DNA of 64,000 nucleotides from a virus. Its lineage: Duplodnaviria; Caudoviricetes. Shown here in pieces: positions 1-64,000 of the stretch; positions within the stretch are counted from its first letter, which is position 1; every line of letters starts with the position of its first letter. The stretch is taken from the IMG/VR virus record IMGVR_UViG_3300008255_000007, positions 20,153-84,152 of that record; one strand, 5' to 3'. The notes under the pieces were generated by a model. It searched no databases and had not been told where the DNA came from. It saw nothing but the letters and a program-made list of their open reading frames with translations. The position numbers were made by a program, and so were the translations under genes.

Positions 1-2
1 TA

Positions 3-1340
3 AAATATCCAGGACTGCTTAATGCAAACACTGATGATATTGCTATTTATGAATTTTATCATAAACGATCTGAAGCTATGCCGGATGGTCGTTATATGTT
101 GTACGTAAGTAATGATGCAGTTCTTTATGATGGTCCTCTTCCTTATAGGGAAATTCCAGTATACAGAATAGCTCCTAGTAACTATTTAGGAGGTCCTTTT
201 GGATATACTATTATGTTTGACTTGCTTCCTACTCAAGAAGCATTAAATCTTCTATATAGTACTATTATGACTAACCAACATGCTTTTGGAGTTCAGAATA
301 TAATGGCTCCAAAAGGTAATGACATAAACTACACACAGCTTGCAGGAGGTTTAAATTTCATAGAATATACTCCTGGAATGAAACCCGAGTCTTTAAATCT
401 AACTCAAACTCCTGCTGAAATCTTTAATATGGTTGACCGTATTGAAAAAACTATGGAAACCCTATCTGGTATAAACTCTGTTACTAGAGGAAATCCAGAA
501 GCTAGTTTAGAATCAGGAGCGGCTCTAGCCCTTGTACAATCTCAAGCTGTTCAGTTTACTTCTAGTCTACAGCAATCCTATGTATACATAGTAGAAAAAG
601 TATGTACATCTCTTATAAAGATGTTACAAGACTTTGCTGACGTTCCGAGAGTAGCTAATATTGTAGGAAAGTCTAAAAGATCTTACATGAAAGAGTTTAC
701 AGGAGAGGACATTAAAGGTATTAACCGAGTTAATATTGAAATGGCCAACCCACTATCAAAAACTACCGCTGGTAGATTAGAGATAGCTAACCAGTTAATA
801 CAGATGGGATTAGTCAAGAACTTAGATCAGTATTTTACAATACTAAACACTGGAAAACTAGATACTATGATAGAAGGAGATCAAGCAGAACTCTTATTAA
901 TTAAATCTGAAAATGAATCAATGATGGAAGGTAAGGAAGTTCCAGTACTTGATATAGATAAGCATCAAATGCATATTAATGAGCATAAGTCGCTACTAGC
1001 TGATCCTAACTTACGAGCAGATCCTAATTTAGTAGGTTTAGTACTTTCACATATTCAGGAGCATATAAATGCTTTACGAATGACAGATCCTGACCTTCTT
1101 ATGATGACAGGGCAGCAGCCTCTACAGCCGCCTCCGCCTCCTGGTGGAATGCCTCCTCCTGGTGCAGCAGGTGAGCCTCTACCTCCAGTAGATGCTATGC
1201 AGGGAGGTCCTGTAGCCGATCAGATGGCTCCAATGCCGGATGGTGCCGCTCCTGACGTTAACATTCCTAATCTACCGTCGCCTCCAGCGCCGTTTGAAGG
1301 AGCACCTTTATCACCTGAAGACGTAGACTTACAAGGTTAA
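3..1340 (+). CDS. portal protein, 5'-truncated by the window edge
   Basis: The frame is open from base 3. It sits directly upstream of scaffold and MCP, has a helical portal-like body (SGINSVTRG...SGAALAL) and a Pro-rich C-tail. Confidence 0.75.
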   Translation, partial: KYPGLLNANTDDIAIYEFYHKRSEAMPDGRYMLYVSNDAVLYDGPLPYREIPVYRIAPSNYLGGPFGYTIMFDLLPTQEALNLLYSTIMTNQHAFGVQNIMAPKGNDINYTQLAGGLNFIEYTPGMKPESLNLTQTPAEIFNMVDRIEKTMETLSGINSVTRGNPEASLESGAALALVQSQAVQFTSSLQQSYVYIVEKVCTSLIKMLQDFADVPRVANIVGKSKRSYMKEFTGEDIKGINRVNIEMANPLSKTTAGRLEIANQLIQMGLVKNLDQYFTILNTGKLDTMIEGDQAELLLIKSENESMMEGKEVPVLDIDKHQMHINEHKSLLADPNLRADPNLVGLVLSHIQEHINALRMTDPDLLMMTGQQPLQPPPPPGGMPPPGAAGEPLPPVDAMQGGPVADQMAPMPDGAAPDVNIPNLPSPPAPFEGAPLSPEDVDLQG

Positions 1341-1411
1341 AACCCACCCATAAGGGCGGTTATTTTAAAGCTTACCCTTTATTAAAAGGATAGCAGAAAG
1401 AGAGAATAAAA

Positions 1412-2407
1412 ATGAGTGAATCAAATGTATCAACAGGAGCTGCAGAGTCAGCTTCATCAACCGGATCAGAAGGATTAGCAGTATCTGAAGAACTTAATGC
1501 TGTAGTAGGTGAAGATTCTGAACAAGCTGAAGAGGAAGTAGAAGCTTCAGAGGAAGGCTCAGAAGAATCTAAAGAAGAAGTCGAAGAAGAGCTAGAAAAA
1601 GCCTCTAAAGAAGAGGTTGAAAAAGCTAAACAGTCTTTAAAAAAGAAATATAAGCTTAAAGTAGACGGAGAAGAGCTTGAAGAAGAACTATCTGACGAAG
1701 ATATAGTAAGAGAGCTTCAACTAGCTAAAAAAGCTAGAAAAGAAATACAGAATTCTACTAATCTTAAAAAAGAAGTAGAAAGTTTCCTAGAAACTCTTAG
1801 AAAAAACCCAGCGGCAGTTTTATCAGACCCTTTAATTGGACTAGATCCTATAGAGTTTGCTCAACAGATCCTTTCTCAGAAGCTAGAAGAAGAGGCTAAG
1901 GACCCAGCTACTAGAGAAAAAGAAAAGCTAGAACAGGAGCTGCAGCAATTAAGAGAACAGATGAAGTCTGAAGAAGAAAGAATTCAAAGAGAGACTTATG
2001 AAAGAGAAGTTATTAGAGCTGAACAGGAGCTAGAAGAGCAAGTATCCGAAGCTTTAGAGACTAGCGGTCTTCCTAAGAGCCCTTACGTAGTAAAAAAGAT
2101 GGCAGAAGTAATGATCTCTGCTATGGAACGTAAGATGAATATTAGTCCTAAACAAGCTATGAATATCGTTAAGAAAGAAATGACTAGCGATATAAAAGAG
2201 TTATTTAATGCCAGCCCTGATGACTTGCTAGAGCAGCTTATCGGTTCTGATAATATTAAAAGACTTAATAAGAAATCATTAGCTAGGATTAAGAAAGTAG
2301 CCCCAACAGCTAATTCTATTAAACCCACAGGACAGATGACAAAAACAGACACTAATACACAGAAAGAAGAAAAAATCAACATTAGCGACTGGTTAAGACG
2401 TAAATAA
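1412..2407 (+). CDS. capsid scaffolding protein
   Basis: Very acidic N-terminus, KLKVDGEE motif, coiled coil, located between portal and MCP. Confidence 0.65.
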   Translation: MSESNVSTGAAESASSTGSEGLAVSEELNAVVGEDSEQAEEEVEASEEGSEESKEEVEEELEKASKEEVEKAKQSLKKKYKLKVDGEELEEELSDEDIVRELQLAKKARKEIQNSTNLKKEVESFLETLRKNPAAVLSDPLIGLDPIEFAQQILSQKLEEEAKDPATREKEKLEQELQQLREQMKSEEERIQRETYEREVIRAEQELEEQVSEALETSGLPKSPYVVKKMAEVMISAMERKMNISPKQAMNIVKKEMTSDIKELFNASPDDLLEQLIGSDNIKRLNKKSLARIKKVAPTANSIKPTGQMTKTDTNTQKEEKINISDWLRRK

Positions 2408-2574
2408 TCTAACAAATTAGTGTTATAAAGGAATGCTACAAGGTAACTTTTAGTTTTCTTTACGGCTCTTAGATACACAAGCTCTAAGATACCAAAAAGA
2501 TAAGAACAGAAAACCGCGCAGTACCCTATAATAAAAAAGATAAATACTTAAAATAATAGGAGAATTAAAATAAA

Positions 2575-3822
2575 ATGGCAAACGTACCAAACACCGTATC
2601 TACCTTAAATGGTAACTTCAAAGAAGTATATGCGGATAAAATTAAACAATTAGTCCCTGACAATGTAATGCTTTTGAACATGGTAGACTTTCTACCTTCT
2701 GACAAAGCACTAGGCAATGAATATCACCAGCCTGTAATCCTTGGACATGAGCATGGATTCAGCTACGGTGGAACTGATGGATCAGCTTTTGCTCTTAACG
2801 ATGCAATCGCAGGCGTTGTAAAAGATGCTAAAATCCAAGGTTATGAGTATGTTCTTCGTACTCAGATTTCATATGCTGCTGCTAGCCGCGCTGCTGCTAG
2901 TAAAGCTGCTTTTGAACGATCTACTAAGCTCATCGTAGCTAACATGATTCGTTCATTCGCTAAGCGTCTTGAAATTTCAATGTTCTACGGTCAAACACCT
3001 CTTGCTACTGTTGGAGCTGGTACTACCACTACTTCATTGGCAATTCCTGCTGCTGACTGGGCTGCTGGTGTATGGGTAGGTTCTGAACAAGCTGAAGTTG
3101 AACTTTTCGACGGTTCAAGCAACACTCTTCGTGGTTCTGCTAAAATCAACGCAGTTGATCTTACAGCTCGTACTCTAGGTCTTGCTTCTGCTATCGCAGG
3201 TGCAGCTTCTGGAGATACTTTGTACTTCAAGAGTGCTAAAATCCAAGGATCTGCTGGACATAATGACCTTAAAGGTCTTCAATCCATCATCCAAGAATCC
3301 GCTACTCTTTTCAACATTTCTACTAGCTCTTACAGCTTGTGGAAAGGTAACACTTACAGTGCAGGTTCTGCTGATCTTTCTTTCGAGAAGATTCAAGAAG
3401 CTATTGCTGTAGCTGTTGAAAAAGGTCTTGATGAAGACGTTACATGTATTGTTAACCACAAAACATGGGCTAAGCTTTTGACAGATCAAGCTGCTCTTAG
3501 AATGTATGATTCTTCATACAGCCGAGAAGTAGCTGAAAACGGTTCTCAATCAATCAAGTTCCATTCACAAAATGGTTCTGTTGAGATTCGTCCTTGTACT
3601 TATGTTAAAGAATCCCTAGCTTTCGTACTTCCTACTAAGACTTTGATGCGTGTTGGTTCAACTGACATTACATTCAAACTTCCTGGTCAAGAGTATGAAG
3701 ATAGATTCTTCCGTGAGTTGGAAAGTAATGCTGGTTTTGAGTTGAGAGCCTATACCGATCAGGCACTTTTTTGTGACACCCCAGGCAAACTCGTACTCAT
3801 AACAAATATAGTAAATTCTTAA
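2575..3822 (+). CDS. major capsid protein
   Basis: 415 aa after scaffold, strong SD (aggag), highly biased codon usage (TTC/AAC/ATC/CGT), terminator downstream. Confidence 0.85.
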   Translation: MANVPNTVSTLNGNFKEVYADKIKQLVPDNVMLLNMVDFLPSDKALGNEYHQPVILGHEHGFSYGGTDGSAFALNDAIAGVVKDAKIQGYEYVLRTQISYAAASRAAASKAAFERSTKLIVANMIRSFAKRLEISMFYGQTPLATVGAGTTTTSLAIPAADWAAGVWVGSEQAEVELFDGSSNTLRGSAKINAVDLTARTLGLASAIAGAASGDTLYFKSAKIQGSAGHNDLKGLQSIIQESATLFNISTSSYSLWKGNTYSAGSADLSFEKIQEAIAVAVEKGLDEDVTCIVNHKTWAKLLTDQAALRMYDSSYSREVAENGSQSIKFHSQNGSVEIRPCTYVKESLAFVLPTKTLMRVGSTDITFKLPGQEYEDRFFRELESNAGFELRAYTDQALFCDTPGKLVLITNIVNS

Positions 3823-3848
3823 TTAAATTAAGTATTTAAGATAATCTT

Positions 3849-3884
3849 AAAGACCTTGCTCTCTTAATTGAAGGCAGGGTCTTT
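3849..3884 (+). terminator. hairpin after MCP
   Basis: aaagaccttgc (3849-3859) pairs with gcagggtcttt (3874-3884), followed by a T-rich tract. Confidence 0.65.
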
Positions 3885-3894
3885 CACTTTAGTG

Positions 3895-3924
3895 TTGACA
3901 CATTTTACTTTTGTACATTATAAT
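3895..3924 (+). promoter_or_regulatory. sigma70-type promoter, leaderless HNH mRNA
   Basis: TTGACA-18-TATAAT, then 6 nt, then ATG at 3931. Confidence 0.8.
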
Positions 3925-3930
3925 AATATT

Positions 3931-4560
3931 ATGAAAAAGAAAACACTAACATTAGAGCACAGAAAAGCACTTAGCGAAGCTGCTAAGATATCAAATTCTA
4001 CTAGAGTCTTATCTGAAGAAACTTTAAAGAAGATGAGCGACTCTGCTAAGAAAAGAGAAGCTGCCAAAGAAGATAAAACTCTACCAGAAGGTATGATTAA
4101 ACGTAAAGAGCATATATGGCTAAAAGATATAGAGTGTAAAGAGTGCTCTAAGTGTAAAGGAGTTAAACCTTTAACTGAATTTGGAAAAGATAAAAGTGCT
4201 AAATGGGATGGACTAAACTACTACTGTAAAGTATGCCATAATCAGAATAGGAAAAAAGCATATAAAACTACTAAAAAATATGAAAATAAATATGCAGTTA
4301 ATAGAAGAAGACAGTTAAAAATAGAAGCTGTAGAATATAAAGGTGGGATATGTCAAAAGTGTGGATTAAAACATGAAACTAATCATAATACCGCCGCTTT
4401 CCAGTTCCACCATAGAGACCCCTCTAAGAAAGACTTTACTATAGCAGCGAGGACTACTACGGTATTAGACAATTTAAAACCAGAATTAGATAAATGCGAC
4501 TTATTATGTGCCACATGTCATCATATAGTCCACTGGAGCCTTAAAAAAGACCTAGACTAA
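3931..4560 (+). CDS. free-standing HNH homing endonuclease with NUMOD3-like N-terminus
   Basis: Repeats EHRKALSEA and EETLKKMSDS, CxxC zinc motifs, FHHRDP...KCDLLCATCH. Start moved to ATG 3931 from the promoter geometry. Confidence 0.85.
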   Translation: MKKKTLTLEHRKALSEAAKISNSTRVLSEETLKKMSDSAKKREAAKEDKTLPEGMIKRKEHIWLKDIECKECSKCKGVKPLTEFGKDKSAKWDGLNYYCKVCHNQNRKKAYKTTKKYENKYAVNRRRQLKIEAVEYKGGICQKCGLKHETNHNTAAFQFHHRDPSKKDFTIAARTTTVLDNLKPELDKCDLLCATCHHIVHWSLKKDLD

Positions 4561-4581
4561 TATCTAAAACTATGATATGCT
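4553..4581 (+). promoter_or_regulatory. sigma70-type promoter of tRNA-like RNA
   Basis: TAGACT-17-TATGCT with extended TGn. +1 is predicted at G4588, the first base of the acceptor stem. Confidence 0.7.
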
Positions 4582-4587
4582 ACTCAA

Positions 4588-4721
4588 GTTCCTAGCGGCG
4601 TGGAAAGCAGACACGCTAAACATAGTTAAATAAGACTAGGCTTTCTAGAAGCCGAAAAGAGAGTAGAAGCTATGGTCCGCATCTCGAAGTCTTAGTAGGA
4701 GTAGCGACCTACCTAGGAGCA
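4588..4721 (+). ncRNA. tRNA-like structured RNA lacking an anticodon arm
   Basis: 8-bp acceptor stem GTTCCTAG/CTAGGAGC plus A, D-like arm GCGTG/CACGC, T-like arm GTAGG/CCTAC stacked on the acceptor, inner stems and a 7-bp pseudoknot. Confidence 0.75.
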
Positions 4722-4741
4722 CTTCTTAAACAACTCCTTAT

Positions 4742-5140
4742 ATGGAATCTAAAAAATACTTTATATTTAATAAGGGCGAGAAATTTAAGTTATCTGATAA
4801 TTTCAGTAGTCATGAACTAGAATGCAAATGTTCTAGAGCTGATTGCATAGAACAGAAGATATCCGTAAATTTAATAGAAAAACTACAGAAAATAAGAGAA
4901 AAGTTAGGTAAGTCTTTAAAGATTACCAGCGGTTATAGGTGCGAAGCCCATAACAAAGCTATAGGAGGTGCTGCTAAAAGTCAGCACATTCTAGGAAACG
5001 CCGTAGACCTTAAAACAGAGGATATGGACTCTCTAGAAGCTTTAGTAGAAGTTGAATTTGATGCTGTAGGTAATGCCAAGCCTTCCTTCTTACATGTAGA
5101 TGTAAGAGATACTAAAAACAAACTAAGATGGACCTATTAA
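4742..5140 (+). CDS. peptidase M15A-type endolysin (Zn peptidoglycan peptidase)
   Basis: ITSGYRC..HN..IGGA..SQH..G.AVD and FLHVDVR motifs. Confidence 0.85.
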   Translation: MESKKYFIFNKGEKFKLSDNFSSHELECKCSRADCIEQKISVNLIEKLQKIREKLGKSLKITSGYRCEAHNKAIGGAAKSQHILGNAVDLKTEDMDSLEALVEVEFDAVGNAKPSFLHVDVRDTKNKLRWTY

Positions 5141-5165
5141 ACAAATAATTAAGAGGTTTTTATAG

Positions 5166-5648
5166 ATGAGTATTCCTTTAACCGTTCAGGGTGTAACCTT
5201 TCAATATCCTGTATCAGGAGATGAGCTGTGGGGCCGAGAGGCTACTAACTGGGCTATAGCAGTAACTAATGCATTAACTACCTTAACGGTTACAGGTGAT
5301 ATTGGTCCTACTACCCTAGCAGCTATTAATAATAATGTGAGCACACCTACTAACGTAAGCCAATTAAACGTTAGTGTGGCTAATGTTAGAGCTTTTATGG
5401 TGCAATATTATGTATATAGAGGCCGTGGTTCTCCAACTAACGAGGAATTAGTAGAAACAGGCACCTTAAGGGCTATATACGCCCCATCAGCAGGAGCTTG
5501 GACTCTAGATAATACTTATACTGGAGATTCTGACGTAGAGTTTAATATTACAGCAGCAGGACAAGTCCAGTATACTTCCAGTAACATAGCAGGATCTGGT
5601 ACTTATTTTGGACAAATGAGGTATAGACTATTCGCGCTACCTGTATAA
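5166..5648 (+). CDS. virion protein sharing a C-terminal beta domain with the 12804 fibre
   Basis: FNITAAGQVQYTS here versus FTITSAGQVQYTS in 12804..14945. Confidence 0.55.
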   Translation: MSIPLTVQGVTFQYPVSGDELWGREATNWAIAVTNALTTLTVTGDIGPTTLAAINNNVSTPTNVSQLNVSVANVRAFMVQYYVYRGRGSPTNEELVETGTLRAIYAPSAGAWTLDNTYTGDSDVEFNITAAGQVQYTSSNIAGSGTYFGQMRYRLFALPV

Positions 5649-5687
5649 CAAATTAATAATAGAAACCTGGAAATGGAAAGGTAATAT

Positions 5688-6737
5688 ATGGCCAATAGTA
5701 AATTTAAAATCAAAAAAGGTCTTAATTTAGACCCTCAATCAAGTGCAGCAAACTCCACTACTGGAGATTTAGAGGTTTTAGCCTCAGATCAAAGACTACA
5801 TTACCATGATGGTTCTCAAGACAGAACTTTAGTAGATCAGAACACAGCAGAAACTCTTACAAATAAGACTATAGACGCCGACAGTAATACTATTACTAAT
5901 ATAGAAAACGCTGATATTAAAGCACTTGCAGCTATTGACGCTACTAAAATAGCAGACGGTAGCGTAGACAATACAGAATTCCAACATCTAGACGGAGCTA
6001 CTGGAAATATCCAAGCTCAGATAGATGAAAATACACAAGCTATACTAGATAATGATGCTGATATCCTAGCACTAGAGTCAAGTAAACAAGATGTAGGCGA
6101 CTATATAACAGACTTGACAGGAGATGTTACTGCAAGTGGTCCTGGAGCCGTAGCAGCCACTATAGCTAACGATGCAGTCACTAATGCAAAGTTAAATAAC
6201 ATGGCAGCATGGACCCTTAAAGGCCGTAATAATGCAGCTAGCGGAGACCCTGAAGATATAGCAGTAGCAGACTTAACAGAAGACGGTAGTCCAGCTACAG
6301 GAGATTTCGCAGTAGTAATGTTATCTACTGGAGAGCTTAGAAAAGTTCAGTTAGGTAATATTCCAGGAACTGGTGGCACTGGAGGAGGTAGTTATGAAGT
6401 ATTTGATTCAACTCCTCAAGATATTTCAGCTTCTGGTACGATCACTTTCTCAGATGAGGCTGCAGAGCAGCTCCAAGTACGCAGAGTACAAGGAGATACA
6501 GCTTCTACTGAAATTACAGCTAGTTCTACTCCTTTTGGAACAACACCTCCTACTAATGATGGAGTAACTATTCGATTAATAGGACAAAGTGATACACAAC
6601 CACTTAAAATAGTACATAATGATGCCTCAGATGGTGCGGTTCTTAATGGTGATTGTTTACTTTATAAAAATAGTATGTTAGAATTACAATGGGATGCAAC
6701 GGCTGACCGTTGGATTGAAGTGGCGAGGTCTAGATAA
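5688..6737 (+). CDS. tail/head fibre protein
   Basis: ETLTNKTID and LTGDVTASG..VAATIANDAVTNAKL fibre motifs, Gly/Thr-rich. Confidence 0.65.
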   Translation: MANSKFKIKKGLNLDPQSSAANSTTGDLEVLASDQRLHYHDGSQDRTLVDQNTAETLTNKTIDADSNTITNIENADIKALAAIDATKIADGSVDNTEFQHLDGATGNIQAQIDENTQAILDNDADILALESSKQDVGDYITDLTGDVTASGPGAVAATIANDAVTNAKLNNMAAWTLKGRNNAASGDPEDIAVADLTEDGSPATGDFAVVMLSTGELRKVQLGNIPGTGGTGGGSYEVFDSTPQDISASGTITFSDEAAEQLQVRRVQGDTASTEITASSTPFGTTPPTNDGVTIRLIGQSDTQPLKIVHNDASDGAVLNGDCLLYKNSMLELQWDATADRWIEVARSR

Positions 6738-8701
6738 TGTCAAACGTAAGAACAATGTTAGCTGACTACCTTTTAGGTACAGGCGATTTAAAACGTAACT
6801 ATATAAAAAACCCTATAGCTGAAAAGAATATACTTAATATTACAGCTTCTGGAGCAGTAGTTACTAGAAATACTACTAATCCTTTAACTCAAGATGCAGA
6901 CATTCAAATTGTAATGGATGCCGTAAATGAATATGCTGAATTTGGAACTAATAGCCTAGATCGTGCTATGAAGGGGCAAAACTGCCAAGTTAAGTTTGAT
7001 TATAAACTAACTAAAGGAGCAGGCGCTACAGTACTAGTTCGTTTAATGGACGGTTCTGCTATAGCCTCTGAATTAGAGCTTATTGATGAAGCAGATGCTA
7101 GACCTGTTTCTATGAATTTTGCATGTTCTGATCCTTCTACAGCAGACTACACAGTTAGATTTATTCAAACAGTAGCTACTACTGAATCAATTCTTAACGT
7201 GACTAATGTTTATTTAGGTAAAGCTGATAATATCAGTAATATAAATCAGGCTGAGCTATATACAGAAGCTTATATACAACCAGCCTCTAATTGTACGTAT
7301 TCTGGAGTATCAGATACTTATGCATCTTTTGGACCAGATACTGATTGTAATTTCTTATCTATTGAATATGGAAAAGGATCTCCCCCTGATACAAAAATAC
7401 CAGCAATAAAATACGAGCATCTACCTGCAGGTAGGTACAAAGTAACAATGAAATTTCAAGTTCAAAATCCTACATCGAATGGCATATGCTTTTTTAGAAT
7501 TAACGACGGAGTGTCAAATAAAGGAACCTCCATGCATAGGCAATCAGGTACTGGAGAGTATACAACACAAGTAGTTTCTGGAGTATTTGAGTATGATACT
7601 CCTCAAACAAATAAAAAATTCGAGCTTTTTTACCTAGAACCTGCTGCTACAACTTGCACAGTTCCTATAGAAGATACTAATAGAGTTTTTCAACTTACAG
7701 TAGAGCGCTACCCTCTAGACTCCCAACAAGTTCTTTCAGTAGATGCTAGTCAGTGGTTAGTGGATGCTAGTATATCAACTAGTAATGCTGCCATCGATTT
7801 AGGATTAGTAGACGTAACTACATATACTGAAATAACTGATTCTGCATTAACATTAACTAATAATACTTCTAAAGGGTCTACTCCTAGCGTTCAGATACCA
7901 TGTTCTGGAACAGAAGTTCCAAGTTCTAGTACGTGTGGTGGGGATGAATCCTTAGGTATAAGTTTTGAAATAATAAAAACAGGATTATATGAAGTATGTT
8001 CGAGTTTTACTCATCAATTTAACTCTACTTCAGGTACGAATGACGCTACTTTTCAACTAGTAGAAACTCCAACTGATGCTCAGACCATTTTACAATACGG
8101 AGGAGGTATGGCCTCTACTAGGTCTTCTGTTGGTGGAAATATAGGATTTCCTGTAAAAACTTGTGGAACTTTTAATTTTAATAGCGTAGGTAGGAAAGTA
8201 ATAAGAGTTATGTATGAGCAAAATGAAGCTACTACATTAGCTAATTCCTTTTTATTAATAAATAAAACAGACACTAATGCAGGAGATAGAGAAGCTTTTT
8301 TTACAGTACGTCCTATTACTCAAAATCAGCCAGCAGTAGTACTAGCTAATAGTGTTAGTAGTAATGGAACAGGCCCTTTTAGGATTGAGAGCGTTACTTT
8401 TGGTGGAGCAAGTGCAGCTACTTCCTGTACTTCAACTCCATGTACTCTTTATAATGAAACTGGATCATGGGTAAGTAGCGTAGCTAGAAATGCTATAGGC
8501 GACTATACTTTAAATATTATTTCTGGAATTTTTAGCAGTGCTCCTAATTGTGTAATTATGCCTTCTGAAGGAAGAGATATTGGACTAGATGCAATTTCTA
8601 CAGCAACTGATGTTAGTTTTAAAGCTAGAGAAAACGCCTCTAATACGGATGGAGATACATTCGGAGTAATTATGTGCATGGGCTTAAAAGGAAACGGATA
8701 A
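6737..8701 (+). CDS. tail fibre / receptor-binding protein
   Basis: 654 aa, Thr/Ser-rich beta modules with paired Cys, C-terminal SSVARNAIGDYTLN..SAPNC module. Confidence 0.6.
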   Translation: MSNVRTMLADYLLGTGDLKRNYIKNPIAEKNILNITASGAVVTRNTTNPLTQDADIQIVMDAVNEYAEFGTNSLDRAMKGQNCQVKFDYKLTKGAGATVLVRLMDGSAIASELELIDEADARPVSMNFACSDPSTADYTVRFIQTVATTESILNVTNVYLGKADNISNINQAELYTEAYIQPASNCTYSGVSDTYASFGPDTDCNFLSIEYGKGSPPDTKIPAIKYEHLPAGRYKVTMKFQVQNPTSNGICFFRINDGVSNKGTSMHRQSGTGEYTTQVVSGVFEYDTPQTNKKFELFYLEPAATTCTVPIEDTNRVFQLTVERYPLDSQQVLSVDASQWLVDASISTSNAAIDLGLVDVTTYTEITDSALTLTNNTSKGSTPSVQIPCSGTEVPSSSTCGGDESLGISFEIIKTGLYEVCSSFTHQFNSTSGTNDATFQLVETPTDAQTILQYGGGMASTRSSVGGNIGFPVKTCGTFNFNSVGRKVIRVMYEQNEATTLANSFLLINKTDTNAGDREAFFTVRPITQNQPAVVLANSVSSNGTGPFRIESVTFGGASAATSCTSTPCTLYNETGSWVSSVARNAIGDYTLNIISGIFSSAPNCVIMPSEGRDIGLDAISTATDVSFKARENASNTDGDTFGVIMCMGLKGNG

Positions 8702-8704
8702 GCC

Positions 8705-8733
8705 TTGACTATTATAAAATAGTCTAGTATTAT
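8705..8733 (+). promoter_or_regulatory. sigma70-type promoter with an inverted repeat in the spacer
   Basis: TTGACT-17-TATTAT; GACTAT-tataaa-ATAGTC palindrome. Confidence 0.7.
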
Positions 8734-8739
8734 TGCAAG

Positions 8740-8810
8740 TAGTTACTCGAGGTAATGGAAGCTTCCATTGCTTAGAGGACCTGTCCAGAAATGGGGAGGT
8801 CCTCTTTTTT
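8740..8810 (+). ncRNA. candidate ~70-nt small RNA (hairpin plus intrinsic terminator)
   Basis: Own promoter; AATGGAAGCTTCCATT palindrome; GAGGACC/GGTCCTC stem followed by a T run; no ORF. Confidence 0.55.
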
Positions 8811-8812
8811 AT

Positions 8813-8842
8813 TTGACTTATCTAACCTAAATAATATATTAT
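8813..8842 (+). promoter_or_regulatory. sigma70-type promoter
   Basis: TTGACT-18-TATTAT, then 6 nt, then ATG at 8849. Confidence 0.65.
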
Positions 8843-8848
8843 AGTTAT

Positions 8849-9017
8849 ATGATGCGTGACGGCGTATCTCACTTGGTCCAGTGTTTAGGCTCATCGGTTA
8901 GTCGGATACAGACTAAGGCTTTACATAGATTGAGCCAGATCAATCTGTAGTTTGTAGATCTAAAATGCTACATGGCGCAGCTAGAGTCATCAACTCTTGA
9001 CGAAGAGTCTGCTTTTT
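8849..9017 (+). ncRNA. candidate structured RNA or leader upstream of the thioredoxin gene (contains a 33-codon ORF)
   Basis: GC-richer than the flanks, several hairpins, terminal ACTCTT-GACG-AAGAGT hairpin followed by CTGCTTTTT. Confidence 0.45.
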
Positions 9018-9021
9018 AATT

Positions 9022-9387
9022 ATGAAAAAGATAGCAGTAACAGCCATTAAAACCGTAGTAAAGCAGAATGAATTCGTGATTATATATTGCTACTCTAAAC
9101 AATGTCAGGTATGTAAAACTTTTACTCCTCTTTTAGAAGAAACTCTTCTTCCTAAATCAGACATTCCAGCAGTATTCTATAAATTAAATCTACAAGATAA
9201 GAGACAGAACCAGGAGCAGTTAAAAGCCTTTGCAGATAATGTCCATCTAGATTCTATTCCGTTCATGGCTGTGTTTAATCAAGGGAAGTTCATTGGTGCT
9301 GATAATTTCAGCAGTGAAGAAGGCTTTCGTAAACTAGAATCAATGATTAAAATGTTTAAAGAGCGTCAGAATGTCAAGCTTACTTAA
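9022..9387 (+). CDS. thioredoxin-fold protein
   Basis: YSKQCQVC CxxC motif, FYKLN, SIPFMAVFNQGK cis-Pro region. Confidence 0.8.
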   Translation: MKKIAVTAIKTVVKQNEFVIIYCYSKQCQVCKTFTPLLEETLLPKSDIPAVFYKLNLQDKRQNQEQLKAFADNVHLDSIPFMAVFNQGKFIGADNFSSEEGFRKLESMIKMFKERQNVKLT

Positions 9388-9613
9388 AAAAGTACAATAC
9401 GCTGCTAAAACAGCTAAAGATGTAACTAGTGGTATACTCGATGGAGAAGAAGTTAAGTGCTCTCCTGAAAAAACTAAAGAACGTAATGAGATTTGTGCAA
9501 AGTGCCCTAAGTTGCAGGAATTATTAGGTAGAAGGCAATGTGGAGAGTGCGGATGCTTTCTAGATTTAAAAGTAACTCTTGAAAAAGCGAAATGTCCGAT
9601 TTCTAAGTGGTAA
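9371..9613 (+). CDS. small Cys-rich (metal-binding) phage protein
   Basis: R..IC..C...QCGECGCFL..K.....KCPISKW. Confidence 0.6.
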   Translation: MSSLLKKVQYAAKTAKDVTSGILDGEEVKCSPEKTKERNEICAKCPKLQELLGRRQCGECGCFLDLKVTLEKAKCPISKW

Positions 9614-9629
9614 CAGAACAAATATAATC

Positions 9630-10739
9630 ATGAATAGGAATCAGTTTATAAGGCTGGTATTTCAACCTATAGGTTTACTTATACAGCAATTAGTATGGTT
9701 TTTATACCCTATCCTAGTGATATTATTTAAATTATTCATAAAAGACAAGACAGCTATTGCAGTGATGGGAGAACTAGAAGTACAGCAGTATCCTGTAGTA
9801 TGGGATCTAGATAAGCTCTCAGAGGCCTCAGATGACCTCAGAGACGATCTTTATTTAAATGATGATGACAATCATACAGCTATAGTACATGCTCACATGT
9901 GGCAATCTGAAGCGTTTAGGGACCGCGGTAGAAGAGCATTAAGTCAACTAGTTACTTCTAAAGGGTCTATAGTTCGTAGATATCCAGACGAGACAGCCTG
10001 GTATCCAGTTTCTGGAGATTGCTTATCCTCTTGGGTATTTGCTGCAGTCTTAACTCAGTTTAAAGATCCAAAGGTCATACATAAGGTAGCAGATCATTAT
10101 ATTAAGTCTTCCTTCGGTCTTCAGCACTATAATGCTAAAGTATCAGCTAGGTGCTCTAATGGAGGTTTAAATCTATGTTTTGATGCCTGGCCTGTAAAAG
10201 CCAAGTGGTGGCCTTTTAAATATGGATTTATACAACCAGCGCTAGGACCTCAACTCCTAACTACTTTGAGTATATTAGCTCTAGCTGCTAAATCAGGTAA
10301 TCTTTTAAAGAGGACTTACTATGAGACTATGTATTATAGTACTTTTATGCTTTTCCAAGGTCCTTTATTTTTAAAGTGGCCTATAGTTCATACTAAAAAG
10401 GATCTATTTTACTATACTCAGCATGTAAGTATGATGAATCTTTATAGTTTATACAAAATTACAGGAAGTAAAATGTATTTAAAAACTATGAAGACTATAT
10501 CTGAAGATTTAAGTCCTCATGGAAATATTAATCCATTCTTTTATGCACTTAGGTATGATTGTGGAGACTTATCTGAAACTAAAAAACATAAAGCTGAAGA
10601 GATTCTAAAACGTATGCCTAGCTGGAACGGTTTCATGTGGCAAGAGATTCCAGACGAGTATAACTACTTTCAGAAAGAAAGACCTAGTAAACATCATAAC
10701 AATGTAGGTGGATTCGTAGCTAGGTTATTCAGAAGGTAA
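9630..10739 (+). CDS. hypothetical protein with an N-terminal hydrophobic segment
   Basis: Long ORF with phage-typical codons. Start moved to ATG 9630, after the previous stop and an AACAAAT motif. Confidence 0.6.
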   Translation: MNRNQFIRLVFQPIGLLIQQLVWFLYPILVILFKLFIKDKTAIAVMGELEVQQYPVVWDLDKLSEASDDLRDDLYLNDDDNHTAIVHAHMWQSEAFRDRGRRALSQLVTSKGSIVRRYPDETAWYPVSGDCLSSWVFAAVLTQFKDPKVIHKVADHYIKSSFGLQHYNAKVSARCSNGGLNLCFDAWPVKAKWWPFKYGFIQPALGPQLLTTLSILALAAKSGNLLKRTYYETMYYSTFMLFQGPLFLKWPIVHTKKDLFYYTQHVSMMNLYSLYKITGSKMYLKTMKTISEDLSPHGNINPFFYALRYDCGDLSETKKHKAEEILKRMPSWNGFMWQEIPDEYNYFQKERPSKHHNNVGGFVARLFRR

Positions 10740-10910
10740 ATCTTCATCTGGTACAATGCGTAAATGACCGTCGAAGTCATAACCACAGCCCTTTAGAAAG
10801 TCTTCAAAGTAATCTATTAAATCTGCTAAATGCATGCTGTCTATTTCCATCTCATAATCTGCTTTATCATAAACATTAGCAGAGTCTTTTAATTTGGTAA
10901 ACTTATACAT
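10725..10910 (-). CDS. hypothetical protein
   Basis: Coupled to the dNMP kinase gene; FEDFLKGCGY motif. Confidence 0.6.
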   Translation of the reverse strand: MYKFTKLKDSANVYDKADYEMEIDSMHLADLIDYFEDFLKGCGYDFDGHLRIVPDEDLPSE

Positions 10911-11541
10911 CGAGTTTTAAGTACTTAGCTAAGTTATCAATCTTAGTGTATAACTCTTCTAAGGTTCCTTTATTGTCTATAGCATAATCGAAATTAAAAT
11001 TATCTAAATCTCTTTCAGAAGGATCAGTAGTGTCTACGGTAGTGAACCTATTAATTCTTAGAGTATGTATTGGTTTATTAGCTAGTCTACTAAGACTAGA
11101 GTATTCAGATTTATATCTAAAATCACTAATTACCACTTTATCTAGTTTATTACATTGAGAGCTTACTCTGTTAACCCAGTAATTAGTATCAACTGCTCTA
11201 TTAACGCTACCTTTTAAGATGCATAAGGCTCTAGGAGTGAAGTAGAAATCAGAGTTTCCTGTAGAGGCTATAGTAGAACCATCTAGACGTTTAACCTCAT
11301 GCTTTAGTAAGTCATGTATCTTTTTTGAAAATGAGTCAAAAGCTTTAACAGGATATTGAAGAAGAGGAGCCTCTTTTAAGTCTCTATCATCTAGCCATTC
11401 TCTAGGAATATTATACTCATCAGCTACCATGTCTTTTAGGACGCCAGCAAAGGATAGTTGATTAAAACCATAGACTTCTTTTAGATGAGCAGCCACAGTA
11501 TCTTTTCCTGAATTCTTCCAAGCGCTAATTAGTAAAATCAT
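10903..11541 (-). CDS. deoxynucleoside monophosphate kinase
   Basis: P-loop variant SAWKNSGKDT, SFAGVLK, VVISDFRY..E, DHxSE-like DPSERDLD. Confidence 0.85.
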   Translation of the reverse strand: MILLISAWKNSGKDTVAAHLKEVYGFNQLSFAGVLKDMVADEYNIPREWLDDRDLKEAPLLQYPVKAFDSFSKKIHDLLKHEVKRLDGSTIASTGNSDFYFTPRALCILKGSVNRAVDTNYWVNRVSSQCNKLDKVVISDFRYKSEYSSLSRLANKPIHTLRINRFTTVDTTDPSERDLDNFNFDYAIDNKGTLEELYTKIDNLAKYLKLDV

Positions 11542-11548
11542 AGAATTT

Positions 11549-11577
11549 ATTATAACAAATAAAATTGAAAGTGTAAA
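11549..11577 (-). promoter_or_regulatory. sigma70-type promoter, leaderless dNMP kinase mRNA
   Basis: TTTACA-17-TATAAT, then 7 nt, then ATG at 11541. Confidence 0.75.
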
Positions 11578-11631
11578 TGAATAATTAAAAAAGAAAAACT
11601 ATTAAAATTAATAGTTTATCGGAGTTTGAAG

Positions 11632-11844
11632 ATGCCAGGGTTCATAAAAGATAAAAAAGATGAAGAAAAGTGGCAAAAAGCTAAGAGAGTCGTAGAGGAT
11701 CAGTATAGTAAAGCCGGAGGTAAGTCTGAACCTAGTTTTAACGATAGCGATTGGGCATTAGCTAATCATATCTATCAAAATATGAAAACAAAAGACTCTA
11801 CTAGATTTAAGAGAGTCAAAGATAAGATAAGAGGGAGGGGTTAA
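11632..11844 (+). CDS. ChaB-like small basic protein
   Basis: DEEKWQKAK...WALANHIYQNMK; SD ggag upstream of ATG 11632. Confidence 0.5.
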   Translation: MPGFIKDKKDEEKWQKAKRVVEDQYSKAGGKSEPSFNDSDWALANHIYQNMKTKDSTRFKRVKDKIRGRG

Positions 11845-12308
11845 TGCCATCTAAGTTAGACTTTCAACAGATCATAAAAAAGGTATATGACGCCAACGAA
11901 GAAGCTTTAACAGTTACAGGTATTAGTGGAGGTGGAGCAGCCAGTGATGTAACCATTACTGATGTTACTGCATCTAATCCATTACCAGTAATCGAAGAGT
12001 TTACAGTAATAACAAGCATTGATACTGATAGTGGAAGCATAAATGGATCAGCAGGGGCCTTTACTGAAGTAGTAGCTTCTCTAGCCGCAGACTGCGTAAT
12101 TATAACTCCATATGAAACTACTGGTAAAAAAATAGGAGTCTATACAGGAGCTGCTGCATCAGAAGTATTGCTTTTTATACTAGGCCCAGGACAGGATACT
12201 CCAATGAGGGTAGACTTAGCTGCTGGTACTAGAATAAGTATAAGATCTACAGAAGTTACAGGACCTAGTTCAGGTAGTTTAATACTTACTTTTAGTGGGA
12301 GATCTTAA
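11844..12308 (+). CDS. virion decoration-type protein with SKLDFQQIIK N-terminal motif
   Basis: The N-terminal motif is shared with 29407..29937; beta-rich C-terminal domain. Confidence 0.55.
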   Translation: MPSKLDFQQIIKKVYDANEEALTVTGISGGGAASDVTITDVTASNPLPVIEEFTVITSIDTDSGSINGSAGAFTEVVASLAADCVIITPYETTGKKIGVYTGAAASEVLLFILGPGQDTPMRVDLAAGTRISIRSTEVTGPSSGSLILTFSGRS

Positions 12309-12312
12309 ATAA

Positions 12313-12786
12313 ATGGCTGCTGTAATATACCAAGGCGATATTGTAAAAGCCTTAAAAGATGGTATTAAATTAGGAGACGGAGCTACCATTCTATCTGGAA
12401 GCTTAGACCCTAGTAGTACTCCAGTATCTGCAGCCGTAGGTGATGTTTATATATCTACAAGTACTGGAAAGATATATGTAAAATCAGATTCAGGATTATC
12501 TACTAGCTGGGATCAAACTACTACAGTAGCTGACTTGGCATTTGTAGATATTTTTGATAATACTGCTGATTGGGGCACTGCAGCAGGAGGTTATTACACC
12601 ATTACAATAACCCAAGCGACGCACCAAAAAGGAACTAATCCAATAGTACAGGTATTTGAAACAAATGGTAGTAGTGACGAATTAATAAATACAGATCTTA
12701 TCAGCGTAAATACTGATGGAGATGTAAGTTTTAGAGTTAACGAAACACCAAACTTGAGATTCTCAGGTAAGGTAGTTATAAAATAA
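12313..12786 (+). CDS. virion/fibre-associated protein
   Basis: AVGDVYI.T..G.IYVK and THQKGTNPIVQV fibre modules. Confidence 0.55.
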   Translation: MAAVIYQGDIVKALKDGIKLGDGATILSGSLDPSSTPVSAAVGDVYISTSTGKIYVKSDSGLSTSWDQTTTVADLAFVDIFDNTADWGTAAGGYYTITITQATHQKGTNPIVQVFETNGSSDELINTDLISVNTDGDVSFRVNETPNLRFSGKVVIK

Positions 12787-12803
12787 AGGGAGATATAAAA
12801 TAA

Positions 12804-14945
12804 ATGGCACATAAGTTTAAAGGTGGAGTCCGAGTAGAAGGCTCAGTAGAGTTACCAAATATAGACTCATCAAGGGCGTTAGAGATTAATGGATCTGGAG
12901 AAATTCAATCCAGTACTGTAACCTCAACAGAACTAGGACATTTATCTGGAGTAACTAGTGCAGTTCAAACTCAATTAGATGGTAAATCAGCAACAGGCCA
13001 TACTCATGTGGCTGCTGATATTACAGATTTTGATACAGAAGTATCAAATAATACAGATGTAGCCGCTAATACAGCAGCTCGTCATGATGCGGTAACTGTC
13101 GTAGATAGCTCTGAAATCGACTTTACATTAGTAGGTCAGCAAATTACAGCCTCTATTGTAGCTTCTTCTATTGATGAGTCTAAGTTAGACGCTTCTGTTA
13201 ATGCTTCTTTAGATTTAGCAGATTCTGCAAGCCAGCCTGGCCATACACATACAGCTTCTGAAATCACTGACTTTGACGCTGCAGTTACTGGAAACTCTGA
13301 AGTTCTAGCTAATAGCGCTGCTAGACATGATGCTGTTACTCTAAATGCAGATGATGCTACTCAACAAACTTTAAACCTCTTTGGACAAGAAATTCAAGTT
13401 AATTTAGCTACTTCTTCTACTGATGGTGCCATGAGTGCTGAAGATAAGACTAAATTAGATGGCATTGAAGCCAATGCTACAGCCGATCAATCCGCAGCAG
13501 AAGTACCCTTTGCTGCTACTGGAGACTTAGAAGCCACTAACGTACAAGACGCTTTAGCTGAATTAGACTCTGAAAAACTAGCACTAGCAGGCGGGACTAT
13601 GAGTGGCGCTATTGCCATGGCTACTAACAAGATCACAGGTCTTGGAGATCCTACAGCAGCTCAAGATGCTGCTACTAAAGCATATGTAGACGCCGTAGCT
13701 GAAGGTCTTAAGCCTAAAGAAGCTGTAAGAGTAGCTACTACTGCTGCAGGAACTCTTGCTTCTAGCTTTGAAGATGGAGATACTGTAGACGGAGTAGTAC
13801 TTGCTACTGGAGATAGGATCTTAATTAAAGATCAAGTAGACGCTAGTGAGAACGGTATCTACGTAGTAGCAGCTTCAGGAGCCCCTACTAGAGCCACTGA
13901 CTTTGACTCGCTAACCCCAATTGATGAGGTTAACGGAGCTTATACAGCAGTTCAAGAAGGTACTGAAAACGCAGGAAAACTATATGTACAGACCGGAACA
14001 GTTTCTACTATAGATACTGACGATATTGATTTCGTATTTTTTAACTCTACTACAGGATTAGTAGGTGGAGATGGTATTGACATCTCTGGAAACACTGTTT
14101 CTGTAGACCATGATGGCGAAGGTTTAACTTTTGTTTCTAATCAACTAGCTCTTGAGTTAGATGGATCTACTCTATCTAAGAGTGCCAGTGGCATAAAAGT
14201 AGCGGATGCTAGTTTAACAGACGCACAAATTAATGCCTCTGCGGATATAGTTTTCTCTAAGATGGAAGCTCTTACTGGAGATAGAGCTGTTATTACTGAC
14301 GGTTCTGGAGTAGTAACTCAATCTACTGTTACTGCTACTGAGCTTGGATATGTATCAGGAGTAACTTCCTCTATTCAAACTCAATTAGACGCTAAAGCTG
14401 ACGAGAGTATTGAAATTCAAACGGCTGCAGACTCGGGACTTGCTGGAGGCGGAGACCTTACAGCTAATAGAAGTCTTTCTGTAGATATTACTAATACTAC
14501 TGAATTAGCTCAAGCTGCCGATGACGCCGATGAGATTTTAATTTGGGACGATTCAGCAGGAGCCCTTAGAAAAATTACTAAAGCTAACTTAGTAGGTTCT
14601 GTAGATGCTTCCGCTGGTGATATTGAAGAAACTAGCTTCAGTATTGCTAACAACCAATCAAGTGCTGCAAACGTAACTGGTTTTGCTTTTGCTAACGCAG
14701 AAGTACGATCCTTTAAAGCGCATGTTAGTATTGAAGTAGACGCTACTGCAGATCTATATGAAGTATATGAAATAATGGGAATTCAAAAAGGAGCTTCTTG
14801 GGAAATGTCTCAGGTGTCAACTGGAGATGATTCTTTAGTTCTATTTACCATTACTTCTGCAGGTCAAGTACAATATACTTCTGCTGATTATGCTGGGTTC
14901 TCTAGTGGAGCCATTAAGTTCAGAGCGATTACTACTAGCGTTTAA
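12804..14945 (+). CDS. long tail fibre protein
   Basis: HTH..DITDF repeats, TELG.LSGVTS.IQTQLD repeats, ATNVQDAL, VRVATT..GDRILIKDQ..ENGIYVV module. Confidence 0.75.
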   Translation: MAHKFKGGVRVEGSVELPNIDSSRALEINGSGEIQSSTVTSTELGHLSGVTSAVQTQLDGKSATGHTHVAADITDFDTEVSNNTDVAANTAARHDAVTVVDSSEIDFTLVGQQITASIVASSIDESKLDASVNASLDLADSASQPGHTHTASEITDFDAAVTGNSEVLANSAARHDAVTLNADDATQQTLNLFGQEIQVNLATSSTDGAMSAEDKTKLDGIEANATADQSAAEVPFAATGDLEATNVQDALAELDSEKLALAGGTMSGAIAMATNKITGLGDPTAAQDAATKAYVDAVAEGLKPKEAVRVATTAAGTLASSFEDGDTVDGVVLATGDRILIKDQVDASENGIYVVAASGAPTRATDFDSLTPIDEVNGAYTAVQEGTENAGKLYVQTGTVSTIDTDDIDFVFFNSTTGLVGGDGIDISGNTVSVDHDGEGLTFVSNQLALELDGSTLSKSASGIKVADASLTDAQINASADIVFSKMEALTGDRAVITDGSGVVTQSTVTATELGYVSGVTSSIQTQLDAKADESIEIQTAADSGLAGGGDLTANRSLSVDITNTTELAQAADDADEILIWDDSAGALRKITKANLVGSVDASAGDIEETSFSIANNQSSAANVTGFAFANAEVRSFKAHVSIEVDATADLYEVYEIMGIQKGASWEMSQVSTGDDSLVLFTITSAGQVQYTSADYAGFSSGAIKFRAITTSV

Positions 14946-14955
14946 AGGATTATAG

Positions 14956-15603
14956 ATGAAAAAAGAAGACATTCAGCTTGCGGCTCTTAAAAACATAAAA
15001 GATAAGAACGGTCCTGATTTAGGAGACTATACCAGGACTTTATCTGCTGATATGCTCCCTTTCGGAGATCAAATAGGCGGTGTTTTAGGCGGAGCTGGAG
15101 CCTCTTTAGGTAGATTCGTAGGAGGTCTTCAAGAAGGTGAAGATCTCTCTACAGCCTTGTCTGAAGGCGCAGGAGCCTTCTCAGAAGGTCGTAGGGACTC
15201 AATAGATAGTATAGAGCAGTCTAGAGAAAAGTTACCAGAGAGTGTTCAAGGAGCTAGTTTAGCTGCTGGCATGCTCATGCCTGGAGGTTTTTCTAAAGCA
15301 GGAAAAGCTATGAAGGTTTTAGACGGAGCTAGCGATGCAGGTAAAGCGGCATTAGCCGCTCAAAAAGCTAAAAGAATGGGCAAGTTTGATAAAGTATCTG
15401 ATATGATAAGCACAGGGAAAAAAGCAAAAGCAGACGAGCTTTTAGAAAGAGGTCCTACTAACCTTGGAAAGACACTAAGGAGTAGATCTCCAAGAGACGA
15501 ATCTTTTATAGAAAGAGTAGCAGGGAGCAAGTACGAAGGACTAGACGATGCTTCGAAAGACCTAATAATAGAAAGTGCTATACAAAGAGGAATACTTAAG
15601 TAA
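14956..15603 (+). CDS. hypothetical Gly/Ala-rich protein (possibly internal virion)
   Basis: ORF in the late operon, composition like ejection proteins. Confidence 0.5.
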   Translation: MKKEDIQLAALKNIKDKNGPDLGDYTRTLSADMLPFGDQIGGVLGGAGASLGRFVGGLQEGEDLSTALSEGAGAFSEGRRDSIDSIEQSREKLPESVQGASLAAGMLMPGGFSKAGKAMKVLDGASDAGKAALAAQKAKRMGKFDKVSDMISTGKKAKADELLERGPTNLGKTLRSRSPRDESFIERVAGSKYEGLDDASKDLIIESAIQRGILK

Positions 15604-15821
15604 TGTGGATTATAGATCCTAAAAATGATAAGCCTTCTGTAACGCTTACCATGTTTGTATTAGGTTTTATAATAGGTACGCTTAAGTTACTATTCTCTGG
15701 AATTAATGTTTCAGGATTTGAAATAGAATCTTTTAGTGGAACAGACTATGCTGCTGTAATAGGAGCTTTAGGAGGCATCTACACTCTTAGGCGCATGAAA
15801 AAGGATGAACCCAATGAATGA
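15603..15821 (+). CDS. small two-TM membrane protein (holin candidate)
   Basis: Two hydrophobic segments and a charged C-terminus. Confidence 0.45.
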   Translation: MWIIDPKNDKPSVTLTMFVLGFIIGTLKLLFSGINVSGFEIESFSGTDYAAVIGALGGIYTLRRMKKDEPNE

Positions 15822-16317
15822 TACTAAAAACCCTAATATAAGTAAATTAGATCAAAGAGACGCACTTAAGAGGTGTATTGATTCAGAAACGGATGCATTG
15901 AGAGTTCAGCTTTTATCAGGAGCTATTACAGCCACAGTAGAGCTATCTAAAGAGTCTATGGAAATGACTGCTCAGGATGAGTCTGGTAATAAAAAGCCTT
16001 TATTATTAAATAGTAAAGGTGAATTAAAAGTAGAACAGTCTACCGAGTTGATGGAGTTAGTAAAAGAATTACTTAAAAAAGAAGATAAAGAAGTTCAAGT
16101 AAAACATGAAGTTATACAACAGCCAATACCTAAAGAGTATTTAGATAGTCTGGATAAAGCTATTAAAGCATTAGAAGAGTTAGCTGGAAGAGAAGTGATT
16201 AAAGAGATTCCAGTAGAAAAAGTAGTTGAAAAGCAAATAGTTATAGAGAAAATGCCAGTGTGGGCCTGGGTACTCATAGGCGCTCAAGCAGCAGCTCTAG
16301 TAATTAATCTGTTATAA
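15814..16317 (+). CDS. hypothetical protein with SKLD-type N-terminal motif and C-terminal TM
   Basis: NISKLDQRDALKRCIDSETDALRV; ends WAWVLIGAQAAALVINLL. Confidence 0.55.
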   Translation: MNDTKNPNISKLDQRDALKRCIDSETDALRVQLLSGAITATVELSKESMEMTAQDESGNKKPLLLNSKGELKVEQSTELMELVKELLKKEDKEVQVKHEVIQQPIPKEYLDSLDKAIKALEELAGREVIKEIPVEKVVEKQIVIEKMPVWAWVLIGAQAAALVINLL

Positions 16318-16349
16318 CAAATATTTAAGTAAAGAGGTACTATTAAAAA

Positions 16350-16724
16350 ATGAAATATCTAAAAGAGATGATGAAATCTAAAGAAGATAAAACAGAAAAA
16401 AAAGAAGAACGATCTTCTCCAGCAGACAAAGCTCGTATGGATTCTTTAAAGGCTCTTAGAAAAATGGCAATGGAAATGCTAGCTGATGATGCTATGGCAG
16501 GTCTTGGAGATGAAAAAACTCCTGATATGTCTGTTATGGTAGTCAAAAAGAAAAAAGGAATGCTACGTCCTGATATGAGTGATGAAGAAGATGAAGAGAT
16601 GATGGGTCCTGAAAGTCTTGAAGACTACGCCGATGATATGACTACTGATTCAGAATATGATAACGGTATGAATGACGGCGATGAAGAAGACGAAGATAAA
16701 CTAAAAAAGATGCTTAAGGTTTAA
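16350..16724 (+). CDS. hypothetical acidic, Met-rich protein
   Basis: SD gaggt, low-complexity charged ORF. Confidence 0.55.
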   Translation: MKYLKEMMKSKEDKTEKKEERSSPADKARMDSLKALRKMAMEMLADDAMAGLGDEKTPDMSVMVVKKKKGMLRPDMSDEEDEEMMGPESLEDYADDMTTDSEYDNGMNDGDEEDEDKLKKMLKV

Positions 16725-16759
16725 TAAGTCTTCTTAAATTATTAATTTAAGGAGTTTAA

Positions 16760-17689
16760 ATGAGCGGCTATTTGCGCGTAGATAAATTTATAGATAGTGT
16801 TAAGAAGCGTGCTGCTGTTCCTACTTCACAAGTAACTTTTACAGACGAAGACATTATCAGATTTGCAAACGAAGACTTAGAAGAAAACATGATTCCTCTT
16901 ATCATGGCAGTAAGAGAAGAATTCTTTGTAGAGAGTGAAACCTATACCCCAACCGTAGTAAATAATAATAAAAGATTAGAAGTTCCAGAAAGAGCTATTG
17001 GCACGAAAGTACGATTAATAAATCCTATATCTAATGGAGTAGTGCAACCCCCTCTTTCACTAATACCACTAGAGCACGTCGAGTATTCTTCAGGCGGAGG
17101 AAGCGACAGAGGGTATTACATGAAAGGTAATTTTATATATCTTCTAATATCCTCAGAACAGGTAGTAGTATCTTACTATCAAAGACCTAATGAGGTAGTT
17201 CTATTAGAAAGAGCTGCTCAAATAGAAGCTATAGACAGAGATACTGGAATTATAGAAGTAGATGACGTTCCCTCTATCATAGAGGCTGGATCTATTATAG
17301 ATTTTAATCAAACAAAACCAGGACATCGAGTATATGCAAAAGATGTTACTGTAGCTACAGTTAATCAACTAACCAATCAAATTTCATTTAGTTTAGCAGA
17401 TATTCCAGATGACTTAATAGTAGGTGATTATATATGCTTAGCTGGAGAAACAGTGATACCTCAAATACCTAGTGATTTGCATAATATGCTAGCTCAAGCA
17501 ACGGCTTGTAAGATACTAGAATCTATTAATGATGAAAAAGGTTTAAAGAATGCAACACGCCGCTTAGAGAAAATGGAAACTAAGCTTTTAAATTTAATTG
17601 AGAGTAGAGCTGAATCTAAAGGTAAGAAAATCGCTAATATAGAAAGTCTTCTATATAGGAATAGATTAAGTTTCGGAAAAAGGATCTAA
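16760..17689 (+). CDS. head-tail adaptor protein
   Basis: DEDIIRFANEDL N-terminal helix, IPQIPSDLH..L..ATA; precedes the nozzle gene. Confidence 0.65.
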   Translation: MSGYLRVDKFIDSVKKRAAVPTSQVTFTDEDIIRFANEDLEENMIPLIMAVREEFFVESETYTPTVVNNNKRLEVPERAIGTKVRLINPISNGVVQPPLSLIPLEHVEYSSGGGSDRGYYMKGNFIYLLISSEQVVVSYYQRPNEVVLLERAAQIEAIDRDTGIIEVDDVPSIIEAGSIIDFNQTKPGHRVYAKDVTVATVNQLTNQISFSLADIPDDLIVGDYICLAGETVIPQIPSDLHNMLAQATACKILESINDEKGLKNATRRLEKMETKLLNLIESRAESKGKKIANIESLLYRNRLSFGKRI

Positions 17690-17692
17690 ACT

Positions 17693-20600
17693 ATGGCAAA
17701 CAAGATAACCTTGAAAGCCAAGGGACTGTTCCTAAACTCAAATAGTCTATCAGCTATCCCAGATGGAGGCTTATTAGAAGCTGACGATATTGTAATAGAT
17801 AAAGATGATATTATAGAATCAAGAAGAGGTTTCTTTCTTTTTGGTGATACGATGGGAATCGATGAGTCTCAAGTAGCTCAGCAACTACTAAATTATCAAG
17901 ATAGACTCATAAGACATTATTTAATTGACGAATCTAATGGTATACTAGAAAGAGAGACTGACGACCTAACAGGAGAGTTTGAAGCGTACAATACTCTTAT
18001 TTGGGAATTTGCAGAGTCTGTAACTGCAGATGGAAACATAGCTACTTTTACAGGAAGTAATGATTATAACGTTAAAGTCGGAGATTCCGTAGTAATAGAT
18101 GGAGCTACTGGAACTGATGCCTCTATATATAATGGAACTTTTGTAGTTACTTCAGTCCCTAGTGATGTTACTTTCACATATGAGTTAAGCAGCGTACCTT
18201 CTAGTCCAGTAGCAGAAGGCTTTCAGATACTACAAGAAAAGACTTTAAATGATATCATAGCTCCAGAAGAAGCTATAAAAATAAGAGCAGTTGAAAGTAA
18301 TGGTAATTTATATTTTACATCGAATAAAGGAGTACGTAAATTAGACGTAGTAGCTGGTACTGTAACCTTAGCCGGAGGAGTAAAGGCTTTAGATACTAAT
18401 GTTGAACTCATAAACGAAGCCGGATTCTTTACTACAGATAGTCAAGTAGCCTATAGAGTACTATGGGGCTATAAGGATGCTAACCAGAATCTAGTATTAG
18501 GGGCTCCTAGCCAACGAGTAGTATTAAGTAATGAAGTACTACCTTCTTTAATTTTAGATATAAATACTATGCTAGAGTCTACTCAGAACGCAGCAGAAGT
18601 TGCTACTGGAGGAGATGTATTAGATAATAGCCCTACTGGAGATTATGCATTATACACAGATTTAACTTTAGTAGATAATGCTACCATATTCCAAGCAGAC
18701 GATAGCCTTAGAGATTATTGCACTAAGTTAGAAGCTGATGGAGTTACAGGATTTGACGATATTGCTAATTCATTTGTAGCGCCTACAGCATCGATTACTA
18801 CAACAGAGGAGCTTAATACTTTAGTAGATTTTTATGATTCTGTAATAAACGGTTTATTAATAAGTGACCAGATACCAAGCTACCAGCAAGAGATAGCGTC
18901 TTTCACTTCACATACATCAGGTAAAAAAATAGAAATTGAATTTACCGTTCCTGATAATATTACAGACGGTTATTTTTATCAAATATATAGAACTCAAGTA
19001 GTTACTAATCTTAATGATAGTTTAGTAGCTGGAGAATCAGATATAGCCGGAGATTCAATGCAATTAGTATTTGAAGATAATCCTACTATACAAGAACTAT
19101 TTGATAAAAAAGTAACAGTAGTAGATATAACTCCAGACTCTTTCAGAGGTGCTCCTTTATACACTAATGCTAATCAAGAAGGTATAGTAAATGCTAACGA
19201 GGTTATGCCTTATGCTAATGATATAGAAGTATATCAAAACATGTTTTTTTTAGCTAATACTAAAACTAGACATAAGTTTAATTTCTCTTTCTTAGCTACA
19301 GTTAGTCTAAGCTCAAATAGCAATGGAGATGCCTCTACTTTAACTTTTACTGCAGATTCTGAGTCATTTACTATAGGCTTTAGAACAGAAGCAGATGGGG
19401 GAGAAGATACCGCTAATGGTATAGCACTCCTTAAAACTGATGGAACTCCAGGACAGAACGTAGATATTACAGCTAGGAGCTTAGTAAAAGTTATAAATAG
19501 GTATTTAATAAATGATATAGTATATGCTTATTATTTATCAGGCGTAACTGATGTTCCTGGTAAGATTTTAATAGAGACTAAAGATTTAGGAATTTCTCAA
19601 TTTACTGTTCAAGCTAATAATGCAGCTATTGGAAGTCAATTCTCGCCTAATTTAACAGCGGCTAAAACTTCAGATAATGAGAAAAAACAAAATAGAGTCT
19701 ACTACGGTAAATTTCAAGAGCCAGAAGCTTTTACTCTATTACAATATTTCGAAGTTGGTAAAGAATCAGAACTTATAGAACGTATACTAGCTTCTAGAGA
19801 TAGTTTATATGTATTAAAAACAGACGGTATATTTAAAATAACAGGAGATGACCCTTCTAGTTTATCACTAACTCCGTTTGATGATTCTACTAGAATTGAA
19901 GGTCCAGAATCCGCAGTAGTTCTAGATAATAAATTATATTTCTTATCTGACCAGGGAGTAGCCGCCGCCTCAGAGACCGGAGTAAGTGTAGTATCTAGAA
20001 GTATTGAAAACGTACTATTTCCGTTAATGGACCCTAAATACACTAATTTCAGAAAAGCTACTTTTGGTATAGCTTATGAAACGGAAAGAAAATATATACT
20101 GTATACCGTTACTAATGTTGGGGATGAATGGGCTACTCAAGCTTATGTATTTAATACATTTACTAGGGCTTGGACTAGATGGACACATTCTAAAACTTGT
20201 GGCATAGTAAATCAAAGGGATAATAAGTTATATTTAGGTCCAGCAGATACTAATCAATTAGAAGTAGAAAGAAAAGATTTAACTTTTACAGACTATTCAG
20301 ATAGAGAATATGATATAAACATATTTGAAGTAACTAGTGAAAAGAATGGATTAATAACAGCAGTAGCTACAGGAGAAAATCCAGCAATCCAAGTAGATGC
20401 TCCAGACCACGGATTAGTTGATGGAGATGTTATAATTATATCAAATACGAACACAGTACCTGATATAAACGGTATACCTTTAAGGATTACTAAGCTAGAT
20501 AACCAAACTATTATAATACCAGTAACTGTAACAGGAGAAGGTTCTCAAGGAGAATGGAGAAGTGGAGATACCACTATCCTATCAGTAGATACAGTTGAAA

Positions 20601-21142
20601 ATATAGAAGTGGGCGATGTCATACTACAAACTAAAGTAGATCCTACTTATGGATATACTTATGTAGTAGAATCTCCAGTAGTGGCTATTGATGTTCAAAA
20701 CTTACTAGTTACTATTAATGCCCCTATATTATATCAAGCAGGAGAGGCTAAAGTATATAAATCTATCTTAAATAGAGTTAGATATGCTCCTCAACATGCT
20801 GGAGACCCTTTTATTCTTAAACACTTTAGAGAAGCTAAGATGAGATTTGATTCATTCATAGGATCTAGCATATCCCTTAGCTTTAACTCTGATTTACAGA
20901 AATCTTTTGAAGAGGTAGAGTTCTTTCCTGATACATTAACTCGTTGGGGTAAGTTTAACTGGGGAGAGCAGCCCTGGGGAGGAGAAGCATTCCCAGCAGC
21001 TTTTAGAACTTACGTACCATTAGGAAAACAGAGATGTAGCTTCCTTGGAGTAGTATTTGAACATAATGTAGCTAGGGAGTCTTGGGAGTTAGAAGGTATA
21101 GACTTAGTATTTGAAGTAACTAGTGAAAGGATACAAGATTAA
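17693..21142 (+). CDS. tail nozzle / tubular protein B-like stabilisation protein
   Basis: 1149 aa beta-propeller-like, NRVYYGKFQEPEAF, LYVLKTDGIFKI, WTRW, C-terminal WGKFNWGEQPWGG. Confidence 0.7.
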   Translation: MANKITLKAKGLFLNSNSLSAIPDGGLLEADDIVIDKDDIIESRRGFFLFGDTMGIDESQVAQQLLNYQDRLIRHYLIDESNGILERETDDLTGEFEAYNTLIWEFAESVTADGNIATFTGSNDYNVKVGDSVVIDGATGTDASIYNGTFVVTSVPSDVTFTYELSSVPSSPVAEGFQILQEKTLNDIIAPEEAIKIRAVESNGNLYFTSNKGVRKLDVVAGTVTLAGGVKALDTNVELINEAGFFTTDSQVAYRVLWGYKDANQNLVLGAPSQRVVLSNEVLPSLILDINTMLESTQNAAEVATGGDVLDNSPTGDYALYTDLTLVDNATIFQADDSLRDYCTKLEADGVTGFDDIANSFVAPTASITTTEELNTLVDFYDSVINGLLISDQIPSYQQEIASFTSHTSGKKIEIEFTVPDNITDGYFYQIYRTQVVTNLNDSLVAGESDIAGDSMQLVFEDNPTIQELFDKKVTVVDITPDSFRGAPLYTNANQEGIVNANEVMPYANDIEVYQNMFFLANTKTRHKFNFSFLATVSLSSNSNGDASTLTFTADSESFTIGFRTEADGGEDTANGIALLKTDGTPGQNVDITARSLVKVINRYLINDIVYAYYLSGVTDVPGKILIETKDLGISQFTVQANNAAIGSQFSPNLTAAKTSDNEKKQNRVYYGKFQEPEAFTLLQYFEVGKESELIERILASRDSLYVLKTDGIFKITGDDPSSLSLTPFDDSTRIEGPESAVVLDNKLYFLSDQGVAAASETGVSVVSRSIENVLFPLMDPKYTNFRKATFGIAYETERKYILYTVTNVGDEWATQAYVFNTFTRAWTRWTHSKTCGIVNQRDNKLYLGPADTNQLEVERKDLTFTDYSDREYDINIFEVTSEKNGLITAVATGENPAIQVDAPDHGLVDGDVIIISNTNTVPDINGIPLRITKLDNQTIIIPVTVTGEGSQGEWRSGDTTILSVDTVENIEVGDVILQTKVDPTYGYTYVVESPVVAIDVQNLLVTINAPILYQAGEAKVYKSILNRVRYAPQHAGDPFILKHFREAKMRFDSFIGSSISLSFNSDLQKSFEEVEFFPDTLTRWGKFNWGEQPWGGEAFPAAFRTYVPLGKQRCSFLGVVFEHNVARESWELEGIDLVFEVTSERIQD

Positions 21143-21144
21143 TT

Positions 21145-21549
21145 ATGAGTAAGCTTCCTCCTATCAGACGCTTGAGAACAGATGAATTTCCTAGTGAATA
21201 TCAAGACCTTACTGATAAATTAGTATATGGAATAAATCAGTTCTTTGAACCTGTATATAATGCTTTAAATAAAAGACTTAATTTTATTGATAACTTTCAA
21301 GCACTTGATGTTGAAGTTAGTTTTACAGCGCCTATAAGTCCTAATAGAACAGTAAGTTTTAAGAATGATATAGGATTACCCATAAGAGCAGTTACTATAC
21401 GAAGAGTCGATAACAATAGTAATTCTGACAGGTTACAAGCAGCACCTTTTGTAGAGTTTGAAAACGGAGATAGTCAAGTAATTTTAGTAAGTTCAGTTGG
21501 ATTTACGGATGGTATAACTTACACAATAAGGTTACTTTGTGAACCATAA
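21145..21549 (+). CDS. tail protein (small, follows nozzle)
   Basis: Coupled to the nozzle gene; LNKRLNFIDNF followed by a beta domain. Confidence 0.5.
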   Translation: MSKLPPIRRLRTDEFPSEYQDLTDKLVYGINQFFEPVYNALNKRLNFIDNFQALDVEVSFTAPISPNRTVSFKNDIGLPIRAVTIRRVDNNSNSDRLQAAPFVEFENGDSQVILVSSVGFTDGITYTIRLLCEP

Positions 21550-21583
21550 TCAACAAATATTTATGATATTGGGAGTTTAATTA

Positions 21584-23065
21584 ATGGCCTATGTAGAAGA
21601 CCCTTTAAAGAATACAGAACTTGACGGAGAACAGCAACAAGCTGGTCAAGGTATGCAAGGTTCTGAAGTTCAGAAGACTTCAGGAGAGGGTGGAACTGTA
21701 GGTGCAGGACAACAAGCACAAGCAGCTCCTCAAACAGCAGGAGCGGTGTCTAAAAGGGCTCCTACATCTTCAGGGCAGTTTACTAATCTTCAAAGTTATA
21801 TTAAAGCTAATAAACCTGCTGAATTTGGTAAACAAGTAGCTGGTAAAGTATCTGGACAAGCTCAACAAGCACAACAAGCTCTTCAAAAAGAGCAACAAGG
21901 ATTTCAGTCTCAAGTAGATCAGCAACGCGCTGGATTTAGAGATGAACAGAATATTAAAAGTGCATTTGATACACTTAGAGGCCTTACTGGAACTGGAGAT
22001 ATACGACAAGGTTTTGATGCTGAAAAGCAAGCAGCAGAGCAAAGCTATCAACAGCAATACACAGGACCTATGCAGTTTGAGAATCTTTCAGCTCTTTCTA
22101 GACAAGGTAGAGATTTAGGAACTGTCGCTCAACAGACTCAAGGAGATGCTGGACAAAGAGCGCTTCTACAAAGATATTATGGATCTCCTCAGTATAGTGC
22201 AGGGCAGCAACGATTAGATCAACTGCTTCTTACAGGAGATCAATCAGGAGAATTAGGTAAGGCTAGACAACAAGCAGCTACTTTTGATCCTAGACTACAA
22301 AAGCAATCCGCACAAGCGCAAGCGCAAGCGCAACAAACTAAACAGTTTGCAGATACTGGAAGAGAATTATCTAGGCAACTAGCAGAAGAAGGTAGGACAG
22401 GTGAGCTTACTGAACTAGACGAGCTAGTAGGACAGAGAGCTAAATCTTACCAAGATCAAGTAAACAAGTATAAACAGGATTTAGCATATAATAAAGCAGC
22501 TAAGCAATATAACTTAGGAAGTTTAAATCAATTACTTGGCGGCGGTATTACTAATCAAATGATAGCTAAGAACTTCGGTAAAGCTAAAGATCTAGCTACT
22601 ATATCAAGAGAAAATGCTGATCCTGCGCAAGCAGCTTTAGCTAACTATTTCAGTAGACTTACAGGAGCAGATGATGTAGTACAGAATATTGCAGAGGCTA
22701 CTCCTAGGGCTGAGGATGTTACATACTACGTAGATCCTCAAGTCAGCGATATAGAAAGACAGGCTGGGTTCTTATCAGGACAGATGAGTGATGCGGCTAA
22801 GAACTACTACGCAATAAAAGCTCAGCATGATGCTGAAAGAGATGCCTCTATTACGGCACAACTAGGTCCAGATTGGAAATCAGGAAAAACTAAATGGGGT
22901 ACTCCTGTAAGTCAACAACAAGCTTTAAGTAAGCAACACGTTAATTGGCAAACAGGTGAAAAAGTAGGAGCCTCTGAGAAGCAACTCTATAGTTTAGAAG
23001 ATCAATTAAGAAATTTAAGAGAGAAAGTAGGAGCCGGATATATGGGCGGTTCCGGTTTTTATTAA
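21584..23065 (+). CDS. internal virion / ejection protein
   Basis: Gln/Ala/Gly-rich helical ORF after the tail genes. Confidence 0.6.
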   Translation: MAYVEDPLKNTELDGEQQQAGQGMQGSEVQKTSGEGGTVGAGQQAQAAPQTAGAVSKRAPTSSGQFTNLQSYIKANKPAEFGKQVAGKVSGQAQQAQQALQKEQQGFQSQVDQQRAGFRDEQNIKSAFDTLRGLTGTGDIRQGFDAEKQAAEQSYQQQYTGPMQFENLSALSRQGRDLGTVAQQTQGDAGQRALLQRYYGSPQYSAGQQRLDQLLLTGDQSGELGKARQQAATFDPRLQKQSAQAQAQAQQTKQFADTGRELSRQLAEEGRTGELTELDELVGQRAKSYQDQVNKYKQDLAYNKAAKQYNLGSLNQLLGGGITNQMIAKNFGKAKDLATISRENADPAQAALANYFSRLTGADDVVQNIAEATPRAEDVTYYVDPQVSDIERQAGFLSGQMSDAAKNYYAIKAQHDAERDASITAQLGPDWKSGKTKWGTPVSQQQALSKQHVNWQTGEKVGASEKQLYSLEDQLRNLREKVGAGYMGGSGFY

Positions 23066-23078
23066 AGGAGAATTATAA

Positions 23079-24086
23079 ATGGCAGCAGGTGATATTTTAG
23101 GTGGCGCAATGTCTGGAGCAGGCACAGGAGCGTCTATAGGTGGACCTTGGGGTGCAGCTATAGGCGGTGTTGCTGGAGGCCTTCTTGGAGCTTTTGGAGG
23201 TAAGAAAAAAGATCCTAAACAAGAGGCTTTAGAACGTATGATGGGTGTATATCAAAACTATCAAACACCTTCAGTAGAAGATCGTCTTTTTGAGATTTAT
23301 GATTTAGAACAGCAAGGAGTATTAACTCCGGAGCTAGAGCAGGCCATATTACAACAAGAAACCGAATTAGGAAATATTGAAGTTGATCCTAGACTTAAAA
23401 ATGCTCAAATGGATGCTCTATTATCTATGCAAGAACGAGCAGGCGGAGGTCTATCTGCGCAAGAGCTAGCTAATTTGGAACAAATTAGAGCTTCACAAGA
23501 AGGACAATCTTCTGCAGATAGAGCAGCTATTATGCAGTCTAGAGCTAGACGTGGGATGGGCGGTAGCGGAGACGAATTAGCGGCTCAATTACAAGCGTCA
23601 CAGGCACAAGCAGCTCAGGCTGGAAGCCGTGGTATGGACGTAGCCTCTATGATGGAGAATGCTCGTAGACAGGCTACAGAGCAGTATGGTAGTATGGCTG
23701 GTAACATGAGAGGCCAGGAGTACGGAGAGCAGTCGGATAAGTCAAGAGCCCAAGATCTCATTAATCAATTTAATGTTAATCAACGTGGCGGAGTACAGCA
23801 GCGTAACGTAGGTTCTAGAAATGTAGCACAAGAAAAGAATCTAGGTGAAAAACAACGAATAGCGGACGCTAATCAACAGATAGCTACTCAAAGATCTATG
23901 GTAGCTCAACAAGCTAGACTCGGCTATGCTGATGATGAACTTAAGAGGAGACTAGGAGGAGCTGGTAGCGATTTAGCAAAGGGTGACTTTGGAGCAGGAA
24001 CTAAAACTGGACCTGATGTAGCTACTATAGGATCTGGAGTAAAAGATATATACGGAGCCTTAGATAGCTACAAAAAAGGGGCATAA
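23079..24086 (+). CDS. DNA ejection (pilot) protein
   Basis: N-terminal GA.IGGPWGAAIGGVAGGLLG hydrophobic Gly stretch, then a Gln-rich coil. Confidence 0.7.
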   Translation: MAAGDILGGAMSGAGTGASIGGPWGAAIGGVAGGLLGAFGGKKKDPKQEALERMMGVYQNYQTPSVEDRLFEIYDLEQQGVLTPELEQAILQQETELGNIEVDPRLKNAQMDALLSMQERAGGGLSAQELANLEQIRASQEGQSSADRAAIMQSRARRGMGGSGDELAAQLQASQAQAAQAGSRGMDVASMMENARRQATEQYGSMAGNMRGQEYGEQSDKSRAQDLINQFNVNQRGGVQQRNVGSRNVAQEKNLGEKQRIADANQQIATQRSMVAQQARLGYADDELKRRLGGAGSDLAKGDFGAGTKTGPDVATIGSGVKDIYGALDSYKKGA

Positions 24087-24094
24087 AGGATAGC

Positions 24095-25537
24095 ATGGCT
24101 GATTTAACAAGTTTAATAAATTTACTACAAGAATCTAATAAAAGAGGACAGGGACAGTCTGTAGATTCTGCTAGAGCAGAGCAGTTATTAGCTAGAGACG
24201 TGGCTGAATCAGAAGGAATGGGAGAAGCTCCTCAACAATCAGTAGAGACTGCTAGAATAGAACAGCTATTAGCTAGAAGCCTGCCTAATCCTCAATCAGA
24301 GCAAATGCCTGCGCCTATGCCAACTAGACAGCCTATGCCGCAGCCCATTAGACAGCCGGTTGCTATGGAAGAAGAAAGACCTTTTGGACAGCCTTTAGAA
24401 GGAGTAAGTCAAGCAGAAAGAATGATGACAGATACTACTGAAGTTCCTGTAATGAGCGAAGGAATGTCCAATGCTGTAAGAGATCCAGCTTCTTTACTAG
24501 AGCAGTATAAGCAGCTACAAGAAAGAAGAGCTAATGAGCTAGCAGAAGCTCAAAGAAAATCTAATATTGATAGACATGCTTATGGTGCTATGCAAGCAGG
24601 TAGTATTCTTTCTGGAAGAGGGATGAATCCTCTAATTCAACAAAGATCGAAAGACGCAAATCTTCCTGTAGAGCAGCTTAAAGAACGAACTGCTGAAGAG
24701 CGTTCAGCTAAGAATGATTTTATGGTAGATCAAAGCTTTCAGGATAAGATGCAGAAAGATATTGAACTAAAAGATCCTAATAGCTTAATGTCTAAAGTAT
24801 ATAAAGATTTATTAACAGCTTCAGGATTTAAAAACGTTCCTGGAAATTTAACAGCAGCTCAGATAGAGCCGCTACTTCCGATGCAATTAAAACTTAAAGC
24901 TTTAGAAGTAGCTAAGGCTAAAGCACAAGAGCCTAAACTTTCAAAACTCGATGAATTTAGAGAAAAAGAGAAAATAAAAGAAGATGTTAAAATAAAAAGT
25001 GAGAATAGAAAAGAAGCTTCTTCAATAAAAGATGATATAAAAACTACAGAAAGTCTTCTAGAAGATATTAAAGAAGCTAAAAAAGCTCAAAAAGCCCATA
25101 AAGGCTTAATAGGCTTAGGAACAGGACCACTCCAAACTTTAGGAGGATTGACTAAGTCACTATCTCCAGAAGAGCAAAAACTTGATGCTCTTTATAAGAA
25201 AATGAACTTAGATACTATGGTAAAAATGTTCGCAGGGATGTCTAAAGCTGTAGATTCAGATGCTGAAAGACGAGCCTTTGAAGCAGCACAGCCAAATTTA
25301 GCTAATTATCGTGACGTTAATATGGGTATTCTAGATAAAAGAGAAAAGATTGCTAAAGATCTATTAAAGAAACAAAAAGAAGCTCTTAAAAACTATGATA
25401 GGCATGGTAATTTTACAGAACAGCAAACTCAATCACAGCCACAAGGACCAACTCCTGGTTCTATCGTCAGAATGAAAGATGGTAAACGGTATAGAGTAGC
25501 GGAGGACGGAGATACCTTAACTCCTGTAGAAGAATAA
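24095..25537 (+). CDS. internal virion / ejection protein
   Basis: Coiled coil; short C-terminal DGKRYRV module typical of ejection proteins. Confidence 0.6.
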   Translation: MADLTSLINLLQESNKRGQGQSVDSARAEQLLARDVAESEGMGEAPQQSVETARIEQLLARSLPNPQSEQMPAPMPTRQPMPQPIRQPVAMEEERPFGQPLEGVSQAERMMTDTTEVPVMSEGMSNAVRDPASLLEQYKQLQERRANELAEAQRKSNIDRHAYGAMQAGSILSGRGMNPLIQQRSKDANLPVEQLKERTAEERSAKNDFMVDQSFQDKMQKDIELKDPNSLMSKVYKDLLTASGFKNVPGNLTAAQIEPLLPMQLKLKALEVAKAKAQEPKLSKLDEFREKEKIKEDVKIKSENRKEASSIKDDIKTTESLLEDIKEAKKAQKAHKGLIGLGTGPLQTLGGLTKSLSPEEQKLDALYKKMNLDTMVKMFAGMSKAVDSDAERRAFEAAQPNLANYRDVNMGILDKREKIAKDLLKKQKEALKNYDRHGNFTEQQTQSQPQGPTPGSIVRMKDGKRYRVAEDGDTLTPVEE

Positions 25538-27615
25538 TGAAACTTAGTGAGCTTAATCCAGAAGAGTATCAAGTAGAAGAGTCTACTGAAGAGCAAAAGC
25601 CTTTACGTCTAAGTGAAGTATCTGTTGACGATTATCAAGTAGAGGATATGGAACAGCCTGTTGAAGAGGCCCTAGTAGAAGCTTCTGAACAAGTTCCTGA
25701 ATTCACTAAACTAGAATCTGCAGGACTGGGAGCAGCTCAAGGACTATCATTAGGTTTTGCAGATGAGGCTGAAGGTTTTACTAGAGCTTTAGCTAATCTA
25801 GACCTAGATGGTTATAAAAAATATAGAGACATAGCAAGAGAGAGATATACAAAAGCTGGAGAAGTTAATCCTTATAGCTTTGCTGCTGGAGAATTAGGAG
25901 GAGGTCTACTACTACCTATACCAGGAGCAGGAGCCGCTAAAGCTACTTCTTTATTAGGAAAACTAGGAACTACTGCTGCTAAAGGGGCTGCTATTGGAGC
26001 TGGATATGGAGCTGGTTATTCTGAAAAAGAAGGACTAGAGTCTCTTGAGGATGCTGCAATAGGAGGAGCTTTAGGGGGAGTATTAGGCGGAGGTTTAGGA
26101 GCTAGCTCGGCTGCTAAAGCGGCACAAGCTACAGGAATTCCTAAAACATTAGCTAAAGGAACTACAATGGCTACAGGAATAGGAACTGCAGGATTGTTAG
26201 GATCACAATTAGCAGATTCAGATGCATCTCGATTAGATAAAGCTAGAGCTATGATTCCAGCAGTAGCTGCCGTACCAGCTCTAGCAGGTACATCACTTAG
26301 AGGCTTAGGAAAACTATTAGCAGGCTCTAAGCCTGTAGATAAAGGAGCAGCTTTAGTAGATAGAGGATTTGATATATTCTCACAAAAAGGTTTAGATAAG
26401 GCCTATGCTCAATTAAGAGGAGCTTCTGAGGAAGTAGGAGGAGTCCTTAAAAGCGCTTTAAATGACGTAGGAGAGCGTTTACAGGCCGCCGCAGTAGCTG
26501 CAGAGGAAAAAGGCGTTAGAATTCAACCTGATGACATAGCGGCTGTTGTAGACGACGCTATTACTAGGAACGAAAGCCTACCTCCAGGATTTAAAAAAGA
26601 AGTAAGTCGTAAAATAATGGAGTCTCTATACGATGAACTACCAGAGCAATATACTAAAACTCAAAAAACAGGACCTAAAGGAGAGAAAGTAGAACTATCA
26701 GCTAAAGGTAAGAAATTAGAAGATCTTCCTGAGTTAGAGACTTTAGAAGGTGCAAGAGAAGTTCCAGTATCTTCTAAGATAGCAAGAGATTTAGAAGCTT
26801 CAGGAGTAGATCCAGTTACTGTTGAAAAGCTAAGCTTAGAAACTCCAGGAGTATTAAGAAGAGATATAACTCCTGTAGAATTAAAAGAGCTTAGAACTAA
26901 AGTAAGACAGCTTAGAGATGCTACTACTACAGATTCTGAAAAGTATACAGCATTAGATACTCTATATAGAAAAATAACAGAAGAGATTAAATCAGAGGTT
27001 CCAGGATTCGATGAACCCAGTGCTCTTTATAGACAAGGTATCGAAGCTCAAGACGTAGCAGGAATTGATCCTAGCAACAGATTTGCTAAGAAATTAAGTT
27101 CAGACGAAATAAAGAAAGTAAACCAATACTTAAAGGAGTATGCAATCTCTCCAGAAGCTGCTCCTTATGAGGTTTCTGCATTCCTAGAGAAAACTTTAGG
27201 AAAAGAAAGAGCTAAGCAGTTACTTGGAGATAAAGCTGGAGCAGTAGAAGATGTATCATATATTTCTAATCTATTAAGACAAGAAGAGCAAGCTAAGGGT
27301 GCTTTAGGCATAGCAGGAGATATCTCTCAACTATCTGGATTACGTGGTTATTTAAGGCCAGATATCTTAACTAGGACTGGGGTAAAAATAGGAGTAAAAG
27401 GTCCTCAATTTATAGCTAATATTGTAGATAAATTAGACGCCTTAAAAGCAGCCACTACATGGGCAAACAATAAAGGTTACAGTAAGATAGCTAATACGCT
27501 TAAGAATATGAATCAACAAGATTCCAAACAAAGAGCCATTACTTTATATCTTTTAAATGCAGATCCTCAATACCGTCAACAACTTAAAGAGATGGAAGAG
27601 GAACTTGGAGAGTAA
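25537..27615 (+). CDS. large ejection protein
   Basis: Repeated LSE...YQVE N-terminus, GAAQGLSLGFADE, GELGGGL and Gly/Ala membrane-prone region. Confidence 0.65.
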   Translation: MKLSELNPEEYQVEESTEEQKPLRLSEVSVDDYQVEDMEQPVEEALVEASEQVPEFTKLESAGLGAAQGLSLGFADEAEGFTRALANLDLDGYKKYRDIARERYTKAGEVNPYSFAAGELGGGLLLPIPGAGAAKATSLLGKLGTTAAKGAAIGAGYGAGYSEKEGLESLEDAAIGGALGGVLGGGLGASSAAKAAQATGIPKTLAKGTTMATGIGTAGLLGSQLADSDASRLDKARAMIPAVAAVPALAGTSLRGLGKLLAGSKPVDKGAALVDRGFDIFSQKGLDKAYAQLRGASEEVGGVLKSALNDVGERLQAAAVAAEEKGVRIQPDDIAAVVDDAITRNESLPPGFKKEVSRKIMESLYDELPEQYTKTQKTGPKGEKVELSAKGKKLEDLPELETLEGAREVPVSSKIARDLEASGVDPVTVEKLSLETPGVLRRDITPVELKELRTKVRQLRDATTTDSEKYTALDTLYRKITEEIKSEVPGFDEPSALYRQGIEAQDVAGIDPSNRFAKKLSSDEIKKVNQYLKEYAISPEAAPYEVSAFLEKTLGKERAKQLLGDKAGAVEDVSYISNLLRQEEQAKGALGIAGDISQLSGLRGYLRPDILTRTGVKIGVKGPQFIANIVDKLDALKAATTWANNKGYSKIANTLKNMNQQDSKQRAITLYLLNADPQYRQQLKEMEEELGE

Positions 27616-27616
27616 T

Positions 27617-27946
27617 ATGAGAGATGATTCTTTATACTTGGATCTTTTAAATAAGATAGCTAATCAGGTAGATGAGACACAGCAGTGCGTTACTAAGCTT
27701 GATAAAAAATTAGATCTTAATATTCAAGAAGTTAAACATGAAATAGCTCTAATTAATGTGTTAGATGTAAGACAAAATGAACTATTAGATGACCATATTA
27801 AAAGAACGGCTATCTCTGAAAAAAGATTAGACTACCTAGAAGAGAATAATAGATTTAAACATAGACTTAAGAATTTAGTATTAGCTATAGGCGGAGTATT
27901 AGGAGCCTTATATACTATATTAAAAGTAATTGAAACTATTAGTTAA
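27617..27946 (+). CDS. coiled-coil protein with C-terminal TM (holin/XhlA-like)
   Basis: Coiled coil followed by LVLAIGGVLGALYTILKVI; start moved to ATG 27617. Confidence 0.5.
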   Translation: MRDDSLYLDLLNKIANQVDETQQCVTKLDKKLDLNIQEVKHEIALINVLDVRQNELLDDHIKRTAISEKRLDYLEENNRFKHRLKNLVLAIGGVLGALYTILKVIETIS

Positions 27947-28428
27947 TCCTCTGACTCCGGATCAAATTTACCATTCTTTAAATCTATAAGAGTCAACAAG
28001 GCATCTTCAACGCCCTCTTTATCCTCTAAATATACTTTTGATTGCTCTATTAAATGATTAAAATACTGAATACCTTTAGAATCTTTACTGTACGAGACTA
28101 TCATCCCAGTAGCTTTAGCCTTGCTTAGCATGCATCTATTTCTACGATTATTATCATCATAGAACTCTTTACGGTTATCCTTATCATATAGCTTCTCGCC
28201 TCTATGTTTAAAATTAGTAATTACTGTTTCAGATTGAAAAGAATTTAAAAACTCTTTCTCTTCATCATTTAATTTATGTAAATAATCAACTTCTAAGTAT
28301 TCTTTTCTATTAGCTACCTGTCTATTAACATTAAGAGCTGGGTATTTAGCCTTAGAGTACTTCACATACTTCTCCGATTTTAATACATCTTTTTTAGGTT
28401 TTTCTTTTTTCTTAGTTTTTTTACTCAT
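27943..28428 (-). CDS. hypothetical protein
   Basis: Basic N-terminus, phage-typical codons, coupled to the upstream gene. Confidence 0.6.
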   Translation of the reverse strand: MSKKTKKKEKPKKDVLKSEKYVKYSKAKYPALNVNRQVANRKEYLEVDYLHKLNDEEKEFLNSFQSETVITNFKHRGEKLYDKDNRKEFYDDNNRRNRCMLSKAKATGMIVSYSKDSKGIQYFNHLIEQSKVYLEDKEGVEDALLTLIDLKNGKFDPESED

Positions 28429-28966
28429 TGGAGTCTCCGAAGTTTAAAACAGCCTGATCCCCAAATGCCATTTTTGCATATTTATCGTATTCTTTAGCAG
28501 CTTCCTTTTCATTATAGAAATGCCCTATTAACCTACTACCATGTTCGGTTTTAAGCCTAGCTACAAAACCTCCTGCAATATCAGGGTAAACTCCTACATA
28601 TTTACTTTCTTTTAGCTTCTTAGCTTTTTTACTAAATCTAGGGTCTTTATAAACACTATACTCAGGAGGAAGTCCAACAGAGACTGGAGTTACAGCGTAG
28701 CAGACTAAACCCATTACTTTCTTTCTTTCAAATAATCTATTAAAAATATTAAAGAAAATCTGCTTAGTCATTTTTATATTAGAGAAGGCTTTAAATTCAT
28801 CATATATGATTCTAGCAGGTATGAGTTTATTAGAAGTGTTCATTCCTTTAGCCTGTATAAAGGAGTTAATTTCGCTAACTTTTGGATCTTCGAAATCATC
28901 CTCTTCTTTAGCAGGCTTTTGTCTTGCTATGTTGATAAGTTCTTGTAATTTATTTATATCGCTCAT
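28421..28966 (-). CDS. DNA-binding protein: winged-helix-like domain plus AP2 domain
   Basis: C-terminal SKYVGV...FVARL...IGHF.NEKEAA..YD..A...FG..A.LNF is AP2; IYDEFKAF...KQIFF is winged-helix-like. Confidence 0.7.
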   Translation of the reverse strand: MSDINKLQELINIARQKPAKEEDDFEDPKVSEINSFIQAKGMNTSNKLIPARIIYDEFKAFSNIKMTKQIFFNIFNRLFERKKVMGLVCYAVTPVSVGLPPEYSVYKDPRFSKKAKKLKESKYVGVYPDIAGGFVARLKTEHGSRLIGHFYNEKEAAKEYDKYAKMAFGDQAVLNFGDSNE

Positions 28967-28970
28967 TTTA

Positions 28971-29357
28971 TCATTTTGATGCTTGATTAACAGAGTAAGT
29001 AAGGCCTACTGTAATAAGTGCTCCTAATCCAAAATACATTAAGTTTTCCCAGAAGTTCCTACTATCTCTAGAGGCTACTTCTTTAGCTAGATCGGTAGAA
29101 TGGTTTTTCCATAAAACTACTTGTTCATCTAAAAGCTTTTGTTGCTTCTGTGATACCTCAAGACGTTTATTAGTAATCTCAGACAACTCTTTATAGTAGT
29201 CTAAATCGATCAATTTAAACCTAGTTTCTTTTTCTTTTTCAGGAGTAAACAAGTATCCAGTATATGGAGCAGGTTCTCCTTTTTCTATATATCTAACTTG
29301 AGCTACTGAGACAAAGCTAAATGTCAATAAAGTAACTAGTGTAAAGATTCTATACAT
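28971..29357 (-). CDS. exported protein with signal peptide, coiled coil and C-terminal TM
   Basis: MYRIFTLVTLLTFSFVSVA|Q; ends LMYFGLGALITVGLTYSV. Confidence 0.6.
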   Translation of the reverse strand: MYRIFTLVTLLTFSFVSVAQVRYIEKGEPAPYTGYLFTPEKEKETRFKLIDLDYYKELSEITNKRLEVSQKQQKLLDEQVVLWKNHSTDLAKEVASRDSRNFWENLMYFGLGALITVGLTYSVNQASK

Positions 29358-29363
29358 ATGTAC

Positions 29364-29393
29364 ATTATAGCATACCTCTGTCTAAAGTGTAAA
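29364..29393 (-). promoter_or_regulatory. sigma70-type promoter, leaderless
   Basis: TTTACA-18-(TGc)TATAAT, then 6 nt, then ATG at 29357. Confidence 0.75.
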
Positions 29394-29406
29394 CAACTAA
29401 AAGTAT

Positions 29407-29937
29407 ATGTCTCATACAAATAATAGCAAGTTAGATTTTCAACAGATCATAAAGGCTGTATTTGATAGCGATAAACATAGGCTTAGGACTGATGGTATCG
29501 TCTCTTTTGAAGGCGGCGAGCAAGAAATAATTATAAGCCATCTTGATGATTCTATTAGATTAGGGGATGGGACTAACTTTCTAACCTCTACTAATATAGG
29601 AGCAGACTACGGATTAGATGTTAATATCATCGGAGGTTCTTTAACTTCTAGCGATGGAGGTCTAATTGGTGGCTTAGCCAATTCTGCAGTAAATATAACA
29701 GATACTCCCACTAAAATACCAGTAAGTGCTTTAACTGATAGACATTCTATTAGTATTAGAAATTGGGGGACTAGTAATATTTATTTTGGTACTAGCTCCG
29801 TAAGTACTTCTAATGGTTATCCAAAAAGACCTTATGAGGAATTTGTACTAAGAGCCGGAGATGCTGCAGCTACTGAAATATACGCAGTATGCGAATCTGG
29901 AGAGAGTTCTCAAGTAAGAGTAATTGAGATTGCTTAA
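29407..29937 (+). CDS. virion decoration-type protein (SKLDFQQIIK family)
   Basis: N-motif shared with 11844; C-terminal DRHSISIRNWG..IYFG...SNGYP domain. Confidence 0.55.
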   Translation: MSHTNNSKLDFQQIIKAVFDSDKHRLRTDGIVSFEGGEQEIIISHLDDSIRLGDGTNFLTSTNIGADYGLDVNIIGGSLTSSDGGLIGGLANSAVNITDTPTKIPVSALTDRHSISIRNWGTSNIYFGTSSVSTSNGYPKRPYEEFVLRAGDAAATEIYAVCESGESSQVRVIEIA

Positions 29938-29945
29938 AGTAATAG

Positions 29946-29974
29946 TTTACTCCTTACAAAGTTTATGATAAGAT
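29946..29974 (+). promoter_or_regulatory. sigma70-type promoter, leaderless
   Basis: TTTACT-17-(TGa)TAAGAT, then 7 nt, then ATG at 29982. Confidence 0.6.
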
Positions 29975-29981
29975 ACCACTA

Positions 29982-30296
29982 ATGACTTCATTTGGGCATG
30001 GTGCCGCTTCCTTTTCAGGCAATACTCCATTTATTGTAAACATAGCCACGCCTACAGCAGCTACTGAGTATAGCTATGCCTTACCTAAGAATACAACTAA
30101 GTTTAGTATTAGATCTAGACTTAATGGAAAAGTACAGCTAGCTTACACTTCTGGACAAAGTAATACCATATTCATAACTGTAGATGCTGGATTTACTTAT
30201 GAAATTCAAGGAGTTGAGCTTACTAGCAAAACTTTATATTTTAGGTCAACTAAAAATAATGATATTATAGAAATCCACGGATTCTCCCTAAGCTAA
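29982..30296 (+). CDS. small beta-sandwich virion-type protein
   Basis: All-beta pattern similar to its neighbours. Confidence 0.5.
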   Translation: MTSFGHGAASFSGNTPFIVNIATPTAATEYSYALPKNTTKFSIRSRLNGKVQLAYTSGQSNTIFITVDAGFTYEIQGVELTSKTLYFRSTKNNDIIEIHGFSLS

Positions 30297-30336
30297 TAAC
30301 AAATACTAGTGAACCTTAAAAGGGAGATATAAATAG

Positions 30337-31245
30337 ATGTCTAAACATAAAATTTTATTTGATACTACAGATGCTAACACTATTGAAGATAGTGATAGTT
30401 TAGGAGCATATTTACGTTCAAGTGATGGTACGCTTCTTACTCATACTACAGTAGGCGGTAAAGAGGCTCTTGACGTTAGAGTAGCTGAAGGTATTAACGT
30501 AGAAGTTGATCTTGATTTTGCAGATGATAGTGTTGATGTAAGCGGCTCTCAAGTTGGAATTACTGGAGATGTAAACGTAACTCAAGGAACTGATCCTTGG
30601 GTAGTTTCTGCTACTGATCTCGATATTAGAGATTTAGATGCTTCTCAGGATAATGTAGCTATCAGCGATGGTACTGACACTTTAGAAGTAAATGCTGACG
30701 GATCACTTAATGCTGTAGTATCTGCTACAGACTTAGATATTAGAGATCTTACTTTTGCTCAAGATAAAGTAGATGTTTCTGGTTCTCAAGTAGGTGTAAC
30801 AGGTGACGTTAATGTAACAGCTACCGATCTTGACATTAGGGATTTGGATGCAGCTACTGACTCTGTACAAGCATGGGCTCATGACGGAGCAGGTACTGCT
30901 CTTACAAGTACTCTTGTTGGATCAGACCAAGCACTAGATGTTAATGTCGTTGCTGCTGTTGATGGATCAGTATCTGATACAGCAATTGCTTCTGCAGTTA
31001 ATTCACTTGATGTTGCTAATACTGCAGAAGATGTAGTGGCTTCTCCTTTAGCAAATCGTAAGTTATTGTTTATTTACAATAATGGCAATAGAACTGCTTA
31101 TATCGGAGCTTCTGGTGTAAGCGCAGCTAATGGCTTTCCTTTACCTCCTGGATCTATCCTAGAGCTTAAAGCAGGCCCTTCTGTAGATATTGAATGGGTC
31201 GGACCTAACACTGACCAAGAGCTACGTACTTTAGAACTTTCTTAA
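30337..31245 (+). CDS. virion decoration/fibre protein with ATDLDIRDL repeats
   Basis: 3x ATDLDIRDL, 2x VDVSGSQVG.TGDVNVT; highly expressed codon bias; strong terminator after it. Confidence 0.65.
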   Translation: MSKHKILFDTTDANTIEDSDSLGAYLRSSDGTLLTHTTVGGKEALDVRVAEGINVEVDLDFADDSVDVSGSQVGITGDVNVTQGTDPWVVSATDLDIRDLDASQDNVAISDGTDTLEVNADGSLNAVVSATDLDIRDLTFAQDKVDVSGSQVGVTGDVNVTATDLDIRDLDAATDSVQAWAHDGAGTALTSTLVGSDQALDVNVVAAVDGSVSDTAIASAVNSLDVANTAEDVVASPLANRKLLFIYNNGNRTAYIGASGVSAANGFPLPPGSILELKAGPSVDIEWVGPNTDQELRTLELS

Positions 31246-31271
31246 AATAGTAATAAAGTTATAGAATTTAG

Positions 31272-31303
31272 AGAGAGGGCCTAAAAACCCCTCTCTTTTT
31301 TTT
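31272..31303 (+). terminator. intrinsic terminator
   Basis: AGAGAGGG/CCCTCTCT stem followed by a T run. Confidence 0.85.
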
Positions 31304-31313
31304 ATTTATAACG

Positions 31314-31342
31314 TAGACTATTATAAAAGAGTCTGATATACT
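31314..31342 (+). promoter_or_regulatory. sigma70-type promoter, leaderless
   Basis: TAGACT-17-(TGa)TATACT, then 7 nt, then ATG at 31350. Confidence 0.7.
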
Positions 31343-31349
31343 TCATGTT

Positions 31350-31565
31350 ATGGATAAAAATGCTTTTAATACTCAGGATAAAGAAAAACTAATAGCTTTC
31401 TTAAATCATGTAACAAAGCACGCTACCTTTACCCATAATACAGTACAAGCTATTGAGTTCTTTAAACTTCTAAGTCATATGCAGCAAGTAATTCTACCAA
31501 AAATGGATGCTAATTTATTAGAAGTATTAAGCGTTAAAGAGTTAAAGAAGGAAGAAGATAAGTAA
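31350..31565 (+). CDS. hypothetical helical protein
   Basis: Own promoter; typical codons. Confidence 0.6.
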   Translation: MDKNAFNTQDKEKLIAFLNHVTKHATFTHNTVQAIEFFKLLSHMQQVILPKMDANLLEVLSVKELKKEEDK

Positions 31566-31567
31566 TT

Positions 31568-31855
31568 ATGGCTTTTCAACCTTTAGATGGGCCTGGGGTA
31601 TATGGAGCACTTGCAGTAACTACTACAGCAATAGAAGTTAAAGTAGGAGCCAGTACATTAGAAGATAGAGAAGTAGTCACTGTTCAACCTATAGATGGAG
31701 ATGTATATTATGGATATGACAGTTCAGTATCAGCATCTACTGGGACCATAATTAAAAAAGGTCAATTTTTTCCATTTGAAGCAAAAGATACGCTTCCTAT
31801 CTATTTAGTAGCTGCTTCTGGAACTATAGATGTTAGAATTACGGAGGTAGCATAG
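31568..31855 (+). CDS. small virion decoration-type protein
   Basis: DREVVTVQP..GDVYYG..SSVSASTG, paralogous to the C-domains of 29407 and 30337. Confidence 0.55.
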   Translation: MAFQPLDGPGVYGALAVTTTAIEVKVGASTLEDREVVTVQPIDGDVYYGYDSSVSASTGTIIKKGQFFPFEAKDTLPIYLVAASGTIDVRITEVA

Positions 31856-32344
31856 ATGTCTACTAGACGAGGATCTCCTACAGACGTAGCATCTTCTACT
31901 CCTTTTGATAATTCAATTAATGATTTTGATTCTGATAATGTACAAGACGCTATAGAAGAAGCAAAATTACTTTCACAAGGATTTCCTAGATCTGGTATAA
32001 GAAGTACTGCTAACGGAACTGTAGGTAATAATAACTGGCTAGGGCCTAATGAACTACTACCAAATACGCCCATGGCTACTTTTCCTGTTAAGGTTCAAAT
32101 AAATGAAATAACGTGGTCTAATCAAAATATAGATGTTCAATTTCGTATAGAATTTAGAAGCGGAAGTAAAACAGGAACTATTTTTTATACATTAGATGTT
32201 GATCCTCCAAATTCAGGTTCTGGATATATTGATGGACTAACATTTGAATTTAATCCTGGTGATACTATATGGGCACAATATAAAGATGATGGACAGAATA
32301 TGTCAGATGCTGAAGTCACTTTATGGATATCGAGGATACCATAA
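31856..32344 (+). CDS. fibre-type virion protein
   Basis: PFDNS..DSDNVQDAIEE neck motif; C-domain paralogous to 33054. Confidence 0.55.
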   Translation: MSTRRGSPTDVASSTPFDNSINDFDSDNVQDAIEEAKLLSQGFPRSGIRSTANGTVGNNNWLGPNELLPNTPMATFPVKVQINEITWSNQNIDVQFRIEFRSGSKTGTIFYTLDVDPPNSGSGYIDGLTFEFNPGDTIWAQYKDDGQNMSDAEVTLWISRIP

Positions 32345-33057
32345 TGTCTCAGAAAAAGATTATACAAAACGTAAGCGGCACTACAAAGCAGATTCTAAAT
32401 AGAGATGTAGCTAACGGAGATTCTTATGATGTGCCTCCTCATTTATGGTCAGAACTAGCTATAGACACTGAAATACATAATGCAGTAACTGCAGAAGAGT
32501 ATATAATTAATAATGAAATGGTAGACTTAGTAGCTGAAGTAGGATTAGCACATTTACAAGTTATAGGAGGGGTAGTAGACAATCACTCCGATATAACACT
32601 TCTTCCTGCAGTTACCGAGAACGCTCCTGCTGTTATTAGAATATCGGATGCTGCTATAGGATTTGATATGGATATAGGAACTGAAATATTTGGACACTCC
32701 AGAATAAACAATTATGCTGGAAACGGAGTAAATGTTCAACTACATATGGCTATTAATAATACAGAAGCAGATAGATGGATACAATTTAATGTTCATTATA
32801 TAACTACAAATGGAAGAACTGATAAGCAGATGAACTCAGTTAATGGAACTCTTCAAATGGGACCTGTAGCAGTACCTACTACGGCTTGGAGAGTATTCGA
32901 AGAAGAAGTAACTATACCATCTACTGCTTTTGATAACGGAGAAGTATATATTTATATAGGAGTAGAACGAGTAGAGGCTGTAGGTAAAACAGCCCCTACT
33001 AATAATCCAGTAGTGTTAAGGTACTGTAAAAAGTACTGGGAGAGATTAGAATCATGA
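32344..33057 (+). CDS. virion protein
   Basis: Late operon, beta-rich; start moved to ATG 32344 (TAATG overlap). Confidence 0.5.
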   Translation: MSQKKIIQNVSGTTKQILNRDVANGDSYDVPPHLWSELAIDTEIHNAVTAEEYIINNEMVDLVAEVGLAHLQVIGGVVDNHSDITLLPAVTENAPAVIRISDAAIGFDMDIGTEIFGHSRINNYAGNGVNVQLHMAINNTEADRWIQFNVHYITTNGRTDKQMNSVNGTLQMGPVAVPTTAWRVFEEEVTIPSTAFDNGEVYIYIGVERVEAVGKTAPTNNPVVLRYCKKYWERLES

Positions 33058-33695
33058 GTTATAGATTTAAAGGTCAGAAAGTTATTATAGAAGGAGTAGA
33101 GAACATAATAGTTCCTACTTCCTTACCTGGATCTCCAGAAGACGGTTATTTAGCTGTAGATTCCTCTGATGGTAAACTTAAAGTATACAACGAAACTAAA
33201 GCCAGATGGGTAGTTTTAGGAGATGCTGAAGATATAGTATTTAATAATACTTCTAATGGATATACAGCTACAGAAGTACAGTCAGCTATAGAAGAGAGTT
33301 TTAACTCTGCTATTTTAAAACCTAGATTTAGTATAGTAACTACCTTTAATGGAACTACTGGAAATGAATACTTAGGATATAGTGAACTTATTCCAGGAGA
33401 TAAAACTCCTATTAGGATTCCTTTAAATTCAGTTCTTAAAGAAATAACAGTAGCATATAGAGATACGCTACTAGGATCAGCATCAATTGATGGAACGTAT
33501 AGACTTTATAAAAATGGACTTTCTAATCCAGGAGATGTAGTACATACAGAAGTATTTAGTAATCAAAATAACGGAAAATTAATAACAGGCTTAAATATAT
33601 CATTTAATGCTAATGATTATATGGTAGGACAGTGGGTAGATCAAGGATCTAACCCTAAGGATATGGTAATAGTTTACTTCTTTCAGGTACAATAA
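33054..33695 (+). CDS. fibre-type virion protein
   Basis: AEDIVFNN...ATEVQSAIEE motif. Confidence 0.55.
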   Translation: MSYRFKGQKVIIEGVENIIVPTSLPGSPEDGYLAVDSSDGKLKVYNETKARWVVLGDAEDIVFNNTSNGYTATEVQSAIEESFNSAILKPRFSIVTTFNGTTGNEYLGYSELIPGDKTPIRIPLNSVLKEITVAYRDTLLGSASIDGTYRLYKNGLSNPGDVVHTEVFSNQNNGKLITGLNISFNANDYMVGQWVDQGSNPKDMVIVYFFQVQ

Positions 33696-33696
33696 A

Positions 33697-34356
33697 ATGA
33701 CAAAATATATATATAACAATACACAAAATCAAAAAATCTATATAGGTAAGATAATAGATGCAGATTCTTATTATCTTATACAGCCTCATTTAGAAATATC
33801 CTTTGCTAATAGCAATGAAGTTCTTACAGATTTAGCAGCTTCGGATATAGTAATGTCTACTACTACGGACTCTTCTGGACATATTACAGACTTAAATAAA
33901 GCTATTGACTATTTAAAAAATAATCTGCCTCAATTGGTAGAAACTACGTCTACTCCTGCATTTGCAGCTAAAACATTAGTTATTAATGGAGTAACTAAAA
34001 AACTATTTGCAAGAAATACAGGATTTCAACAGGCATTAGACCAAGGAGCTAATACTATCAATTATAGTCTTACATATCCTTGGTGTAAAATTCTAGGAGT
34101 AGAAGTAGTAGGTGCTGAAACTTTAGATTATTGTGATTTTGAAGTCTATGATAATGCTCAAGGTAGTTACTCTGGTGTCCCTAATTTAAAACTTAATCAA
34201 TTTGCATACTCTGTTAATATCCCAAAAGATTACTATATTAGACTCTCTCAATTTGATGCTGATATTTACCAAGGAATGGTTATTAAAATAACTTATAACT
34301 CAGTATCTGCTAAGTCTGTGGGGATTAATCTAATAATGAATGAAGTTAAAGACTAA
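33697..34356 (+). CDS. virion protein
   Basis: N-terminus resembles 32344; late operon. Confidence 0.5.
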   Translation: MTKYIYNNTQNQKIYIGKIIDADSYYLIQPHLEISFANSNEVLTDLAASDIVMSTTTDSSGHITDLNKAIDYLKNNLPQLVETTSTPAFAAKTLVINGVTKKLFARNTGFQQALDQGANTINYSLTYPWCKILGVEVVGAETLDYCDFEVYDNAQGSYSGVPNLKLNQFAYSVNIPKDYYIRLSQFDADIYQGMVIKITYNSVSAKSVGINLIMNEVKD

Positions 34357-34871
34357 TGAGAACCTTAACAATAGGTTTTTCTAAGCCTATTAATAAAAGA
34401 TTGCCACTTTTTAGTTGGTTTATAAGACTTTTAGAATGGACTCCTTATTCTCATGTATATCTCAGATGGAAATCGGGACGTTTTGAAAAAGATCTGGTAT
34501 ATCAAGCATCAGGTACTACTGTTCATTTTTTAATGGGATGGCGATTTGATAAAAAGGCAGAAACTTTAGATAGTTTCGAAATAGAAATGTCAGAAGAATT
34601 ACACAGTCTATTAGTAGATAAGGCTATGAATTATGCAGGTTCTGATTATGGAATAAAACAAGTCTTCGGTATAGCTATAGTAAAGCTTGCTAGACTATTT
34701 AATAAGGACATTAAAAATCCATTTGCAGATGGAGAATCTACTTGGGTATGTTCAGAAATAGTTAAAGAACTAATAGAGGATTTAGGAATAAGTATCCCTG
34801 TTCACAGGGATAATGTAACTCCTAAAGATATATACAATATATTGAAAGAGGCGAGAGATGGCAACAATTAG
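34356..34871 (+). CDS. permuted papain-like amidase (YaeF/YiiX, C92-like)
   Basis: YSHVYL (His), YAGSDYG, WVCSEIV (Cys after His). Confidence 0.7.
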   Translation: MRTLTIGFSKPINKRLPLFSWFIRLLEWTPYSHVYLRWKSGRFEKDLVYQASGTTVHFLMGWRFDKKAETLDSFEIEMSEELHSLLVDKAMNYAGSDYGIKQVFGIAIVKLARLFNKDIKNPFADGESTWVCSEIVKELIEDLGISIPVHRDNVTPKDIYNILKEARDGNN

Positions 34872-35052
34872 AAGTAAACCAAAAGTAAAAGGCGTAGCAG
34901 GGTTTTTTAATACTCCCCCTAAATCTAAATTATTAAAAGACTATAGAGCTTTAAAAAGATATAAAGTTTTATTTTATACCAGTTTACTAGTTAACTTGTT
35001 TTTATTTTCTGTAATTTTTAAGGAAGAACTCAAGATCTTCTGGGGTTCCTAG
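34858..35052 (+). CDS. small membrane protein
   Basis: Basic N-terminus followed by one TM. Confidence 0.45.
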   Translation: MATIRSKPKVKGVAGFFNTPPKSKLLKDYRALKRYKVLFYTSLLVNLFLFSVIFKEELKIFWGS

Positions 35053-35745
35053 TCCCCACATGTTTTCTTTTCCAACATCAAAGCACTCTACATAGCCACC
35101 GTCTTTGATTAACTGGTTAAAAGTAGGAGCTACATAGAACTCTCCACGATGCCGTATATTAAGCGCTATCATCATTTCAGCAGCTCTTACGAACTCAGAG
35201 CCTTGTTTCCAGTTATAGATGCCTACAGTAGCCTCAGAGCTTACAGGCTGCTTCTCTACAACTTTAATAACTTTATTAAATCTATTACGTACTACAAAGC
35301 TCCATTTACTTTCTGTACGCTCCATAGTCATAATAACACCTTCGTAGTTACTAAATAAATGATCTACCTCTTGTAGGTAGTTATCAATATTATAATCTAT
35401 GAACTGGTCGCTGTTAGCCATCATTAGAGGGTTAGAATTATTAATATAATCTTTAGCTAAGAGTACAGTACAAGCTGCTCCTTCGGTTACAGAATCAATA
35501 GGTATAATAACACAGTTATCATTAGTAGCCTTTTTAAGGATATCATATCCTCCATAATTCTCTAGATGTTCACGTTGAGCAATGAAGATAAATCTATGAG
35601 GTCTACTAGGAGTTAGATTATCAATAACTCTTTCAATCATCCTTTTACCTTTAACGTCAATAAAAGGTTTAGGATCTTTATACCCAGCTTCTGCAAAACG
35701 AGAACCTAATCCTGCCATTGGCACTACAATATTAGTTACTTTCAT
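35002..35745 (-). CDS. sugar-phosphate nucleotidyltransferase
   Basis: VPMAGLGSRFAEAGYKDPKP, TEGAACTV, ANSDQ, VEK..S..ATVGIY, GLGTPEDL. Confidence 0.9.
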   Translation of the reverse strand: MKVTNIVVPMAGLGSRFAEAGYKDPKPFIDVKGKRMIERVIDNLTPSRPHRFIFIAQREHLENYGGYDILKKATNDNCVIIPIDSVTEGAACTVLLAKDYINNSNPLMMANSDQFIDYNIDNYLQEVDHLFSNYEGVIMTMERTESKWSFVVRNRFNKVIKVVEKQPVSSEATVGIYNWKQGSEFVRAAEMMIALNIRHRGEFYVAPTFNQLIKDGGYVECFDVGKENMWGLGTPEDLEFFLKNYRK

Positions 35746-36373
35746 TCTCGATCTCCTTAATTTTATTCTTTACGAAATCTAGAGTAACTTGAAATACACC
35801 GTCAGTTACTTCAAGAACATGTGCTCCTGAAGCACGAGCAGCTTCTATACCATTTTTATTATCTTCAACGATCAGCACTTCTTCAGGCTTAAGTCCTAGC
35901 TTAGCAATAGCAATATTATAAATCTCAGGATTAGGTTTAGCTTTACTAACATCCTCATTAGATAGTGTAAAGTCAAAGAACTTACCAAGACATGATACTT
36001 CCATAGCAGCATCTACAGTAGCCCTAATAGAATTAGAACAAAGACCTAGAGCATATCCCTCAACTTTAAGGGTAGAGAGCAGTACTAAGTGTTCTGCTAT
36101 AGGCTGACACTTCTTCATTACCAGGTTAGAGGTTAAGTCTTGTTTTAGTTTATTAATGAATTCAAAATCTCTTTTATGAATCCTACCCATACTCTCTAAC
36201 ATTTCTAATTTCTTTTTAGTAGGTAGCCCATCAAAGATAGTTAGATGTTCTTCTTCACTAATAGGTTCACTTTTATTAAAACTAAGTGCTCTGTTTAAGG
36301 CATCTTTGTGCAAATCCTTAGCGTCTAGAAGTACGCCGTCTAAATCTAGACAAATTGCTTTTATTTTACTCAT
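35732..36373 (-). CDS. HAD-family phosphatase (beta-PGM-like)
   Basis: LDLDGVL, CSNS, KPNPEIY, VEDN..GI.AA; start moved to ATG 36373. Confidence 0.9.
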   Translation of the reverse strand: MSKIKAICLDLDGVLLDAKDLHKDALNRALSFNKSEPISEEEHLTIFDGLPTKKKLEMLESMGRIHKRDFEFINKLKQDLTSNLVMKKCQPIAEHLVLLSTLKVEGYALGLCSNSIRATVDAAMEVSCLGKFFDFTLSNEDVSKAKPNPEIYNIAIAKLGLKPEEVLIVEDNKNGIEAARASGAHVLEVTDGVFQVTLDFVKNKIKEIENESN

Positions 36374-36950
36374 TAAAGAATAGTTTAGCAGATTCAGGAT
36401 ATTTTGTACAGAGGTAAATATCAAAATGAGAGTACTCTTTTAGAGACTTCCAGAAAGCTTTATAAGGCCTTCCATGAAGTTCAGGAGATACTATACAGAC
36501 TTCTTTATCATCAGATAAATATTCAAGAACAGCTTCTTTATCTACCCAATCGTATTGCATCTGATCCATCCAGATCCCATCAGCTTCTTCATAAAAAGCA
36601 GGAGTTTCATATTCACTGACTCGTGTAAATACTGTATAACCTTTAGATAGTAGCTTTAAGGATTCAGGAACGGCGGCATCAAATATAAAATAATTAAAGG
36701 TTTTATTAGCAATATCAGAGGCACTAATAATATCAGACAGATAATGGTCTAATCCACTGCTCTTAGCATTAATAGCTATAGTCTTGGTAGTAAAACAAGG
36801 TAATACGTATCGTAAGCTACCTTGAGTTCTATTAGGATCATGTCCTAATTCTAAGTCCTTATAAGTAGCCCATACGTCTACCTCTATACCGTCATAAGGT
36901 ATAGGATCATTACAATTAAAGTCATTACGTCTATGTGCTAGTATTTTCAT
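36366..36950 (-). CDS. GDPD/PLC-like phosphodiesterase
   Basis: ILAHR, GIEVDV, LGHD, VSPELHGR, CTKYP. Confidence 0.75.
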   Translation of the reverse strand: MKILAHRRNDFNCNDPIPYDGIEVDVWATYKDLELGHDPNRTQGSLRYVLPCFTTKTIAINAKSSGLDHYLSDIISASDIANKTFNYFIFDAAVPESLKLLSKGYTVFTRVSEYETPAFYEEADGIWMDQMQYDWVDKEAVLEYLSDDKEVCIVSPELHGRPYKAFWKSLKEYSHFDIYLCTKYPESAKLFFNE

Positions 36951-37462
36951 TCAGAGCCTCTCCAGTAATGGGTATTTCTTTTATAGTTTATAGCTCCTCC
37001 GGTAGTAAAGTGAGCATCTAAGAATAAACACTCATTATTGGAGGCTGTAGTGTAATGTCCACTATCCAGCTCTATAAAGTGTAATATCTTTTGCTGCTCT
37101 GGATCTTCAGAAAATCCACCATCAAAAAAGTCTATAGAAAACATATATCTACCTATTCCATGTTTAGTTTTAACATTATAGTTTCTAAAATATGATATCT
37201 CTAAGATGCCAGCTTTATTACCTAAAGCTCCCCATTCATGTATTTCTTTCTTATCACATTTTAAATGGCAAATAGCCTCAAGAGGTAGTTTAGAATATAA
37301 AGCACCTTTAGTCGTATGTACGTGAAATAATAAAGGTCTATTCAGTAGTACTGTCACAGCTACTACGTAACAATCCTCGTACTCTCCATGACCTGATTCT
37401 AAATCATGTAAGTACTCACTTCTAACCTTAGCTTTAAAAAATGGTAGGTTTAGAGTTTCCAT
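36947..37462 (-). CDS. conserved hypothetical phage protein
   Basis: VRSEYLHD...GHGEY, GALYSKLPL, QQKILHF; typical codons. Confidence 0.6.
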   Translation of the reverse strand: METLNLPFFKAKVRSEYLHDLESGHGEYEDCYVVAVTVLLNRPLLFHVHTTKGALYSKLPLEAICHLKCDKKEIHEWGALGNKAGILEISYFRNYNVKTKHGIGRYMFSIDFFDGGFSEDPEQQKILHFIELDSGHYTTASNNECLFLDAHFTTGGAINYKRNTHYWRGSE

Positions 37463-37463
37463 C

Positions 37464-38321
37464 TTATAGATTATACCAACTAGTTACTTTAGCTAACAAT
37501 TCAGGATAGCTCTTATAACGCTCTCTAAGGGCTTCTTTTACAGGCTCTACCCAAGCCAGTAGCTCGGTATTATCTCCTTTTACAGAGGCCTCCAGGCCGT
37601 TCCATTGAGCTTCTGCATTAACCCTACGTTTGTTCTCAGCTCCTGGGTGATCTAGCAAGCCTTTATCCATCTTCACGTCAAACTCTTCCTTACTCATAGT
37701 AACATAGTGATGGTTTATAAACCTTTGCATTGGATATGAGGGTTTATTCCAAGGACTAGTTACTTTGTTATTATACTCATCTACGCAGTAGTTACCTGGA
37801 ACATAATTAAATATATGAGGACATCCAGCATGTCCTACTGCTTTACCAGGCTGCACTATAGTTTTAATATGATGGTTAGGCTCTTCAGATTCTGAGGTGA
37901 ATCTTTCTATAATAAGTCCTGGTTCTTTCTTACCTTTCTTATTAGAGTTAAATAGCTTCCAGCCTACAGCCACCCCAGCATATCTTTCAAAAGGCTTAAG
38001 AGCTTCTACTAGCGATGTTCCAGGAGACCAAATCCTCTCGTCAATAGCATGAAAGTGTAGCCATTTGGTAAGCCCCTCTTGTTCTTTGCAGAGGTGATTC
38101 ATCATCCAGAAGTTATTTCTTTGAGTAATATGAGGAGGATATTGACGTAGTTCTACTAGTCCTGCTTTAATATAAGGAACCATCATTTCAGCAGTGTCAT
38201 CTGTAGATTTATTATCATAGAATATAAAACGATCGAAACCTTGTAGTATATGAAATTCTATATACTCAGCGAGGTAAGGAGCCTCATCACGTATCCAATA
38301 AGCGCCTGTCAAATTATACAT
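37464..38321 (-). CDS. glycosyltransferase, GT92/DUF23-like (GT-A fold)
   Basis: RDEAPYLAEYIEFH...GFDRFIFYDN.STD, IKTIV, INHHY.T.S.EEF. Confidence 0.85.
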   Translation of the reverse strand: MYNLTGAYWIRDEAPYLAEYIEFHILQGFDRFIFYDNKSTDDTAEMMVPYIKAGLVELRQYPPHITQRNNFWMMNHLCKEQEGLTKWLHFHAIDERIWSPGTSLVEALKPFERYAGVAVGWKLFNSNKKGKKEPGLIIERFTSESEEPNHHIKTIVQPGKAVGHAGCPHIFNYVPGNYCVDEYNNKVTSPWNKPSYPMQRFINHHYVTMSKEEFDVKMDKGLLDHPGAENKRRVNAEAQWNGLEASVKGDNTELLAWVEPVKEALRERYKSYPELLAKVTSWYNL

Positions 38322-38628
38322 TCTTAATAGCTCCTTTAATGGTAGCTAACTTTTCTTTAAGTTCTTTATTTTCTTTTTCTAAAGCTTCTAAATATTCTTG
38401 ATCTTTTAATAGCAATCTACAAGATTGTTTTATATCTAATACGTAGTCTCCTTGACTAGATCTACTAGTAACTAAAGTTTGAGGGCCTTGCTCTATTACT
38501 AATAAGCCTCTAGATACTAATTCATTTAATTGCTCTAGTATAATAGCTTCTTGATGTTTTGTAGCCTTAGTAAGTACTTCTGAGGCTAGATCCGACATAT
38601 GACTTATTGAATCTTTAAAATCACTCAT
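38314..38628 (-). CDS. hypothetical protein
   Basis: Coupled ORF with a C-terminal coiled coil. Confidence 0.6.
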   Translation of the reverse strand: MSDFKDSISHMSDLASEVLTKATKHQEAIILEQLNELVSRGLLVIEQGPQTLVTSRSSQGDYVLDIKQSCRLLLKDQEYLEALEKENKELKEKLATIKGAIKNV

Positions 38629-38630
38629 AT

Positions 38631-39284
38631 TTAAAAATGCTTTAGACTAGGGTCTAAAAACTCCTTTATCTTATTTATATCATAATCCTGTACCCCAGTA
38701 AATACAGAAAGAGCCTTTACAGTTTTTACTGTGTCGCTTAGTAGGTCTCTATACCATATGACTAAGGCTTGTCCTATAGCGTCAGAGTATATCCTAGTCT
38801 GGTAGTTCTGATAGATACGTCTAGCTTTCTTTTCATCAAAACCATCCCTATCCATAAGAGAGGCGGTTACTTCATCCTCAGACCTAAGCACTATAATATA
38901 TTTAATATCGATACCTAGCTTATCACAAGCAGCTTGGTACAAAGGGACGAGCACACTAATACGAGGATCTTTTAATACTAAGTGATCTTTATCTTTAAAC
39001 TCTTTTTTAAGGAGTCTTTGAAGAGGTGCTCTATTCATAGCAGCTAGCAGCATATGCTTATCCCACTTACTTACGTCATCCCAAGAGCAGCCCATAAAAT
39101 CCAACACCTTTTCATTATGCTTATGGAAAGCCATATGCTCGAAATAGCCTTTAGGGTTATGCTCCGTAGGCGGCATTAGATCATCCCCTAGATGCATACC
39201 CATAGCAGCTAGTGTACCAGCAGTAGCACTAGTACCACTTCTATGACACCCCAGAACTAGATATAGTGTTTTATTCTTTTCCAT
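38631..39284 (-). CDS. sulfotransferase-family protein
   Basis: LVLGCHRSGTS PAPS loop, NPKGYFE, LKDPR. Confidence 0.8.
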   Translation of the reverse strand: MEKNKTLYLVLGCHRSGTSATAGTLAAMGMHLGDDLMPPTEHNPKGYFEHMAFHKHNEKVLDFMGCSWDDVSKWDKHMLLAAMNRAPLQRLLKKEFKDKDHLVLKDPRISVLVPLYQAACDKLGIDIKYIIVLRSEDEVTASLMDRDGFDEKKARRIYQNYQTRIYSDAIGQALVIWYRDLLSDTVKTVKALSVFTGVQDYDINKIKEFLDPSLKHF

Positions 39285-39564
39285 TATAAAACTTCTCTAT
39301 GTCCTCTGGGCTCATGTCTTTCTTCTGAGCTGCGGTTTTACGTTTAAGATCTTCTGAGTCCTGTTCTAATTTCTCTTGTTCCTTTTGCAGACCACTTTTC
39401 TTTTCTTCTAAGATGGCGTCTACAGATTCTGCATCTCCCTGCATTACTTTAATTAATAATTTCTTATTCTTAGTTACTAAATACACTATAAAACCAGCCA
39501 TTAACATAAAGGTTATGGTAATTATCTTCCAAACTTTTATAGTACTTTCTTTTAAGCTATTCAT
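39271..39564 (-). CDS. N-terminal TM plus coiled-coil protein
   Basis: One TM followed by a charged coil. Confidence 0.55.
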   Translation of the reverse strand: MNSLKESTIKVWKIITITFMLMAGFIVYLVTKNKKLLIKVMQGDAESVDAILEEKKSGLQKEQEKLEQDSEDLKRKTAAQKKDMSPEDIEKFYNGKE

Positions 39565-40016
39565 ACAGTTCTCCAGTATTTTTTATGTATAATTGTACCA
39601 TCTATCTTACCAAATAGTCCAGGTTTAACTAATTCATAGCCTTCTAAATCAGCTACAAGTTCATCAACTATATGAGGATACCGTTTACATGCTATTTGAA
39701 TAGCTATATTATAAACAAAAGCTTGGTATTTAAATACGAGTCTTTGTAGCCTAAGTCTGTGAACTACCCTACCTAGAAATAGATCTACTTTATACATCCA
39801 GCTAGGCCAAGTATATCTAACATAGCCAGGCTTTACTAGTTGATGTATAGCCCACCAGCCTGTATAAAAATAAGGATGGTCTCTAAATGTCCCAAATTTC
39901 TCTTTACCATGAGAGCCTATTCTACCGTATCGTCTCCAAAAGTCCATAATAAAATTAATAGCCGTATTCAGGCTATTCCAATCAAAGTCTTCGTCTCCCC
40001 AATTATGATATGGCAT
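39561..40016 (-). CDS. conserved hypothetical phage protein
   Basis: MPYHNWGD...KEKFG; aromatic-rich. Confidence 0.6.
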   Translation of the reverse strand: MPYHNWGDEDFDWNSLNTAINFIMDFWRRYGRIGSHGKEKFGTFRDHPYFYTGWWAIHQLVKPGYVRYTWPSWMYKVDLFLGRVVHRLRLQRLVFKYQAFVYNIAIQIACKRYPHIVDELVADLEGYELVKPGLFGKIDGTIIHKKYWRTV

Positions 40017-40017
40017 A

Positions 40018-41028
40018 TTAAAATTCTCCGTCTACGATATTAGCAAAGTTAGGTCTAATTAAAGAAGCTACTTTAGAATTTAGCTGCTTATATATAAGTT
40101 TAGAATCTTTCTTATCTAAAGCATCTAACTCTTCAGATTTATCTTTTCTAAAGTCTTCAATAACATCTTTATTCATAAGTCCCATAAGCTTTCCAAAGTC
40201 CTTATCAGTTACTACTCCTATTTTAGATAGAACATTTCTTAGCCTATTCTCTATTATATATGAAGCTCCTTCATCTATCAAGCTTTTTATATTATCAGGA
40301 AGCTCAGGCTTAGGAGCTTTAGGTTTATGTTCTTTTTCAGTGAATTTCTCATTTTTATTCTTTATAATTACTCTAGTACCGTCGTAGACGAATAAAGGAG
40401 TAATAGGTTTAATGATAGTACCTTCACATGTGTTATCCTCAAGCTCGGGCAATCCTAGCCTAACAGGGATCATAGTGTTAAAAGTATTAGAATGTTCCAA
40501 GCACTCATCAAGAGTCCCACTATACAAAGTTTCGCAGAAAGGTATTCCATTATTATATAAGAAGCCATTAACATCCTGCACTGAAAGTAAACGTCCGTCT
40601 ACTACAATATCAAAGCCTATAAAATCTTGCTCTGGATTATAAAATACACCTTTTTGAACAGAAGAGTCTCCAGAGGCTTCTACATCTTTATGCGGATAAT
40701 GTCCTCCATATAGTTCTCCATATACAACTACTGTAGTATCTTCAATAGGTCTATGAAAAATACCACAAATATTACTATGCAAGTCGCGTAATCCTTTTTC
40801 ATACTTACTTAGTACTTTTTTATAATTAAAGAACTTCTCTTCTTCTTCAATGAATCCGGAACGCTTAGCCACTTTTATAGAGTTTTCATCAATCCAAAAG
40901 CTTAAATTAGCACCATGTACTTTCTCTTGTACTATATAAGTCTGAGAGTCGTATCCAGACTCTTTTATTTTGTTTATAAATTTAGTTCTATATGAGTTTT
41001 CTATTGAACTGTACTTTTTAAATTCCAT
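40018..41028 (-). CDS. RNA ligase, Rnl2 family
   Basis: EKVHGAN (motif I), YGELYGGHYPH, FDIV, EGTIIKP, IKNKNEKF.EK, plus the Rnl2 C-domain. Confidence 0.9.
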   Translation of the reverse strand: MEFKKYSSIENSYRTKFINKIKESGYDSQTYIVQEKVHGANLSFWIDENSIKVAKRSGFIEEEEKFFNYKKVLSKYEKGLRDLHSNICGIFHRPIEDTTVVVYGELYGGHYPHKDVEASGDSSVQKGVFYNPEQDFIGFDIVVDGRLLSVQDVNGFLYNNGIPFCETLYSGTLDECLEHSNTFNTMIPVRLGLPELEDNTCEGTIIKPITPLFVYDGTRVIIKNKNEKFTEKEHKPKAPKPELPDNIKSLIDEGASYIIENRLRNVLSKIGVVTDKDFGKLMGLMNKDVIEDFRKDKSEELDALDKKDSKLIYKQLNSKVASLIRPNFANIVDGEF

Positions 41029-42745
41029 TAGTAGCTCCTATTACATTTGATTTAGGTCTTATAGTTTTCATAACTAATTTATCTAAGTTATCAAACTTTC
41101 TATATAGTACAGGCCATATAGCCGCCGCACAAAGACCGTTTATCTGCTTGGCTTTTAACCCTAGTATCTTTTTAAACTCTTCAGAGCCTACGCTGACTTC
41201 AGGGTTATCGCACTTAACTCTATCAATTACTTCTGATGCTCTAAGGAGTAATACTTGAAAAGTGTCTTGGTAGAGATCCTCTAGTTGTCTAGTAAGCTCA
41301 TCAGCCTCTTTTCTAAATTCTTCAGGAAGTTGTGTTAGATAGTCTATCTTAACTTTACCATTCTCCATAGACTCATAGAAGGATAAAGGACTCATTTGAG
41401 AAATCATCCTGTGGATTCTGCAGTACTCTGCTCCTTTTATCTTAACCCTAAGTCCTGATTGGAATCTAACTACGAAGCCTTCTTTATCTTTAGGTAGGGT
41501 CTTTTGTAAGGCTACCATCTCACCAATAGTATAATTATACTCTTTTACTAAAGGCATACCTGAAGTCTTAGAAATAGTAAGTAGCTCGTCTCTAGAGCAC
41601 TCCTGCTCTGTGACTAAGTTATTAGCAGCTAGTAAGACCAACTCTTCTCTATTTCCATAATTAGCTACTATTTTATTATCAGGATAGATAATCTCAGCCA
41701 TAAGAGTAGTAGTTTTAGGTATACTAGACATATCATACTTTTTAAGAATCTCTAATCCTTTAACAGCCTGCTCAGAACTAAAAGCCCCACGAGTAGCTAC
41801 TCTCCACTCATTCTTATAGTTATAAATAATACCAAGACTTCCATCCATCTTTTCAGTGACTACGTAAGGTTCGTCTGGCAGATTACTTAGACTAGTCTCA
41901 GACATTTCCCCTAAATTAAAAAACTTGGACATAGCACACGCTACTAACTTACCAGTAGACTTTTCAAAGATAATACCTCTACTTATTCTAGTAATCTCAT
42001 TCCAAGCTCTTTCAAATGTGCACTGATCTGTATAGTTGTATAGTACTAAATCTAAATCATCACTAACTACTCTTCTTACATTCTTAGACTTTACTTCATT
42101 CTCAAATGGCATTAAAGTAAGACTAACATCGGAGCTATATTTATTAGTAAGTCTAGTAGGTATAAAATATTCTCCAGAGTTTTTAAGCTCTAGTATATCG
42201 TCTTCACTAAGAAGTTTAAGATCTGCATCGAAACACACGTCTATCATATTTCTTTTTTTACGATAATGTCCATGTAAATGTCCGTGAAGATAAAAAGAGT
42301 TAGGATTATTAACTGCCCTATATTCTAAGAACCTATTATCCTCTTCTATGCAAGGAGGTAAGTGAGTCATATAAACAGAGCTTCCATCCTTAAGAGTAAG
42401 AATAGTATCTGTAAATACATCCTTCCATCCAGCGTCTAAGTATTTATTTCTTTGTTTAGCTAGTTGATTTTGGTCCTTATGGAAAGTCTTAAATCCAGCA
42501 TCATGATTACCCAGAATTAAATATTTAGTACCATTTAGTTTATTGACTAGATAAGAGTCAAACACTTTAGATTTACTTATACTAAAATCTCCTAAGAAAA
42601 AGACTTTATCATCAACAGCTACTTGAGAGTTCCACTGAGATATAATAGCTTCATTCATCTCAGCTACATCATTATAAGGGCGGTTACAAAACTGTATAAT
42701 GTTCTTATGGTGAAAGTGTAAATCTGACGTAAACCATCTAGCCAT
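41018..42745 (-). CDS. calcineurin-like phosphoesterase fused to T4 Rnl1-like RNA ligase
   Basis: SDLHF.H, LGD, GNHD, HGHLH, then RG.IF, KFFN, EKMDGSL, EGFV, VKIK..Y; start moved to ATG 42745. Confidence 0.9.
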   Translation of the reverse strand: MARWFTSDLHFHHKNIIQFCNRPYNDVAEMNEAIISQWNSQVAVDDKVFFLGDFSISKSKVFDSYLVNKLNGTKYLILGNHDAGFKTFHKDQNQLAKQRNKYLDAGWKDVFTDTILTLKDGSSVYMTHLPPCIEEDNRFLEYRAVNNPNSFYLHGHLHGHYRKKRNMIDVCFDADLKLLSEDDILELKNSGEYFIPTRLTNKYSSDVSLTLMPFENEVKSKNVRRVVSDDLDLVLYNYTDQCTFERAWNEITRISRGIIFEKSTGKLVACAMSKFFNLGEMSETSLSNLPDEPYVVTEKMDGSLGIIYNYKNEWRVATRGAFSSEQAVKGLEILKKYDMSSIPKTTTLMAEIIYPDNKIVANYGNREELVLLAANNLVTEQECSRDELLTISKTSGMPLVKEYNYTIGEMVALQKTLPKDKEGFVVRFQSGLRVKIKGAEYCRIHRMISQMSPLSFYESMENGKVKIDYLTQLPEEFRKEADELTRQLEDLYQDTFQVLLLRASEVIDRVKCDNPEVSVGSEEFKKILGLKAKQINGLCAAAIWPVLYRKFDNLDKLVMKTIRPKSNVIGATNGI

Positions 42746-43157
42746 TATAAACCTCGTATATATCATACTCTATTCTAGTTACAGGCTCATAATTTTCTTC
42801 ATAGAAATCTAGAATCTTATTGGCTAGGGCTTCATCATTAGCAGCTACGGTAGGATGGTTATATCTACTAACTACCCTCTCTAGACAAGTAGCTCTAGGA
42901 GTTTTAAATTCTATAATGTGGATTGAGTACCCAGCTTCTCTAGCAGGTACGATATAACGTGACCTTTGGATACTATTAAAGTTCATACGATCAATTACTA
43001 TTAATTCTTCTCCAGAGTCTAGAGCTTCCTTAAATGCCTTACGATGTCCTTTAGATCCTAGCTCATCTTGATTAATTCTAGTATAGTTAGAGTAGTGTTT
43101 ACAAGATGTAGATTTACCAGCCCCAATAGGTCCTACAAGGACAACTAGTGTTTTCAT
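42738..43157 (-). CDS. polynucleotide kinase-type P-loop kinase (AAA_33-like)
   Basis: GPIGAGKST, INQDEL, VIDRMN, R.....R. Confidence 0.8.
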   Translation of the reverse strand: MKTLVVLVGPIGAGKSTSCKHYSNYTRINQDELGSKGHRKAFKEALDSGEELIVIDRMNFNSIQRSRYIVPAREAGYSIHIIEFKTPRATCLERVVSRYNHPTVAANDEALANKILDFYEENYEPVTRIEYDIYEVYNG

Positions 43158-43804
43158 TGATCCTCCTCAAAAATAAACAACTCATTGAATTTTCTAAGAT
43201 GTTCTTCAAGTCCTATATTCTTAAAGCATACATTACCACTAGTTACTTTGTCAATACCATTTTCTACTCCTACAGCTATAGCGATAGCTAGAGCATCTGT
43301 CATGTCATGAGGAGTAGCTCTGGCCTTTCCGGTAATATTAGATAGGATAGTCTCAGGAACCTTCATATAAGCTTCCACAGCCTCTCTAGTGGGCTGTTTA
43401 TAGTCGCGCTTACCGTTAGCATAGCTGGGCTTAATGCCAAGCACGCGCCTCCAGGAGGGCGGAGGGACCTCTTGCATAGGCACTAGGGTAGGATGCGTAC
43501 ACCTCATTTCCAGTAAGTGGTTGATAGTAGGTACTACCGCTACTCCCATACGTAGTTTAGGATTCATAAAATAAGCTTCAGTAAAGACTTGAGCAGGGAC
43601 TGGAACTATTCCATTTATTAAGTATTCAAATGCATAATGCATATATATTAACTTCTTGCCTTTAGACCAGTTAGGTTTAGTCCAGAGCATACCTGCATGA
43701 TGAATATAAAGTTCTTTATTATCTATCTCAGCTAGAGCATAGGCTAGGTGAGCTGAAGAAGGATCTATAGCAAGAAATGGAACATTTTGAGGTAACTCTA
43801 ACAT
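43154..43804 (-). CDS. RuvC-like Holliday junction resolvase
   Basis: LAIDP, FTE, P.SWR..LG, HD..DALAIA. Confidence 0.75.
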   Translation of the reverse strand: MLELPQNVPFLAIDPSSAHLAYALAEIDNKELYIHHAGMLWTKPNWSKGKKLIYMHYAFEYLINGIVPVPAQVFTEAYFMNPKLRMGVAVVPTINHLLEMRCTHPTLVPMQEVPPPSWRRVLGIKPSYANGKRDYKQPTREAVEAYMKVPETILSNITGKARATPHDMTDALAIAIAVGVENGIDKVTSGNVCFKNIGLEEHLRKFNELFIFEEDQ

Positions 43805-43810
43805 TACCTT

Positions 43811-43840
43811 AGTATATCAGAAATAGCGGGCCGCTGTCAA
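43811..43840 (-). promoter_or_regulatory. sigma70-type promoter, leaderless, with a GC palindrome in the spacer
   Basis: TTGACA-18-(TGa)TATACT, then 6 nt, then ATG at 43804; AGCGG-G-CCGCT at 43825-43835. Confidence 0.8.
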
Positions 43841-43849
43841 TTATACTAG

Positions 43850-44122
43850 TTACTTACTAATAAGTATTACTTTTCGATAAGAACAACTAGAGTCTTCACA
43901 TAAGGCTAGTTTCTTAAGACCTACGTCTATTTCTTTAATCTTCTTACTGCAGATAGGACACTTGTTAGCTTTAGGAGATTCCTGTTCTCTGACTACCTCT
44001 TTTAAGATAATAGTAGGTTTCGCTTTGGCTAGTTGTTTTTTAAGGTCTCTGACTTGAGCCTCTAGGTTACGTATAATTCCTCGTAAGTGTTCAATCTCAG
44101 AGGAAGTCTTTTTCCTCGCCAT
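43850..44122 (-). CDS. coiled coil plus Zn-ribbon protein
   Basis: CPIC...C....C at the C-terminus. Confidence 0.6.
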   Translation of the reverse strand: MARKKTSSEIEHLRGIIRNLEAQVRDLKKQLAKAKPTIILKEVVREQESPKANKCPICSKKIKEIDVGLKKLALCEDSSCSYRKVILISK

Positions 44123-44135
44123 CTAATATAATATG

Positions 44136-44720
44136 TTAGTCCAGTATAGCATCAGCTAAGCCATAAGCTACAGCTTCTTCTGCGGAGATATAATAATCAA
44201 ACTGAATTAACTTCTTTAACTGCGCTCTAGTAAACTTAGGTTTATTTTCTCTAATTCTTTCTAGATATAAATCTTCCATCCACTTATCATATTTTCTATT
44301 CTCTTCTAAAGCTCTCTCTACGTTCTTAACGTGATCTTCTAGGCCTATTTCTCCGTAGTGTAGCATTAGCTTAGCATTAGGCGCTAGAATACGCTCATCA
44401 GCCGCTTGTAGTATGATAGAACCCATACTCATGGCACAACCATATACCTCTATAGTAACGCTATTATTGCAAGCTTTAATAGCATCAAAGATAGCCATAT
44501 TTTCATTAACGTCCCCACCTAAGTGATTCATTATGATAGTAATAGGTTTGTCTCCATTAGGAGCTAAACTATCTAATACTCTTAGATTCTTGATGGTAGT
44601 CATCGACCTAGTAGATTCAAGTGAGTCATCAGGTAAGTTTCCCAGTATCACTAATCTATTATCTACATCAACATCATACTGTAGGAATCTATCAATGTTA
44701 TCATATCTTTTGGTTGCCAT
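44136..44720 (-). CDS. clpP: ClpP-like protease subunit
   Basis: GGDV..MAIFD, GCAMSMGS (Ser), LMLH (His), DYYISAEEAV.YGLAD; start moved to 44720. Confidence 0.8.
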   Translation of the reverse strand: MATKRYDNIDRFLQYDVDVDNRLVILGNLPDDSLESTRSMTTIKNLRVLDSLAPNGDKPITIIMNHLGGDVNENMAIFDAIKACNNSVTIEVYGCAMSMGSIILQAADERILAPNAKLMLHYGEIGLEDHVKNVERALEENRKYDKWMEDLYLERIRENKPKFTRAQLKKLIQFDYYISAEEAVAYGLADAILD

Positions 44721-44721
44721 A

Positions 44722-46008
44722 TTATAAAATCCGAGTATAAGGTTCAATAATCTCCTCAAGGCTCTTATCACTATCGGCTCCTTTAAGCTGTACATATCTT
44801 AAGTCTCCTACCGCATGGTCAGGAGTAACTTCCCATATCTGTTGCGTAGGATGATTTCCCCAGATACCAACTCCACCATTAGCATACTGATCTAGTCCAC
44901 TTAAGCAGCCATTAATCATAATTAAAGCTCCAGAATCAAGAAGCTGAGTAGTAGGAGTATGCACATGTCCTGTTACTAGAACATCTACTTTATTAGCAGC
45001 CGTATTATCAAGATCAGCTAGCATGATATTATTTAGTTGGTTTTTAATGCTACTCATATTAAGAGACTTACCAGGTATACCCACATTAACTACAGTATCT
45101 CCATGCGTCATAAAGTAGCTATGATCGTAAATCTTAAACCTAACATAAGGAGTAAGAGGGATATCAAATTCTACATTCTTATGAGTTTTCAAAGATTCTT
45201 TAATAGCTAGAAACAACATATTCTCGTAGCTATCCCATTTATGAACGGTAGCTCTTTGTTTAGAACTCTTATGCATAGCCCTACCATGATTACCAGGTGA
45301 GCATTTAACACTAATAGATTTAAACTTAGTAGCTAAGAAGCTAAGAGCTTGAGACAGCAATTTAAGTGCTCCTGCGAACTGTTCAGTAAGAAGGTCTACT
45401 GACCATTCTTGGTTGTGAATAACGCCTGCAATCATATCTCCATTAAGTAATACTACTAGGTCTGTTTCTTTTCGATATTCAGGCTTATAGTCTGCTATTT
45501 GCTTAACTAAGAGAGCTAATCTCCTAGCAGCAACTTCCCAGTTAAACTCATTTAAATTACCCATCTCTTGTTTTTCTATATTACACCCAAAGTGTGTATC
45601 AGAGATATTAGCTACTAAAGTACGAGCACTAGGCTTTTTAGACTTCTTAGGAGCCTTAATAGCCTTATGTACTTTAATAGGGCTATCTTTTAGAATCTCT
45701 TGTAGCTCTAAGATAAACTCTTCTTTTACATAAAAGTCTAAGCCATATTGACGGTCTAGTTTGTTCTTATGCTGTCTAATTACAGCAGACGCGGCTTTAG
45801 CACTAAGGTCACTATTATCATCGAAGTGAGCTTTAACTATTCCAGTATAGCCACCCAACCGTCGTAACTGCCAATCTGTTATTTCTAATTCTGTATTCTT
45901 AAGAAATTCAGCTTTAGTAACTTCATGAGGATGCTTTTCTAAATTATCTGCTACTTTTTGTACACTTCTTAATATTCTTGTTAGTAGTTCTTTACTTTTC
46001 ATGTCCAC
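44722..46008 (-). CDS. calcineurin-like metallophosphoesterase with helical N-domain
   Basis: SDTHFG, NGDMI.G, GNHG, THGD, GHVH. Confidence 0.8.
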   Translation of the reverse strand: MDMKSKELLTRILRSVQKVADNLEKHPHEVTKAEFLKNTELEITDWQLRRLGGYTGIVKAHFDDNSDLSAKAASAVIRQHKNKLDRQYGLDFYVKEEFILELQEILKDSPIKVHKAIKAPKKSKKPSARTLVANISDTHFGCNIEKQEMGNLNEFNWEVAARRLALLVKQIADYKPEYRKETDLVVLLNGDMIAGVIHNQEWSVDLLTEQFAGALKLLSQALSFLATKFKSISVKCSPGNHGRAMHKSSKQRATVHKWDSYENMLFLAIKESLKTHKNVEFDIPLTPYVRFKIYDHSYFMTHGDTVVNVGIPGKSLNMSSIKNQLNNIMLADLDNTAANKVDVLVTGHVHTPTTQLLDSGALIMINGCLSGLDQYANGGVGIWGNHPTQQIWEVTPDHAVGDLRYVQLKGADSDKSLEEIIEPYTRIL

Positions 46009-46031
46009 CTTCTTATTTGTTTTAGTACTAG

Positions 46032-47009
46032 TTACTCAGACAGTAACTCACCGTCTTCATTAAGGATTGCTACTGATCCCCACTGATCCTTGTTAGCATT
46101 CTTGTAGTCATCAATAGCTGCTTTATCATTAGGTATGATAGCATCAGCAGTTATGACAAACTCTCCAGTATTGGATGAGTTAGTTACGTGGTTTTTTTCT
46201 ACTATAATCTTAGATACTATTCCGAATTGAATAGACTTGCTATCTTTAGTAGCTGATAGTTTTTTAGATTTACTAAACTTAAGAACTAAACTAGAAGAAT
46301 AATAAATACCCTCTCCTCCGTAATATTTTAAAGTAGTAGGTCCTCCAGGAAAAGCAGGGGGCTTATCGTAGGCATGGTTTATAAAAACTAATCCTGCATA
46401 TTTAGGACTTATTAATTTCCTAGTATCGTCTATTCTATGTTGAATAACTCTCATATTTTCTCTAATGACTCTTGAAGCTTTCATCATGGCTCCTCCAAGT
46501 TCAAGCTCTCCTGTCTTTTTATTAAGCTTAATAGAATCTTTACTTATAGAATTGCCTATAGAGTCTACAAAGAACATAATATCTAAAGGAAGGTCCCCAT
46601 TGCTATGCATATTAAGGTAGTCAATTATAACTTTAAACACGTCCTCTAAATATTCTGCATATTCTACTATACAGAGTTCTTCTTCATTTCGTTGATCTTC
46701 TGGTAAGTCTCCAGTATATTGTAATCCCATAGATCTAGCCCTATCCCAAGATACTTTACCTTCTGTAATAATAAAGATAGGGAGTATTCCTTGTTTTTGG
46801 CACTCAGCAGCAGCATGAAAAGCTAATGTGGTTTTTCCAGTATCACTTCTTCCATAAAGTTGAGTAGTTCTTCCTAGAGGAAGACCAGGCATACCTAATA
46901 CAGGCTTTAAAGCTTCTGCTAAATTAACAAACTTTTCTTTTTTAACTTCATTAATTTCAGACTTTCTTTTCTTTTTTATATCTGATAGTTTAAATTTCTT
47001 ACTTGTCAT
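46032..47009 (-). CDS. recA: RecA/UvsX-like recombinase
   Basis: G.P.GR..QLYGRSDTGKT, VDSIG, FINH, GG..YYSS..L.F, V.KN; start ATG 47009. Confidence 0.85.
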   Translation of the reverse strand: MTSKKFKLSDIKKKRKSEINEVKKEKFVNLAEALKPVLGMPGLPLGRTTQLYGRSDTGKTTLAFHAAAECQKQGILPIFIITEGKVSWDRARSMGLQYTGDLPEDQRNEEELCIVEYAEYLEDVFKVIIDYLNMHSNGDLPLDIMFFVDSIGNSISKDSIKLNKKTGELELGGAMMKASRVIRENMRVIQHRIDDTRKLISPKYAGLVFINHAYDKPPAFPGGPTTLKYYGGEGIYYSSSLVLKFSKSKKLSATKDSKSIQFGIVSKIIVEKNHVTNSSNTGEFVITADAIIPNDKAAIDDYKNANKDQWGSVAILNEDGELLSE

Positions 47010-47045
47010 ATGAGGAGTATATACTTTATAATAATTAAATGTCAA
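47003..47045. promoter_or_regulatory. interlocked divergent leaderless promoters
   Basis: + strand: TTGTCA-18-TATAAT-6-ATG 47039. - strand: TTGACA-18-TATACT-6-ATG 47009. Confidence 0.85.
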
Positions 47046-48142
47046 ACAGATTATCACACAGTCAAGTAAACACTTTTATGACCTGCGGTCAAAAGTATAA
47101 ATATCATTATATAGATAAGCTCAGAGAGAAGGTTACTTCATCGGCTCTTTTATTCGGATCAGCTATAGATGAGGCTTTAAATTCAGCACTTATAGCTAAG
47201 AGAGAAGGCACCCTGACTGACGATTGGACTCCCTATCTTGCTAAATTTGAAGAGTTCTGGACTAATGGCTTCATTAACAAGAAAAAAGAAAGTCTACTTA
47301 ATAATGAAAAACTAGTGTATGCACAGGCCGATATGGATTGGGACCTCCTTACTGATTTTGAATTACAAGAACTTACCACTCTAGGAAAAGGTGATCCTAA
47401 AGATAAATTTAAAGCTATAGCTCAACAGAAATCAGAAAAAGGCTGGCTTAACTTACAACCAACACAAAGGCAGTTTTATAACTATTGTAACTGGCTATCC
47501 CTTAGACATAAAGGTAAACATATGTTAGAGGCTTACAGGGTTAATATAATACCTAGAATAAAACAGGTATTAGAAGTCCAGATGAAGCTTGACTTTGATA
47601 ATGAAGAAGGTGACAGCATTCTAGGATACTTAGACTGCGTAGTAGTATGGGAAGACGATACTATATTAGTAGTTGACAATAAAACATCAGCTAGAGATTA
47701 TGAACTAGACTCTGTTAGAACCAGTCCCCAGTTAGGTTTATATAAAACCTTTATGAGAGAAGTGTACGGAGATAATATAAAGGCCGCGTTTTTCGTAATA
47801 AAAAAAGCTATGGCTAAGAATAAAAAGAAGATATGTGATACTTGTAATCATGATGGGAGCGGATCAAGAGCAAGAAGCTGTGATAATACTATAAATGGTA
47901 AAAGGTGTCCAGGACAGTGGATAACTACAGTAGACGCTAAGGCTGAAGTACAAGTAATAATAGATGACATTCCAGATAGAGTAGAGACAATGATTGTAGA
48001 AAACTTTGACAGTGTAAACAAACTAATCAATACTGGAATCTTTACTAAGAACTTTAATTCTTGTAAAGGTAAATTTGGTTTATGTCCTTACTATAATCTT
48101 TGTTGGAATGACTCAAAAGAAGGCCTTGACACTGTCGAGTAA
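47039..48142 (+). CDS. PD-(D/E)XK exonuclease, Cas4/RecB-like
   Basis: RLSHS..F.TC, GYLD..VVDNKT, QLGLY, C..FGLCPY..LC. Confidence 0.85.
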   Translation: MSNRLSHSQVNTFMTCGQKYKYHYIDKLREKVTSSALLFGSAIDEALNSALIAKREGTLTDDWTPYLAKFEEFWTNGFINKKKESLLNNEKLVYAQADMDWDLLTDFELQELTTLGKGDPKDKFKAIAQQKSEKGWLNLQPTQRQFYNYCNWLSLRHKGKHMLEAYRVNIIPRIKQVLEVQMKLDFDNEEGDSILGYLDCVVVWEDDTILVVDNKTSARDYELDSVRTSPQLGLYKTFMREVYGDNIKAAFFVIKKAMAKNKKKICDTCNHDGSGSRARSCDNTINGKRCPGQWITTVDAKAEVQVIIDDIPDRVETMIVENFDSVNKLINTGIFTKNFNSCKGKFGLCPYYNLCWNDSKEGLDTVE

Positions 48143-48155
48143 CTAATGATAGGAT
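48126..48155 (+). promoter_or_regulatory. sigma70-type promoter
   Basis: TTGACA-18-(TGa)TAGGAT, then 6 nt, then ATG at 48162. Confidence 0.7.
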
Positions 48156-48161
48156 GCATAT

Positions 48162-48203
48162 ATGTTTAATAGTAAGTTAAAAAACATGAAGGATGCGAGG
48201 TAG
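48162..48203 (+). CDS. putative 13-aa leaderless upstream ORF (MFNSKLKNMKDAR)
   Basis: ATG sits exactly at the predicted +1. Confidence 0.35.
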   Translation: MFNSKLKNMKDAR

Positions 48204-48210
48204 AGAAGAA

Positions 48211-48513
48211 ATGCCAAAAGTCAAAATCGGTGAAGAAAAAAGAAAAGAATTAGGAATTCTAAATGAAGAAGGAGTTAAAGTGAAAGAACCAAAATTAAAC
48301 CCACTAGCAGACGTTGGAATGTATCTAGGTATTGAGTCTAGACCTGAAGGATACGTAATTGTATCTCTTTCAGTGGATGGAGACACAGTAGCTAAAAAAG
48401 ATGAGTATAAAGCTGATTTCTCTAAAGGAAGAGCTTTAGAGGCATTTAAACTAGCCAGCGGTAAATTTATCGTAGGCTTTAATAGTAAAGCTAAACAGCT
48501 TAAGAAAGGATAA
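48211..48513 (+). CDS. hypothetical protein
   Basis: Purine-rich SD-like tract before ATG 48211. Confidence 0.6.
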   Translation: MPKVKIGEEKRKELGILNEEGVKVKEPKLNPLADVGMYLGIESRPEGYVIVSLSVDGDTVAKKDEYKADFSKGRALEAFKLASGKFIVGFNSKAKQLKKG

Positions 48514-48516
48514 TTA

Positions 48517-49020
48517 ATGAAAACAAGTGAATCTGTAAAAAACATCTTACCAGCTATCTTTAAAGTAAAGGGGGAAATGAAAACTTTTACTAAAGGAGCT
48601 AGTAATCCTTATTTTGATAGTACTTATGTAGACTTGAATGCCCTTCTTGAAGGAGTTGAACCCTTGCTAGCAGCTAATGGTATGATTCTACTTCAACCAG
48701 TAAATGGAAATACAGTAGAAACTGTTATTCTTCACAGCTCTGGGGAGTTTATTTCTAGTAGTATGGACATGGTGCTGGCTAAGCAGGATATGCAAGCGGC
48801 AGGCAGTGCTGTAACGTACGCTAGACGTTATAGTCTTCAATCCTTGCTAGGACTTAAGGCTGTTGATGATGATGGAAATCTAAGCTCTGGTAAGACTGTA
48901 AAACCTCAACAAGAAGCAAAGAAACCAGCGGCGGCTTCAAAGAAGTCTAATTTCAAGCCTAAACTTAATAACAATAAAGTAGAAACTCCAGCACCTGCTA
49001 CAGCAGGAAGCTGGTCATAA
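48517..49020 (+). CDS. ERF-family ssDNA annealing protein
   Basis: NPYF.STY.DL, TVILHSSGEF, Q..GSA.TYARRYSL..LG...DDDG. Confidence 0.9.
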   Translation: MKTSESVKNILPAIFKVKGEMKTFTKGASNPYFDSTYVDLNALLEGVEPLLAANGMILLQPVNGNTVETVILHSSGEFISSSMDMVLAKQDMQAAGSAVTYARRYSLQSLLGLKAVDDDGNLSSGKTVKPQQEAKKPAAASKKSNFKPKLNNNKVETPAPATAGSWS

Positions 49021-49030
49021 AGGAGACAAA

Positions 49031-49255
49031 ATGAGCAAATTTACAAGAATCGGACAAATCAGAAAGAATAAAACTAAAGATGGTAAGGAGTATAAGAAAC
49101 TAGTACTTGAGAAATCATTTCTAGATAATGCTCCAGCCGTACTTAAAGAATGCTATACTGATAAAAAGGGCGACAAGCATCTTTATCTATTTGATGCTAA
49201 AGAGGGCGCTCCTGACTTCGTAGTAGCTAACATCTGCGCTAAAATGGAGGAGTAA
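49031..49255 (+). CDS. hypothetical protein (possible SSB-like fragment)
   Basis: SD aggag; beta pattern IG.I.K...GKEY. Confidence 0.55.
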   Translation: MSKFTRIGQIRKNKTKDGKEYKKLVLEKSFLDNAPAVLKECYTDKKGDKHLYLFDAKEGAPDFVVANICAKMEE

Positions 49256-49491
49256 TGAATAAAAAACCAGAAGTACGAAACATAACTAGCCTAATATGGG
49301 CACTAGATCCTAACACTAAAGAGTTACCTAGAATAGTATTGGCTGAAGCTTCTGATTTTGTAAAGATTACTATAGACATGTTTGAGTCTAAAAAGAAAGA
49401 ACCTAAAAGTCTTTCTAAAGAAGATATTAAACAAACTGTAGTAGATTCCCTACTTCAATTATGTGAAGATCTTAAAAAATTAGAATTTTAA
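49255..49491 (+). CDS. hypothetical protein
   Basis: TAATG-coupled ORF. Confidence 0.55.
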   Translation: MNKKPEVRNITSLIWALDPNTKELPRIVLAEASDFVKITIDMFESKKKEPKSLSKEDIKQTVVDSLLQLCEDLKKLEF

Positions 49492-49504
49492 AACAGAGGA
49501 GCAT

Positions 49505-51472
49505 ATGCTACTACCTGGAGATCAAGTGAAATATACAAGGCTTACTCGTACCCTAAAAGATAAAGGAAAGCTGATTCCAATAGAGGAAATTTACGATAAT
49601 GTAAATGACCATGAGCTAGATTGGTATCGTTCTATATTCTTTTATAACGATAAACATTATAAAGACTTTAAAGATAAGAAAACAGTACGAGGTATCTTTG
49701 ATCTAAAGACTAACTTCCTTATCTGGGATTTTGATTCCAAGGGGGAGATCGATAAAGCTAAAAAAGATACTATAGAACTAGTTACTAGACTTATTAATAA
49801 TGGTATAGCCCAGGATGAGTTTAATGTATGTTTTTCTGGAAACAAAGGCTTTAGTGTAGAATTAGAAACTACTACAGAACTAACAACAGATCAGTTTAAA
49901 AAGATTACAAGTTCTTTAGCTGACGGACTAGCAACGAGAGATACTAAAATAGTAAATCCTAGTAGAGTTTTTAGATTGCCTTTCACTAAGCATCCAGACT
50001 CTGGACTGTATAAGATACCTCTTACTATAAATGAGCTTTGTGAATTAACATCAGATCAAATTAAAGACCTAGCTAAGACTAATGATAGATTTGATATGTG
50101 GAGTAGTAACTTAGCTGACATACCCGAGTCTATGATCCCATCAGCAGAAGAGACCTCTATAGAAGAAAGTAAGTCAGACGTTCAAGTTATTAAAAGTGTA
50201 GAAGAGTTAGACTTTTCAAAGAAGCCTAAGAATATGCCGTCTTGTAAGTACGCTATAATGCATGGATTCTTTGATCCAGGTAATAGGTCTAATTCTCTTA
50301 TAGCGCTAGCTGCTCATTTTAAAAATCAAGGTTTTCCTAAAGATGTAGCCTTTTATGCGCTTAAAGGAGCTTCTGAGCTACAAGCAGCCAGAACAGGACA
50401 ATCGGTATTTAATGAAGATGAGATCAAAGCTAATATTATAGGACAAGTCTATAGTAATTACTGGCAAGGAGGAACCTATTCTTGTAAAGATCATGAGTTT
50501 CTTAAAGAGACCTGTGATAAGTTAGGTGAACATTCGTGCGATAATAAACGAAAAGATAAAGAAGATTCTGTAATAGGACTAGATAAGCTAACCAATAAAT
50601 TTATCTCATTTGCTAAGGACATAGAAAAGAATAGAATCTATACAGGAGTTGAGGAGCTAGACTCTAAACTAATTCTAACATTAGGAATGAGTACTGGATT
50701 ACTAGGCGCTCCAGGAAGTGGTAAGAGTTCGATGGCTTTTAATATTTTAAATAGTACCTCTATGAAGGGTATTAAGTCTGTGTTTTTTAGCTTAGACATG
50801 GGATGGCACCTTGCCTATGGCAAGCTGCTATCTAGACAGACTGGTATTAACTTTAAAGAGATGATAGAACTTTGTAAAAAAGAAGATGACAGGCTTAAAG
50901 ATTGGAATAGTAAATTAATAGAAGACTTTAAAAATGTAGCTTGGACTTTTAAATCAGGAGTTAGTGTTGATAACATACGAGAGATGATACAGAGAGAAGA
51001 AGAGAAGGGTGGAGAAAAGATTAAACTAGTAGTAATTGATTATCTAGAATGTCTGATTGGCCCCTATGCCGATGCTACTGCTAACGGAGCATACCAAGCA
51101 GCTAAATTAAAAGATTTAGCTACTGATCTAGAGATTTGTGTTATTACGCTAGTGCAGCCTCCTAAGAGCGCTGGAGACGCTTCTAAGCCCTTAACATCTA
51201 TGCGACAGATAAAAGGAGCTTCTACGTTAGAACAGAACTTCAGAGCCATTATATCAGTACATAGAGAAGGTTTTAGTCCTAATCACCCAGAAGAAGATAA
51301 GTTCTTAACACTTAACTGTTTAAAGAATACAATGGGAGGTTTATTTAGTATTGATTTAGGATGGGAAGGAGTAACCGGAACACTTAGAAAGCTAAGTCAG
51401 AATGAAAAAGCAGAGCTAGACATGATTAGAAATAGGAACTCAGACGAAGAAAGCGACAAAGGGAGATGGTAG
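49505..51472 (+). CDS. AEP primase fused to DnaB-like SF4 helicase
   Basis: WDFDS, FSGNKG, RVFRLP..KH, four-Cys linker, GAPGSGKS, VIDYL, GAS..EQ. Confidence 0.85.
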   Translation: MLLPGDQVKYTRLTRTLKDKGKLIPIEEIYDNVNDHELDWYRSIFFYNDKHYKDFKDKKTVRGIFDLKTNFLIWDFDSKGEIDKAKKDTIELVTRLINNGIAQDEFNVCFSGNKGFSVELETTTELTTDQFKKITSSLADGLATRDTKIVNPSRVFRLPFTKHPDSGLYKIPLTINELCELTSDQIKDLAKTNDRFDMWSSNLADIPESMIPSAEETSIEESKSDVQVIKSVEELDFSKKPKNMPSCKYAIMHGFFDPGNRSNSLIALAAHFKNQGFPKDVAFYALKGASELQAARTGQSVFNEDEIKANIIGQVYSNYWQGGTYSCKDHEFLKETCDKLGEHSCDNKRKDKEDSVIGLDKLTNKFISFAKDIEKNRIYTGVEELDSKLILTLGMSTGLLGAPGSGKSSMAFNILNSTSMKGIKSVFFSLDMGWHLAYGKLLSRQTGINFKEMIELCKKEDDRLKDWNSKLIEDFKNVAWTFKSGVSVDNIREMIQREEEKGGEKIKLVVIDYLECLIGPYADATANGAYQAAKLKDLATDLEICVITLVQPPKSAGDASKPLTSMRQIKGASTLEQNFRAIISVHREGFSPNHPEEDKFLTLNCLKNTMGGLFSIDLGWEGVTGTLRKLSQNEKAELDMIRNRNSDEESDKGRW

Positions 51473-51729
51473 TAGCAATAGATCTGCTAAAGAGCTTCTT
51501 AGGAAGCTTTGTACTTGTTACTACTAAACTAACGCTTATTACTGAGGATGAGCTTGGAAATACCTTTTCTACTAACGAGACCGTTGATGGCTATCTTATG
51601 GGACTAGATGATAAGTTTATCTATATAGGAGATAATAAAGAAGCTTATACTATGCTAGCTTTAGATAGTATAGGCTATATACAAAAGACTACTATAGATG
51701 AAGAAGAACCTATGGGAGTACTGAATTAA
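51466..51729 (+). CDS. hypothetical protein
   Basis: Coupled ORF with an Sm-like beta pattern. Confidence 0.55.
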   Translation: MVVAIDLLKSFLGSFVLVTTKLTLITEDELGNTFSTNETVDGYLMGLDDKFIYIGDNKEAYTMLALDSIGYIQKTTIDEEEPMGVLN

Positions 51730-51731
51730 TC

Positions 51732-53897
51732 ATGCTTTGGAATAAGAATAAGTCTATAAAGATTATCACTACTACCGAAGAACTAAAGGAATTAGAAGCT
51801 AAGTATTTAGCCGCTGAATATATAGCATTTGATACTGAGACTACAGGCCTTGGAAGATTTGATGAATTTGTTGGTATTGGTTTTGCTCTTAGCGAAGATG
51901 AAGCCATATACATACCTTATAAGATATACGATTTAGCATCAAAGAGTTTAAAGTATCCTTGGACGCTAGAAGCTATAGATTATATAGACGCTTGGATAGA
52001 AAAACAGTTAACTCATAAAAAAAGATTAATCTGTCATAACGCTAGCTTTGACTGTAAAGCAGTAGATAATACTTTATGCTTTGATCCTATCGATTATATA
52101 TACGCAGATACTGGTTTACTACACCATACCGTAATTGACGAAGAACCTCCACATGGTCTTAAGAACTTGTCTATTAAATTTCTAGACGAAAGTGCCGCTA
52201 ATCCTCAAGAGGACCTTAAAGAGTCTGTAAAAGTAATGGGCGGTATATGGAAGGCTGCAGATAAAGAGTTCTACAAAGGAGCGTATACTATACTAGGAAG
52301 ATACTGCTGCTATGATGTTCTCTATACCTTTGGGCTATTTAATAGATTCATGCCTAGAGTAGAAGAGGAACAGATGCAGGATTTATGGGAGAACGAAGTA
52401 ATGGCTTTGCTTCCAGTAACCCACGAGCTTAATATGACTGGTATTAGAATAGATGTTGAGTACTTCAAACAGCTCAAAGAAGAAATGGAATCTAATATTA
52501 AAAACATGGAAGCTATAATCTTCTCAGAGATAGAAGAGCATATAGTAGATTATGAAGTACAGGCCGTATTAGATAAGTACAAAGTATCCTCTAGAAGTAG
52601 TCTCGGCAAGTATCTCTTCTCTAGAGGCTATAAAGGAAATGAACCAGAGCTAGTTAATTTTAGAGATGACATTATACAGTGGTATAAGACCAGTAAAAAT
52701 CAAGAGAGAGTAATGAACTTAGACTCTAATAAAGATAAAGCTTTTATACTCTTTGATATATTACAACTACCTTGCTACGAGAACACTGCTACAGGGGGTA
52801 GAAAAGTAACGGCAGCCATACTAAAAAGACTAGAAGAAGAGTACGCAGAGTCTAGCGAGATACTAAAGATATTAATGGATCGATCTAAAGAAAAGAAACT
52901 TCTTACTACATACGTAGTTCCTTTTATTGAAAAGAACATTGATGGTAGGATGTACCCCTCTTTCAATCAATCAGGTACTACTAGCGGAAGATATTCATCT
53001 AACTCTCCAAACTTCCAAAACATTCCGGCTAGGGATAATAGAATTAAAAAAGGCATAGTATCAGATGATGGTTATGTATTTGTAAATGCTGACTATTCAT
53101 CGCTAGAACCTCGAAGTTTTGCGAGTGTTAGCTCTGAAACTAGTATTAAGAAAGTTTATACAGATGGTCTAGATTTCTACTCTAGTGTTTACTTAACAGT
53201 AATGGGAGACTCTAGTTTATCTGCTGATCCAGAAGCTCCTAACTATTTAGGACTCGTAGATAAACAATTAAGGCAAGATACTAAAGCTTGGGCATTAGGG
53301 CTAGCTTATGGAATGAGTGAGTTTAAACTGGCTAAGGTTTTAAATAAAGATATTGAAGAAACTAAGGAACTGAAAGATAAGTATTTCAAAGCCTTTCCTA
53401 ACCTACTTAAATACCATAAGACTTGTGAAGCTAGTATTAGAACTAAAGGCTACGTTACCTCTATTGCTGGTAGAAGAAGGCGCGCTAAGCTTGTGCCCGA
53501 ACTTCATCGTAGAGGGTATGATCCTTTTGATAGAAAAAGTGTATATAGGGCCTATAGTAAAGGTGCTTTTAATAATTACGAAACTAATAAGAAACTAATG
53601 TCGGCGGTAGGGAATGAAATTAATAACAGTTATAACTTTGGTATCCAGTCTTTGGCTGCTTCAGTGGTTAATGCAGCGGCCATAAAAGTAAAAAAGCTAA
53701 TAAAAGATAATGACTTAGACTGTAGATTAGTACTACAAGTACATGATGAGTTGACTTTGATCTGTAAAGAATCAGAGGCTGATAAAGCCTCAGAGCTTTT
53801 AAGAGAGGCTATGGAGAACAATAGAATTACAGACAAGATTGACGTTAAAATGATAGCACAGCCTTTAATAGCAAAAAGGTTGTCTGAAGCTAAATAG
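51732..53897 (+). CDS. polA: family A DNA polymerase with 3'-5' exonuclease
   Basis: FDTETTG, HNASFD, YCCYD, TTSGRYSS..PNFQNIP, ADYSSLEPR, K...LG..YG, QVHDEL. Confidence 0.95.
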   Translation: MLWNKNKSIKIITTTEELKELEAKYLAAEYIAFDTETTGLGRFDEFVGIGFALSEDEAIYIPYKIYDLASKSLKYPWTLEAIDYIDAWIEKQLTHKKRLICHNASFDCKAVDNTLCFDPIDYIYADTGLLHHTVIDEEPPHGLKNLSIKFLDESAANPQEDLKESVKVMGGIWKAADKEFYKGAYTILGRYCCYDVLYTFGLFNRFMPRVEEEQMQDLWENEVMALLPVTHELNMTGIRIDVEYFKQLKEEMESNIKNMEAIIFSEIEEHIVDYEVQAVLDKYKVSSRSSLGKYLFSRGYKGNEPELVNFRDDIIQWYKTSKNQERVMNLDSNKDKAFILFDILQLPCYENTATGGRKVTAAILKRLEEEYAESSEILKILMDRSKEKKLLTTYVVPFIEKNIDGRMYPSFNQSGTTSGRYSSNSPNFQNIPARDNRIKKGIVSDDGYVFVNADYSSLEPRSFASVSSETSIKKVYTDGLDFYSSVYLTVMGDSSLSADPEAPNYLGLVDKQLRQDTKAWALGLAYGMSEFKLAKVLNKDIEETKELKDKYFKAFPNLLKYHKTCEASIRTKGYVTSIAGRRRRAKLVPELHRRGYDPFDRKSVYRAYSKGAFNNYETNKKLMSAVGNEINNSYNFGIQSLAASVVNAAAIKVKKLIKDNDLDCRLVLQVHDELTLICKESEADKASELLREAMENNRITDKIDVKMIAQPLIAKRLSEAK

Positions 53898-53908
53898 TAA
53901 GGTATAAT
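53880..53908 (+). promoter_or_regulatory. sigma70-type promoter, leaderless
   Basis: TTGTCT-17-TATAAT, then 6 nt, then ATG at 53915. Confidence 0.7.
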
Positions 53909-53914
53909 ATAATA

Positions 53915-54925
53915 ATGACTCGACTGATTAATCTTAAAGTATATTGTCCTAATCCATCAGATATTACAAGTCTTTACAGAGCAGTAGGACCTCTCTCAGC
54001 GCTAAGAAAGCAGTATAGAAACTTACAGATTGATTTCGAGGCTAAGCTAGAATATCAAAGTATTGCTATGGCTGATATTGTGTTTCTTCAGAGACCTTTC
54101 GTAGATGCTCATTTAAATGTAGCCAAGGTAGCTAAAGAGCATGGTATCCCTGTGTGGGCTGATTGGGACGATAACTTGTTTGCTATACCTGAAACTAATC
54201 CTCATTATAAAAGCTATGCTAGTCCTAAGTTAGCAGAGAACATTAAACAAGTAGCTGCTCTAGCTGATATAGTTACTGTACCTACTGAACCATTAAAAGG
54301 TATAATGAGTAAATTTAGTAATAAGGTTAGGGTTATTCCTAATGCTCTATTTGATGAGTTACTAGATGAAAGTAGAATCAGCTATGATAAGAGGCGAGCG
54401 GTCATTGGTTGGAGAGGTGGACAAAGCCATAACATGGATCTTATGGATGCTAGAGATCCTATCATTAACATCTCTCATAAACATAAGAACTGGGCTTTTG
54501 TATTTGTAGGATACAATCCTTTTATTCAAATGAAAGGAATTAGAGATGGGGCTATGGGACATTTTCCTAACATGAGCTTTAAAGACTATATGAAAAACTT
54601 AAAAAGTATAGCAGCTCCGGTTCATATAGTACCTCTAGTTAATGACTCTTTTAACGTATGCAAAAGCAACATAGCTTGGCTTGAAGCCTCTACCGCTGGT
54701 AGTCTTGTAATAGCTCCAGATATGCCAGAATGGAAGAGACCAGGAATTATTAACTATAGCTCTAATAAAGAATTAGAAGAACAGATGGAGCGAGTTATTA
54801 AGTCTCCGTCTTTAGTCAAGACTAAAAATAAAGAAAGCTTAAAATACATCAAAGATAATCTATTGCTTTCTAAGATAAATAAAGATAGAATTACTTTAAT
54901 TGAGGAGTTAGATGATGTCAGATGA
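53915..54925 (+). CDS. glycosyltransferase, GT-B (GT4-like)
   Basis: YR...P, VFLQR, DWDDNLF, AD.VTV.T..L, VIPNAL, IGWRGG.SH, PL...FN.CKSN...LE.S.AG. Confidence 0.85.
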   Translation: MTRLINLKVYCPNPSDITSLYRAVGPLSALRKQYRNLQIDFEAKLEYQSIAMADIVFLQRPFVDAHLNVAKVAKEHGIPVWADWDDNLFAIPETNPHYKSYASPKLAENIKQVAALADIVTVPTEPLKGIMSKFSNKVRVIPNALFDELLDESRISYDKRRAVIGWRGGQSHNMDLMDARDPIINISHKHKNWAFVFVGYNPFIQMKGIRDGAMGHFPNMSFKDYMKNLKSIAAPVHIVPLVNDSFNVCKSNIAWLEASTAGSLVIAPDMPEWKRPGIINYSSNKELEEQMERVIKSPSLVKTKNKESLKYIKDNLLLSKINKDRITLIEELDDVR

Positions 54926-55907
54926 TGCACAAGACTGGGCTGATTTAGTACAAGCAGAAACCGGAGATACTCTAGAACAGCCAATCAGAGACTTTACTAA
55001 AGAGAATCATGATAAGCAATTAGAGAGTAAAGGAAAAGATAAGAAAGAACCAGGAGCCCCTACACAATACTCTCTATATAGAGATGGATATACTACAGCT
55101 ACCCCCACAGTATCTAGCCTTCCTGCAGGTTCCTATGATATTATGTATGATGGTAGGGCTATTTATGCATCTCCTGTTCCAGACCCTACAGGACTCTTAT
55201 TAGAGCTTCCTGAGATGAAATCAGAAGCTGTTATTAAAGCAGTAGAACTCTTCTGGGATTCAGAAAAAGATTACAAAGACGGTAATGATTTTGTAGTAGG
55301 CGGAGCTGCTTATAAAGCAGGAGTCATGCTATATGGGCCTCCAGGATCAGGCAAGAGTTGTACCATTAAGATTGTATCTAAAAAGCTAATTGAAAAAGGC
55401 GGTATAGTATTTCATACACAATCCCCTCAGATGACTATGTCTTTCCTTAAAGATTTTGCTAAGATCGAAAAAGATAGAAAAATTATAGTAATACTAGAAG
55501 ATATAGATAGTTTAATCTATATGCATGGAGAGTCTAGTTTCTTAGAGATGTTAGACTCGGCTAAGAGTGTAGATAATGTACTGTTCATTGCGACTACTAA
55601 TTATCCAGAAAAGCTAGATCAAAGAATCTACAATAGGCCTGGAAGATTTAGTACGGTTATCAAGATAGATTATCCTACTCCTGAAGCTAGAGCTGCCTAC
55701 CTAAAAGCAGTATTAAAGAATCATAAAGATGTAGAGCATATTGTTAATAATACTTCAGGCTTTACAGTAGACCATTTATCTGCTTTAATCAATGCTGTGT
55801 ATAGGGAGAAGAAAGACTTAGATCCAGAGATTAAACGTCTTAGGACTTTATTTAAAGCTCCTCTAATCGAAGAAGAGAGGAAGATTAGCTTAGGTGGAGG
55901 TAAATAG
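54912..55907 (+). CDS. AAA+ ATPase
   Basis: MLYGPPGSGKS, ILEDID, ATTNYPEKLD.RI.NRPGRF. Confidence 0.9.
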   Translation: MMSDDAQDWADLVQAETGDTLEQPIRDFTKENHDKQLESKGKDKKEPGAPTQYSLYRDGYTTATPTVSSLPAGSYDIMYDGRAIYASPVPDPTGLLLELPEMKSEAVIKAVELFWDSEKDYKDGNDFVVGGAAYKAGVMLYGPPGSGKSCTIKIVSKKLIEKGGIVFHTQSPQMTMSFLKDFAKIEKDRKIIVILEDIDSLIYMHGESSFLEMLDSAKSVDNVLFIATTNYPEKLDQRIYNRPGRFSTVIKIDYPTPEARAAYLKAVLKNHKDVEHIVNNTSGFTVDHLSALINAVYREKKDLDPEIKRLRTLFKAPLIEEERKISLGGGK

Positions 55908-56311
55908 TGGAAACATATGTTAAATCTAAATTTAAAGTAGGACCTGCAAAACTAAAAAACGGTACTGATGCTTATATCTTTGAAGTTAGTAAAGAAGAGA
56001 TATTCGGTAAATATTGGTTTTTAGCTAATGCAGGATCAGGTTACTGGAAATCAGCTTCATGGTTTTTGTCAGGTAGAAATCTAAAAATAGATATCTACAC
56101 CTTTGGAGCACCTTTGTATATAGAGGATAGCAATTCATATGATCTAATACCAAACGTCAAGCTTGATAAGACTATTATTGATGAAGTTGAGTTTACTGCA
56201 AAGGCAAATGAAAGCTTAACAGATTCGTATCTTACGGTTAATGTTTCACTAGACGTTCGAGAATACCTTGTTAACCGTAAATGGAAGATGACGCTAGAGG
56301 AGATTGAATAA
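55907..56311 (+). CDS. hypothetical protein
   Basis: Coupled ORF with codon usage atypical for this genome. Confidence 0.55.
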   Translation: METYVKSKFKVGPAKLKNGTDAYIFEVSKEEIFGKYWFLANAGSGYWKSASWFLSGRNLKIDIYTFGAPLYIEDSNSYDLIPNVKLDKTIIDEVEFTAKANESLTDSYLTVNVSLDVREYLVNRKWKMTLEEIE

Positions 56312-56673
56312 TGGCAAAGCTTAGCGAATTAGAGGCGCGTGGCGAGCTGTTTGGTCGTAGGATTAGGCTCAGGTCATGGGTTTCTTCTAATGAATCCGTA
56401 ATTATTGAAACTAAATTGAGCAATGGTTTGTATGTTGGGCTGTGGGTAGGTGCTTGTAATCCATTTCTTGATAAAGACGACCATGCCAACTGGGAACATG
56501 TAGAAGAACCCAAGCCCAAAAAGCGCCACTGGCTTTGGGACTACGGAACTAAAAATGGTTGGTATCTTCATATGACCTGGATGACAAAAGAAGAGGCTGA
56601 TAAGGAATTAAAGGGCTGCTATGATTATCGCATCTCGCCGATATGCCCAGTGGAGGGGGTGGAGCTACCATGA
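56311..56673 (+). CDS. hypothetical Trp-rich protein
   Basis: Coupled ORF, GC-richer. Confidence 0.55.
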   Translation: MAKLSELEARGELFGRRIRLRSWVSSNESVIIETKLSNGLYVGLWVGACNPFLDKDDHANWEHVEEPKPKKRHWLWDYGTKNGWYLHMTWMTKEEADKELKGCYDYRISPICPVEGVELP

Positions 56674-57260
56674 AAGTTTTAGTAGCTTATGAGTTTAGCG
56701 GAGTCGTTCGTGATGCATTTAGGAATCAAGGTCATTATGCTTTTTCTTGTGATATTTTACCTTGTATTAATGATTCTGGATTTCATTTTAAAGGCGATGT
56801 AAGAGCTTTTCTAAATCAAAAATGGGATTTAATGATTGCTCATCCTCCATGTACATATCTTTGTAATAGCGGAGTAAGATGGCTTCAAACTGATAAAGAT
56901 AGATGGGAGAAATTAAGAGAAGCTATGGTATTTTTCTATCAGTTACTTAATGCACCAATTCCTAAAATTGCTGTAGAGAATCCCATCCCACACAAATATG
57001 CACTACTTCCTAAATATAGTCAGGTGATTCAACCTTATATGTTTGTCCATAAAGAACGAAAGGCCACCTGCCTTTGGTTAAAAAACCTACCGCCTCTTAT
57101 TGAAACGAATAATGTATTTGATGAGATGAAAAAACTTCCAAAAAAAGAGCAACAGAGAATTCACTATATGTCACCAGGTAAGGAAAGAGGAATGCATAGA
57201 AGTGTAACCTTTAAAGGTATTGCAGATGCTATGGCTAAGCAGTGGGGATCACATGACTAA
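56670..57260 (+). CDS. short C5-cytosine methyltransferase-like protein
   Basis: VLVAYEFSG.VRDAF, SCDILP, AHPPCT (catalytic PC), AVENP; ATGA overlap at 56670. Confidence 0.75.
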   Translation: MKVLVAYEFSGVVRDAFRNQGHYAFSCDILPCINDSGFHFKGDVRAFLNQKWDLMIAHPPCTYLCNSGVRWLQTDKDRWEKLREAMVFFYQLLNAPIPKIAVENPIPHKYALLPKYSQVIQPYMFVHKERKATCLWLKNLPPLIETNNVFDEMKKLPKKEQQRIHYMSPGKERGMHRSVTFKGIADAMAKQWGSHD

Positions 57261-57537
57261 ATCCCTAGACCAAAAGGCTGAAGAGTATGTAGAAAACTTT
57301 AATTTAGATGACCCAGCAGATGTAGTATGTGTTGATGCCTTCAAAGCTGGCTACCTCACTCGCGACAAAGAGATACAAGCCGACCTCGACAAGTGCAAAG
57401 CTGCGCTGGAGTTCTATGCTAAAGAGCCTGTTCGCTTAATAGACCCCCTTGGGGGATTGCACTACAACCCAAATTACAACGGTGAAATAGCCAGAGAAGC
57501 GCTTAAGCAATTGCAAGAAGTAGAATCTGAAGAATAA
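57253..57537 (+). CDS. hypothetical protein
   Basis: AFKAGY, ALEFYA...GE.AREAL, a common phage motif; start 57253. Confidence 0.55.
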   Translation: MTKSLDQKAEEYVENFNLDDPADVVCVDAFKAGYLTRDKEIQADLDKCKAALEFYAKEPVRLIDPLGGLHYNPNYNGEIAREALKQLQEVESEE

Positions 57538-57538
57538 A

Positions 57539-58342
57539 ATGGCTAAACTATCTATCATAACTCTAACTTATAATGGACTGCATGTATTAAAAAACTGTAT
57601 AGAGTCTGTATTAGAACAGTGCGCTGACCAAGACTTTGAATGGATCATAAGAGAAAATGGATCTACTGATGGTACAGTAGAATACCTTAAAGAACTAGCT
57701 GAGAAAGATGATAGACTATTTCCTATACAGTGTACTAATGAAGGTAGCTTTTCTCAGATGAATAATGAGATGTTAGAATACTGCTCAGGAGACTACGTAC
57801 TCTTTTTAAATAACGATGTACAAGCCACTAGTAACTTTATTAAAGAAATGCTAGAAGTTATAGAAAATGATGAAGAGGTAGGCGCTGTAGGAGCGGTGTT
57901 AAGATACCCTGACGATACCATACAGCATTGTGGTATAGTATATGAATCTAACTGTACAGCCCATAATATCAGTACCTATTACATGGCCATTAGGGATCTT
58001 AAAAAAGACCTATACCTAAAGGATAGGGAATATCAAGGAGCTACAGGAGCCTGTCTTATGATGAGAACTGAGGACTGGGAAGCTGTAGGTCTCTTTGACG
58101 AGAGCTTTCATTGGTGCTATGACGACGTTGATCTATGCCTTAAGGTAGTCTTTGATCTAGGTAAGAAGATAGTAGTGCCCTGTAAAGCCACGCTATACCA
58201 CTTTGAGAGCTGGTCTAAGGCCAATCCTAACGTCTGGGCAGCAGTCAGTAGGCTAGGAGAGAAGTGGGCTCAGAAGCTCTCTGGGGACGTATACTGGTAT
58301 ACTATGGACTATAACGAATATCATCGCCCTACTAAAGGGTAA
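57539..58342 (+). CDS. glycosyltransferase family 2
   Basis: LSIITLTYN, ENGSTDGT, LFLNND, ATGACLM, FDE.F...YDDVDLC. Confidence 0.9.
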   Translation: MAKLSIITLTYNGLHVLKNCIESVLEQCADQDFEWIIRENGSTDGTVEYLKELAEKDDRLFPIQCTNEGSFSQMNNEMLEYCSGDYVLFLNNDVQATSNFIKEMLEVIENDEEVGAVGAVLRYPDDTIQHCGIVYESNCTAHNISTYYMAIRDLKKDLYLKDREYQGATGACLMMRTEDWEAVGLFDESFHWCYDDVDLCLKVVFDLGKKIVVPCKATLYHFESWSKANPNVWAAVSRLGEKWAQKLSGDVYWYTMDYNEYHRPTKG

Positions 58343-58791
58343 GCCTGTTTAAAGAAGTCATCAAGTAACTCTTTAGTTAAGACCTCTCCATCTTTATTAA
58401 AGGGATTCATTATATGGTAGTAAGAGCCATCGTGGCTAAGTCCATGATAACAATGCCCTAGTTCATGAAGTAACAGTATTAGTTTAGTATCTCTAGTAGA
58501 TCTATTCCAATGCTCTCTATTTACCAGGATATGCCCTGAATGCTTAAGGCATAAGCCTACAACATTAGTACCTACATATCTTAAAGTAGCTACAAACGAT
58601 ATAACAGCTTTATCATACTTGACAATATGCCCTCTTTTTAGAGCCTCTTCTTGTAGAGTCTTTAGATAAGGCTTTACCTCTATATTAGGTTTATAATAGT
58701 TGTAGAGCAGAAGTCCTGTATCAATAGTAACTATTATAAGAAGAGCAGTCAGTACTGCAGAAAGTACTCTAAAAATACTAAAGTTTTTCAT
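58321..58791 (-). CDS. membrane-anchored zinc metallopeptidase (metzincin-like)
   Basis: N-terminal TM; HELGHCYHGLSH...IMNP (HExxH, third His, Met-turn). Confidence 0.75.
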   Translation of the reverse strand: MKNFSIFRVLSAVLTALLIIVTIDTGLLLYNYYKPNIEVKPYLKTLQEEALKRGHIVKYDKAVISFVATLRYVGTNVVGLCLKHSGHILVNREHWNRSTRDTKLILLLHELGHCYHGLSHDGSYYHIMNPFNKDGEVLTKELLDDFFKQAYPLVGR

Positions 58792-58963
58792 TACCTTCTA
58801 TCCTAGAGGATTCTACAGATAGGAGTATATTATCAAAGTTAACTACCCATTTAGTAGCATCTTCAGGGTCCGGTCTTACTAGGGTAACAGGAACTTCATA
58901 ACGATGTTCCCCTATCTTTAAATCTTTTACTATGGCTTTTTGTCCTCGTTCTAATTTATCCAT
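58778..58963 (-). CDS. hypothetical SH3/KOW-like protein
   Basis: Beta pattern GQKAIV...WVVNF. Confidence 0.5.
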   Translation of the reverse strand: MDKLERGQKAIVKDLKIGEHRYEVPVTLVRPDPEDATKWVVNFDNILLSVESSRIEGNEKL

Positions 58964-58978
58964 AACAACTTTTTATAT

Positions 58979-59260
58979 ATGAATAACCCTGGGAAGCTAA
59001 TAGAGTGCCAAGATGACCAAGAGTTACTCGATTTCCTCCTTACCTATCTTACAGATAGTGCTTATACTGCCATTGTACTAAATGAGTACCCAGACGGTCA
59101 AGTCTTAAGTGATTCTGAAATTGACTTTAATATATCAATAGCACTAAGCCAGGGCTTTATACCAGTAATATGTTATAGGCTTACAGAGAAGCATTATTAC
59201 GCTTTTGGACAGGCTACAGGCCTTACAGCTCTAATCCCTGTTGACATAATCAATCATTAG
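58979..59260 (+). CDS. hypothetical protein (lone + strand gene)
   Basis: Fills the gap exactly, preceded by AACAACT. Confidence 0.55.
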   Translation: MNNPGKLIECQDDQELLDFLLTYLTDSAYTAIVLNEYPDGQVLSDSEIDFNISIALSQGFIPVICYRLTEKHYYAFGQATGLTALIPVDIINH

Positions 59261-60277
59261 TTAGATTATAGGTTTATTGAGTACTCGTATAAGATCCTCA
59301 GTAACTCTGGAAGCATGTAATACTTTTATAAAATGTTCCATTTGGATATAATCAACGTCCTCTTTTAAAGAGCTTGAGTCTTTTAGAGTTTCTATTTTAG
59401 TCAGTAATTCTTCTATTAAAATAGATACTTCTTTATAATGTTTATTACCTAGCTTTATATCCATTACAATTTTCTTAGTATCTTCAGGTAGAGGCAGAGT
59501 AATCTTCCCAGTAGATAATAGTTCAATTCCTTGGTAACTTACCCGAACGGCATGACTTAACGCTTTCCAATCTACTCCATTATTATTTTTAGCTTGTCTA
59601 GCTCGGTGTCCATAGTTTTTATATATAGTAGTTAGTATTTGAAGAATATGAGTAAAAGTACAATGCCAATCAAACTTCCTACCTAGTATATCTAATGCTG
59701 GTATCTCAGGCTCTTCATTCTTTTTAGCTGGCAGTGTCACTATATGTACATGTTCTAAATCTGATAAGGCTTTTGTAATAGTTTCCCAATTATGTTTAAG
59801 CTTAGATCCTTCGAAGTCAAATTCTTTTTGTAGAGTTTTTAGAATGTTTATACACTTAGAAAGCTCTCCCATTCTAGAACCTTTAATACCGTACTTATTA
59901 GCTTGTTGTCTAGCATAGCCTATAATAGCAGTTATCTTCTTACTTAAGAAAGCTTCTCTATGAGTCAGTAAATAATCCCATGATGGGTGCTTCTCTAGTA
60001 TCATCGACTCCGGAGTAAAGAGTAACTCTAAAGCTGCGGTGTCTCCAGCCTTAAGCATCTTAAAGAATTTACGTAAACTATATAACTCTACGTCTGTATC
60101 TTCTCTAGTGTTCTTAGTTAGACCATCTCCTGTAGATTGACGTACAGTATCAGGATAATCTCCTAGTAGTATCTCATCTGCGGAAGGAATATAAACTCCT
60201 TTAAAGTCCTGGTCAGAAGTCTCGGTATTAGTACCGAATAGATGAGATCCTGCTTTAGCTTTTATTAAGACTCGCAT
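59261..60277 (-). CDS. Pol-beta-superfamily nucleotidyltransferase (T4 NrdC.11 / RlaP-like)
   Basis: GSHLFGT.T.TSD.D.KGVY, ALELLF, YA..QA.KY, DWK...HA.R; start 60277. Confidence 0.85.
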   Translation of the reverse strand: MRVLIKAKAGSHLFGTNTETSDQDFKGVYIPSADEILLGDYPDTVRQSTGDGLTKNTREDTDVELYSLRKFFKMLKAGDTAALELLFTPESMILEKHPSWDYLLTHREAFLSKKITAIIGYARQQANKYGIKGSRMGELSKCINILKTLQKEFDFEGSKLKHNWETITKALSDLEHVHIVTLPAKKNEEPEIPALDILGRKFDWHCTFTHILQILTTIYKNYGHRARQAKNNNGVDWKALSHAVRVSYQGIELLSTGKITLPLPEDTKKIVMDIKLGNKHYKEVSILIEELLTKIETLKDSSSLKEDVDYIQMEHFIKVLHASRVTEDLIRVLNKPII

Positions 60278-60530
60278 CAGGTTCTCCGTTCCTATCAAAA
60301 GACTCTATCATAGCAATTGCCACGGCAGCTACTTGAACTAACTCAGTTCTATAGTCATCCCAAGATCCATTATAGATAGATCCAAAGGTAGCTTCTAGGG
60401 CTGCTTTATTCACCTCGCCTACTTCTTCTCCTAAGATAGCTAACCAGGTAAGGGGGTCGTGGTTCTGCTGTCCCCAACGTGCATCTTGGGAGTCCCTTTC
60501 TTTTTGAATGTCTTCTAAAGCTGTACTCAT
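60255..60530 (-). CDS. MazG-like nucleotide pyrophosphohydrolase
   Basis: ER..QD..WG.QNH, LGEEVGEV, ELVQVAAVA. Confidence 0.75.
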   Translation of the reverse strand: MSTALEDIQKERDSQDARWGQQNHDPLTWLAILGEEVGEVNKAALEATFGSIYNGSWDDYRTELVQVAAVAIAMIESFDRNGEPDASLNKS

Positions 60531-60694
60531 TTTAAATCCACTGTTATATCACTAGAGCTTCCTACAGCAGAGCAAGCAAGAACTCCGGTTTTTTTATAAC
60601 ATAAATAAAAGTTTAAACTCATAGCTCCGATAGCAAAAACTAACACTAAAGCTATAGCAGCAGCTCCTAGTTTATAAATTGTTTCTTCTTTCAT
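60527..60694 (-). CDS. 55-aa single-TM protein (not in ORF track)
   Basis: MKEETIYKLGAAAIALVLVFAIGAMSLNFYLCY...; ATGA overlaps at both ends. Confidence 0.65.
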   Translation of the reverse strand: MKEETIYKLGAAAIALVLVFAIGAMSLNFYLCYKKTGVLACSAVGSSSDITVDLK

Positions 60695-61020
60695 AACGTC
60701 TCCTTCTTATACACTTTAACTACATTATTACTAGCTTGTATCTCCGTAGTAGATAGCTTATCGTGCTCTTCTTTAGAGATTAACTTTCCTTTGTACCAGA
60801 ACTTAGTTTCTTTTACTTTACCATAACTAGGAAAGCCTTTTAGGCTTCGCTTCCAGTTACCATTTCTCTTAGTAACCTGTGCCATAAAGAGCCTAGCTAA
60901 CCGTTGCCTACGAGCTAGCTCTTCTGGAGAAAGTTCAGGTTTAGCTTCTTTATCTAAAACTTCTTCTGGGTTCTCTCCACTAATGTCAATTTCACCTACG
61001 TTAATTACTTTTTTACTCAT
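60691..61020 (-). CDS. hypothetical protein
   Basis: SD aggag. Confidence 0.6.
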   Translation of the reverse strand: MSKKVINVGEIDISGENPEEVLDKEAKPELSPEELARRQRLARLFMAQVTKRNGNWKRSLKGFPSYGKVKETKFWYKGKLISKEEHDKLSTTEIQASNNVVKVYKKETL

Positions 61021-61086
61021 AACTCTCCTATGTACTTCCAGTTCTTATTCTTTTTAAATGACTCTAAGTTTATAGCTAATAGTATA

Positions 61087-61341
61087 TCAGAGATATACTA
61101 CACTCCTTAACTTATTTAATAGCTTTACGTAGTCAACATCAGCATAATCTAATTTATTTAAAGTTACCACAACTAGTGCTCTTAGTCTAGCTTTTTCAAA
61201 AGAGTCGTTAGACCTTCTGAAATCTTTATTGTGAAAGCTGTAGCCTATAAGATCTTGTAGCGTTTCTAAGTCCATCTCATTATAAAAGTCTTTAAAATGA
61301 CTTTCATACTTTAGTACTTGCATATCTATTAAATCTCCCAT
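61087..61341 (-). CDS. hypothetical protein
   Basis: Fits the gene tiling. Confidence 0.55.
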   Translation of the reverse strand: MGDLIDMQVLKYESHFKDFYNEMDLETLQDLIGYSFHNKDFRRSNDSFEKARLRALVVVTLNKLDYADVDYVKLLNKLRSVVYL

Positions 61342-61346
61342 AGTAG

Positions 61347-61568
61347 TTACCCTAAGTCGAGTTTCTTACCTAAATCCTCTGCTAGTAGTATCTCTACTAA
61401 GTCTTTTACTACGGTAACTCTATCATAAGAAGTTTCTATAATACCGCATCTTAAAGAGTCTGCTACGTCAAGTATAAAAGCGTCATAATCTCCTTGAAGT
61501 TTATGGTGTTTCCCTAGAAGTCTAACTCCATTCTCTACTTTCTCAAAAGCTCTATCTACGTTTATCAT
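61347..61568 (-). CDS. hypothetical protein
   Basis: ATGA-coupled; SD ggagg. Confidence 0.55.
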   Translation of the reverse strand: MINVDRAFEKVENGVRLLGKHHKLQGDYDAFILDVADSLRCGIIETSYDRVTVVKDLVEILLAEDLGKKLDLG

Positions 61569-61834
61569 TTCCCAGCCTCCTTACATAGTTTGCAGTCACA
61601 GTCTAAATACCTAGTTTCTACTTCCATCTTATGCATTAGATCATACTCTTCTTCCCACATTCTAAGTATTAGCTCTCCGTAGCGAGTTTCGCATCCGCTA
61701 TTTGCTATAGGAGGACTCATACCAGCCTCTTCTATACTACAGAGTATATTTTCTGCCAACACGTCTCTAGGCCATTCGTTAGGATTAGTTCCTAAAGCCT
61801 TTTCTATAATCTTTAACATTTCAGATCGTTTCAT
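61565..61834 (-). CDS. hypothetical protein
   Basis: MKRSEML...IE.AGM.PP...WE motif; start 61834. Confidence 0.55.
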   Translation of the reverse strand: MKRSEMLKIIEKALGTNPNEWPRDVLAENILCSIEEAGMSPPIANSGCETRYGELILRMWEEEYDLMHKMEVETRYLDCDCKLCKEAGK

Positions 61835-62193
61835 TGCTTTCTCCCACATATCTTACAGTATTTATAGGTTTCTGTAATCCCTATGTAATCTGCCCAGTCG
61901 TGTTGCCATTCTAGTTTACACAATTGACTAGTCTCTTTAGTTTTTAGTATCTCTTCTATATCTTTACCAAGGCAGTGCTCTATAACACCTTTTAAAGCTT
62001 CCTCCGCTTGTTCGTCCTTCTTAGTTAGAAAAAACTCTAATGGGTACTCTCCTCTACCAGCCATGCCATGTATAACAGTAACCATATCATTACCTGGATT
62101 AAAGGCTACCTCTCTTTCAAAGTTCTTTAAAGGTAGCTTCTTTAGAAGTGCCTCGAACTTAGAATGCTTTTCAAAACGGTTTTGCATTATCAT
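61831..62193 (-). CDS. hypothetical protein with C-terminal C..H..C..C
   Basis: Coupled ORF. Confidence 0.55.
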   Translation of the reverse strand: MIMQNRFEKHSKFEALLKKLPLKNFEREVAFNPGNDMVTVIHGMAGRGEYPLEFFLTKKDEQAEEALKGVIEHCLGKDIEEILKTKETSQLCKLEWQHDWADYIGITETYKYCKICGRKQ

Positions 62194-62530
62194 CCTTATT
62201 ATTAATTAATGCTATTCTAATATAGTTAGTACTATTTGGATATAAATAGAAAGGCTCATGCTCAAACGCATATACTACTGCTAGGTATATCTTACCATCC
62301 CCAGGCCATACACCTAGAAAACTGTTAGAGTCTTGAAAGATGCTAGAGTTATTCATGGTAAAATCCTCATAGATACTTCTAGACTCTTGATTTTCTGAGG
62401 TATATCTATACCCTTCTATGCTATTAATGTCTACTAGCAAGTGTGTAAAGCCCGAAACTTCTTTATACTCAAAAGGGTGTATAATTTTTATATCAGACTT
62501 TGGAGGTATAAATTCTTTATTAGTATTCAT
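62171..62530 (-). CDS. hypothetical protein
   Basis: ATGA-coupled at 62530. Confidence 0.55.
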   Translation of the reverse strand: MNTNKEFIPPKSDIKIIHPFEYKEVSGFTHLLVDINSIEGYRYTSENQESRSIYEDFTMNNSSIFQDSNSFLGVWPGDGKIYLAVVYAFEHEPFYLYPNSTNYIRIALINNKDDNAKPF

Positions 62531-62727
62531 ACTATCCCTTCCCAACTAGATAAAACTTCAATTTTATCATGGATATAATCCACGGCCTCTGCTAGGTTTT
62601 CTGATACCATATCCTCTAGCTCGGTTAGATCGGAAGCTAGCTCTACATCAATTACACCAGAATTTGATTTATAGAAATCTAGAATATTGTTTAGTTTATT
62701 TAATGTTGCTTCTAAATCAGTGCTCAT
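62527..62727 (-). CDS. hypothetical acidic helical protein
   Basis: SD ggag. Confidence 0.55.
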   Translation of the reverse strand: MSTDLEATLNKLNNILDFYKSNSGVIDVELASDLTELEDMVSENLAEAVDYIHDKIEVLSSWEGIV

Positions 62728-62731
62728 ATAG

Positions 62732-62791
62732 TTACTCCATTCCTAAATATAAAATATATATAAATAATAGGGCAAATGCTACAACTATCAT
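62732..62791 (-). CDS. 19-aa hydrophobic peptide MIVVAFALLFIYILYLGME (not in ORF track)
   Basis: TAATG-coupled to the upstream gene; fills the gap exactly. Confidence 0.5.
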   Translation of the reverse strand: MIVVAFALLFIYILYLGME

Positions 62792-63024
62792 TATACACCT
62801 TCATGTCTTTCAGCGTAGTTTATAAATAATTGAAAACGGATACCTGGTATGCCTTTAGGTACATATTGATCCCATAAAGCTTTAGCATCTTCTCTAGGAA
62901 TCTTAACAAGCTCAGATAGGATATTATCTAAAGCAGCGCTTCCAGCGTTTTGTGCTCTATAATCATCAGACATTTGATAAGTCCAGTCCATATTATTTAA
63001 CATGGATACAATATTCTCATACAT
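62791..63024 (-). CDS. hypothetical protein
   Basis: DWTYQMSDD motif. Confidence 0.6.
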   Translation of the reverse strand: MYENIVSMLNNMDWTYQMSDDYRAQNAGSAALDNILSELVKIPREDAKALWDQYVPKGIPGIRFQLFINYAERHEGV

Positions 63025-63025
63025 A

Positions 63026-63244
63026 TTAAAGTCCTTTCAGTTCATATTCTTCTATAACTACTGGTTTAGAAGAAGTATTCAATACGTTTAGCCTATCCCA
63101 CATACTAGGCTGTCCTGGTTCTAGTCTAGCTAGCCGCTTATCGGTGATATCTATAGTTTCTCCTCTATAGCAATGAGGTATTCTAACAGTCATATAGCTA
63201 CCGTGATCTACTATAGCTTTACGTTTAAAAGGTACAATATTCAT
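63026..63244 (-). CDS. hypothetical protein
   Basis: Coupled ORF. Confidence 0.55.
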   Translation of the reverse strand: MNIVPFKRKAIVDHGSYMTVRIPHCYRGETIDITDKRLARLEPGQPSMWDRLNVLNTSSKPVVIEEYELKGL

Positions 63245-63498
63245 TTAGTACCTTCTACTACCATAAGATGGAACATACCATAACCTAGTAACAATAGTCC
63301 AGAAAAGATAAGCCAGGCATAATGCGCGGTATTCTCTTTAGGAGGATAGATTACTATTAAATCATCTACTTTAGATGCTTTAGTATTTTTAGGCACTAAT
63401 AGCCTATTAGGTTTTTTAGAGTCTTTTCTTACTAGCATTAGCATCTCTTTATATAGTTCTCTATGTAATTTAGACTCAAACTTTCTTTTAGTATTCAT
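63241..63498 (-). CDS. hypothetical protein with C-terminal TM
   Basis: Ends YAWLIFSGLLLLGYGMFHLMVV. Confidence 0.55.
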   Translation of the reverse strand: MNTKRKFESKLHRELYKEMLMLVRKDSKKPNRLLVPKNTKASKVDDLIVIYPPKENTAHYAWLIFSGLLLLGYGMFHLMVVEGTK

Positions 63499-63695
63499 TT
63501 TTGATCTCCCTTAGCTTTAAATACTTTAAGGCTACAATCAGGATAATTATCTGAATCTTTCTTATTTACATATACTATAAGCCTATCTCCAGCTTTAAGT
63601 TCTTGTAATTGCTTTACTTGCTCTTCTGTTAAACCTTTACTATGTGATAAAAAATCCTTTGTATATTTACTCTTCCAAAATCCTAAACTAATCAT
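63495..63695 (-). CDS. hypothetical protein
   Basis: Coupled ORF. Confidence 0.55.
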   Translation of the reverse strand: MISLGFWKSKYTKDFLSHSKGLTEEQVKQLQELKAGDRLIVYVNKKDSDNYPDCSLKVFKAKGDQK

Positions 63696-64000
63696 TTTAT
63701 CTTTCCTTTCTCTTTTAATAGAGCTAGCATTTTAATTTGCGCTCCATATAGATAAATAATTTCTTCGCTATAGTTAGCTCTATTTCCAATAATTTTATAA
63801 TTCTTTATCCAATATTCTAAATTATGCCCTTCACATCCTATTTTAAGATAGCCTTCATAATAAAATCCAAAGTGCTGTCCTAAATAAAATCCTATTACGC
63901 TTGTAAAAGACAAGTCAGCCCCAGTCAAGTTAGCCCCATACAAGTTAGCCCCAGACAAGTTAGCCTCAGACAAGTTAGCCTCAGACAAGTTAGCCCCATA
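63692..64000 (-). CDS. pentapeptide-repeat protein, 5'-truncated by the window edge
   Basis: (Y/S/T)(G/E)ANL repeats open to base 64000, then the common IGC..H...W domain. Confidence 0.85.
   Translation of the reverse strand, partial: YGANLSEANLSEANLSGANLYGANLTGADLSFTSVIGFYLGQHFGFYYEGYLKIGCEGHNLEYWIKNYKIIGNRANYSEEIIYLYGAQIKMLALLKEKGKIK
63910..64000 (-). repeat. 15-bp tandem repeat encoding the pentapeptides
   Basis: (c/t)agacaagttagcc(c/t)c units. Confidence 0.85.

What the first reader, a model, noticed from the sequence alone, without database searches (positions are those of the whole stretch)
4553..4721. Promoter-driven tRNA-shaped RNA whose anticodon arm is replaced by a pseudoknotted domain
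Seen: TAGACT-17-TGa-TATGCT places +1 on G4588. The acceptor stem is GTTCCTAG(4588-95)/CTAGGAGC(4713-20), followed by A4721 with no encoded CCA. The D-like arm is GCGTG(4598-602)/CACGC(4612-16), resembling tRNA-Leu GTGGAA..GTAGACACGC. The T-like arm GTAGG(4695-99)/CCTAC(4708-12) has a non-canonical 8-nt loop AGTAGCGA and stacks on the acceptor (8+5 geometry, as in bacterial tRNA-Sec). In place of the anticodon arm there is a stem TAAGACT(4631-37)/AGTCTTA(4688-94) enclosing hairpin GGCTT/AAGCC and a GAGA/TCTC hairpin, whose loop AGCTATG(4668-74) pairs 7 bp with CATAGTT(4621-27). Inference: a non-decoding tRNA mimic, for example a decoy for host anticodon nucleases or tRNA sensors, a Y-RNA/tmRNA-like adaptor, or a substrate of the phage RNA-repair enzymes. 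I do not recognise the family.
Basis: partly seen in the sequence, partly recalled or inferred. Interest (0 to 1): 0.9.

Follow-up and report, generated by a model that had tools for sequence, protein, structure and literature searches.

The report
Uncatalogued tRNA-shaped phage RNA family
The 133-base element is a real, folded, non-decoding RNA gene laid out like a tRNA; it belongs to a family of at least 216 phage and prophage members from many bacterial phyla that is absent from Rfam and from the papers I could search, and its function is unknown.

Summary
Three of the helices are proven by comparison, not only by folding.

The 20-mer of the D-like hairpin (window 4597-4616) occurs exactly in more than 118 IMG/VR viral contigs and in 99 GTDB species genomes. 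I collected 216 distinct members. They share:
- an 8-bp terminal stem that covaries at 7 of 8 pairs;
- a 5-bp hairpin with loop GAAAGCAGA;
- a hypervariable insert of 40-300 nt;
- a 5-bp covarying hairpin with loop NNUAGCGN, stacked flush on the terminal stem.

Where tRNA genes lie within 1 kb, they are on the same strand in 23 of 24 loci and often only 2-13 nt away. A -10-like box peaks 5-6 nt upstream of the stem.

ARAGORN calls no tRNA or tmRNA, and Rfam 15 has no match. T4 species 1 and 2 RNAs do not match the family model. No neighbouring protein family recurs.

The insert is a singleton in this phage, so the proposed pseudoknot cannot be tested. Its 7 bp arise by chance in 1.5-6% of shuffles.

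Most likely this is a stable, trans-acting, tRNA-shaped scaffold RNA with a lineage-specific insert. The scan had noted the same family on other DNA before.

The parts
4553..4581 (+). Putative sigma-70-type promoter: -35 TAGACT (4553-4558), 17-nt spacer, extended -10 TGaTATGCT (4573-4581). It would start transcription at about G4588. The -35 overlaps the stop codon of the HNH gene.
   Evidence: Read. It matches 8 of 12 consensus positions, so the scan did not list it. Family-wide, -10-like hexamers peak 5-6 nt before the stem. Inferred, not shown.
4588..4595 (+). Terminal stem P1, 5' strand (acceptor-like).
   Evidence: Pairs with 4713-4720. In 38 homologs, 7 of 8 pairs change on both sides and 97% of cells are paired. 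These pairs carry the highest mutual information among 216 members.
4596..4597 (+). Two-nucleotide linker C-G between P1 and hairpin A. C is kept in 211 of 216 members.
   Evidence: Column counts.
4598..4616 (+). Hairpin A (D-like arm): 5-bp stem 4598-4602 / 4612-4616 and 9-nt loop GAAAGCAGA (4603-4611).
   Evidence: The 20-mer 4597-4616 is exact in more than 118 viral contigs and 99 species genomes. Compensatory stem variants appear when hairpin B is used as bait. Mutual information between stem positions 14 and 26 is 0.43.
4617..4630 (+). Single-stranded linker. Bases 4621-4627 are the 5' arm of the proposed pseudoknot.
   Evidence: Linker length varies in the family (median 1 nt).
4631..4694 (+). 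Variable insert in the place of an anticodon arm: basal stem 4631-4637 / 4688-4694 enclosing two hairpins. Bases 4668-4674 are the 3' arm of the proposed pseudoknot.
   Evidence: Minimum-free-energy fold. No homolog has this insert, so the fold is a prediction only.
4695..4712 (+). Hairpin B (T-like arm): 5-bp stem 4695-4699 / 4708-4712 and 8-nt loop AGUAGCGA (4700-4707), directly abutting P1.
   Evidence: 4 of 5 stem pairs covary. The loop core UAGCG is near-invariant. The first and last loop positions covary as A.C or G.U.
4713..4721 (+). P1 3' strand (4713-4720) plus A4721. No CCA is encoded. No terminator lies before the next ORF (ATG at 4742).
   Evidence: Family-wide, CCA follows the stem in only 6 of 213 members.

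Best explanation
Shown: the element is one member of a large, uncatalogued phage and prophage family of small structured RNAs. A near-invariant three-helix core holds a lineage-specific insert where a tRNA has its anticodon arm. The core consists of a covarying 8-bp terminal stem, hairpin A with loop GAAAGCAGA, and hairpin B with loop core UAGCG stacked on the terminal stem. The RNA is made from the + strand.

Inferred:
- In this phage it is transcribed from its own promoter, starting at the first base of the stem. In phages where it lies inside tRNA arrays it is cut out with the tRNAs by the host tRNA-processing enzymes (RNase P at the 5' side and at the next tRNA).
- The two conserved loops dock on each other to form a compact elbow-like core that makes the RNA stable.
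- The RNA acts in trans, independently of its neighbouring genes. It does so through a host component conserved across bacterial phyla that recognises the core. The insert gives lineage-specific specificity or is a tolerated expansion.
- It does not decode: it has no anticodon arm, no tRNA-type T loop and no CCA.
For:
- Structure: 98.5% paired, 11 pairs with double changes, 0 of 500 shuffles as good; hairpin A stem variants GGCGGG/CCCGC, GGCGCT/AGCGC, GGCATG/CATGC, GGCACG/CGTGC; top mutual-information pairs are exactly the proposed pairs.
- Strand and RNA nature: tRNA genes within 1 kb are co-oriented in 23 of 24 loci and often 2-13 nt away. In P1 there are 38 G-U pairs against 19 A-C. The plus-strand fold has z -2.86 against -0.67 for the minus strand.
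- Own promoter: the -10 peak.
- Independence from neighbours: no neighbour protein family occurs in more than 6 of 181 loci, and the Pfam tallies are heterogeneous. Positions differ in named phages: beside the integrase in Persinger, at the head of an early operon in Orimi01 and PotUPM1, near the capsid gene in POI1126.
- Not a known family.
- Host breadth: the MAG and genome titles span Alpha-, Beta- and Gammaproteobacteria, Planctomycetota, Acidobacteriota, Verrucomicrobiota, Saccharibacteria and others.
Against: - Ends, processing and stability are all inferred.
- The loops do not resemble tRNA D and T loops.
- CCA is not enriched, and P1 is 4 or more bp longer in 33 of 213 members. This fits poorly with a free acceptor end.
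- In this window no terminator separates the RNA from the peptidase gene, so it could equally be a 5' leader.
- Loop-loop docking is a guess: the bases involved never vary, so covariation cannot test it.
- Inserts are only weakly more stable than shuffles (mean z -0.53), so many may not be well-folded domains.
- The family model R1 was trained on an alignment that includes the window, so its 76-bit hit is not independent evidence.
Confidence: 0.55

Rival explanations
1. It is a cis-acting 5' leader. The structure forms at the very 5' end of the transcript and acts on the same RNA or on the transcribing polymerase. Possible actions are processive antitermination in the manner of HK022 put RNA, protection of the mRNA 5' end from RNase E, or control of translation of the next gene (here the M15 peptidase, 4742-5140).
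For: - The -10 box places the start at the first base of the stem.
- No terminator lies between 4721 and the ATG at 4742.
- The peptidase ORF lacks a well-spaced Shine-Dalgarno sequence, unlike many genes of this phage. AGGAG (4715-4719) sits inside the P1 3' strand and is complementary to CTCCT (4734-4738) just before the ATG.
- In Orimi01 and PotUPM1 the element heads an operon next to the repressor gene.
- An earlier scan note (e1-3503829) reports a member inside a late-gene leader.
- RNA polymerase is a target conserved across phyla.
Against: - Members sit in the middle of tRNA arrays, 2-7 nt from tRNAs on both sides.
- In Persinger the element is followed by convergent genes.
- About 20 of 213 members are followed by a terminator-like hairpin.
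- No downstream gene family recurs.
Confidence: 0.2
2. It is a small self-processing or otherwise catalytic RNA. The roughly 20 near-invariant nucleotides in the two loops and the junction form an active site. The variable insert is a peripheral domain.
For: - The conservation pattern is typical of small ribozymes: invariant loop and junction bases, freely covarying stems, and a variable peripheral domain.
- Sequence conservation holds across phyla.
- Location in tRNA arrays, where processing is needed.
Against: - No similarity to any ribozyme model in Rfam, even at E up to 10.
- No conserved unpaired site at which cleavage could be placed.
- Members with their own promoter starting at the stem would not need 5' processing.
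Confidence: 0.07
3. It is a DNA-level element: an attachment or recombination site, an origin structure, or a companion or target of the adjacent HNH homing endonuclease. It is not an RNA gene.
For: - It lies directly after a free-standing HNH endonuclease gene that has its own promoter.
- In Persinger it lies directly after the integrase gene.
- Conserved ends around a variable centre recall structured recombination sites.
Against: - HNH or integrase neighbours are rare in the family.
- There is one copy per genome, with no arrays.
- G-U pairs outnumber A-C pairs, and the elements are co-oriented and flush with tRNA genes.
- The -10 peak lies on one side only.
Confidence: 0.05
4. It is a decayed tRNA gene or an unusual but decoding tRNA.
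For: The proportions are cloverleaf-like. A few members carry tRNA-like inserts that score about 31 bits with the Rfam tRNA model (L106 and L112).
Against: - ARAGORN and Rfam find no tRNA here or at 18 or more homologs.
- There is no 7-nt anticodon loop, no T-loop consensus and no GG in the D-like loop.
- The non-tRNA loops are conserved over hundreds of phages, which decay would not produce.
Confidence: 0.02

Closest known systems
Phage T4 species 1 and species 2 stable RNAs (rnaC, rnaD)
   Same: They are small, stable, non-decoding RNAs of 119-139 nt encoded in a phage beside tRNA genes on the tRNA strand. A homing endonuclease gene (segB) lies in the same cluster. Their function is still unknown (PMC3014915, PMC9697503).
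   Different: The family model finds nothing in the T4 tRNA region (best 6.8 bits, E 1). rnaC has a canonical T arm. Its shared heptamer AGUAGCG lies in a covarying stem next to a CGUCAA loop in T4-like homologs, not in a hairpin-B-type loop. The T4 RNAs are confined to T4-like phages of enterobacteria, whereas this family was absent from 5,426 E. coli genomes.
tRNA (Rfam RF00005) and the tRNA-like domain of tmRNA
   Same: - Four-way layout with a 7-8 bp terminal stem and a 2-nt linker.
- 5-bp arms in the D and T positions.
- The T-position arm is stacked on the terminal stem.
- Occurrence in tRNA arrays with 2-13 nt spacing.
   Different: There is no anticodon arm, no UUCRA-type T loop, no GG D loop, no encoded or enriched CCA, no G3:U70 and no tag reading frame. 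ARAGORN and Rfam give no call.
Bacterial and phage Y RNAs (YrlA/YrlB) bound by Ro60/Rsr
   Same: They are non-decoding RNAs that combine a closing stem formed by the two ends with a tRNA-like module, and some are phage-encoded (from established knowledge: Chen et al. 2014).
   Different: In YrlA the tRNA-like module has canonical T and D loops, and the closing stem carries the Ro-binding site. Here the closing stem varies freely and the conserved parts are two non-tRNA loops. No Rfam Y-RNA-type model matches. No Ro60/Rsr or RtcB-type gene appeared among the Pfam families listed for neighbour genes (the upstream tally shows only 25 of 35 families).
HK022 put RNA (cis-acting antiterminator)
   Same: It is a phage RNA of about 70-130 nt made of stem-loops, placed just after a promoter at the head of operons. 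It acts on a universally conserved machine, RNA polymerase (from established knowledge). Some family members occupy such positions.
   Different: There is no sequence or structural similarity that I could test. Members inside tRNA arrays and before convergent genes do not fit.

Membership tests
The uncatalogued phage RNA family defined here (terminal stem + GAAAGCAGA hairpin + variable insert + UAGCG hairpin) | Hairpin A: 5-bp stem with 9-nt loop GAAAGCAGA, 2 nt after the terminal stem | tested here: met
   Window 4597-4616 is identical to the family 20-mer.
The uncatalogued phage RNA family defined here (terminal stem + GAAAGCAGA hairpin + variable insert + UAGCG hairpin) | Hairpin B: 5-bp stem with an 8-nt loop holding UAGCG, flush with the 3' strand of the terminal stem | tested here: met
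   Window 4695-4712 has loop AGUAGCGA. The same loop occurs in many members.
The uncatalogued phage RNA family defined here (terminal stem + GAAAGCAGA hairpin + variable insert + UAGCG hairpin) | 8-bp terminal stem of free sequence, closed by an invariant G-C pair next to the junction | tested here: met
   4588-4595 / 4713-4720, with G4595-C4713 as the invariant pair.
The uncatalogued phage RNA family defined here (terminal stem + GAAAGCAGA hairpin + variable insert + UAGCG hairpin) | Match to the family covariance model | tested here: inconclusive
   76 bits, E 1.3e-14, but the window was one of the 38 training sequences. Other, untrained members score 31-87 bits.
tRNA | Anticodon arm (5-bp stem, 7-nt loop) and a call by tRNA detectors | tested here: not met
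   ARAGORN finds 0 genes in the window and in the whole 84-kb genome. Rfam tRNA model: no hit.
tRNA | Canonical T loop (UUCRANN) and D loop with GG | tested here: not met
   The loops are AGUAGCGA and GAAAGCAGA.
tmRNA | tRNA-Ala-like acceptor (G3:U70), T arm, tag reading frame, and a call by ARAGORN | tested here: not met
   ARAGORN finds no tmRNA. Pair 3 of the stem is U-A.
YrlA / Y RNA | Match to Rfam Y-RNA-type models; a conserved Ro-binding closing helix | tested here: not met
   No Rfam hit at the gathering score or at E up to 10. The closing helix has no conserved sequence apart from its invariant junction G-C pair. Ro binding itself cannot be tested here.
T4 species 1 / species 2 RNAs | Sequence and structure similarity to rnaC or rnaD | tested here: not met
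   Model R1 with filters off: best 6.8 bits. The shared heptamer sits in a different structural context.
Known self-cleaving ribozymes (hammerhead, twister, pistol, hatchet, HDV-like) | Match to Rfam models | tested here: not met
put-type antiterminator RNA | Cis-acting read-through of downstream terminators | not testable with these tools
   This needs transcription assays. The positional evidence is mixed.

The most novel reading that the evidence does not exclude
Phages of many bacterial phyla share one near-invariant tRNA-shaped RNA core. They use it as a chassis to express, process and stabilise fast-diversifying insert RNAs. The core engages a universally conserved host machine, such as the tRNA-processing, translation or transcription apparatus. 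That would make this a new class of modular phage RNA effector, not a tRNA relic.
Probability: 0.3. Interest if true: 0.85.

Novelty: new variant of a known kind. Interest (0 to 1): 0.72.

Why it matters
Phage non-coding RNAs are far less charted than phage proteins. Even the two T4 stable RNAs found in the 1970s have no known role.

This family has a roughly 60-nt core, parts of which are conserved to the base. It runs from a 36% G+C lytic-type 84-kb phage to G+C-rich temperate phages of Pseudomonas and Ochrobactrum, and to prophages in at least half a dozen phyla. Such conservation implies a strong and general selective constraint, probably contact with a universal host component. The inserts, in contrast, evolve freely.

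Several members lie in cultivable, sequenced phages: Persinger, PotUPM1, Orimi01 and Orisa01-03, and POI1126. The function can therefore be tested directly by deletion, pull-down and end-mapping.

Annotation pipelines currently miss the element or call a hypothetical protein over it.

Tried and rejected
- **Group I intron fragment carrying the HNH ORF.** Rejected. The capsid gene ends with its own terminator-like hairpin. The HNH gene has a perfect TTGACA-18-TATAAT promoter. The peptidase domain is complete.
- **Host tRNA fragment or attachment site.** I suspected this at first, because many 20-mer hits lie near contig ends. Rejected: ARAGORN calls nothing there, and both halves plus a covarying stem are always present.
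- **Relatives of this phage.** The capsid protein found one IMG/VR relative (48% identity). It has neither the HNH gene, nor the peptidase, nor the RNA after its capsid gene.
- **Homologs of this insert.** Patterns scanned in IMG/VR and in metagenomes gave only chance matches: a coding gene in L312 and a non-member in L313.
- **5S rRNA, SRP Alu domain, RNase P RNA, GTPase-centre rRNA, sarcin-ricin motif, tmRNA pseudoknots.** I compared these from memory only and saw nothing beyond short shared strings. They were not tested and I do not claim them.
- **Link to T4 rnaC through the heptamer AGUAGCG.** It occurs twice in rnaC. Tested and rejected.
- **Antisense target of the insert in the phage's own genome.** The best match is one 14-nt complement inside the capsid gene. 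It involves bases that are paired in the RNA and is about what chance gives.
- **Conserved protein partner next door.** None found.
- **E. coli genomes and plasmids.** No members in E. coli. Among plasmids there is one phage-plasmid of Brucella; the remaining hits are chance matches or short, unexamined ones.
- **Literature.** Six full-text searches, including the core sequence string, found no description. The 2023 catalogue of 10,006 candidate viral RNAs (PMC10690425) may contain it, but its supplements are not held.

Full report
**Setting.** The window is bases 20153-84152 of an IMG/VR virus record of 84,152 bp. It has 35.7% G+C, a 54-bp terminal repeat, is rated complete, and has no tRNA gene anywhere.

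The element lies in the structural gene block. Reading left to right:
- portal (3-1340) and major capsid protein (2575-3822);
- a terminator-like hairpin;
- a free-standing HNH endonuclease gene (to 4560) with a perfect TTGACA-18-TATAAT promoter;
- the element (4588-4721);
- an M15 peptidase or endolysin-type gene (4742-5140).

Further along, the phage encodes an Rnl1-like RNA ligase fused to a phosphoesterase (41018-42766, minus strand) and an Rnl2-like ligase (40018-41028, minus strand).

**Checking the observation.**
- The plus-strand RNA folds to -41.9 kcal/mol (z -2.86) into exactly the helices described. The minus strand is unremarkable (z -0.67).
- ARAGORN finds no tRNA or tmRNA.
- Rfam 15 gives nothing at gathering scores and only noise at E up to 10.

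Around each match the same architecture recurs:
- an 8-nt stretch that is complementary to the last 8 nt of the element;
- C;
- the hairpin with loop GAAAGCAGA;
- a variable stretch;
- a conserved A;
- a 5-bp hairpin with loop NNUAGCGN;
- directly after it, the 3' strand of the terminal stem.

Fishing with the second hairpin instead recovers further members. In these the first hairpin's stem shows compensatory changes while its loop stays the same. That removes the bias of the first bait.

In all I collected 216 distinct members of 93-406 nt, median about 152.

**Structure statistics.** On 38 aligned members:
- the three helices are 98.5% paired, against 77% after shuffling (0 of 500 shuffles as good);
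- slid controls give 32-44% paired;
- 7 of 8 terminal-stem pairs and 4 of 5 hairpin-B pairs change on both sides.

RNAalifold predicts the same helices on its own. A mutual-information scan over 216 members ranks exactly these pairs first. It adds one non-canonical closing pair in loop B, A.C alternating with G.U.

**Strand and expression signals.**
- tRNA genes lie within 1 kb of 24 of 180 members. They are on the same strand in 23 of the 24, often 2-13 nt away on one or both sides.
- A -10-like hexamer ends 5-10 nt before the stem in 42 of 211 members, where about 8 are expected. The peak is at 5-6 nt, and the window's own spacing is 6 nt.
- About 20 of 213 members have a terminator-like hairpin within 80 nt downstream.
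- CCA is not enriched after the stem (6 of 213). The stem usually ends at 8-10 bp but runs 4 or more bp further in 33 of 213.

**Independence from neighbours.** No neighbouring protein family within 2.5 kb recurs in more than 6 of 181 loci. Pfam tallies of the nearest ORFs are a mixture of lysis, packaging, replication and lysogeny genes.

In annotated phages the element is unannotated or overlaid by a hypothetical protein, and its position differs:
- after the integrase in Persinger;
- at the head of an operon beside the repressor in Orimi01 and PotUPM1;
- near the capsid gene in POI1126.

It is absent from 5,426 complete E. coli genomes. The window's own genome holds one copy.

**The insert.** The 216 inserts fall into 189 sequence clusters, 178 of them singletons. 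The window's insert is a singleton.

As a group, inserts fold only slightly better than shuffles (mean z -0.53). However, the largest insert class (9 members, including phage PotUPM1) shows conserved blocks and compensatory hairpins, so at least some inserts are constrained RNAs. A few inserts are tRNA-like (L106 and L112, about 31 bits). None matches an Rfam family.

No homolog of the window's insert was found, so the central fold and the pseudoknot rest on this one sequence. A shuffled linker reaches the 7-bp complement in 1.5% of trials against that loop and in 5.7% against the whole insert.

**What it is, and how it most likely works.**

Shown: it is a real, strand-specific, structured RNA family with tRNA-like proportions, carried by phages of many phyla, and not decoding.

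Inferred:
- It is made either from its own promoter, starting at the stem (as here), or by tRNA-type processing out of arrays.
- It is a stable small RNA that acts in trans through its invariant core.
- The core probably contacts a host component conserved across phyla.

I hold this at about 0.55.

The main rival is a cis-acting 5' leader, put-like or stabilising. I give it about 0.2. Locally it is supported by the missing terminator and by the peptidase gene's lack of a well-placed ribosome-binding site. It is weakened by the members embedded in tRNA arrays.

Ribozyme, DNA-site and degenerate-tRNA readings are less likely.

**Comparison with known families.** The nearest analogues are the T4 species 1 and 2 RNAs, which share the kind of location and whose function is also unknown (PMC3014915, PMC9697503). 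The family model does not match them. A shared heptamer turned out to sit in a different, covarying structure in T4-like homologs.

Membership tests for tRNA, tmRNA, Y RNA and known ribozymes all fail.

Six full-text searches found no description. A 2023 bulk catalogue of candidate viral RNAs may include it without characterisation.

Earlier notes of this same scan recorded this family on other DNA as a tRNA-mimic and as apparently undescribed. I treated those as leads only.

**Verdict.** The element is a member of a large family that appears to be uncatalogued and whose function is open.

Noticed in passing
window 3822-3932: After the capsid gene stop comes a G+C-rich terminator-like hairpin (about 3850-3885). 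It is followed by a perfect TTGACA-18-TATAAT promoter (3895-3924) for the free-standing HNH endonuclease gene. That gene therefore looks like an independently expressed insertion in the late operon.
   Followed up: partly
window 40018-42766 (minus strand): Two adjacent RNA-repair genes: an Rnl2-like RNA ligase (336 aa) and a 582-aa fusion of a phosphoesterase with an Rnl1-like ligase. They sit in a phage with no tRNA gene at all. tRNA-repair kits usually accompany phage tRNAs or counter host anticodon nucleases.
   Followed up: partly
window 4715-4742: The M15 peptidase ORF has no Shine-Dalgarno sequence at normal spacing. AGGAG lies 22 nt upstream, inside the 3' strand of the RNA's terminal stem. 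CTCCT just before the ATG is complementary to it. A possible alternative pairing could link the RNA fold to translation of the peptidase.
   Followed up: no
L042 (2742-2856 and 6471-6598, minus strand); L301 (2-3 copies); L043 about 1190-1215; L221 3183-3217; L223 3171-3188: Some phages carry two or three full family members a few kb apart. Some have extra, isolated hairpin-B-like modules 70-190 nt downstream of a full member.
   Followed up: no
L106 1658-1794 (minus strand); L112 1043-1201: In a few members the variable insert is itself tRNA-like, with D and T arms and about 31 bits on the Rfam tRNA model. This amounts to a tRNA-shaped RNA nested inside the tRNA-shaped core.
   Followed up: partly
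L022 7056-7136: A Proteo-phage-1 RNA (RF03044, 71.7 bits) lies about 210 nt upstream of the family member in this contig, so two structured phage RNAs sit side by side.
   Followed up: no
L314 (T4, NC_000866 70908-71171): The 5' hairpin loop of T4 rnaD (GUCGCUA) is complementary to the UAGCG motif that occurs twice in the adjacent rnaC. This could be a kissing contact between the two T4 stable RNAs. It rests on sequence inspection only.
   Followed up: no
L016, L029, L052, L060, L100, L111, L159, L163, L223 (insert class 1): The largest insert class has strongly conserved blocks next to compensatory variable hairpins. It occurs in Pseudomonas genomes and in phage PotUPM1. It looks like a structured RNA module in its own right.
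   Followed up: partly

Follow-up and report, generated by a model that had tools for sequence, protein, structure and literature searches.

The analysis of the junction between a RecA/UvsX-like recombinase gene and a divergent PD-(D/E)XK nuclease gene in an uncultured phage outlined two putative sigma-70-type promoters, arranged back-to-back within 43 bp, in which each -35 box falls within the first codons of the partner gene. The reading that best accounts for these features, and that we consider probably correct, is that two genuine promoters, of the type recognised by the housekeeping sigma factor of the host, overlap at this site, that neither mRNA would carry a leader, and that polymerases would time-share the site occupied by the two promoters.

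The window analysed here (64,000 nucleotides) corresponds to positions 20153-84152 of a viral genome from IMG/VR that is complete at 84,152 bp and bears direct terminal repeats; all positions below refer to this window. DNA from this phage, which has a G+C content of ~36%, is present in aquifer metagenomes. A DNA-level search with the phage genome returned no match among GenBank phages, and the best GenBank phage match to its family-A DNA polymerase (PolA) is only 28% identical. Among 5.8 billion proteins, the nearest to the recombinase is 59% identical and the nearest to the nuclease 45% identical. A search for the host, based on a profile scan of 185,579 species genomes, yielded only two distant archaeal RadA-like matches. 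The junction constitutes the strand-switch point between two DNA-metabolism gene blocks. The leftward arm encodes the RecA/UvsX-like recombinase, an SbcD/Mre11-like exonuclease, ClpP and a RuvC-like resolvase, and also contains RNA ligase genes; the rightward arm encodes the PD-(D/E)XK nuclease, Erf, a primase-helicase and PolA. No sigma-70-family domain was found in a search of the phage, and the host holoenzyme is therefore the likely reader of its promoters. A search of the phage for a single-subunit RNA polymerase (PF00940) also returned no match, in a scan whose control responded nowhere either.

The rightward promoter, on the + strand, comprises a TTGTCA -35 box (47003-47008; 5/6 consensus bases) that lies inside codons 1-3 of the recombinase, on the opposite strand, and a TATAAT -10 box (47027-47032; 6/6) located 6 nt before ATG 47039. 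The leftward promoter, on the - strand, comprises a TTGACA -35 box (47040-47045; 6/6), which, read on the other strand, corresponds to the TG of the nuclease ATG, the second codon of that gene (TCA) and the first base of codon 3, and a TATACT -10 box (47016-47021; 5/6) located 6 nt before ATG 47009. The two boxes are separated by 18 nt in both promoters, 1 bp more than is optimal in E. coli. Near-TTGACA and near-TATAAT hexamers, the latter with A at position 2 and T at position 6, are hence present on both strands at a spacing within the 16-19 bp range of sigma-70-type promoters. The whole 29-bp intergenic region (47010-47038) consists only of the two -10 boxes, the 5-bp gap between them and two 6-bp discriminators, with no untranslated leader on either side. 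The recombinase starts with ATG-ACA-A and the nuclease with ATG-TCA-A, and the first seven coding bases of each gene, read on the opposite strand, spell the -35 box of the partner plus the T that follows it. The coordinates, boxes, spacers and 29-bp gap given in the first-pass annotation, which had described two divergent promoters with each -35 box overlapping the start codon of the other gene, were correct to the base, and this description stands as the best reading of the sequence.

The position of the true start codons is critical here, as two gene models place them elsewhere. The recombinase gene (46032-47009, - strand) encodes a 325-aa protein matching Pfam PF00154 and PHROG 97, and the nuclease gene (47039-48142, + strand) a Cys-rich, Cas4/AddB-like protein of 367 aa matching Pfam PF12705 and PHROG exonuclease entries; neither gene is preceded by a Shine-Dalgarno motif. 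Alignments of the N-terminal regions with 29 and 30 homologues identified both annotated ATG codons as the true starts. Recombinase family members begin with M-[S/T]-K-K-F, which places the start at ATG 47009, and nuclease family members with M-x-x-[K/R]-L-S-H-S, which places it at ATG 47039. The longer recombinase frame in the list of open reading frames, starting at GTG-47057, is incorrect according to the homologue N-termini. Likewise, the model of the nuclease available in the protein collection (P0121, 354 aa) starts 13 codons late and drops the conserved N-terminal L-S-H-S (47039-47078), a mis-call arising because the true start lacks a ribosome-binding site.

The nuclease alignment also revealed an invariant N-terminal cysteine (C16) and three invariant C-terminal cysteines (C342, C349 and C355), as in the iron-sulfur nucleases of the Cas4/AddB type. 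A second invariant cluster of four cysteines (C266, C269, C281 and C290) in this family has the appearance of an inserted zinc ribbon.

To score putative promoters, we counted matches to the sigma-70 -35 and -10 hexamers out of 12, using a consensus that may differ from that of the host. Both junction sites score 11/12 and are the top two sigma-70-like matches in the 14-kb neighbourhood. The DNA upstream of either gene is exclusively coding sequence of the partner, and no alternative promoter scoring at least 10/12 was found facing either gene within 300 bp. A score of at least 11/12 is reached by nine sites in the whole window, where first-order Markov sequences give 3.4 +/- 1.7, and six of these nine stand 6-7 nt before an ATG opening a long open reading frame. 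All six of these ATGs are taken as real gene starts, the two at the junction being confirmed by homologues.

With a -10 box spanning positions -12 to -7, the seventh base downstream of it would be +1, and in both junction genes this base is the A of the ATG (47039 and 47009). We hence infer that transcription starts on the first base of each start codon and that both mRNAs would be leaderless. The two genes present the further hallmarks expected of leaderless transcripts, namely an AUG start at the true N-terminus of the protein and the lack of a Shine-Dalgarno motif.

The genome-wide distribution of -35/-10 pairs indicates that this arrangement is not restricted to the junction. Across the whole genome, such pairs peak 6-7 nt before the ATG of long open reading frames, with seven cases at 6 nt and two at 7 nt; these nine cases compare with a background of ~0.54 per distance bin (Poisson p = 2e-6). 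The geometry is also specific for ATG. It was observed before 10 of 529 ATG triplets and before only 8 of 5,248 instances of eleven other triplets (Fisher p = 8e-7), a ~12-fold preference, and before none of 92 GTG triplets. All ten module ATGs are located at gene starts, two of them confirmed by homologues and the others being the first in-frame ATG of called genes. Furthermore, eight of the ten module genes lack a Shine-Dalgarno-like motif, compared with 45 of 118 other genes (p = 0.016), and the two exceptions correspond to AAGG strings within the promoter itself. In window coordinates, the module gene starts identified in a relaxed search are -11767, 3931, 11541, 29357, 31350, 37462, 43804, 47009, 47039 and 53915; the same search detected one more module before a 33-codon open reading frame at 8849.

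Several of these sister modules closely resemble those at the junction. The RuvC-like gene is preceded by TTGACA-18-TATACT-6-ATG (43802-43840, - strand), a layout identical to that of the junction, which would constitute an internal promoter of the left arm. A 12/12 module, TTGACA-18-TATAAT-6-ATG (3895-3933, + strand), precedes an HNH endonuclease gene, and a TTGTCT-17-TATAAT-6-ATG module (53880-53917, + strand) would act as an internal promoter of the right arm. On the - strand, TTTACA-18-TATAAT-6-ATG (29355-29393) is located at another divergent junction, and TTTACA-17-TATAAT-7-ATG occurs at 11539-11577. Other phage genes present clear GGAG-type sites, and the sigma-70-like promoters at the left end are followed by Shine-Dalgarno-bearing leaders of ~20 nt. 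There are, on this sequence evidence, two kinds of gene start in the phage, and the junction would correspond to two leaderless modules placed head to head. Predicted folding of module mRNA 5' ends showed only a weak trend towards less structure (mean MFE of -2.1 versus -3.8 kcal/mol for other genes, p = 0.056), and the probability of the AUG being unpaired was no different between module genes and other genes.

Two other sequence features were noted in the vicinity of these modules. The otherwise AT-rich 18-bp spacer of the RuvC-side sister promoter (43811-43840) contains a GC-rich palindrome, GCGGCCCGC, which could be a regulator site. In addition, the motif AACAACT is found 6-8 nt before the ATG of three genes devoid of Shine-Dalgarno motifs, at 4742, 29407 and 58979 (4729-4744, 29392-29409 and 58964-58981), and the pattern AACAAMT with an ATG 4-12 nt further on was counted seven times, against 2.6 expected. 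A second, non-sigma-70 promoter-like motif may hence also directly precede start codons in this phage. The AACAACT instance at 29388-29398 shares bases with the -35 box of the leaderless module that faces leftward at that locus, which would make it a second interlocked junction of a different kind.

Leaderless starts are known from lambda cI, transcribed from PRM, and from many actinobacterial genes. Natural leaderless mRNAs begin with AUG (PMC3616915), and the ATG-specificity of the phage module agrees with this published rule. In Deinococcus, there are well-documented cases of transcription starting precisely at the start codon, after an upstream -10 box (PMC4007540).

A simpler alternative is that only one or neither of the junction motif pairs functions as a promoter, the matches being look-alikes of AT-rich DNA, with transcription arriving from elsewhere and translation initiating on short, A/U-rich leaders without Shine-Dalgarno motifs. 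Low-stringency promoter matches in the 14-kb neighbourhood are indeed at chance level (51 found versus 48 expected), about three window sites scoring at least 11/12 would be expected by chance, and the arrangement is not conserved in relatives. Against this, finding a pair of 11/12 sites within 43 bp, both precisely 6 nt away from validated ATG codons, far exceeds what chance predicts, and about eight further gene starts in the genome combine the module with the lack of a Shine-Dalgarno motif. In addition, the DNA upstream of either gene is coding sequence of the partner, with no competing promoter scoring at least 10/12 found within 300 bp. On balance, we regard this alternative as unlikely.

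In the preferred reading, two functional promoters compete for one site. Each promoter would fire outward, with its RNA beginning on the A of the ATG of its own gene. The interlock can be envisaged as a packing consequence of two standard phage modules, in each of which the -35 box begins 36 nt before the ATG. Given that the -35 consensus plus a T reads as ATG-TCA-A on the other strand, a pair of these modules could be pushed into one another until each -35 box sits on the first codons of the partner, and a single spacing would satisfy both sides because the two modules share the same 36-nt distance.

In bacterial promoters, sigma region 4 binds the -35 element as duplex DNA, the transcription bubble extends from about -11 to +2 and the polymerase protects approximately -55 to +20. 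The predicted start sites at the junction are 30 bp apart, and each -35 box occupies positions +2 to +7 of the partner transcript. The predicted footprints extend over ~46984-47058 for the rightward promoter and ~46990-47064 for the leftward one, overlapping in ~69 of 75 bp (~92%). According to this geometry, two base pairs of each -35 box would be melted by the bubble of the partner, so that opening of either promoter would disrupt part of the -35 box of the other. Two polymerases are hence unlikely to be engaged at once if both promoters work, given the 30-bp distance between start sites and the ~92% overlap between footprints. With one polymerase engaged at a time, the two strong promoters would time-share the site, in a form of competition rather than a regulated switch. 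Steric competition between polymerases at close divergent start sites has been reported to appear only when the promoters are strong, as for instance after improvement of a -35 box (PMC12825309), and it would be expected at this junction because both promoters are near consensus. The first-pass annotation had proposed fully overlapping footprints and a mutually exclusive switch; exclusion is upheld by the predicted geometry, on the premise that both promoters are active, and the regulatory switch is not.

The notion of a switch, in which the interlocked pair would direct expression to either the leftward arm (RecA/ClpP) or the rightward arm (nuclease/replication), draws on the almost complete overlap of the footprints, with each promoter spanning the start site of the other, and on the even match between the two promoters, both at 11/12. 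It also has precedents in known switches built on overlapping divergent promoters, such as qseC/qseM and the C-proteins of restriction-modification systems (PMC8789080) or the Pc/Pr pair of pLS20 (PMC4207663). All these known cases, however, encode an autoregulating DNA-binding regulator at the junction and carry operators there, whereas the genes flanking this junction encode a recombinase and a nuclease. A search for operator-like repeats at the junction found no repeated motif, beyond one 10-bp palindrome and short repeats at chance level; a trans-acting factor may nonetheless act there. Furthermore, both arms encode DNA-metabolism functions that would be needed at the same time, and additional sigma-70-like promoters lie within the left arm (43840) as well as the right one (48126 and 53880), so that the pair cannot gate either arm. 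No feedback element is present, and there is thus no basis for bistability. With no regulator gene at the junction, no operator repeats found there and additional promoters on both arms, the proposed switch is not supported and appears quite improbable; it is more economical to suppose that two evenly matched promoters time-share the site.

Among these additional promoters, the one located directly after the nuclease gene (48126-48155, + strand) presents the sequence TTGACA-18-TAGGAT with an upstream TG, and would allow the Erf, primase-helicase and PolA genes to be transcribed without any contribution from the interlocked pair. It is followed, after 6 nt, by an ATG (48162) that opens a reading frame of only 13 codons, and the next gene, led by a Shine-Dalgarno motif, probably starts at ATG 48212 (48126-48215). 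This promoter may hence produce a leadered transcript or serve a tiny leaderless upstream open reading frame.

The 10-bp palindrome at the junction, AGTATATACT (47016-47025), is perfect, occurs as a single copy in the genome and includes the leftward -10 box. Its uniqueness would be compatible with a different main role for the junction, coupled to divergent transcription and with the promoters secondary to it, as either a transcription-activated replication origin or the binding site of a protein recognizing the palindrome. The location of the junction between recombination and replication modules, at the strand-switch point and at the minimum of the cumulative GC skew, is also in line with such a role. 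The skew minimum is nevertheless explained by the change in coding strand, and the -10 box itself largely accounts for the palindrome. In addition, searches at the junction for iterons, DnaA-box-like repeats and an extended AT-rich unwinding region beyond the 29 bp did not identify any of these elements. We consider a main role of this kind very unlikely.

The first-pass annotation had also proposed that the interlock constrains codon 2 of both proteins. The sequence bears this out to the extent that each gene contributes its codon 2 to the -35 box of its partner, and codon usage provides only a weak hint of constraint. Both genes use a minority synonymous codon at this position (TCA, 18% of Ser codons; ACA, 25% of Thr codons), and a change to the preferred codon would lower the -35 score of the partner by one match in both cases. 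The joint probability of both choices is ~0.045, for a single locus, and the minority codons should be seen as a hint, not as evidence. Protein positions 2-3 vary in the alignments of both families, and the protein-level cost of the codon-2 choice is therefore expected to be small. Contigs from four other aquifer samples, essentially identical and fragmentary, present no difference across 47003-47045 and hence provide no test of this constraint.

These elements can be assembled into a more ambitious proposal, in which the interlock would be a selected, regulator-free device. The shared polymerase site would fix the relative output of recombinase and nuclease, or anticorrelate their bursts, regardless of polymerase supply, and selection acting on the -35 box of the partner would maintain the TCA and ACA codons. 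The interlock would form part of a phage-wide leaderless programme, adapted to a host with ribosomes that prefer leaderless mRNAs, which might be a groundwater bacterium with a small genome. We put this forward as speculation that is unlikely as a whole.

The comparative analysis of related loci suggests that the interlock is not shared with relatives. A single-sequence scan of viral contigs for a conserved arrangement did not return any match, and a profile scan of viral contigs identified 50 related recombinase loci. Only in two of these (L008 and L009) is the nuclease adjacent and divergent to the recombinase, at a distance of ~330 bp, and the orthologous recombinase genes in the 50 loci mostly present ordinary Shine-Dalgarno leaders. 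Conservation of ATG(T/A)CAA starts in homologous loci, which had been suggested as a check on the interlocked arrangement, was examined with a negative outcome: the starts are not conserved. One relative (L012) does start with ATGACAA, which we attribute to chance; its gene has a Shine-Dalgarno motif and no divergent neighbour. A search with the strict module pattern in five complete relatives returned no matches, against three in this genome.

Upstream of the recombinase gene in one group of relatives (L016-L023), a TATAAT or TATACT box is found in the loop of a conserved GC-rich hairpin with a stem of ~8-10 bp. The hairpin is located ~30-60 nt before the recombinase start, near locus position 2940-2990, and ahead of the recombinase gene, which has its own ordinary GGAG site; it represents a putative promoter embedded in a hairpin.

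We also scanned for recurrence of the interlock itself, using an exact self-complementary 43-bp template with 18 specified bases. The scan identified 4 matches in viral contigs and 73 in metagenome contigs, which is at chance level. Only 4 of these 77 matches are flanked by open reading frames on both sides, and none of them scores above 21/24, compared with 22/24 for the locus described here. The interlock is hence apparently singular to this genome, and not a widespread design. The sole viral-contig match with open reading frames on both sides (87 and 142 aa) is located at L056:12012-12054, in a contig with 57% G+C, and has weak -10 boxes; it is a possible second example of interlock and could be due to chance.

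Comparison with known systems indicates that the junction combines known parts, overlapping divergent promoters and leaderless starts, in an extreme packing. Like qseC/qseM of ICEMlSymR7A, the C-protein controllers (PMC8789080) and Pc/Pr of pLS20 (PMC4207663), it presents outward sigma-70-type promoters with overlapping elements. In qseC/qseM, however, the two -35 regions overlap each other, whereas here each -35 box lies inside the first codons of the partner. Those three systems also pair a regulator gene with operators at the junction, neither of which is evident here. Moreover, only one transcript is leaderless in qseC and in several C-protein genes, whereas both would be in the phage.

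The junction also resembles the bidirectional promoters described by Warman, Forrest, Wade and Grainger (PMC12825309, PMC10268837), in that the start sites are too close for two polymerases. Those promoters have a shared or overlapping, pseudo-symmetric -10 region, with the divergent start sites flanking it or falling inside it, typically 18 bp apart (also 10 or 23). The junction was considered as a member of this class and rejected, given that 5 bp separate its two -10 boxes and that its start sites are 30 bp apart.

The individual modules are similar to the leaderless mRNAs of Deinococcus deserti (PMC4007540) and Sinorhizobium meliloti (PMC3616915), which have a -10 box 6-7 nt before the AUG, lack Shine-Dalgarno motifs and use AUG exclusively. 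The setting is nonetheless different, as the phage is low in G+C, its other genes and the orthologues in its relatives have strong GGAG-type sites, and the two modules at the junction are interdigitated. In the literature searched, we came across no description of a divergent gene pair in which both mRNAs lack a leader, which is not proof of absence.

From the standpoint of annotation, the late call of the nuclease start suggests that leaderless phage genes of this kind are likely to be systematically mis-called. If both promoters work, a divergent control region could hardly be more compact than this junction, with the first codons of each gene doubling as the -35 box of the other. The junction would also provide a natural test bed for regulator-free competition between two strong, evenly matched promoters, and for leaderless translation in a phage that also makes use of ordinary ribosome-binding sites.
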